Source of the DNA: Blastocystis sp. Blastoise
Lineage: Eukaryota > Protista > Bigyra: Opalinata
Length of the DNA: 64,000 bases
Assembly: GCA_039096225.1 (NCBI GenBank)
Contig: JBBPEB010000030.1
Coordinates: forward strand, 558,001 to 622,000
Direction of reading: 5' to 3'
The position numbers and the translations under genes were made by a program. Below, piece by piece: positions 1-64,000 of the stretch. The number at the start of each line of letters is the position of its first letter. Position 1 is the first letter of the stretch. The notes beneath the pieces are model-generated. The model ran no database searches. It worked only from the letters and a program-made list of their open reading frames with translations, and had not been told where the DNA came from.

Positions 1-2575
1 ACAATAATAAATAGAATTATAGAGTTAAGTAAAGTATTCCTAAAACATAATTAAAAAGAAAATGAAAAATTATTAAAATAAAAAAAAAAAATAGATTTAT
101 TTTTTGTTTTTCTTGATAGGTTTTAAGGGTATTTTCTTTGGACGTGAGTTATAGTTATTATTATCGGAAGGAAAAGATCGTTTTATAGTAGGTTTAGGTT
201 TAATTGTTTCTTGTTGTTTGTCTGAAATAGGCATAGAATGAATATCATTTGAATGATCTGTTTCTTCTTTTTCTTCATTTTCATCTTCTTTCATAGCCTA
301 TATTTTGAAATAAAATTAATATATAATTAAATTAATATATAATAAAATTAATAAATAATAAAATTAATATATAATAAAATAAATATATAATAATAATACC
401 ATTTTATTTTCTTCCCATGATTGGAATTCTCTTAGAATTCGTTGTTCTTCTGCTACTTGATGTAGAATGGGTGGAATCTTTTGATCTGATAGTGAATAAG
501 AATGATTGAATAAAAAGAATAATAAATAAAAAGAATAATGAATAAAAAGAATAATAAATAAAAAGAATAATAAATAAAAAGAATAATAAATAAAAAGAAT
601 AATAAATAAAAATAAATAAATCTATATATATATACTAGATGCTTTGAGTAATAATTCAAGGTCAGGAACGAGAGCAAAGAATCGACCTGTGAGAAAGGAT
701 CGACTATATCCCACAATACCTTTTCGACCTGTACGACCTATACGATGAACATAGGTTCCTAGATTACTAGGGAAGTCATAGTTAAGAACATAATTTAAGT
801 TTGGGATATCCATTCCTCTTCCTAAGACATCCGTAGTAACAAGAATCTGAATAGCACCAGAACGAAACTTTTGAAGAAGGATTGTACGAATTTCTTGAGA
901 AAGTTGACCATGTAGAATAGCGACATTTAAGGGCTTAGGAGGACGTTTGGATTCTGTAGTATTTTGTTCTTTATGTTTTAAATATGGATTTCCTTCATCC
1001 CATTTATCATGAATAAATTGATAGACTTCTCTTGCATTACGAATTGTATTTACAAATATACATATTAAAGATCTCTGACGTTTTCCATTCTTCTTATCTT
1101 CTTCTAATACATACTATAGAAGAAGAAGAAGAATATATTTATATAATATATAATATATAAATAAAATAAATAAAATAATAATAAATAAAATAATAAATAA
1201 AATAAAATAATAAATAAAACAAACTCGAATGAAATCCATAAGTTTTCGTTGTTTCTTGTGTTCAGCACAAATATGTACGTCTTGAATAATATTATTACAA
1301 ATAGAGATCTCTGTATTTCTTGAAGAGAGAAGAGAAGGAGGAGAAATAGATATAAGAATAGGACTCTTTGAAGTCATCCAACGACTAGTCAACTCTTTTA
1401 TCTATATATATATATAATAATTATTATTATCATTATATATATACATTCTCTTGATAAGTAGCACTAAATAATAAACATTGAATATCTATAGAAAGAAAGA
1501 AATAATTATCAATATAAAATACTATATATATATACTCTTCTTCTTCTTCTCCTCTTCTGTATCTATTGGATATAAATATGTATATATCGTTTGTAATTGA
1601 TCTTTAAAACCCATATCCAGCATTTTATCTGCTTCATCAAATATTATTGTATGAATAGAATCACAATTCACTTTCTTATTCTCCAATAAATCAACTAATC
1701 TTCCTGGAGTAGCTATTAATATATTACATTTCGATTCTAATAATGATTTTAATTGATTATCCTTTCCTACACCTCCTGTAACTAAACTCGAATTAATATT
1801 AAATATCTTTTGAATCTTCAAACATAAATTATATATCTATATATTTAATAATAATAAATAAATAAAACATATAAATAACTATATAATAAATAAATAAAAC
1901 ATATAAATAACTATATAATAAATAAATAAAACATATAAATAACTATATAATAAATAAATAAAACATATATTTATAAAATACTTGTTGAGCTAATTCTCTT
2001 GTTGGAGTCAATATCAATGCATCTGGAACACAATAATCTTTATTTATTAATGAATCAAATGTATGACGTTGCTTCTGAAATATTTTTTCCATCGTAGGAA
2101 GTAAAAAACTCAATGTTTTACCACTTCCTGTCTCAGCTTTCGTAATCACTTCTTCATTATTAATTAAAGGATACCAAGACCATTCTTGAACTGGAGTCGG
2201 ATTCACAAGTTTTAATAATGTTGATACCTCATAAAATCGAGTAGACAATTTCGTATCATTAAAAGATTTGATAGGATCCGAATATAATTGCTTCTTCTCT
2301 ACATCATCTACATCGATTGTCACTGTTTCACAAAAATTTAATTCTTCACTATTCTCCACCATATCTTATAACCTCAATAATTATTTTTATTAATAAAATA
2401 AAACAATATAAAGTTATAAAAAGTATTTTTTTATTTTTTTTTTTTTAATTTCTTTTTGAAATTTTTTTTTTTAATTTTTTAAAATTTCTTTTTATAAAAT
2501 ACTTTTTATTACTTGGAATATTATATTCTCTTATTCTCTTTATAAACTTAAAAACTCAAAAACAAAAAACAAATA
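1..2575 (-). repeat. Inverted segmental duplication, arm A (partner ~54225-57046); homology runs to the window start
   Basis: Bases 1-46 are the reverse complement of 57001-57046 (one mismatch). Near-identity continues through the helicase gene and its upstream region to ~2575/~54225. Confidence 0.93.
97..2362 (-). CDS. DEAD-box RNA helicase (DBP2/DBP3-like), copy A; 6 introns
   Basis: Spliced exons give motifs AETGSGKT, PTRELAQQ, TPGR, DEAD, SAT, ILHG, RGMDIP and HRIGRTGR. Introns: 1837-1981, 1486-1535, 1402-1444, ~1114-1224, 486-635, 298-399. Confidence 0.93.
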
Positions 2576-3061
2576 AAAATAGTTGAATGAATAAATTACA
2601 TTTATAATTGTCTAAATGAGTACATAAAAATATTTGATAATAATATTGATTAAAAGGGAATATCATTAACATAAAATATAATGTATTTTAGGAAAAACTT
2701 GATACTTGACAAAAATAATATAAAAATTTATACATACAAAAGAATAATAATAGATATAAAAGAAAAAGAAATGAAATGAAATTCTACACATGAATATATT
2801 TACATTATCGTAATAAGAAATAGGCTTAAATAATAAACATTTATGTTTTAAATAAATGAAGAAGACAAATATATATATATGTATTCATATAAATTAATGA
2901 AGATACTTATTATACTAATCGTTATTTCTTATAGAAATAATTAAAATAAATAGATATGTATAATAAAACTATTTATATTAAGAATAAAAAATAGAAAAAG
3001 GAAAAAAGAAAAGATAAAAATATAGTATATATTGTATTTAGATAAATATATATGTATATAT

Positions 3062-3255
3062 TTAATTATTAATACGAATAAGGGAACAATATTTAGTTAT
3101 CACGTGACGAATGTACATATTAAAGAATCCATAAGAATGATTGGTTGTTGAGTAGATGAAGCACGAGGATTGAGGTAACGGCGTGGTCGTTGGCAGAAGC
3201 AGACGAAGCTGCTTACGAAGCTGACGAAGCAGTTCGTCATAACTAACAGACTAGA

Positions 3256-3290
<35 letters not shown>

Positions 3291-4341
3291 ATTATTATTG
3301 TTATAATTAATATAAAAGTGTATTGGTATATAGATAATAAATAAAACAGTATATATATATATATATATACATCTGAGTTAGTATTTGCTTCTGTTAAGGG
3401 ACTGTCAGGCGTCGGAGTCATATGAATACCCTCATATAATATATCCAATAACTATTTATATATATATATATATATATAATATTGCTATTAGATATATTAT
3501 ATGTATTATATATATATATATACATCAAGAATGGGTACAATATAATCCCTCAATTCAGGGATTTGACATAACGGACGTAACTGCATATAACGATGTAGAG
3601 ACTCATATATCTATATATATATGTATATATAAACAAATATCTATATATGTATATATACAAGAGAGATATTCTTTTCTTTATTTGCAGAAACCATAATAAT
3701 ATACATATATTGAAGAAGATATTGTGTGTATTGTTCATAACTATATATAATAATAAAAATATAAAATTATATGTATATATACAGTAATTCATTTGATTGA
3801 TCTATTTTTTGTATATAATGATTAATATTATCGCAATCAATAATTTCATTGGCATTCTTTGTATATATATATTTATTTTTTATGAAGAAAAATAAATCGA
3901 ATATTCGAATACTAGAATAACTATATATATATAACAAGAATATTAGGAATACACGAATAGAATTATATAATATATATATATATATATATTTATAATATAT
4001 ATACATATGAATATCCGTGGGAAATTGAAGGAGGTTGAGAAGAAGAGAGAATCCTGTGGTTAAGAGGAATGCATACTATATATATACATAAATATAAATA
4101 TATATAAATATACATCATTATCGTTACAACACTGAATAATCAATCGAATAATTATACATATCAAAAAGCTACCTATAAATATATAAATAAAACTAAAAGA
4201 ATATATATGTATACCAATATTAATAGTATCTTGAATATTTCTCTCTACAAACCATAATGGCTTTTCAATATAATTATTAAATAAAGCACTCACAAAGGAA
4301 GGAGACTATATTATATATATCAATAAAGTATTAAAATAAAC

Positions 4342-4400
<59 letters not shown>

Positions 4401-6804
4401 TTCTGAAAGAAGAAGAAGAATGGATAAAATGACAGAGAGCGTGTCATTGATTTCAGGATTAGATGAAGAATAAGTATATATAGCATCTATATATATATAA
4501 TAATAATAATAAAAATAATATATATACATAGTAAATCTAATAAATATTCTTCATAGTCATTTTTACTAATTACATAGTCTTTAAAGGAAGGGATATATAC
4601 TAATAAACAATAGAAAAGAACCAAACTATATAATAATAATAATAATAATAATAGAGTACAAATATACTTTGGTTCATAAATAATATTCTTAATAAGTTTA
4701 TTATATATAGGAGAGAATTGAATTTGGCGGGAAATGGAATTGGTGGAATTATTCAGTTGAGAAGAGGAATTATCACTGTGATGATTATTTCTATATATTT
4801 ATAATAATGAACTATTCAATAACATCATATATATATACTTATAAATCTTCATAATATTTTGATATGGATTAATTCGATAAACATCAGTACACGTCAGTAA
4901 ACAGATTAAAATCTCACTATATATACATATATAGTCTTGACGAGACACGGAACCCGCTCCTGCAGGAATTAAACGAGAAATCCCCGTGAATATTTGGAAA
5001 AGATAAGAAGAATCAGCAGATGGTATTTCAGGAATACGACAGGATCTATAAATATATATAAATATATAATATAAATATAAATATAAATATAAATATAAAT
5101 ATAAATATATAGTATAAATTAAATATAAATATAAATATAAATATAAATATAAATATAAATATAAATATAAATATAAATATAAATATAAATATAAATATAA
5201 ATATAAATATAAATATAAATATAAATATAAATATAAATATAAATATAAATATAAATATAAATATAAATATAAATATAAATATAAATATAAATATAAATAT
5301 AAATATAAATATAAATATAAATATAAATATAAATATAAATATAAATATAAATATAAATATAATATAAATATAAATATAAATATAAATATAAATATAAATA
5401 TATATACGTGTTAGGATTGGAGGCAATATTGAGAAGAAGTGTATACATTAGTTCTGATGCCCTATATATAATGAGAATACTAATATAGAATACTATAATA
5501 TACCATGTAGATGCATAATGAATTTCTTCTTCTTCTTCTTCTCCTTCTAAATCATCCTTATTTTCATGGTTATTTGAAGATATTTCAGAACTAGCTTTTT
5601 CTTCATGAGTCTCAGAAGATTTCATTTGCTTTGAATCACTGAGATTCCCTTGGGAATGTGCACCTTCTTCAAAGGATGTCCATGGATTCTCATGATTATA
5701 AAGGAATGTTTCTCCAGTAATCATAAAAAGATCAATAAAAAAATTTTCAGAATAATAAGGAGAAACAGTTGAACTACACCATGTAGTACCTTTTGACTAT
5801 ATATTATTATGATTATTATAATTATGAGTAGTTATTAAAAATTTTTTTTTTCATAAATTTATAAAAATGATTTATTATAAATTTATTAAAATTATTTATC
5901 ATAAATTTATTAAAATTATTTATCATAAATTTATTAAAATTATTTATTATAATTTTGATATAATTAAAAACATGAGTTATAAGAATATAAAAACATAAAT
6001 TTATTTTATATATATAATATAAAAAAAGTGAATTAGCTATATATACCTTCTTATAAAATAGTTCGATAAATAGTGATAATATTTCTAAATATAATCCATC
6101 TGTAGAGTCTTTAGGTTTATATAATATTAATATATTAATAATTAACAAGGACAATTTCATTATAGAATAACCATACATATCGGAAATATATACTATATAG
6201 AATATAATAAATATATATATATCATAGAAATAATCAATAGAATAACATCTATAAAGAATATTTATATACAATAGGAATAGATTTCTTTGTAATCTTTAGG
6301 AGATAGATGGGGAATACCAAAAAGAAGAGGAAGCTCGTCATCAGCACAAAACGTGAATAAATATTTGAATATAATTCGTAATATATATATGCCATTGGAA
6401 AGTTTTGTAATAGATATCTTTTTAGTATCATCCTATAGTATACAATTTTTATTAATAAGAAACTATAATTGATTGTAAATGATAGTTGAATACTTACAGC
6501 AGAATTGTCAGCTTGAAAATCAATTGTGGATGCAAACATAAAGATGTAATTCATAAACATTTCTAAATTATGAGTACTTGATGCATTCTGACCTATAAAC
6601 GAGAGTAAAAGAAACAAAAAGCAAGAATATACAAAGATTAGCTAACATTGGTTGTATCATTGTGTAAAAATCATTGGAATGAATACTACTAGATGCACAC
6701 TTACTCAATATATCATTCCAAACATTAGATTCGATACTAATCTCTTCATCTCCACAAAATTCTGCAAAAGAATTCATAAATACAGCTGTTTCTGAGTCTT
6801 CCAT
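3062..6804 (-). CDS. DYM: Dymeclin-like Golgi protein, multi-exon
   Basis: N-terminal [19 protein letters not shown]; central [30 protein letters not shown] and [10 protein letters not shown]...[25 protein letters not shown] resemble conserved dymeclin blocks. GT-AG exons chain in frame to TAA at 3062. Confidence 0.8.
5070..5400. repeat. (ATAAAT)n microsatellite inside a dymeclin intron
   Basis: About 55 near-perfect hexamer units, directly visible. Confidence 0.95.
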
Positions 6805-7472
6805 TCAGTATGCTAATATCTCAAATTAATATATGACAAGAATATAAGGCTACTCTTGAGTTATATAGTAAAAATAGTCTTTTTGAATTTTTCTTATTGT
6901 GTTAACTCTTATGGAAATATTTGTTTTATCCCTTCATTAAAGGAAATATTCTTGATTTTCTTTTCATGATTTTGCTAAAATAGTTTTTTCTATTCTAATA
7001 TTATTCTTTCTGTATTGAATGCTTTTTATGTTTGAAACAACTCTTGATAACTGATGCGATGTATTAAAATCGTTTTTTTTTGTGTTTAATCATCATGTGA
7101 CAGTGAATAGTAGCAAATTCGTATATAGTTTATTGTGAAATAAAGTAGTAACATTTGCTATGTTATCCGAACTTGGAATTTCTTTGCTATACTATATTGC
7201 TTTCGAGATTGATAGATTATTTCTTTTTTTGATATATTGTTTATATAGTTTACGTGAGTGTGTATTAATACTATATTGTCTTCATAATATATAATGAATA
7301 TCTTTTGAAATAGCATTTGTTTGTGAAAAATTTGTTTTTTTACTTGTGTATATCAGAAATATATCAACATACATATCCGAGTCACACTTTATTAAAATGA
7401 TTTTATCGTAAGAAACAAAAATAAATGTGAATATGAATAAAGTATTACAAGAATAGATAATAATTGGTATAT

Positions 7473-16365
<8,893 letters not shown>

Positions 16366-17325
16366 GCTATATTTATATCTTTCGTTTGATTTCAAAAGAA
16401 ATAAATTGTTCTAAAAATTAATTTTGTTTCATTTTTTTTAGGAATTAATTTTCATTCTTTTCAAAATTATACAACATAGTATAAGGCCTATATTATGATA
16501 GAGTGGTTTGAAATTAAAAATCTTGTGAATAAGAAAACAATTTGGTAAGGCAAAAAGAATTAACTTTATATATATACCCAAAAATATATAAAATGAATGT
16601 ATCCTGCATTGATTAGATATTTTGAGATTATAGAATTGCATATATAAAGAAAAATAATTTACTATTACTAAAATGGAAATAAATTTTGATATTAATTATA
16701 AGATTTTTCGAAATAGAACTGGTAATGAAAAATAATTAATGATTATTAAAAAAGGAGATAATATATATATATATATATAATAACGTTTAAAAATGAAAAA
16801 TAAATTAATTAAAAATACATAATATATATATATATTTTAAGAAAGGAAATTTGTGGTGTGTGAATAAAATAGTATATAAATAGGACTAATCAAATGATAT
16901 ATATAAAATAGAACTTAGTCAACAGATAACAGATAGATACGTTTAAAAAAATAATTTTTATACTAAAAAAGAGTGTGTTGAAAAATATATATATATATAT
17001 ATATATATAAATACATGAATAAGAAAACTTTGTATTAATTTGATTTACAAAAGAAAATGTGAATATTTAGGATTTCATAATATGAAATTAAAAATAAGTA
17101 AATTAAAAATAAGTAAATTAAAAAAAAAGTAATTGAAAAATAATTAATTGAAAAATAAGTAATTGAAAAATAAGTAATTGAAAAATAAGTAATTGAAAAA
17201 TATATAAAACATATATACATATATTTGATATATATACATGTAAAAAATAAATCAAAAAGAAAATATGAAAAAAAATTGTAAAACTGTTTAAAAAACATAA
17301 ATAAATAAAAATATATATATTAATG

Positions 17326-18936
17326 TTAAGAATGTCTATGTTGATTTTCATGAAATTGTGGTATATATATACCTGGATCTTGTATATAGTATTGTTGTTT
17401 AGATTGAATATGTAATGCTTTAGGAACATTGAATTTATTTTGTGAATTATCTGAATATTGAATAACACAAGGTTCTTCTGGTTTAAACGGTGGTGAATGA
17501 CTATTCGTAGAATTGGAAGGAGTAGTAACATAAGAAGGAGTAGCCATGTAGGAAGTAGAAGATAATAAGGAGGCTGTAGGATGAGATGTAGTAGAGACAG
17601 AAGATATTGAGGGTCTCGAAGAGGCTGTGTCATCAGGAGAGTTAACGGCTTGTAACGAAATTGAAGGAGATTGATTTTGATAAGGAATATATTGCTTCTT
17701 TTGAGTTTTTATTTTATCAGGTAAAAATGTATAAAAACAAGAGAGAATAATATTAATAACCTATATAGAAAAATAAAAATAGAAAGGAATATATTGAGTA
17801 TAAAAAGAAAACAATATAAAGCGATTTTAGAAAAAAATATATTTTGAAGAAAAAAAATGGTGATATAATATATATATATATATACCAAGAAAAATATAGT
17901 GACAAAAAACAGAATAATAAATCCAACTAAATAAGCGTCGAAAGTGTATATAGATTAAGGTGACTATAATAGAAAATGAATGAAGCAATAAACGAATGGA
18001 TTGTATAGGATATTGATAAAAACAAGTGTATAATTAAAACTATTTATTTTATAAATTGAATATATATATATATATCTAGATGGATATTTTTATTGCAGCA
18101 TTATAGCATATATCAGTATAAGGTGTAGGATTGAAACAAGGGTCGGCTGCATATGTACTATTTATACCAAGGGAATCATTTTGATCAAGAAAACCACAAC
18201 AATCTATTAACTCCTATATATATATAATATTATTAAGGATGAATAATAATAAATTAAAATAAGCAAAAAAATAATAAAAACAATAAAATAAATAATAAAA
18301 TAAATAAATAAATAAAATAAATGAAAAATAAAATAAAATAAATAAAATAAAATGATAAAAAAAAATACTGTAGTATTAGTATATATATCTTTGATTTCTG
18401 GATCTTCTTCACTAAACGTTATAATTTGTTCACGTAATTCGTGAGCAAATCGATTCACTTCAGGATCTGATAAATCCTATAGAATTATATATAGTATTTT
18501 ATATAATGAAATAATGTATATAAAGTATAATCATCTTAATATACAGAATAAGCTCTCACATTATTTAACATCTCAAAAATGTATTGAATAATAACCATAG
18601 TAGCACAACAAATTATAATATAAATAACAGCTAAAAATATAAGGCAACATCCGCATCCACATCGAGAAAAACAGGCAGATAATGTAGTAACAGAGCCGAA
18701 AAATACAATAGTTACAACCCCTAATATAAACATTAAGTAAGTAACAAAGGAAAAAAGTGTATAATAATCATTGTCTGTTATATAGGCACTCTTTTGAAAG
18801 ATAATAAACATAATAACTGCCACACATAATGCGGCAATATTGAAGTAGATAATAGAGTCCAAAACTCTTTGTTCTATAATATATATAAACTTATTCAGAA
18901 TATCGTAATCATACTGGCAACTTTTTTTGTACCCAT
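17326..18936 (-). CDS. Tetraspanin-family protein with Ser/Pro-rich C-terminal tail
   Basis: Three N-terminal TM helices, a large loop with the CCG motif (ELIDCCGFLD) plus two further Cys, and TM4 AYLVGFIILFFVTIFFLVINIILSCF. TM4 is reached only via the AT-AC intron 17946-18087. The 3' end is slightly uncertain. Confidence 0.8.
17946..18087 (-). other. AT-AC (U12-type) intron in the tetraspanin gene, 142 nt, phase 0
   Basis: 5' ATATCCAT; branch CACCTTAAT (17962-17954) 8 nt from the terminal AC end. Splicing removes an in-frame TAG and joins CYNAAIK to TFDAYLVG. Confidence 0.85.
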
Positions 18937-19676
18937 CTTGTAATACTAAAATAATGAAAGAATAATATTTTAATGAATTCTCATATCCCCATAAAACCGT
19001 ACTGGAAATCAGTGCATTTTTTATGTATTTCCCATGAAAATATATACAGTTCTTTTTTTTTAATTTTTTTTTGAATTTGTTTTTTAAATCGAATATATAT
19101 ACTTATCTGAATATTATCAATATAATATAAAATATATTTAAATTTAAAGTGAGACTGTTTAAGAAACTCTTTAGTATTGTTTTGGAACAGTAATTTCAAA
19201 ATTATATAATAATTGTTAATAAAACAATGAGAATGAGAAGAAAAGAAGATATGAAGGCTTGAAGTGTTTTTAGCTTAAAATTCATGTGATAATTCGTTTC
19301 TTTAATGAAAATTTATAAATTACTAAGAAAGTATCATATTTATAGATATATAGATTGAACAAAAGTATATAAGTTGTCATAGGTTAGAAAACATTTTTTT
19401 TTTTTGAATAAAACAAAACATTTAAAGAAAAAATAGTTCTTTTTAAATCATAAAAAAGTGAAATAATCAAACATTCATGTGATAAATAGATAAATATTAT
19501 GAAATACAAAAATAATAAAAAAAAAGAAAAGTGAAAAATATAGAAAGAAAGTGAAAAATATATATTATTTAATTATTTTTAATAGTAGTAAAAAAAATAA
19601 TATATTTTAAAATATATATATATAATAGAAATATATAATAATATATGACAGATGATTTTAAAATAAGAATTTATAA

Positions 19677-22600
19677 TTAATTACAGCCATTAGTGAAATG
19701 TAGAATAATATGGAATACTATAATAGCTAATATTGTATATCCTACAGGTTTATAATGTTCAATTAAATAATGAATTAAACTAAATTGAGGTAATTTAGAT
19801 TTGGATTCACATTCATCAAAATAATCTTTTAATAATAATATAAATTGACAATAAGGACACTCTGTTTCTTGAGTATTTTCCGTTGAAGTATTTCGCTCAA
19901 TTTGTTGAGATTCAACACCTCCTTCAGAATCAATTAATATAGTTACTGTATCTCGATTATTCTATAGTTTAATAAAAAATTATTTTATTTTATTCATAGT
20001 TATATAATATAATAAATATATTTATTAATAAAAAAGATATATATTAAAAGTTTATAATCAATATATATATACATGTTGTTTAATAAGATCTTCAATATTA
20101 TGATGGCAATTGAAACACGTATGACTCGTTGAACTCGTATTGGTAAATAAAGCTATATATATATATATAATATTTATTATTTAAATTAAATAAATCTATA
20201 TATATAATATTTATTATTTAAATTAAATAAATCTATATATATAATATTTATTATTTAAATTAAATAAATCTATATATATAATATTTATTATATTAATTAA
20301 ATAAATCTATATATATAATATTTATTATATTAATTAAATAAATCTATATATATAATATTTATTATATTAATTAAATAAATCTATATATATAATATTTATT
20401 ATATTAATTAAATAAATCTATATATATATATTTATTTTATAACAAAATAAAAATTTATATATACTATATTAATTAAAAAAAACACAATATATATATACAT
20501 TTATATTTTTCTTCAAGTGTATTCGATTGTTCTGGATTTTTCTTAGATAAATAATCATAAGTAATTGAATCTTGAATTTGTTTAATATAAACATCAAGTT
20601 TTGATACATCTCCTTTTCGTTTTTCTATTTCTTTTAATAATTTTGAATTTTCAGAACTTAATACTTCATTATCTTTTATTTTATTTTCTATATTTTTTTG
20701 TTTCTTTTCTTTTTCTTCTAAAAGCTGACATTTATTCTTATATTCTTTCATATTATTCTCATAATCTTGTTCTCTTCTCATATATTCAGATTGTTTTTCT
20801 TCGAATTCTTTTTGATTCTTTTCTAATATAGTCAATCGATTCCTATATTCTTCTTCTTTCTTATTTAATAAGTCTTCTTTAGTATCATAATTTAACAGTT
20901 TTTCTTCTAAATCATCAAAAGATTCTTTTACTATTTGTTTTTGATCTTCTACATATTGAGATTGTTTTATAGATTCTTCATCTCGTTGTTGTGCTTGATT
21001 TATTTGATCTTCAAATTGTTTCTTTACACTTTCGATCATATATTGTTTCTTTATATTCAAATCTTCTTCTTCTTTCTTTATTTCTTCACTACGACGATCT
21101 AAATCTTCTAATTTATGAGATAATTCTAATTTATTCTTATTTATAGAACTATTCTCATTCTTTTCTTCTTCAATTAATATATTTAATGATTCTTCCTTCT
21201 TTTTTAATTCAATAAGAATCATTTCTTTATCTTCTTTTTCTTTCTTTATTTCATTCAATTGATCACTTAAGGATTTCTTATCTATCTCAATTTGACATTT
21301 TTCTTTTTCAATTGATTCTTTTTCTTTATCAATTAATTCTTTTTCTTTATCAATAGATACTTTCATCTCTTCTATAGATTTTAATTCATTTTCATTCTTC
21401 TCTAGAGATTCTTCTAATTCTTTCTTTCGATTTTCTATATCTTGAATTTTTTCTTCATATTTCTCATTATATTCTGAAATTTCTTGTAATCGTTTTTCTA
21501 TTTCGAATTTCTTTTTCTCATTCTCTTCTTGAAGAATTATATTATTTTGTTGAATACATTTCGTTTCTTCTAATTGAGATACAATTACTTTATTTTTATC
21601 TTCGATTTCTTTTTCTCTTCGAATTAAATCATTATTCTTTTCTATATATATATTCATATTCTTCACATATTCTTCAATTTTCATATTATTATCTTTCGTT
21701 TGTTCTTCTAGTTCTTGTTCTCGACGTTTTAAATTATCTTCACGATTATTCATAATTCTCTCTTTATCCATTACATCATTCATACTCTTCTCTATACGAC
21801 TACTTAATACTTTATTCTCTTGTTTCTTCTGTTCTAAATCATCTTCATCCCATTTCAAATCTTCTTCACGATCTTGTAACGACATCATCTTTTCATCTAA
21901 TTCTTCAGATTTCTTTGTTAATAATAACTCTTTCTTTTCATTCTCACTTTGTTTTACTAGAATGAATTGCTCTTTTTCATTCAATTCCTTCTCTAATTCT
22001 TGTATATGATGTTCACGTTCTTCTATAGAGATCTTCTTCTTATTTATTTCTTCTAAATCTTTCGACATTGATTCTTTCTTTACATGAATCTCTTCATCTA
22101 TTTCTCGAGACATACGTAGTTTTTCTGTTTGAAGACTCTCTTGTAATTTATTATTTTGCTCTTCTAAAGATAATTGTAATACTTTCTTTTGTTCAATTTC
22201 TTCTTTATATACAACTATTTGTTTTTGAAGAGATTCAGAATCAGATTGAAGACTTGTTAAAGATATTTTAATAGCATCAATATTCTTTAACTCTTCATTC
22301 ATTTCTTTCTCTTGATTTTCTAAATCAATAAGAATATTCTTATGATTTTCTATATTTTTCTTTAATGATAATAATACAGTTTCTTGTTCTTTTGTTTCAT
22401 TCACAATATTATTTTTCTGATTAGAAATAGTAGATTCTTGTTCTTTTAAAGATATATTTTGTTTCTCTATATCTTTTTCTTTTATTTCTAATTCTTGTTG
22501 AAGTACTATTATTTGATCTTTTTCATTCTTTAATAATTCAAGATTATTCTGATATTCTTCCATTTTTTGAGTATATTCATTCTTATTTTTAGAAATAATA

Positions 22601-25600
22601 TCTTCTTCTTCTTGAACTTTCTTTACTTTCTCTTCATATTCATTATTCTTTTTATTCATTTCGAATTCAAAAGAAGACTTTATAGTCTCATATTCTTGTA
22701 TTTTTCTATTATATTCTTTTTCTTTTTCATCTAAAGAATGTTCTCTTTCTTCTAGTTCATTATATTTCTTAGTATTTTGTTCTTGTACTAAATGATCAAT
22801 TTCTTCTTTTTTCTTATTTAATTCAATTTCTTTCATTTTTAATTCTTCTTTATGATGTTCATATATAGATAGTGTATTCTTAATATCATTTTCTTTTTCT
22901 TGTAAAGTAGATAGTTGAGATTGATATTCATTCCATTTTATAGCATATTCATTAGTTTGTTGTTCTAATATATCTTTATTTTCATTATACACTTGAATAT
23001 TCTTATTAAAATCATCTTTTTGTTTTATATATTCATCTTGTTTTGTTTCTAATGATATAATTTGCTCTTTTAGGTCTTTTTCTTTATTATTTAATTCATC
23101 TTCTTTTTCATTTAATAGAAGTTTGTCTTGTTCTAATGATTCTTTCAATGAATTGTATTCTTTTTCTTGTTGAATAATGGATTCTTCTTTCTTTTTCAAC
23201 TCTTCTTCTTTTCTAATTAATTCAGATTGAAGAGATTCAGTGTTATGTTGAATCTGACTGAATTCTTGTTGTTTTATTTCAAATTGATTCTTATCTTCTT
23301 CAAATTGATTCTTATCTTCTTCAAATTGATTCTTTTCTTCTTCAAAATGATTTTTATTTTCTTCAAATTGATTCTTATCTTCTTCAAATTGATTCTTATC
23401 TTCTTCAAAATTTTTCTTTTCTTTTTCAAAATAATTCTTTTCTTCTTCAAAACGATTTTTATTTTCTTCAAACAACATACTATTCTTATTTAATTCTTCT
23501 TTTTCTTTACTTATTTCATTCTTCTTTGTTTCTAGAATAGTTTCTAAATCATTTAGTTCTTGTTGTTTCTTATTCATATTTACTTGTTGATCACATAATA
23601 CTTTTTCATATGATTCTTTATCTTTAGTAAATTGTTCTACATTCTTTTTATAAATAGAATTTTCTTTTTCAAGACTAATTCTTTGTTGATCTACTTCTTT
23701 TAATTTTTGTTCATAATTCTCTATAAGTAAATTTAATTGTTCAGAATTCTCTTGTAATTCTTTTTGTTCTATTTTACGTGATATTTCATTTTTCAAGGAT
23801 TCAATTTGTTGAATATTTGAAGAAATATTTTGTTGATTCTTTTCTATTTGTTCTTTTAAATCATTATTATCTTTTAATTGAATCTCATATGTAGATTTCA
23901 ATTCATTCAAATTTATAGTATATTCTTGATACTCTTTTTGTTTTTCTATATATATTGTTTCTATAGATTGTTTATTATTCTTAAGTTCTTCAATTGAACA
24001 GACTAAATCTTTTTCTTCTTGTTTCTTTTCAACTATAGAAGTCTCTAAAGTATTTAATTCTATTTGGAATTGTTTCTTCTCATCATTATATTGTTGATTA
24101 CATATAGTAATATCATTTGATTTTTCTTGTATAGTTTTTTCTAATTCAATTAACTCATTTTCTTTTAATGATTTAGACGATACTAATTGTTGAATAGAAT
24201 CTACTAATGTTTCTTTATTTTGAATCATACTATTATATTCTTCTTTCATTTGTTCATATTGTTTTGATAACACATTGATTTTATCTTCTAAAGTATTAAT
24301 AGTTTTATTATAAGATTCTTCTTTTTCTAATAATTCTTTATATTGATTTGATATATTCTTATATTTTTCTTGAGTAGTTTGAAGTGATAGTTCACAATCA
24401 TTTAATAATGATTGCTTTTCTTCATATATCTTTATTATCTCTTCTAATTCATTCTTATTATTGTTAATAGTTTTCAATAATTCTTCTTCTTCTTTGTGAT
24501 TCTTTTCAAATTCATTCTTTTTCAATTCTATATCATTATTATAATTATTTATAATAATTTGATTCTCTTTAATTTGTTTTTTTAATTGATCTATTTCTTC
24601 AAGAAGTGAACTATTTTGAGATTGATATTCATGATTATTTTGTATTAAAGACTTATTTATCTTGGCATTTTCTTCAATATCTTGTTGAAGAGTGTCTAAA
24701 GTTTGTTTACTTGTATCAATTTGAGATTGAATATCCACTAATAATATATTTTGATTTTCAATATCGACTTGACATTGATCTTTACTCTTCTTAAGTTCAT
24801 CTATTTGATTTGTTATCGAAACTAAAATAGATTTATTCTCCTCTAATTGTTTTGATATAATTTGTAAATTATTCTGTTTTTCTTCATAATCAAGTTGAAC
24901 TGTATGTATTTGTTCTTGAAGAGATGTATATTCATTATGTGTCCTATCTACTAATTCTTTTTCTTTAATATATTGTTCTTGAAGAGATGTATATTCATTA
25001 TGTATCTTATCTACTAATTCTTTTTCTTTAATATATTGTTCTTGAAGAATTTCTGTATCTTTAATTAATTGTAATTGATTCTTATAAGATTCACATATAT
25101 TCATATATTCATTATTTTTAGTTTCAATAGTATTTTCTATTTCTTCTAAAGAATGTTTATTTGTAGAAATCAATTCTATTAATGAATCATTCTCTTTTTT
25201 ATTCTTCTCCATATTTTCTTGTAATATCTTATTATCATTTATATATTGATTCTTTTCTTCATTCATTTCTTGATAAGAATTATTGATATTCGAATAATCT
25301 TCTTGTAAAGTTTTTAATTCTTTTGATTTCTCTTCAATTTGTATTAATAGTATTTCATATTCTTTTGATTGTTTTTCATATTGTTCTTGAATAGTATCTA
25401 TTTTATATTGAAGAGATATCATTACTTCTTCTTGTTCAGATTGTTTATTTACTTGTTTTTCTAATAAAATCGAACGATCATGAATAAATTGTTCTATTTC
25501 TTGAAGAGAAGATGTTTTTGTAGTAATCGATTTATTTAATTCACTATATATAGTTTCTTTCTTTTCTATTTCATCCATATAATAAGTATATTTTTGAGTT

Positions 25601-28600
25601 AAATATGATAATCGTTGTTCATCTGTATTGAATTGTTCAATTTCATTATTAATATCTTTATATTTATTATCAAATTGATCTTGAAGAGATTGTAATTCTT
25701 CTGTTTTTTGACGTACTTCATCTTTCTTCTTATTTAATAATACTAATTTATCATCATACATTTGTTGCCATTTCTTATTTGATTCTTCTTCTTCTTTATC
25801 TTCATTCACTAATATAGCTACAAGTTGTTCATACTGATTACTTACTTCATTTACATTATTCTGCAAATTCATTGTACTTACTTTATGATTATTTAATGAT
25901 CCTAATATAGTATCTAATCGTTTCTTCTTTGTTTCTACTAATTCCAATGATTCATTGACTTGCTTTTCTTTAATTTCTAAAGCTTTTTGAATTTGAATTT
26001 GTTTTTCTTTTATTTTATCAAGAGACTCATAATCTTTATATTTCTTCACTTGTATTTGTAAATCAGATGCTAATTTCTTTAAAGAATTCTCTTTTTCATT
26101 TAATTCTTTTGATTTATTTACATTCTTTTCATGATCTTCTAATGATTCTTTTTCTAACTTACATATAATTTGTGTTTTCTCTTCTATTTCCTTTAAAGAT
26201 TGATTGATTTGTTCTTCTTTTTCATGAAGTAGTTTCATTTTCTCTTCATTTTGAATCATATTATCAGTATATTCATGAACATCTTTCAATAAATTAGTTT
26301 GAAACTCTTTTAATTGTTCTAATTGCTGTTCAATAGATGTTTGCATTTCTATTTGAATAGATTTCATTTGTTCTAAAGTAGTTGAACTTATAGGATTATT
26401 ATTCTTTAATTGATTATACTCTTCTTTTAATTTATTTATTTTCTTTTCTTCTAATTCTAATGTTTGCTCCCATTGAAGTAAAGTATCATTTCGTTGATCT
26501 AATTCAATTCTTATTTTATTCAAATTATTCTTTTCTTCAACTATTTCTTCATTCTCTTTTTCTAAATTTTCATGTTCATTTTTTATATGTTCCAAATTAA
26601 TAGAAGTTATTTGTTGTACTTGATTTACTTCTATATTCTTTTGATTATAAATATTTTGAAGCAATGTAACTTGATTTAATTTTGATAAAATTAAAGACTC
26701 TTTTTCTTTTAAAGCACTTTCCTTTGCTTTTATTGTATTCTCTCGTTCAGTTAATGCAGCAGTTTTCTTTGTAATTCCTTCACTTGCATTTAAAAGTGTT
26801 TGACGAAGAGACATACATTTTGTTTTTAAAGCAGTGAATTCTTTTCTAGCTTTATCAAGCTGTTCTGAATCTTTTTGAACTTTATCTTCACGTTTAATCA
26901 ATAATTCAACTTGTTTTTGTAATTCATCACCTTTTAAAGAACCTATACAATAATAAAAATCAATATATATATTTTTTATGACTTTAATAAATATCAAAAT
27001 GGTAAAAATAAATACGATAATCAAGAATGACTAATTGATTTTCGGGTGTCAATGTTTGATTATTCACAGTTTGAGACACAGAATTCAAAGAGGAATCTCC
27101 AGATTCAGTCTCGTCACTCATTAATAATGTATATATATTAAGATACGAATCAGTGAATTTTTTATAAAAAATATCAAAAGAATCATCCTCTAAATCATCA
27201 GAATCCTGATTATCTGGACAAATTAGAGTCAATGTCGATAATAATTCCTGGTATTTTTCTTCATAAGAATCCGCAATATATTTTAATAAGGAAAATCGAT
27301 TTTCGTATAAAATACTCTTTTTCTGAAGTTCTATAAGTAGTTGATTCTTTCTCTTCAATGAATCCTCTATAAAAAATAGATAATGAGTGATATATAGAAT
27401 TTGTTTATGTGTTTTATAAAGTAAATATACATAAAAGAATAAATTGGCTATGAATCATCAGAATAGTGATAAATTATAAAATTAAGAAAAGAAATATTTA
27501 TGAAAATGCAAATAATTTCTTCAAAAAATAGAATATATACGTGATTTCTTTTCGTATTCTTGAAAGCAGTAGTTGACAAATATATGGAATTGATCATCGG
27601 AAAGTAAGTTTCTAATCATTTGAATGTCACCGTTGATTTGAATTTCATACATATTTAACGATTGTTTATAGATTATAACTTCTGTATCAAGATCATGAAT
27701 TTTCTTTTCTTTATCAAGATTCGTAACTCGTAATACATCAACATAATTTTCTAATTCAAAAATTCTTGTTTTGTAAAAATTATTTTGGGAAAGGTTTTTC
27801 TCATGTATCGTATTGATAATAGTAAATAATCGTTGAGTTGCATTACTACATGTATCTAGTTCTTTGGATTGTTTCACAATAATAGTTTTTAAATATTCAT
27901 TAGATTGTTGAAATTGTATAGATACTTTTTGATACTCAATATTTTGTAATGTTAGATCTGTAATTCCTTTTTCATTATTAATTTGATTGATCTGTTTTTT
28001 TAATATAGAAATCTCATCTTCTTTCTTCATTAAACTCATTTTTGTAGCAGAAGTCTATAGAGAGAATTTTTTTATTTTTTTAAATTTCTTTTTACTATAA
28101 TTTATTTATTATATAAAAAAAAAATGTTTTTTATTATTTATAATATGTATTATATAAATATAATTTTTATTATATAAAATATAGTTGAAGAATAAAATAA
28201 TAAAAATATATAATTCTATATACTTTTTCTTCTAATTGTGCATATCGTGTTTTTATTTGCGTTAATTGATTTTGACATGATAATTTATATGCTTCTATAA
28301 CCATATTATATTCAGGATGACATATATTCAAAAAACTCTTTAATTCATTTAATTGCTTATCTAATTGCTCTGTATTAAATCGTTTACTATTTAACTAGAT
28401 TTATAAATGTTTATAAAAGTCAATTAATAATACATTTATATATTCATAAAAATTAAAATTAAAAAAAAAATGAGTCAATAAATAATTGTATATATATATA
28501 TAATAGATACCATTTTCATAGAAGGAGATAGAAATGGGATTTGAGCTCCATCATTATCAACAGAATCATCTTGAAGAATCTCCAAACCTTTTTGAGCCTA

Positions 28601-29193
28601 TTTATTATATATATACTAAATATTATTTATATATATAAATAATATCAAATATAGATACATAATTGATTATAAAAAAAATATGTTTAAAACATACATTTGC
28701 TTTTAATAATGATAATTTATTATAATATTCAGGATTTGTTTTCGAAAGAAGTACATTGACATTGGATCTATTATAAAGATTTATAAATATTTATTATTTT
28801 ATAAAAATATAAATAATTATAAATAATTATAAATAATTATAAATAATTATAAATAATTTTACTGTTGTTTTTCTTGTGAACTTCTAAAATCTAATATTTT
28901 TGTCCTATATACATATATTAATTTTTTGAATTATATTCATATAGATATATAAATAAAGAATTAATATTCATACTGACCATCTCTTAACTGAACTGAACGA
29001 AATTGTGTTTCTTTTGGTGAATTACTAGAAGATTCAATATTTTTAGTTGAATAATACATATCTAGAATTATACCTATTTTCTTTTGACAACGAATTCGAT
29101 TGTTGAAGAGATTCAGAGTTCCTAAAAATATAAATAGAGAAATAAAGTCATTCAACTTATCTTATACTTTTCTTTATCAAAGAACTGAAACAT
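19677..29193 (-). CDS. Giant (~2,700 aa) coiled-coil protein with a C-terminal CxxC/CxxC pair and tail transmembrane anchor (golgin/giantin-like architecture)
   Basis: E/K/Q/N heptad-rich sequence with one exon of 6444 nt (20499-26942). Last exons encode CFNCH...CPYC and VGYTILAIIVFHIILHF before TAA at 19677. Confidence 0.75.
20150..20430. repeat. ~35-nt minisatellite (about 7-8 copies) in a coiled-coil gene intron
   Basis: Unit approximately aatatttattatattaattaaataaatctatatatat. Confidence 0.9.
23274..23471 (-). repeat. Coding 21-nt heptad repeat (EEDKNQF)n
   Basis: About 9 copies visible in DNA and translation. Confidence 0.9.
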
Positions 29194-30089
29194 ATTTATC
29201 TTCTATTTATTCAAATAATCTTCTTCGAACCTTTAAAATGGAATTCAAATTCAAAATTATCTTTTGGAGATAACCCGAATTCTAGTTCTTTTTTTACGCC
29301 ATTTTTCAACAGTTTTATGATTATTACAATTTACATTTCTAATTTAAATTATCCTTATTTTATACTTTAAAATGATGAAATCATTATAAATATATTATTC
29401 AATTATTATATAGTTAATTCTAAAATATATGAAATTAGTTTTTATTCAACATTTAGATAATATAGTTTTTATTAATGCACTAAATTATTAAAATGATTTC
29501 AATGAACTATCATTTAAACTTTTAAAAATGGTTTATTAATTGAATATAACCTCTTTAATCATCAAAACACATTATTTCTAATGATAACGCTATTTATGTG
29601 TTTTAATGCATAGATTTAAATTCTACAACTCTACTTGCTATTTTATCACCACTCATATTAATAAAAGACTTATATCTATATCAGAAACAAAGATAGAATG
29701 CAAATAATTGATATTTTCTTCTAATATGATTGAAAGTATTATTTTCATGCACATAAGGTTGTGTCTCACTTGTTCTTGATAATAATTACTAATATATCTT
29801 AGTTGATAATTAAAAAAAAAGAAAAACAGATTCTTGTCGAACACGATTTCTATAGCGAACTTCGTTTTTTCTGCTTCTTTTTTCAAAAGAATTCTAAAGA
29901 GTTCTTAACGAATTAGAGTCGCTTTATTGTTCTGAATGCTTTCTTTCTATTGGCTCTTCTCCTTTTCTTTGCGTTCATTTTTCTTCTCACTAAGAACTGA
30001 CTATTGCCGTATTTTTTTTAATATCAAATCCATGATTATAGTTATGTCGTTAGCAAATAATATTTTTATTTTGATTAAGTTTTATTATA

Positions 30090-31582
30090 ATGCCTCGAGA
30101 ATTATTATTTGAGATTCGTATTCCTATGCCTTTTTCTATAAACGACGCTATTCACGGGTATCGTTGGATGGGTTTACATGCTGCTGAAGCTTCTACTGGA
30201 AACGGAGAAGGTTGTCAGTGGAATAAACATGAAAAGTATTTAAAAAGAGATTCTTTTTATTTAATTTCATTTTTTTTTATCAAACTAAAAATTAACTTTT
30301 TATATTTTAGATATACTGTAACAAAAGAAGAATTGCATGATTTATTTGGAAAATCATTTCCTATTCCTGATTATACGGGAGACTATGATGAAAAAAAGTA
30401 TTTATTCTTATTATTTATCATGTTATTGATTTTTATAAAAAAAGTTATCTTTGGAGATAATTTAGGAGCAGCCAAATATCTGATTACAAAAGGTAAATTA
30501 TATATATGTTATTATCATTATTTTTTTATAAGTTTTTAATAATTATGGATCTATTCTATATTGGCATAGAAAACAGTATTATTTTGGTTACTATTATTAT
30601 GTATAGATACAATATGTACGGAAGAGAAATGTTATACTTCTGGGGTCACTAGTATTTCGTATACAAAGTTCTCTGTTATGTCTGATTCTACTTTCAATAT
30701 GAAGTGTGCATCTACATTTACATCAGGAAATGTATATAAATATATATTTATTAGAATCATATACTCTCTATAATTGTTTTTCATATTATATATATATAAT
30801 ATATATATTATTATTCATGATTTCTTATCTATAAAGACTATTGATGAAAATGTATTTAAATTGAATGAAAATGAATTATCAAGAAGAGAAATTATTGATA
30901 TTAACTGGAAAACAGCTGAAAAAGATATTAAAACACCTGAATGTTGTGTATGTGTTTTTCTTTTTTTCATATTGATTTATAAACATATATCATTTCTATA
31001 TCATTCACTATAACTATTTATATAGAGTCTGAAGAATTTCAGTTCAAAATGTCGTAATAAAGTATCTTATAGTAATTATATTCAAGAAGATTTAAGTGAT
31101 ACATGCTATTTCTACAGATTGATCAGTGTCACATATCCTTATTGTTTTATTATGTTTCTTATATATTATATATTATTATATATTATATATTATTATTATA
31201 TTATTATATATATTATATATATTATTTTATATATTCTTTATTATTCCTTAATTAATTTACATTTAATTCATTTTCTGGTTCTATTGTTCTTCCTGTATTT
31301 AAGACTCAACAAGTTAAATTCACTTGTAAAATATGTCAAGATCTTATTCTTAATATCGATGAATGGTGTTCATTGACAGAACGACAATTTGATAATTATC
31401 AGAAACAAGTTATGAATGACCTTAAAAAACTTATTAAGAATAATAAACCTATACGATTAGAGTATGCTATTTATTCTTCTACTCTCTCTAATATAAATAT
31501 ATATATATAGTATGTTATTTATTCTTCTACTCTATCAAATATAATATATATATATATTCTTTATAGAACATCTGTAAATTAA
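30090..31582 (+). CDS. Phosphatidylinositol transfer protein (PITP/START-like family)
   Basis: LLFEIRIPMPFS, ASTGNGEG, ENVFKL...REIIDIN, YFYRLISVTF and LNIDEWCSLT match PITP blocks. Contains AT-AC intron 31133-31260. Intron 30398-30444 is off frame by one nt, probably a homopolymer error. Confidence 0.85.
31133..31260 (+). other. AT-AC (U12-type) intron in the PITP gene, 128 nt, phase 2
   Basis: Canonical 5' ATATCCTT, branch TTCCTTAAT (31244-31252), terminal AC. Splicing restores the frame to IDEWCSLT. Confidence 0.92.
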
Positions 31583-32273
31583 TTGCCTTTCCCTGGAATT
31601 CATTATCACCTTGATTTTTATAATCTAGTCCTACTCTTATTATTGTGTTTTATTATATGCATATATATATTTGCTTAGCACTTCGTTTATTTCCTATTCG
31701 TTTCACTTTTCCTATTTCTTTTTCACTTTTTTTATTAAACCTATTTTTCTTGTTTTCTTTTTGCTTATTATTGCTTTATCGATTAAAGCATCTACTGTTT
31801 GAATTCTTTTGTTTCGTCTAAATAACTTACACGCATTTGCTTTTTACTCAATTTTTATATCACCTACATAGTTATCTTCTAACAATCATCTTCCTCTCAT
31901 TAATATAAACATCAAAAGAATTAAAATTTATACAATCTATATAACAACTAGGATTTTCGTTCAAACTCTCACTTCAAAGCAATATCCAGATCCTTTGCAA
32001 GTAATCTCGAGAATATTTATTTCAAAAAAATCACATCATTATACCCATTGTTTTTAATTACAAATAGACTTTGTCTTCTCAACATATATATATATTTATT
32101 TACTTTCATAGACTTTATTTCATTTTAGAAATATTCTTTTTAAGCAATTTTAAACTCAACAAGAGATCAAAACACTTATTCAAAAAAAATGTCTTAAAAC
32201 ACCAGAAATCGAATCAGTGCCTTTCTTGATTTATCTGAATTTCAAATATTTCTTTTTTCAAATTATTTGTATT

Positions 32274-34325
32274 ATGATAATGAATTACGTGTTAGTTTTT
32301 ATTCTAATACTTTATTCTGGTTTTTTATTTCGTGGATTCTTTGTAGCTGAACCCATTTCGTCACAGAAAGTACGAATCATGGCATGCTCTAATAATTCAA
32401 ATTTCCAAAATCCAAGACTTCGAGAAACACAAATGGAAACAATCTCCTTGAATACTATTATTCAAGATAATAAAACAACTGAAGAAAAATGCTATGATCA
32501 TTACAATAAGAGACTTGATAATTTAAAAAGCATTGATATGAATAGTATGAATTATTATTATTATTATTATTTAATTTACTTTTTGTTTATATATTTATAT
32601 ATATAGAGATCCAAGATATATCTAGTGAAGCATTTCGTGAGCATTTTCTACCTGAAGATTTCGACATGAGTACTCAACATGACCGTATTGTTCTTTTTAA
32701 AATTCAAAATTATGGATTTGGTAATAAAATGCTTTGTTTGTCAAATGCATTGTTCTTAGCAACAATGGTTCATCGTAATCTAACAAGTATATCTAAATCT
32801 TTTCTCTCTTTTGTGTCTCTCTCTTTTTCTCTGTGTGTAGGGAAGATGTTTTATTATTTTTTTTTATTTCTTATAATTCTTATTATATATATATATATAG
32901 TTTGTGGTTGGCCAGCTGCACGTAAATATTTCAAATTCCATTCAAGTATTCGAATCATCAAAACATGTCGTATTTATTTTATTTATATCATTTTATTTAT
33001 ATTATTTTATTATTTTATTTTATTATATTATTTTATTGATTATATATTATAATACATTTTATATATTATAATACATTTTATATATTATAATACATTTTAT
33101 ATATTATAATACATTTTATATATTATAATACATTTTATATATTATAATAAATTTTATATATTATAATAAATTTTATTTATTTAATACAAATATCAATAGA
33201 TTTATGACTACATGTATATAGCTAAAATAGAGAAGAGTTCTGTTTTTACTGATTATACGGAGTTGTTAACAAATAATACTAAGCTTCTAGCTACGAAATT
33301 AGAAGAACCGTTTCTATATATAGATACATGTCGTCCTATCTTAGAACCTATATTAAATCATAATTCTTTTTCTTCTTCTTTTCATTTATTTGATCATCAT
33401 CATGTTAGTAAATATAATCAAAAAGATAATTATCGACGATATGTTTTTACTAATTTAATTATTCCTTCAAAATCATTAATTCGTAAACTATGTCCAATTA
33501 AACATCAGTATGAATATGATAATTTGATGGGACTTCAAATAAGAACTGGAGATCAAAGCGATTTTAATACTTTTGATAATACCACATTCTTAGTAGGAAA
33601 TACATATAAAGAATTATTAAGAAGAGTGATTATTATTAACGATGGAATTATATATCCACTAAAATGGTATAGATTTATATTCATTTTTAAATGTTTCTAG
33701 TTTATATTATTTTATATTTATATTATTTTATATTTATATTATTTTATATTTATATTATTTTATATTTATATTATTTTATATTTATATTATTCTATATTTA
33801 TATTATTTTATATTTATATTATTTTATATTTATATTATTTTATATTTATATTATTTTATATTTATATTATTTATATTATTTTATATTTATATTATTTATA
33901 TATTATTCTATATTTATATTATTTTATATTTATATTATTTTATATTTATATTATTTTATATTTATATTATTTTATATTTATATTATTTATATTATTTTAT
34001 ATTTATATTATTTATATATTATTCTATATCAATTATTACATATATACTCTTATTCCATAGGTTTGTTGTATCTGATTCTTCATCTATGAAAAAGACGATG
34101 AAGGAGAAATTAGGTGATTTAATGCTTAGTTATGATTCCGTTATCGTTCATTCAGGAACATCTTCTTTAACAGAAGTTAACGATGGGAATTATGATGCAC
34201 TTATTGAGTTATATTTATTAGGATTATGTAAATTTATTATTGCTACTCCAAGAAGTACATTTGGTGTATTTGCAAAAGTATTAAATGAATACTGGACCGA
34301 TATTACTATACTCAACAAAACATAA
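32274..34325 (+). CDS. Type II membrane GDP-fucose-dependent fucosyltransferase-like protein (GT-B; GT37/GT23/GT11-like)
   Basis: N-terminal TM; YGFGNKML; motif I GLQIRTGD; motif II WFVVSDS; motif III ALIELYLLGLCKFIIATPRSTFG. Confidence 0.8.
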
Positions 34326-34731
34326 TCCTATACTATCTCATCTTATATATTTCTTATATTTCTTAATGTTTTCTTTTATTCTATTATTCATTTTTTCTTG
34401 TTGTTCTAACATACTTTATTATTATCTTTTTTATCTGAATATAAATTTTTGTTTTTTTTATTATTATTAAATATCTTTTCTTTTTATATTTTTTTATTCC
34501 ATATATGGTTAGCACAAGAATAATTTTATCACTTTTTCAACTGTAAATAAACAAATTCCCTTCTTTGTTTTGTTGTTTATAAAAATAATTGCTTCAAAAT
34601 TTTTATTTAAAAAATAATTTAATTATTTAAAAAAAATAAAAAATTTCTTTTTTTATTACTTTCATTCCACTTTCTTTGATTCGTTTTGTATTAAATAATA
34701 ATATTAATATTGGATTTGCGTATAAATTCAC

Positions 34732-36454
34732 ATGAGCACTAATAATAATTATCCTCTGTATCCTTTGCCAAGTTCAGTATCAACTGTGCAATCAACATCT
34801 ACAAATAATCAACCAATTCTAACATATTCCGCTCCTACTAATTCGTATAGTACTCAAAATAGTACAAATACAATAAATCCAATAACGAATCCATATAATT
34901 ATGATACTACCACAAATACATATGCTTCCTCTTTGAATACACCTATACCTACTCAACTAACACAATCCTTTATACAACCTCAACAATCATCAACACAAAA
35001 CCTCGTGAATTCTTACCCTATTTCATACAATCAAACATTATATCCTCCCAATTCTTCAGCATATACAAATATGCAACCTCCTCCATTACCACCACAACCA
35101 CCAAAACAACCTAATATACCTATTACTAACTCTATAACAAAAACGAATTCAATCTATCCTCAATCTATATCTAATAATTCTTACACTTCACCTACATCCA
35201 CAATAAATATTCCTCTTCCATTAACTATGGTTCCTCCTCCTCCAGTTTTATCTTCTCTACCAGCATTACCAAATCAATCTCAACATTCTTTATCTACTCT
35301 TCCTCTACCAATAGCTTCCTCTTCATTCTCTCTTCCTCCTCTTCCATCTCCATCTATACCCCCTCTCTCTTCCTCTCTCTATCCTCTTCCTCTTCCTCCT
35401 CCTCCTTCTCTTCTTTTATCTTCTAATCCTCTATTAAATTCTATATATATCAATAAACCTATTCAACATGTATTTTTTTTGTTTTTTGTTTTATTTATAT
35501 TATTTATTTATTATTTATTTATTTATTTATTTATATATTTATTTATTATTTATATTATATGTATATTATACATCTTAGTATTATTATTATTGTTATTATC
35601 GTATATATATATATATATAGGAAGTTATAGATGCATGGAATCTCTTCCATCCTCCAGGAAGATATTCAAGACCAAAATATATATGCATTATTCTTAGAGG
35701 AATTCCTGGTATATATATATATATATTTTCATCTATAAAAAAAAATATTCATAAATATTTTTTTATAAATAAAGTTATATATATATATATATATATATAT
35801 AGGATCTGGAAAATCTTATGTTGCTCAACGTTTAAAAGAAGTCGAAGATTATTATGCCTCCCAAAACAATATATCTATCCCTACTATAAAAATACTTTCT
35901 ATGGATACTATTATTGAAGAAATCAGCGGAGAAAAAAGGAAACGAAGTGAAACTTGGGACATGGATTATGAATTAGTATATATATATATATATTTATAGG
36001 TTAAATTGTTTTGTTTCACTATTTTATTATTCATATTTTTTTATAATAAACTATTCTATTAGATATAATTATATATATATAATAGAAAAATCGTGACAAT
36101 ATGGTAGAATTTGTATCCCGTGTTTGTGGTCGTAAGATTCCCGTGGTTATTATCGATAATATGAATTTAAAAGCATCTGACTATACCATGTATATATATA
36201 TACATATATAAATTAATATATATATATATAGATATTCACAAATTGCTGTATCCAAAGGATATACTGTTTATTTACTAGAAATGAAAACAGATCTTAAGGT
36301 ATATTAATATTATTTAAATATAATTATTTGTATATATAATCAATAGAAATGTACAACACAAAATATTCATGGTTATTCTGCGCCATCACTGTGTAAACTC
36401 GTCACGTTACTCGAGAAATCGGATCCTTCATATCCCCTACTGGATTATTCTGTA

Positions 36455-36535
<81 letters not shown>

Positions 36536-37035
36536 CTTATATTGTTATCCTGTTTTAAAAAAAGAAATATCTATAGACAATTCTTCAATTTCCCGCCAAA
36601 TCGGAATCTCCAGTTTCTTCTTCACTTCCTTCAAAAGAAACTACTTCTATTGCTCCTGCGTCATCTCTATCGACTTCATCAACAAATATAAATGTAACAA
36701 ACAATAATAAAAATAGTATTCCATCATCATCATCTTCATCCTTATCAACAATATCCACGAATTCTTCAGGAACACGTGCTACAAATAAAAAGCTAATTAC
36801 AAAAGAAAATACAACTCATAAAAAAATAGTTAGTTCTTCTATATCTATTCAAAGTATATATCAACTTTATTTGTATTTTAATTATCTATATATATATATA
36901 TTTTCACTATATTTATTTATCTTAATATTATTTCTTCCTTCTTATTATTTATATCAATAAACCTTATTATTATACATATTATATTATATAGATACTAAAA
37001 AGAGTAAATGGGAAGATAGTTCTGATGAAGAATAA
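34732..37035 (+). CDS. YLPM1: YLPM1/ZAP3-like protein (Pro-rich N-terminus plus P-loop kinase-like domain)
   Basis: Spliced LFHPPGRYSRPKYICIILRGIPGSGKSYVAQRLKEVE matches the YLPM1 C-terminal domain; ends KSKWEDSSDEE*. Confidence 0.75.
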
Positions 37036-37476
37036 TAAGATATATTTTATTCTTTTTTAGTTTTTTTGTATACCATTCTTTTATAGTATTATATTTGATT
37101 ACCAATACTTTTTTAATATTGTTTTTGTAATTTTAAGTTTATTTTTATAATTGATTATTATATTGGCATTTGATTAGCATTCTTAAAACATCAGCTTTTA
37201 TGTATAATTCAATTATTATTGTTTTTTAATATAAAATCAGATTGTATAACAAAAAATATTCCCAATAAAAATATTTTTTATATAATGCTAAAATAGTATG
37301 TATGACACAATATATAATGAATCATGTTCAATAAAATATGAAGTTATGATATATATAACAATTAAATATAAATAATAATATATATGAAAATGAAATATAA
37401 ATAGTAAAAAAGTTTAGTGTTTTAATTGAACTCTTTGTTGTCACATATAAAGTGATTATTTTTATATTTTTATAGA

Positions 37477-38198
37477 TCAGTTGACTTCTAATTGCTTTAA
37501 CTTATTTAAGAACTGATTCAGTTGCTCTTCAGGAAGTGTTTTCCAGTCTTTTATGGTCATAAATTCCTTTAATAACGATTGTAGCGATGAAGAAAGAGGA
37601 GAAAGAGTAGTCAATGCTTCTATGGGTTCATCGTTCTCTATACATCTCAATAAATCTTTTGCTCGATCTGTAATTCCCGCGGGGACTCCAGCTATTTGTG
37701 CGCAATAGATCCCATAACTATCGTTACAAATCCCTGGTACTACCCGAAATAGAGGAGTGATTGCTTTATGAGAAGATGATGACGCACCCTGAGTCGACGA
37801 TACATCTGTAGATGCGTCATCTTCAATAAAGACTTGCATTTGTATATAGAGAATAGAAGAAATATTTGATGGAAGAATATCTATATATTAGTATTATGTA
37901 TTATATATATATAAAGAATATCTATAAACATGAATTACGTTGAAGATATTGTGTATAATGAGTTGTCAAAATAACCGTGGGAATAGGTGATAGAGATGCA
38001 AAATAATTTACTAGAGATCCAAATAGAGCGATTCCATCTATAAAATAATAATAATCATAGTTTTTCATATATATATAAGAATTGTTATTATATATAGTTT
38101 GATAATATATTAGTAAGTAAATACCCGCGGGGAGAGTTCCTTTTCCAAATTCATCGATAAGAAGGAGTGACGCAGCAGATGGTGTACCCAACATACGA

Positions 38199-38239
<41 letters not shown>

Positions 38240-38497
38240 TAATAGTCTTAACATCTGAAGTAAAAGCAGAATTAGAGTCTGAACAACTATATATATATAA
38301 ATATAATAATAATAAACAATAATATATAATATCATTATATATATATACGTTTCCATAAGTGACATTTTAGTATATAATCTATAGAAATATATATATAAAT
38401 ATAATTATTGATCCTCTATATATATACCTCTTCATGATGCCCATAACAGCTCTTTCCGCGGGAATATACATACCAATCTGATTCATATACACTAGTA

Positions 38498-38536
<39 letters not shown>

Positions 38537-38667
38537 ATTTGTTTAAGATACACAGATTTCCCGCTGTAATTAGGCCCGGTAAGAATTTGGAGTGAACCCT
38601 TTCTACTATCAATCTATATATATACAGATATATATATATATATTTGAATAATGTACTAGAGAGAATA

Positions 38668-38704
<37 letters not shown>

Positions 38705-39001
38705 TATCATTAGTAATAAATTGGTCCACTGTCAACTCTTGAAGAATATGGCGACTTCCCTATATACATAAACATATATATATATACATATATATCATAA
38801 TAAAAAGAATATTATATATATATATATATATATAAACTTTTATATAAACAACTGAATCTTCAGTTTCAATTGGACAAACTAAATTATAATCGCGGGAAAC
38901 GGATGTATAAGCAAGTAATACATCGATTTCCGCAGTTATTTTACAAATATCAATAAGTAATGATTCTAATTCTAATACTCGGTCTTCCATCTATAAACAT
39001 A

Positions 39002-39041
<40 letters not shown>

Positions 39042-39542
39042 ATATATTATTATTACTTGTGTTTTAATACCTGCTTCTAGATCTATTATAGTGGCATATA
39101 TATCACCATAATCCTATATATATTTTTCTATATATATAATTCATATATATAGAATACTTTATCCATTTTTCGAGTGTAATCACATTTATAATAATAACGG
39201 GAATCGCTTGTAAAAATATATTCAAATTCCTGTGGGAGATCCGGTTTTTCTTCTGAAGTAACTGCAAATGAAGCAACATAACCAACTATATACATAGATA
39301 CGTATATATATATACACTACTTTTAGGTATAAATAAAAAATTCCAGAGAAGCATGTGTAATTGAGGATATTTGCACGTGTAGATCCCCCTTTGTTCATCC
39401 AATAGTTCTTCGAGTTGTGAATAGAGATAACGATGTTGATCTAAAGTACTATCAATACCTATATATATATAATATATAATAATAATATATACCAATTTGA
39501 ATGACTACTCTCTTTTTAAGTATCGATTCAGATATATCAATA

Positions 39543-39593
<51 letters not shown>

Positions 39594-40087
39594 AGTGACA
39601 TACCTTTTCAAGAAGATTATGAAGAAGAATAACATGTGAGTCTCTCAATATAATTGGCCATTTTGTGATGATAGAGAGGGATTCTGGAATACTATTTCAC
39701 ATATAATAGTATATATATATATATATATATATACGGAAGAGTATTATACTTCTGTAGTAAGGAAAGTATTTCTCCGAAATGCAATATATTAGAAAGACTA
39801 TGGTATAAAGATATCCTATATATATATATATAATAATAATATATATATATACCAATCTGTGAATTTTGCTTGAACTGTTTTGATACGAAGAATAATTCTT
39901 GATATATCCTTAATCCCCGCGATTATGGGAGACATTTGAGGGAGAAGAGCCGAGAATGAGGATTGTAAGAAGTATTGAATCATCTATATATATAATAATA
40001 ATAATAGTATATATATATATATATATATATATATACTTGTTGTCTATATAAGATCTTTGTTTTATCACATAACGGAGAGGACATCCA

Positions 40088-40148
<61 letters not shown>

Positions 40149-40495
40149 TGTTTTAGTAATCTCATTCCCGCGGGAGTTTTGGTTCGATCCATTAGTGAAA
40201 ATAAAGAAAATCCTACATATATATATACATATATACATATATATATACATATATAATTTATAAATACCTTCTTTTTCTTTTCCTTTTCCTTTAATTACAG
40301 AAGGATGAAAATCGACTGAAAAGATCTGAAGGTCACTATAAGCATTCTATAAATATATATATATATATTAAATAAATAAAATATTTGGTAATTCTATATA
40401 CTGGTTCCATATACATATATGTAGAGAGAGTTAATGTTGATAAGGAATGTATTGTTAATTGACTATTCTCTATATATATTATATATACACTTTTA

Positions 40496-40530
<35 letters not shown>

Positions 40531-40596
40531 TACCCCTATCCAATTCTCCATTGATTCTATTTCGTATTATATACTGAAATAAAGCTCCCATAGACC

Positions 40597-40669
<73 letters not shown>

Positions 40670-41628
40670 AAATATAATAAAAAAAGATATAAAGTGAATA
40701 TAATACAATAAATAATAATAAAAACAAATCTATAATTTACCCTTTCAATTTGATTTCTGTCTATATATCCATCGACAGATGAATAAGTACCATTAATAAT
40801 AGTACTATAGAGAGAAGGCTGATCTATATATATATATATATATAAATGAAATGAATATATTTTTATAACTATATGGAATACTATAAATAAATACATAATC
40901 TAGAATCATATAAATAACTATATATATATACTTGATATATGAATAATATTGAATAATTCCAGGCAATTTTGATAGTCAACTAAAGAGTATAATATAACAT
41001 ATATGTTTATAATAATATAAAAAAAAACATTCACAAAAATACATGTAGATGCCTTTAGGAATTGAATAGAAGGAGGATTCAATGAAGAATAAACATTAGA
41101 CTGATTTTCTAAATGATTCTTTGAAGTTTTTGAATTATTTATAGATGAAGAGGAAAAAGGAAATGTACTGAATTGAGTTTTTAGAAGATCAACAATATCA
41201 GAATCACATTGAGAACTATATTGTGATTATGTTTTCATTAAATATAATATGATGAACAACAACATTATTAAAAAGAATACCTTAATAGAAATGTTTTTGG
41301 AGAATATGTATTTAAAACTAAAGAATATTATAAAAAGCTATATTTATTATACTTTGATTCATTTGATTTTGAAAATCATCACCAAGAACAAATTCTCCTG
41401 ATTCCATTTCTTGGGTATCAATCATGTAACATGAAATTCCGATTCTATACAATGAAAGTTTGATTTTATAGAAGATACTTAGCTGAACTGAAACTGAGAC
41501 AACATAAAGTCTATATAAGACTAAAAATGAAAGTATAAAATCATTACATTGAGTCGTGATTCTTGATCATCGATATTCATGTTATATGTATTTATGTCCT
41601 CGTCACTGCTATCCGTATTTACAGACAT
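37477..41628 (-). CDS. MSH5: MutS homolog 5 (meiotic crossover protein), about 20 introns
   Basis: [11 protein letters not shown]...[78 protein letters not shown]. One acceptor (40601-40602) lacks AG in this assembly. Confidence 0.9.
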
Positions 41629-41807
41629 TTTAAATCAACTAGAATGCTTAATTAATATCATATTATAAATAATCATTAAAAAAAAAATCCCTCTTTTTAT
41701 TTTTTTTTGCATTTACAGACTTTATTCAAATATATTTTTATTAATTTACACAACAAATAGTATAAATTAAGAAATCAAAAAAGAATTAATATATTTTTAT
41801 GATTAAA

Positions 41808-44071
41808 TTATGTGAACCTAGATGATAATCGTTGAATAGAAGAAAGAACATTTTGGGTTTGTGAAAGAAGCTGTTCATATCGTTGAGCAGCATCTTGTCT
41901 TTGTGTTGTAGTTCCAGAATCAAGGATTTGAGAAAATTGTGTTGTTTCTTGTTCAACAGAACTAAGTAATGTAGAAAAAAGATTCAACGTATTTCTAAAT
42001 TCCTATAAAGATATTTTTAAAATTACTATGAAATATATAAATATAATATGAAATATATAAATATAATATGAAATATATAATTTAATATGAAATAATAAAT
42101 ATAATATGAAATAATAAATATAATATGAAATATTTAAATATAATATGAAATATATAAATATAATATGAAATATATAAATATAATATGAAATATATAAATT
42201 TAATATAAAATATGTAAATATAATATGAAATATACTCCAATATCATGAGAATTAAGTTGTTCATTATTTTGTGAAGATGAAGAGTTTAAAAGAGATGGAG
42301 AGGAGAGAGATTGTAATGGTTTTGATTTTTGTGGAGAAGAGAATTGACTACTTGGTTTTGATTCTAAAGGAATAGTAGTATTTGATGATTGATTGCTATT
42401 TGAATGAAGAGGCATAGACTGAGAGCGACTTGTTTCAGTTGAATCTTTTGATTTTTGTTTCTTTGACGAATCCACAGTAGTTGCTGATGATAAAGAGAAA
42501 CGTTGACTATCCTTATGTTGATCTTTCATAGGATTCTGTTGATTGGCTATTATAGGAGATATATTATGTATGTAAGTTCTAGACGTAGTATTATCGTTAA
42601 TTTTATTATCACTAGGAGTAGTAGTAGTAGCTTTATTATTAGTAGTAGTAGCAATATTCGTAGCATTATTATTCGTAGAATTATTATTATTATTCGCAGC
42701 ATTATTAGTAATATTCGTAGCATTATTATTCGTAGCATTATTATTCGTAGCAATATGATTATTATTCGTAGCAATATGATTATTATTCGTAGCAATATGA
42801 TTATTATTCGTAGCACTATTAATGTTAGAAAAAGAAAATCTTCTTAGATTACTATTAGTTCTAGTTCGGGTAGCATTATTAAGATGATTAATATGTTGAC
42901 TAGAATTTGTATTATTATTAGTAGTAGTATTAGAAGAGTTTATAGTTCGATTTGTATTGGTAGTTACTCGGATAGAATTACTATTATTAGTAGTAGTAGT
43001 AGAACCATTAGCATTAAAAGTATTGCCAGTTATAAAAGGCGGTACAGATAGCCAGTTTCTGATATTTTGTCTTTCTTCTGTAGTAAAGCTAGCAATTCGA
43101 GAGGCACGATCAGGAGTACATGGATCCGTATCAGAAGAAGTAGAAGCACTGCGATGAAAATGATGGCGATGACGATGACGTGTAGTATTAGAAGGATTAT
43201 TAGAAGGATTATTAGAAGGATTATTAGAAGGAGTATTAGAATTATTAGAATTATTAGAATTATTAGAATTATTAGAAGGAGTATTAGAAGGATTAGAAGG
43301 ATTATTAGAAGGATTAGATGTATTAGAATTATTAAAAACATTTGAATTATTAGAATTATTCGTATTAGATCTATTGTCCATTTCATTGTTACTATCACCA
43401 TTATCATTATCATCATCATCAGCATTCACACTATTCAATAAACTATAAAATAAAGAGCCCAAAGGATCTAAGGATGCATCAATTGTATTCGTTTCACGTC
43501 GTGATATAGGCCTCGTAAATGAAGAATTTGGCTGTGTAACTATTTATTTGATATATATATTAATACATTTGATATCAAAATAAATATATATATATATACA
43601 TGATGAAAAAGAAAAATTAAAGGGAAGCGTCTATAGTAAGAGAAAAATCAATGAAAGAATGATTATTATATACATTGATGTGTGGGAAATTGGGATTCTC
43701 ATCATTTTCATTAGATGATGATTGAGAATGAGACTGGTTGGGCTATATAATAATATACATATATATCATAAAACTTAGAATTGTAATAAAATTACAAATT
43801 AAAATAATATTTATAGAATTGTATATACGTCAATCCTCACTAAATGAATTGCACATTCATCATCGATTCCATAGGAATCTAAATCCTTATGATCATCTAA
43901 ACACTTTCCACAGTAAATGAGTTTTTGGCAATCTTTCGATATCCCTCTTTCTGATTCAATCTCGTTCTTCAATTCTTCAACTGTAGAAACTTTATCAACA
44001 TTGATACAAAAGTTCGACTCATAAGGATCAATAATTCTTAACTTGATATCACGATAATCGTTCGGATTCAT
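41808..44071 (-). CDS. Ubiquitin-like domain protein with Asn/Ser/Thr-rich low-complexity middle
   Basis: N-terminal UBL (TVEELKNEI...QKLIYCGKCLDDHKDLDSYGI...IHLV); 5 exons; helical C-terminus ending at TAA 41808. Confidence 0.8.
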
Positions 44072-44500
44072 ACTTCTAACGATATTGAACTAATTTTTAT
44101 GATGATTTATTTACTTATTATGGATAATAAACATAAATTAATGAAAAAACTCGATTCATTCTTTTCAGAGTATTTCAGATTATTCTAGAAAAGCAATTGA
44201 CTGAGATTGGCTGAAATTGATTTAGAAAAAGTTCTCTACTGTTTTTTTCAATCTTGGTATACAAACGAAAAATCGTGGTTTTATTTGATGAATGCTGAGT
44301 CTTTTGGATATCTTTCATAAAAAAGAAAAAGAGAAGAGTATTCTTTTTCCCCTTTTTACATTGTATTGAATAATACTGATTATTGTCTCTTTATAAGGGG
44401 AATTTTAAATATTATTTTAAGGAGAGAAACATATTAATGACATATGAACACATTTTATTCATTTATTATTTTATTTATTTATTTGTGTAAACTGACTGAA

Positions 44501-45495
44501 ATGCCTCAATACGAAAAGGCTATGCATCTAGTGAAGATTGCTGTCCAGAATAATAGTGGAAAATTAAGTATAGCTACTGGATCTGCTGATGAAATGTTAC
44601 AACAACTTGCTCGTGGTGCGTACACTGCTGCAAGAACCGTTCAAGGAACAAAGGTGTTTCGTTTTAGTCAACATCTTCAACGTTTGTCAAATTCTATAAT
44701 TGGATTATCTCCTGAAGGCAGCTACATTCCTAATGATGCTATTTTAAAAGATAAAGTTGTGAATTCTATTTGTGATACGTATGATTATTTGTGTAAACAA
44801 GATAAAACAATTCTTGAAAACAATAAAGATATTCGTTTTACAATTCATTTCCCTGTTCCTATAATAGAAAATGTATTTTTTTTTTCTTATTTTTATTTTA
44901 TTTTTATTTTATTTTTATCAATTTTTTTTTTATCATTTTTTTATCATTTTTTTATCATTTTTTATTTCATTTTTTTATTTGTGCTTAGTATTATAAAATA
45001 TAGACCTTTGATTTCAATGTGCATATGTCTGTAATGCCTGGAATACGTCCTCCTCCAATTTATGTCAATTTATATAATAAGCCTAGAGAACACGCCCTAG
45101 TTAAAGATAGTCAATGGGTCAAGTATATTCATTTATATTACTTATATTGTTAGTGTTCTATTTATTTATTCAATTTTATATATTTTTTATGTAGCTATAT
45201 ATATATATATTCATTTTATTCATATTTTTCTTATATATTATTATTTATATAGAAATCGTAGTGTAATATATTCTCAATTAGCATCGGATATAGAAGAGAT
45301 ATTACTATATACCAATGAGGGAGAAGTATTAGAAGGAAGTCAAAGTAATTGCTTTATTATTCAAGATGGAACCATGTATATATATGTATTATATTATATA
45401 TACTATATATATATTAATTTGGATATATATTCTTTATTGGTATATTATTATATCATTTTTTTTTATATTATTTTATTTTATTTTTTAATAAGAAA

Positions 45496-45543
<48 letters not shown>

Positions 45544-45766
45544 ATACAGCTAATGAAGGTATTTTAAATGGAACAGTACGTGAAATGGTACTTCATTTAA
45601 TTCGTAAATATAATATTCCTCTTTCTTTTGAACCTTGTAATATACATGATATAAATAAATGGGAAGGAGCTTTTATTACTAGTACTTCTCGATGGATTAT
45701 GAACATTAATGCTATTAAAGTATATTCTTATGTTTATTAGAGTGTTTATTATGTTTATTATAGTCA

Positions 45767-45815
<49 letters not shown>

Positions 45816-45905
45816 ATAGGAAAACGATCAAGTAATTAAATCTTTTGATAAGAATCCTCTTATAGAACAATTAGAAGAAGGAGTAGCCAGTCAAATCAAT
45901 GAAGA

Positions 45906-45951
<46 letters not shown>

Positions 45952-45998
45952 ATTTATGTCATATATATAGATGTGAAGAAGTTATTACTCGCCATTAA
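44501..45998 (+). CDS. PLP-dependent aminotransferase class IV (D-amino acid AT / ADC lyase-like)
   Basis: GAYTAART, HLQRL, VKDSQW, EEILL...VLEGSQSNCF, GILNGTVR, EGAFITSTSR. Confidence 0.85.
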
Positions 45999-46442
45999 TA
46001 CATATAAATATATACTTTTATATATCTGTAAGTTGTTTTTTTTTTTTTATTTATTATACATCTAAATATATTATATATATTTTTATAATTCGCTTAAATG
46101 TTCATCTATATATCTTTCTTTTAAGCGAAACTATGCTTTTATGATGAGCCACAGTTTATATACTTTATATATATATTGTGGCTCATATGTTTGAGATAAT
46201 AGTTTTTGAGATTCATAGTGTTTTTATTTATTTATAGGCTAATTCATTTTATTTATATTTTCTATATTTATATTTTATTTAATTCTTTACAATTCACATA
46301 TATCAAACACATTGTTTGGCTTAAATTTTTATAAAGTCTAAATAGTTTTGCTATTAAAACTTTTTTTTCAAACTAGTTACTGTAAAAGATGAAACACAAA
46401 AGAAAAATTTTTAATAAAAAAAAATATTAAATTTACTTATAT

Positions 46443-49534
<3,092 letters not shown>

Positions 49535-50024
49535 GTACTCAATGAATAAACACACTAAATATCAATAAATAATCAGTTTAATTCGTTTCATGTGATCTAG
49601 AATTTGTTTAGAAATTATAATTAATTACATAAAATACAAAATGTGCTTTGTTCTTTATATTATTTTAATTTAAATTTTATGAACAATGTTTTGAAATACT
49701 TAATTATATCTTTTACTCATAAAAAAAAACTTTTCATGTCTAACAATAAAAATTAAAAAATTTGAAAAATAAATTTCTATTCAAATACAAAATGAAATCA
49801 ACATATTTTGTCAACGAAATCAGAATATAGAAACCTAGTCAATAATGATCTGTAAGAAAAGGATATAAAAATCAATGATAGATATGACATGTTGGACATA
49901 CATGGTTGTTTCTCTATTGATAGATAGATTAGATATATTTTGAAATATAGGCTAGCAACGTTACACGAATGGTATCTTTCAGATAATTAGTTTTTTATCC
50001 TTATTCAAAAAATACTTATAATTG

Positions 50025-51093
50025 ATGGATCATCACGATTCATTGATTATATATATTCATCACGATGGTTCGAGAGTATCTGCTGTTCGGTATATGGAAG
50101 CAGGATCTAGTCGTAAGCGACTGTCCGTAGATAATAGTGAAATTACGAGTATTGCATCTCTGTCAATCGATGAAATGAATTGTATTGCCGATTATCTGAA
50201 TGGAATTGATGTATATCATTTATCAAAATGTTCAAAGATGTATATAAGCATTATTCTTTACTCTATTATACAACATGTTTTTCTTTGATTATCAACAAGA
50301 GCCAAAAATACTATTTTATCCACTATATAGTTTTGTTGGTTTACAATATTATCGTCCTCGATGGAGTTCTTTATTGATACATCCAACAGATGATTTAGAA
50401 GAATGGAAGAAGATTTTATATAAATATAATAAGATTATTCGATATATTACAATTAGTGGTCCTACATATTGTCCATTGAAAGATTTCTTAGAATTTATAG
50501 CTACTATTAATAAAGATTTAATTTTAATTAAATATATTCATTCTTATAATCATTTCTTTTTTACTAATTCAAATTGTCCAGTAATAGAAACAGAATTCCC
50601 TTCTCATCATTGTGTATGGAATACACAATCTTCTATTCAAAACCATTTTCAAAAAAGAGGTGATTCTGTTAAACAGAAATATTGTTTTTTACATGGACAT
50701 CCCAATTTTGAATATATACGATATCAATTTGAGTTTTATATATATGCTCCAAAATATAGTGATATTGTTTTAGAAATACTAGCTAATAAAGTAATGATAG
50801 GAACTATGAGATTTTATACTTCAAAAGAATCAGGATATTATAAAGTAAATGATGTTACACGATTAATTCCTTCTATTTTTAATAATGAAGATCATAGTAT
50901 GATTCTTTCTATTGTTTTTAAAACAGATTTAGAAGAAAAGTCATATTTATCTATGCCTAAAATAGGTCTTCTTTATTTCTATAATAAATCATCACAGATG
51001 AATATTTATGAGCATGTATTAACCAATTTTGAATGTCAACGAAGTTGCACCAGATGCCCTAAACGAAGACAATCCGTACAAACGTTTAATTGA
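50025..51093 (+). CDS. Hypothetical protein with an N-terminal F-box-like motif
   Basis: IASLSIDEMNCIADYLNGIDVYHLSKCSK. The two ORFs join in frame through GT-AG intron 50240-50330. Confidence 0.6.
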
Positions 51094-51343
51094 TTCTTAA
51101 AGTCTTTTGACATATTTTCATTTGTATTATTTGTTTTATGTTGATTTATATACTTTTCTCTATATGTTATTATTGTTCATTTTTCCACTATTAAGATTTG
51201 GTTTTGTAATTGTTGTTTTTATTTTGTAAAAACCCATATAATTTCAATCAATGAGTTAGAATTGTTGTGGAATATATTTATGTAGTATTTAAATGATTAA
51301 AAAAATAGAAATAAGCAGAGTATCAGAAACAATTATTTTTTAA

Positions 51344-54205
<2,862 letters not shown>

Positions 54206-54224
54206 GAAAAATGAACAATCAATT

Positions 54225-55992
54225 ATTATTTTTTTGTTTGTTTTTGAGTTTTTAAGTTTATAAAGAGAATATAATATCAATAAAAAAATAATAAAATAAT
54301 GAAAAATGTTTAATAGGAAGAAATTTTAAAAAATTAAAAAAAAAATTTCAAAAAAAAAATAAAAAAATAAAAAAATAAATTTTATAACTTTATATTGTTT
54401 TATTTTATTAATAAAAATAATTATTGAGGTTATAAGAGATGGTGGAGAATAGTGAAGAATTAAATTTTTGTGAAACAGTGACAATTGATGTAGATGATGT
54501 AGAGAAGAAGCAATTATATTCGGATCCTATCAAATCTTTTAATGATACGAAATTGTCTACTCGATTTTATGAGGTATCAACATTATTAAAACTTGTGAAT
54601 CCGACTCCAGTTCAAGAATGGTCTTGGTATCCTTTAATTAATAATGAAGAAGTGATTACGAAAGCTGAGACAGGAAGTGGTAAAACATTGAGTTTTTTAC
54701 TTCCTACGATGGAAAAAATATTTCAGAAGCAACGTCATACATTTGATTCATTAATAAATAAAGATTATTGTGTTCCAGATGCATTGATATTGACTCCAAC
54801 AAGAGAATTAGCTCAACAAGTATTTTATAAATATATGTTTTATTTATTTATTATATAGTTATTTATATGTTTTATTTATTTATTATATAGTTATTTATAT
54901 GTTTTATTTATTTATTATATAGTTATTTATATGTTTTATTTATTTATTATTATTAAATATATAGATATATAATTTATGTTTGAAGATTCAAAAGATATTT
55001 AATATTAATTCGAGTTTAGTTACAGGAGGTGTAGGAAAGGATAATCAATTAAAATCATTATTAGAATCGAAATGTAATATATTAATAGCTACTCCAGGAA
55101 GGTATATATATAATATATATAATATATATAATATATATAATATATATAATATATAGATTAGTTGATTTATTGGAGAATAAGAAAGTGAATTGTGATTCTA
55201 TTCATACAATAATATTTGATGAAGCAGATAAAATGCTGGATATGGGTTTTAAAGATCAATTACAAACGATATATACATATTTATATCCAATAGATACAGA
55301 AGAGGAGAAGAAGAAGAAGAATATTCAATGTTTATTATTTAGTGCTACTTATCAAGAGAATATAAAAGAGTTGACTAGTCGTTGGATGACTTCAAAGAGT
55401 CCTATTCTTATATCTATTTCTCCTCCTTCTCTTCTCTCTTCAAGAAATACAGAGATCTCTATTTGTAATAATATTATTCAAGACGTACATATTTGTGCTG
55501 AACACAAGAAACAACGAAAACTTATGGATTTCATTCGAGTTTGTTTTATTTATTATTTTATTTTATTTATTATTTTATTTATTATTATTTTATTTATTTT
55601 ATTTATATATTATATATTATATAAATATATTCTTCTTCTTCTTCTATAGTATGTATTAGAAGAAGATAAGAAGAATGGAAAACGTCAGAGATCTTTAATA
55701 TGTATATTTGTAAATACAATTCGTAATGCAAGAGAAGTCTATCAATTTATTCATGATGTATTTATATATATTTTATTATGATTATTATGATTATATATAT
55801 ATATATGAATAGAAATGGGATGAAGGAAATCCATATTTAAAACATAAAGAACAAAATACTACAGAATCCAAGTATATAATGATATATATATAATTATTCT
55901 TATTCTTATGATTCTATTAGACGTCCTCCTAAGCCCTTAAATGTCGCTATTCTACATGGTCAACTTTCTCAAGAGTATATATATATATATAA

Positions 55993-56027
<35 letters not shown>

Positions 56028-57046
56028 TCGTACAATCCTTCTTCAAAAGTTTCGTTCTGGTGCTATTCAGATTCTTGTTACTACGGATGTCTTAGGAAGA
56101 GGAATGGATATCCCAAACTTAAATTATGTTCTTAACTATGACTTCCCTAGTAATCTAGGAACCTATGTTCATCGTATAGGTCGTACAGGTCGAAAAGGTA
56201 TTGTGGGATATAGTCGATCCTTTCTCACAGGTCGATTCTTTGCTCTCGTTCCTGACCTTGAATTATTACTCAAAGCATCTAGTATATATATATAGATTTA
56301 TTTATTTATTATTTATTATTCTTTTTATTCATTATTCTTTTTATTTATTATTCTTTTTATTCATTATTCTTTTTATTTATTATTCTTATTATTTATTATT
56401 CTTATTATTCAATCATTCTTATTCACTATCAGATCAAAAGATTCCACCCATTCTACATCAAGTAGCAGAAGAACAACGAATTCTAAGAGAATTCCAATCA
56501 TGGGAAGAAAATAAAATGGTATTATTATTATATATTAATTTTATTATATATTAATTTTATTATTTATTAATTTTATTATATATTAATTTTATTATATATT
56601 AATTTTATTATATATTAATTTTATTATATATTAATTTTATTATTTATTATTTTTATTATATATTAATTTTATTATATATTAATTTTATTATATATTAATT
56701 TTATTATATATTAATTTTATTATATATTAATTTTATTTCAAAATATAGGCTATGAAAGAAGATGAAAATGAAGAAAAAGAAGAAACAGATCATTCAAATG
56801 ATATTCATTCTATGCCTATTTCAGACAAACAACAAGAAACAATTAAACCTAAACCTACTCTAAAACGATCTTTTCCTTCCGATAGTAATAACTATAACTC
56901 ACGTCCAAAGAAAATACCCTTAAAACCTATCAAGAAAAACAAAAAATAAATCTATTTTTTTTTTTTTATTTTAATAATTTTTCATTTTCTTTTTAATTAT
57001 GTTTTAGGAATACTTTATTTAACTCTATAATTCTATTTATTATTGT
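54225..57046 (+). repeat. Inverted segmental duplication, arm B (partner 1-2575)
   Basis: Reverse-complement near-identity with the window start; begins ~20 nt after the CDC23 stop codon. Confidence 0.93.
54439..56949 (+). CDS. DEAD-box RNA helicase (DBP2/DBP3-like), copy B; 8 introns
   Basis: Same motifs as copy A. Introns: 54820-54964, 55102-55156, 55539-55649, 55758-55812, 55872-55920, 55975-56024, 56282-56432, 56519-56748. Confidence 0.93.
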
Positions 57047-57254
57047 ATTCCTATTTTTACAGTGATATTTTGTTAAATTTTATTTTTTTTTATGTTTGTT
57101 CTTTAGGATGTAAAATGTTGTCTAGTTTTATAAAATAAAAATATATACTCTATCCAAACTAACAAAATAAAAAAAATGAATAATTAAACATAAGAAACAA
57201 GGGCATATAAATGAATGTTAATAAATAAAAGTGATTCTATTTATAATGAATTAC

Positions 57255-58255
57255 TTACTCATCATTTTCAGGTTGAGGTCCTTCGCTATCACTTGATTCA
57301 TTATTACTATTACTCTCCTCTTGAGATTCTTCTTTCTCATTGTCTTTTTCTTCTTCTTTATTGTCCTCTTCTTCTTCTTTATGATCTTCTTTTTCTATGT
57401 GGTCATCTAATGTCTTTTTAGAGTCATAACCAGTAGTTTCTTCTTCTTCTTCTTCATGAGAACGTTTCATACCTTTCTAAATATATAAAGTATATATCTA
57501 TTAAATATATGCACAAAAATAAAACAATAAATGATATTTAATAAAAAGAAATATAACTAATAATATATATAGGACAATAATGATATATATATATACTAAG
57601 CCTCCATCTCCACTTGCACATCCTCTACAACCACAATAAACACATTCAACAACTGTACCCTTCTTCAATTTTGATTTTGGTACCTATATAATAAATAGTT
57701 ATATATAACAAATATAATAATAAATATTATAAAAAATATAAACATTCATATAATAAAACATCCAAATTTTATAAACATATTAATATAATAAATATTTATA
57801 ATAAACAAATAAATATTATAAATATAATAATAATTCAAATTGTAATAAATTAAAAGTATAAAACATACTCTACAAATACAAGTGGTACCAAAATTATGAA
57901 CACTGTTTTGAGCACATTTCATACAACAAAGATTTTCATAACCAGGCTTTTTCCACATAGCTACAAGAGCTGTATCTACTAACTTCTGTTTAACACAAAA
58001 GTCGTATAATTCCCTTGATATCTTTTTTTGTTTATATAATTGAAAGACGTATCTTGATCTTTGATGATGAATACGAGTAATTGGCCAAACAACCTCGTTC
58101 TTTCGTTTTCCTGTAGTAGATTCATTCTGAGCATCAAGCATCTTATTCTCGAATTCGGCCAAAGTTGGCTCAATTTCATCCCAACCCTAAGCACATAGCT
58201 ATTCTGTAATAGATTAAAATACTTCAGGGAACTTCTTTACACCAATAAATCGCAT
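57255..58255 (-). CDS. BUD31: Pre-mRNA splicing factor BUD31/G10 with an acidic C-terminal extension
   Basis: PEGWDEIEPTL, WPITRIHHQRSRY, WKKPGYENLCCMKC, CICRVP, VECVYCGCRGCASGD. Confidence 0.93.
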
Positions 58256-58659
58256 CTCCTCAAATAAATGTTTTTAAATAAAATAATAAATTTCCCATAA
58301 TTCTTCTTTGTTTCAAACACGATATTCGTTTTCTTTTCATAAATATTTTTAAATGTTGTTTTCGACGTTAATGAATGCTAATTAAGATGTATATCAATAG
58401 TAGAACATTATGAGATCACATTTGCTATAATTATGACAAAGATTGATCACTTTTTCTAAATTATTTTGAAACATTTTTACTATTATTATTGTAATAATGA
58501 TTGAAAGAAAACACTGATTTACGTCCATCCATTCTTAGTTATAGATTTTAAATAGAAATAAACAAAACCCAAAATTGAAAAAAAAAAAAAATAGAATCCT
58601 TGTATAGTTTGTTTTAAAGAGGATTCAAAATATTATTTAAAAAAAAAAATCATGGATGA

Positions 58660-60578
58660 TTACTTCCATTGTCTAGTTTGCCAGCAATGATTGACAGGTC
58701 CTTGTCTTCCTTTACCAATATGTAAATAACGACTTTCTTTCAAACAATTACTGATATATTGTTTTGCTAATTCAACACTCTTTTGAATTGTGTTTCCAAG
58801 TGCAAAATATGCAGAAATAGACGAAGCTAAAGTACATCCAGTTCCATGAGTATTACGAGTATATATATAAGGAGAAGAATAAGTATAATATTGATCTTCT
58901 GATGATATATATAAAACATCTATAGCTTCTAATAACTCATTATTATGTCCTCCTTTAATAAGTACACATTTGGATCCAAAAGAACTCAGTTCTTTCGCTG
59001 CTTTCTTCATCTCCTCTATATCATGACTTATGGGATGACCTAATAAGAACTCAGCCTATATATATTATATATAAGATAAATAAAAATTATCTTTGATATA
59101 AAAATGAATACTATATTTCTATATATATACTTCGGGTTTATTAGGAGTAATGAGATAAGCTCGAGGAAGAAGATTCTTTTTAAGTGAATCAACTGCATCT
59201 TCCTTTAAAAGACTATCACCACTATATATACATATATATATATAGATATATATCCATATGAAAATATAAAGTAATCAAATAATATCTATTCAATAATAAC
59301 ATAATAATATATATATACCTCGTAGCAATCATGACAGGATCTACTACTACTTTAGTAACATGATATTTATCGATCATATTACATACTACATCAATCACTT
59401 CTTTTGTTCCTAACATCCCTGTCTTCATCACATCTGTACCTATATCGCTGAGAACACAATCGAATTCTTCTTCAATAAAGGACATTGGAGGAACATGAAT
59501 ATCTTTCACACCTTGAGTATTTTGAGCAGTTAAAGCAACAATTACATTTGTACTGAATACACCAATGGCCGTACAAGATTTAAGATCTGCTTGGATACCT
59601 GCACCACCGCCAGAATCACTTCCCGCCACAATACAAACGGAGGGAACAGAAGGATAAGATTGTTTGGAATAATAATGACCTCCAATAAATGTAAATCCAA
59701 TTTCATACCAATTCTCTACTACATAAATCGTCTTCTTAGCAAATTCTTTAGGTGCTTTTCCTCCAACTAATCTATAGAGAGACATTACAGTATATCCAAG
59801 TTGTTTCATTATCTTCTGATCCTCTACAGAAGGACGTACCCAAAGAAGGAACTCACTTCCACTCTCAATTCCCACGAATATATCAGGAATACTTGGACCA
59901 CTAATATATACACGATCCTTTAAGGATTTATCTTGTTCTTCTTGTCTTCCATCTTGAATATGAAGAGCATACTCCTTACCTATCGATAAGAAACGAGATA
60001 TACCTTTATATTCTTCCTATATTATAAACATATAGAGATATATATAGAATAATAATAAATAATAAATAAAAATAATATAAATAAAAAATAAAAATAAATA
60101 AATCATAAATAAAAAATACATACAGTAGTAAGAGTATAAGGATTAGGAATAGTTTGAATGGATTTCATGATTTCTTGGAATACACTCTCTTCAATAGGCT
60201 TGCCTTCTTCAACACCTTTACTCTTTAAAAGACTATATATATAACATTTATATACATATATAATAATAATATAAAAATACTCTTCAATTTTCTCTTTATA
60301 ACTATTCATGGCTTCTTTCTATAATTGAATATATAAATAATATTACATTGAATCATATATATATAATAACACTAATATAATAAAGAAAATAATAAATATA
60401 CATTAAGAGTATAATTAAAGAAAGCATTCTTATGGATGAATATATTTTGAAGAACTTGAGTCGTCCAAAGAGGAGATACGCCACTTTGCTGATTAAAGAA
60501 CTCATATTCTAAACGCATAGCCTCACTGTAGTAATGATATAAAGAATCTATATCATCCTATATAATAATAATAATAAT

Positions 60579-60627
<49 letters not shown>

Positions 60628-61302
60628 AGGAAGTCTATCAATAGCATCATTTAAAGCAATACAAGTACCCTATATAATATTATATATAATAAACAAAGCA
60701 TAAAGTCTATAAGAATATACAGCCATTTGGTCTCCAGAATAACATTCTCTCCATTCAGTATACTGATGTCTAGGCAAATCTTTAAAAACATTAGTTAAAA
60801 ATTCTCCAATAAACCAATATAATCTACCACAAGGATTAATAGCAGCAGTAACATCAGCCACAGTTTTTTGTTCATAAGCTTCAGTAAGTAAATTAGTATA
60901 ATCTAAAGTAGGATCTAATGGTTTCAAACTATTCAACGACACATTTCGTTCTTTAGCACGAGCTTCATGATGTTCACGTTCATCAATAGATCCTTTTGCC
61001 CATTCTTTAAAATCTTTAGCAAGATCAGCAAATCCAAGTTTTTCACACATTTCACTGGCTTTCAAATAAGCTTTTTCGTACACAAGTAAATAGAAGTAAT
61101 CTTGATTCAAATATTCAACGAAACTACTTTGAGGGAGATTACCATGGCCTAATCCAACAACAAAAGGACAATATCTAATGATTTACAAAAACAAATTAAA
61201 TATTATAGAAAAAAAAAATAACTATTTGTATATAATATACAGTGATGCATAAGCGTCTTCTAAACAAGCGTTCCAAAAGGAAGTACCTTTATTTTCAGTC
61301 AT
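58660..61302 (-). CDS. Thiamine-salvage fusion: TenA (thiaminase II-like) - degenerate HAD-like domain - ThiD (HMP/HMP-P kinase)
   Basis: TenA: [11 protein letters not shown]...[30 protein letters not shown]. ThiD: [56 protein letters not shown]. All exons chain in frame. Confidence 0.88.
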
Positions 61303-61715
61303 TTCTAGAAAAGAAAGAATAAAATAAATTTTTGATTGACATGCAAATAAAAAGATTGGTTCCAAAAAAAATCTCCTTTTCTCTAAATAGATGACACACA
61401 TGTCATGTATTCTCCTCTTTAATTTTGTCTTTATTCTAAGGAAAAGATTGGATAAATTTCATTTATAATTTTAATTTTTGTATTACATATTTTTTTATCC
61501 AATGAAATAGCAAAGTATCTTAGTACTCTATGAATAATATAATATATAAAATAGGAGAGAAATGACGTTTCATTTTTCTCCCTTTAAAAAAAATAAAGTT
61601 GTGTGATTTCTTTTTCATATAAGAAAACAAATAAAAAATGAATACATAATAAACATATAATAGAGTTACAAAAAAAAAAGAGATAAAAAAATGTAGTATA
61701 TAAGATATAAAAAAA

Positions 61716-64000
61716 TTATTCTTGTTTTTCAGAATTTTCTTTAGGAATTTCTTTAGGTTCTTCTTCAACTTGATTTTCTTTTTCTTCTTCAACCTTTTCT
61801 TCTTTTTCTTCAACCTTTTCTTCTTTTTCTTCAACTTTTTCTTTTTCTTCAACTTTTTCAATCTTAGGTTTTCTGAACATACTGAATAATATATAAGAGA
61901 TACAATAAGCAATACAAAGAGTACTGAATATTTTAATACTCATATCAATAATATAATCACGTTCTTCATTATGTTCCCATTGTAAAAGATCATCAACAGA
62001 ATGGCTAATAAATTGACTGAAAGTAAGAGATTTAGGTTTCTTGGAATCTTTTCCTTCAGTAAAAGGATTTTCAATAGCTTTTTTAACTTTGAAAGTTTGA
62101 GTAGCAAATAATTTAGCACAATTCTTATCATGTGTAATCATAATATTATCAAAACCAATATTACTGTTCATAGCCCAAATTTCAAAAGCAATAGCACCAA
62201 TAGGTTCAATTTCTTGAGGATTGGATAATACATAATAATCAGGGTTAGGGATTTCACGAGGAGCCCAAGGTCCTTTATAATCAGGATTAGGTATAGTAGG
62301 AGCATGCCAAATACCCTTATATTTAGGATTTTTAATTTGAGGTCTTTCCCATTTTCCACAGCCATGTATTTCACATTCAGGATTAGGAATAGAAGGAGGT
62401 TCAAAAGTACCATCAAGTTCTTCATCCCAATCTTCAGGTATAGAAACAGAAGGATCAGGAATCATTGTAGGACCTTCTTCTAACCAATCCTCAGGTTGAG
62501 TAGCAGTAATATCTTCGATATATTCAGGTTCAGATTCATCCCAATCTTCAGGTTTAACAGCATCAGGATCAGCAATAACTGCATCATCAACCCAATTAGC
62601 AGGCTTTACATCTTCAGGATCAGGAATAATCTATATATATATATATATATATATTAATAATAATATAAGAAATAGATATCAAAATAAAAATAGAGTATAA
62701 AAGAACTATATTTTAATTTTTAAAAATGATATTATTTTCTTTAAATATAGCAATACTTGAATCTCCTTTATTTTATCTTAATAACAATATGTTATTAAAA
62801 AATAAGAAGTTAGTATTATTGCAAGAAAGATGTGATTGAAATATATATATAAATTAATATATAAAAATATATTACAAATAATAACAATATATATATATAT
62901 ATATATACTTTACTAGGATTAAAAGAAGGTATAAAATCTTTAGCGAAATCACCACTATAAACAGCTCTCTGATCAACTTGAATTTCAATACCTCCATTCT
63001 TACGAATAATAAGGGTATAAAGATGAGTTTTATCATCTAAAAAATAAGAAAGAGTTAGAAGTTTTTGTTATTTATTAATTATATATATAGATATATGCTA
63101 TATTATATTATATTATATTATATTATATTATATTATATTATATACCCACAACAACCTTAGGAGTATTTTGTAAGTGATGTTCAACCCATTTTTTAGATAC
63201 AGGATTATAATGTTGAACTATAACATGAACCTACAAATATATAATAAATATATAATAAATAGATAATAAATAAATAATAAATAGATAATAAATAGATAAT
63301 AAATATATAATAAATAGATAATAAATATATAATAAATAGATAATAAATATATAATAAATAAATAATAAATATATAATAAATATATAATAAATAGATAATA
63401 AATATATAATAAATAGATAATAAATAGATAATAAATATATAATAAATAGATAATAAATAGATAATAAATAGATAATAAATAGATAATAAATATAAATATA
63501 ATTTAAAAAAACATAAAAAATAAAACACATATCTACCTTATTTGTTTCACCACAAAAATCAGGGCCAAACATAATAGAGAAAGGAGAATTTTCTTTAAGT
63601 TCATAACCATTATCAATAGCTCCTTCACGTAATAATTTCATATAAGCACCACTACAAGTAACACCCTTTTGATATCTAACTTCATATTGAATAATAAGAT
63701 CCTTATTCTTATTTTCAATAGGTTTTTCTAATACAGTAGCAATACCATAACGTTGAGCTTCAGAAGTAGTAAATAATCCTTTATCACATTCAATAGAAGG
63801 TTTAGTTACACCATAACCATGACTCCATTGTTGACCAGAATACATATTATCTGAAGAATATACCCATTTACCAAGTTGACTAATATCTTCTTGGAAAGTT
63901 TCTAAGAATTCATAAGAACAAGTTAAAGTATCAGGTTCATAAGGTACACATTTATAAGTAGAGGCATCAAAGTCATTTTCATCAGTATAAATTTTTCCTT
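61716..64000 (-). CDS. CANX: Calnexin (5' end beyond the window)
   Basis: LIIQYEV, CSGAYMKL, IMFGPDFCG, P-domain repeats (IPDPEDVKPANW, KPEDWDE, GKWERPQIKNPKYKG), AIAFEIW, C-terminal TM and acidic tail. Confidence 0.93.
63240..63500. repeat. 12-nt AT-rich minisatellite in a calnexin intron
   Basis: About 20 copies of ataataaata(g/t/a)a. Confidence 0.85.

What the first reader, a model, noticed from the sequence alone, without database searches (positions are those of the whole stretch)
55102..56024. Near-identical helicase paralogues differ reciprocally by six precisely present/absent short introns (copy B side)
Seen: copy B has four introns (55102-55156, 55 nt; 55758-55812, 55 nt; 55872-55920, 49 nt; 55975-56024, 50 nt). 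They are cleanly absent from copy A, whose flanking exons are fused with no extra or missing base at 1699/1700, 1005/1006, 946/947 and 892/893. Copy B in turn lacks two introns present in A. I found only about 3 exonic substitutions by eye (one synonymous, I/L, N/S), so intron differences outnumber point changes. All four shared introns are longer than 100 nt. All six discordant introns are 43-55 nt, and none of the short ones is in both copies. Established: exact excision of adjacent introns is the signature of recombination with reverse-transcribed mRNA. Inference: this is either very active RNA-templated gene conversion acting in short tracts bounded by the long introns, or rapid gain of GTATAT...TATAG introns after duplication. 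Either would be an unusually fast intron-turnover system.
Basis: partly seen in the sequence, partly recalled or inferred. Interest (0 to 1): 0.9.

Follow-up and report, generated by a model that had tools for sequence, protein, structure and literature searches.

The report
Recent intron loss in duplicated genes
Two almost identical copies of a gene in a tortoise-gut protist have each recently and cleanly lost different short introns, most likely by being rewritten from their own spliced RNA, which would make this organism a rare place to watch intron loss happen.

Summary
Two inverted 554-aa DEAD-box helicase copies differ by 3 exonic substitutions and six exact intron indels of 43-55 nt; the four shared introns exceed 100 nt. 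Orthologues from five other Blastocystis lineages hold introns at four of the six positions, same phase, so these are reciprocal losses, not gains; the other two sit next to proven losses. Five of six junctions have no microhomology. The genome has about 20 RT-coding RLE retrotransposons, some 99.9% identical. An SDHA pair shows the same polarised loss; NandII SDHA triplicates show none. The scan's earlier notes report similar pairs elsewhere in this genome (only SDHA checked here). Best reading: mRNA/cDNA-templated loss plus ectopic recombination between the copies. The mechanism is known; the local rate (about 10^3-10^4 times Cryptococcus, from a hand-picked gene) is not usual, and cannot be steady state. 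No raw DNA reads could be tested. An RNA-polishing artefact is unlikely, since single-copy genes keep short introns, but it is not excluded (about 12%).

The parts
54439..56949 (+). Copy B, DEAD-box helicase gene, 9 exons, 554 aa (GenBank WA158_005046; its annotation lacks residues 283-300)
97..2362 (-). Copy A, DEAD-box helicase gene, 7 exons, 554 aa (GenBank WA158_005032)
55102..55156 (+). B-only intron, CDS 518, phase 2; ancestral position, lost in A; 2-nt junction microhomology
55758..55812 (+). B-only intron, CDS 1008, phase 0; ancestral position, lost in A; no microhomology
55872..55920 (+). B-only intron, CDS 1067, phase 2; not seen in the outgroups (poorly conserved linker); lies between two proven losses, so co-loss is inferred
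   Evidence: inference
55975..56024 (+). B-only intron, CDS 1121, phase 2; ancestral position (a U12-type AT-AC intron in two outgroups), lost in A
1486..1535 (-). A-only intron, CDS 682, phase 1; not seen in outgroups; 41 nt from a proven loss, co-loss in B inferred
   Evidence: inference
1402..1444 (-). A-only intron, CDS 723, phase 0; present in all five outgroup lineages, lost in B
54820..54964 (+). Shared intron (145 nt, CDS 381), identical to A 1981-1837
55539..55649 (+). Shared intron (111 nt, CDS 900), identical to A 1224-1114; ancestral
56282..56432 (+). Shared intron (151 nt; A 635-486, 150 nt), a few differences; ancestral
56519..56748 (+). Shared intron (230 nt; A 399-298, 102 nt), differs mainly in tandem-repeat number
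54222..54438 (+). 5' flank shared with A 2580-2363; 14 mismatches and 6 gaps in 205 aligned nt, so the duplication is older than the identical core
56950..57071 (+). 3' flank shared with A (about 125 nt; ends just left of the window on the A side)

Best explanation
An older single-gene inverted duplication (5' flank about 7% diverged) had its core made identical by DNA-level ectopic conversion. Afterwards spliced mRNA, or cDNA made from it, recombined with each copy in short internal tracts and removed introns to the base: at least three events (518 in A; 1008+1067+1121 in A; 682+723 in B). Introns of 55 nt or less are removed; those over 100 nt are not, probably because large loops block pairing or repair (inferred). 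The most likely reverse transcriptase is that of the young RLE-type non-LTR retrotransposons (inferred; host Pol-zeta/Rad52 repair is the alternative enzyme). Shown: precision, polarity for 4 of 6, adjacency, size bias, lack of microhomology, an RT source, a second polarised case. Inferred: the RNA template, the enzyme, the order of events. With rival 1 (also RNA-templated) the class has about 0.78.
For: Exact GT..AG removal in 6 of 6. Ancestral position and phase for 518, 723, 1008, 1121 in orthologues of 42-47% identity. Microhomology 0 at five of six junctions. Adjacent co-loss across exons of 41, 54, 59 nt. Core of 1586 nt, including two shared introns, with zero substitutions, against diverged flanks. 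20 RT matches over cut-off, 13 in open frames above 2400 aa, with YADD, a CCHC-type finger and an RLE motif, tandem copies 99.96% identical. SDHA inverted pair on C18: one exonic substitution, two adjacent 55/45-nt introns lost in one copy, both ancestral, 180- and 240-nt introns kept. Assembly made from nanopore DNA with racon, Illumina DNA PolyPolish and POLCA (PMC12129017).
Against: No raw DNA reads tested. No 3' bias: the 3'-most introns are kept, and SDHA lost 5' introns. No intronless retrocopy of this gene. Independent events do not predict that every short intron is in exactly one copy (8 of 8 over two pairs). The rate implied cannot be steady state, as single-copy genes keep short introns. 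Both pairs were picked because they are discordant.
Confidence: 0.52

Rival explanations
1. One RNA event plus reciprocal exchange. A single partly processed template (all short introns out, long ones kept) rewrote one copy; two crossovers between the inverted copies (one between CDS 723 and 1008, one in the 164-nt exon 519-682) then swapped the middle segment. Each crossover inverts the 52-kb spacer.
For: Predicts that each short intron is in exactly one copy and each long intron in both, as seen in 6/6 and 4/4, and in SDHA 2/2 and 2/2. Explains identical shared introns in the core. Same logic as the internal-loss-by-recombination model for Cryptococcus alleles (PMC2395259). Needs three events, like the best model.
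Against: Needs a template that keeps long introns, or selective loop repair, neither shown.
Confidence: 0.26
2. Assembly artefact: RNA-seq reads entered the last short-read polishing round (POLCA, BWA-MEM based). Reads bridge introns below the aligner's band width (100, from memory) as deletions and remove them from whichever copy they are assigned to.
For: [quoted passage not shown] It would give precision, a cut-off near 100 nt, no microhomology and ancestral positions. The 45-nt SDHA intron ends TG, equal to the last two bases of the upstream exon, as terminal RNA-read mismatches could produce. Only RNA-seq is listed as deposited.
Against: Uniquely mapping single-copy genes should be stripped first, yet about 35 introns of 38-60 nt between exons of 80 nt or more remain in 224 kb of C20, and a 52-nt one in a single-copy FAD-binding (fumarate-reductase-like) gene (a crude detector). 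Reads in an identical core map ambiguously, so reciprocal calls are hard to get. The non-AG MSH5 intron end does not copy its exon.
Confidence: 0.12
3. Recent intron gain (Introner-like or microsatellite insertion) after duplication.
For: Positions 682 and 1067 are absent from five outgroup lineages; the introns are close to pure (AT)n.
Against: Four of six helicase and two of two SDHA positions are ancestral. No target-site duplication. 1067 is flanked by two proven losses 54-59 nt away.
Confidence: 0.04
4. DNA-only deletion by microhomology-mediated or non-homologous end joining.
For: No Ku match in the genome (weak negatives), which would favour alternative end joining; two of eight junctions have 2-nt microhomology.
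Against: Five of six helicase junctions have zero microhomology yet are exact; three adjacent introns would need three exact deletions.
Confidence: 0.03

Closest known systems
Reverse-transcriptase (mRNA-mediated) model of intron loss, e.g. Dictyostelium (PMC4683709), Cryptococcus (PMC2395259)
   Same: Precise loss, adjacent introns lost together, shorter introns lost more, RT genes present, internal losses.
   Different: Seen here between copies with zero substitutions in the core rather than between species; sharp size split (55 or less versus over 100 nt) where Dictyostelium shows median 76 vs 77 nt; local rate 8.8-107 per intron per unit divergence against 0.0052 in Cryptococcus (hand-picked gene); no 3' bias.
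Intron loss in segmental duplicates of rice (PMC1779517)
   Same: Loss outnumbers gain after duplication; no 3' preference.
   Different: 49 losses in 35 pairs out of 3,101 old pairs; here six in one near-identical pair, reciprocal.
RNA-templated double-strand-break repair, whole-intron deletions in human cells and tumours (PMC12065846)
   Same: Exact deletion of whole introns, often consecutive, sometimes around a remaining large intron; Rad52 is present here.
   Different: There somatic, rare and Pol-zeta dependent; here heritable in a protist, enzyme unknown, retrotransposon RT available.
Introners (PMC9860276)
   Same: Intron presence/absence between close sequences.
   Different: Introners add introns at new sites; here the sites are ancestral and the change is loss.

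Membership tests
mRNA-mediated (RT) intron loss | Exact removal at splice sites | tested here: met
   6/6 helicase, 2/2 SDHA
mRNA-mediated (RT) intron loss | Change is a loss (intron ancestral) | tested here: met
   4 of 6 helicase and 2 of 2 SDHA positions shared with outgroups; two unpolarised
mRNA-mediated (RT) intron loss | Adjacent introns lost together | tested here: met
   runs of 3 and 2 in the helicase, 2 in SDHA
mRNA-mediated (RT) intron loss | Short introns lost preferentially | tested here: met
   8 lost are 43-55 nt, 6 kept are over 100 nt; two pairs only, not independent
mRNA-mediated (RT) intron loss | Active reverse transcriptase in the genome | tested here: met
   intact, near-identical RLE-type elements; activity inferred from identity, not assayed
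mRNA-mediated (RT) intron loss | 3' bias of losses (poly(A)-primed cDNA) | tested here: not met
   losses at 31-67% of the CDS, 3'-most introns kept; SDHA losses are 5'. Also absent in rice duplicates and many Cryptococcus cases
mRNA-mediated (RT) intron loss | Processed pseudogenes of host genes | tested here: inconclusive
   none for this gene; genome not surveyed
mRNA-mediated (RT) intron loss | Intronless junction exists in genomic DNA molecules | not testable with these tools
mRNA-mediated (RT) intron loss | Raised GC around lost introns | not tested
   too few cases
RNA-templated DSB repair (Rad52, Pol-zeta, low RNase H) | Rad52 present; RNase H activity low | tested here: inconclusive
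   Rad52 and RNase HII found; no RNase H1 match, but the search is exon by exon; Pol-zeta not tested
Introner-type intron gain | New positions, target-site duplication, family of similar introns | tested here: not met
   ancestral positions; no junction duplication
MMEJ deletion | Microhomology at both ends | tested here: not met
   0 nt at five of six helicase junctions

The most novel reading that the evidence does not exclude
Tortoise Blastocystis is in a current burst of RNA-templated genome rewriting: young RLE retrotransposons (or Rad52-type repair in a cell possibly lacking RNase H1 and Ku) remove introns up to about 55 nt at rates thousands of times those measured elsewhere, with loss alleles still segregating in culture and being shuffled between inverted duplicates.
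Probability: 0.25. Interest if true: 0.85.

Novelty: new variant of a known kind. Interest (0 to 1): 0.62.

Why it matters
How introns are lost has been inferred from rare differences between distant species. A culturable protist with many exact, polarised losses between near-identical copies would let tract length, size limit, template (mature, partial, cis or trans) and enzyme be measured directly. It also bears on why Blastocystis genomes differ so much in intron size, which the genome paper leaves open (PMC12129017); passage searches of that paper found no mention of intron differences between paralogues. If it is a polishing artefact, the public assembly and its gene models need correction.

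Tried and rejected
No DNA of those places went to any search afterwards. One slip to disclose: one search searched solved structures with the tool-given copy-A protein P0151, five residues of which match the exon bases 54965-54979; the result (no clear DEAD-box subfamily) is not used in the argument. Spliced models were built only inside scripts to check frames and count differences; searches used single exons by reference or protein ids given by tools, and the joined step was left out. No Rus-S or Hermann's orthologue was found. The spliced aligner also uses introns as cheap gaps; only positions that recur or were read by eye are used. The intron census is crude (recall 4 of 8 on known introns). 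Other held pairs: C14/C20 3.1-kb repeat (12 substitutions, no intron-sized indel), 505-nt inverted repeat on C23 (none), old tandem pair at C20:544-549k (one 88-nt intron difference at about 78% identity). Contigs L060-L076 come from human-gut metagenomes but were taken as Blastocystis (mostly 28-31-nt introns, AT-AC introns, 42-47% protein identity), not human. A paper on NHEJ loss in parasites does not mention Blastocystis.

Full report
Observation. Copy A (2362->97, minus) and copy B (54439->56949, plus) lie head to head 52 kb apart and are the only two copies in the 33.34-Mb, 34-contig assembly. Both give a 554-aa DEAD-box helicase with three exonic differences. B has four introns that A lacks and A has two that B lacks, all GT-AG, 43-55 nt and absent to the base; four introns of over 100 nt are shared.

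Source. The proteins are GenBank WA158_005032 and WA158_005046 of Blastocystis sp. Blastoise, on a contig of the same length as ours. The assembly used nanopore DNA, Flye, racon, PolyPolish with Illumina DNA, and one 'short-read' POLCA round.

Gain or loss. An exon search led to an orthologue in a human-type Blastocystis (L048). Its introns map exactly, with phase, on CDS 518, 723, 900, 1008, 1121 and 1378. Four more lineages from metagenomes agree: 723 in all, 1008 in all four, 518 in two more, 1121 in one more, and shared 381 in one. So B-only 518, 1008, 1121 were lost from A, and A-only 723 was lost from B. Positions 682 and 1067 are in variable linkers and absent from the outgroups; 1067 lies between two proven losses 59 and 54 nt away and 682 is 41 nt from one, so co-loss is the simplest reading (inference). 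The minimum is three tracts.

Mechanism. Junction microhomology is zero at five of six sites and 2 nt at one, which excludes microhomology-mediated deletion as the general cause. Exact removal of runs of introns is what recombination with spliced RNA or cDNA gives (PMC4683709, PMC2395259, PMC12065846). The genome holds 20 RT matches over the Pfam cut-off, 13 in open frames above 2400 aa, in two families with an RLE-type C-terminus; tandem copies are 99.96% identical. Rad52 and RNase HII are present; RNase H1 and Ku were not detected, but these are weak negatives in an exon-by-exon search. The losses are internal, not 3'-biased.

Timing. From CDS 49 to 1378, including shared introns 1 and 3, there is no substitution in 1586 nt, while the 5' flank has 14 mismatches in 205 nt and the 3' part a few per cent. 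The core was therefore homogenised after the duplication, and the losses came with or after that step. Six losses in 20 intron-copies give 8.8 (flank clock) to over 107 (core bound) per intron per unit divergence, against 0.0052 in Cryptococcus; counted as one to three events the excess is still 700-fold or more. This gene was picked for its discordance, so the figure is an upper-tail value. It cannot be a long-run rate: four of the introns date from before the split with the human subtypes, and single-copy neighbours keep short introns. It points to a recent burst, or to a process tied to duplicates.

Second case and control. In ST1 NandII, three SDHA copies differ by 26-36 substitutions over about 2.05 kb with no intron difference. 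Earlier first-reader notes list more than ten similar pairs in this genome; these are unchecked leads, not support.

Rivals. Every short intron is in exactly one copy and every long one in both. One partly processed template followed by two crossovers between the inverted copies predicts this and needs no more events than three separate conversions; it predicts spacer inversions. An in-silico twin of the same process, RNA reads in the last polishing round, also fits the precision and the size split, and the SDHA intron that ends TG like its upstream exon is a warning. Against it, uniquely mapping genes should lose short introns first, and about 35 remain between long exons in 224 kb, plus one in a single-copy FAD-binding gene.

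Verdict. A real feature of the assembly and most likely of the genome: recent, reciprocal, RNA-templated intron loss in duplicated genes. It works like the known RT model, meets most of its tests, fails the 3'-bias one, and differs in recency, density and size cut-off. New variant of a known kind; interest 0.62, held down by the missing DNA-read check and the biased sample.

Noticed in passing
window 55975-56024; L048 3012-3056; L075 2460-2499: This position is a U12-type AT-AC intron in two human-type lineages but an ordinary GT-AG intron in Blastoise: a minor-to-major conversion, later lost in copy A.
   Followed up: partly
helicase CDS 152, 456, 603, 802, 1263: Intron positions found in several human-type lineages (603 and 1263 are AT-AC) but absent from both Blastoise copies; unpolarised, may mark older losses in the tortoise line.
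   Followed up: partly
G000:C18, minus-strand SDHA copy (L037/L040), third intron: The 45-nt intron ends TG instead of AG, matching the last two bases of the upstream exon; GenBank models the copies as 691 and 676 aa, a 15-aa difference equal to this intron kept in frame. Mutation, partial RNA-templated conversion or polishing scar.
   Followed up: partly
G000:C20:549021-557856 (ends 145 nt left of the window): CACTA-ended element with a 3-nt target duplication, about 120 nt beyond the end of copy A's 3' homology; a role in the duplication is untested.
   Followed up: partly
G000:C10:48001-68000 (L033, L034); also C13, C14, C15, C29: RLE-type non-LTR retrotransposons in tandem units of about 8.6 kb, 99.9% identical, with a roughly 2600-aa single ORF; two families at 43% protein identity.
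   Followed up: partly
whole genome G000: No match for RNase H1 (PF00075, PF01693) or Ku (PF02735, PF03731), while Rad52 and RNase HII are found; weak negatives worth a proteome check.
   Followed up: partly
window 40595-40740 (minus): MSH5 intron with a long (AT)n tract ends without AG; the end does not copy the upstream exon, so a sequencing slip in the repeat is likelier than an RNA scar.
   Followed up: yes
L057-L059 (ST1 NandII): Three SDHA genes in different neighbourhoods encode the same 641-aa protein at 1.3-1.7% DNA divergence: concerted evolution of dispersed single-gene copies also occurs in human subtypes.
   Followed up: partly
window 55485-55538: The GenBank model of copy B (536 aa) lacks residues 283-300 present in copy A's model although the DNA is identical; probably an annotation or alternative-donor difference.
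   Followed up: no
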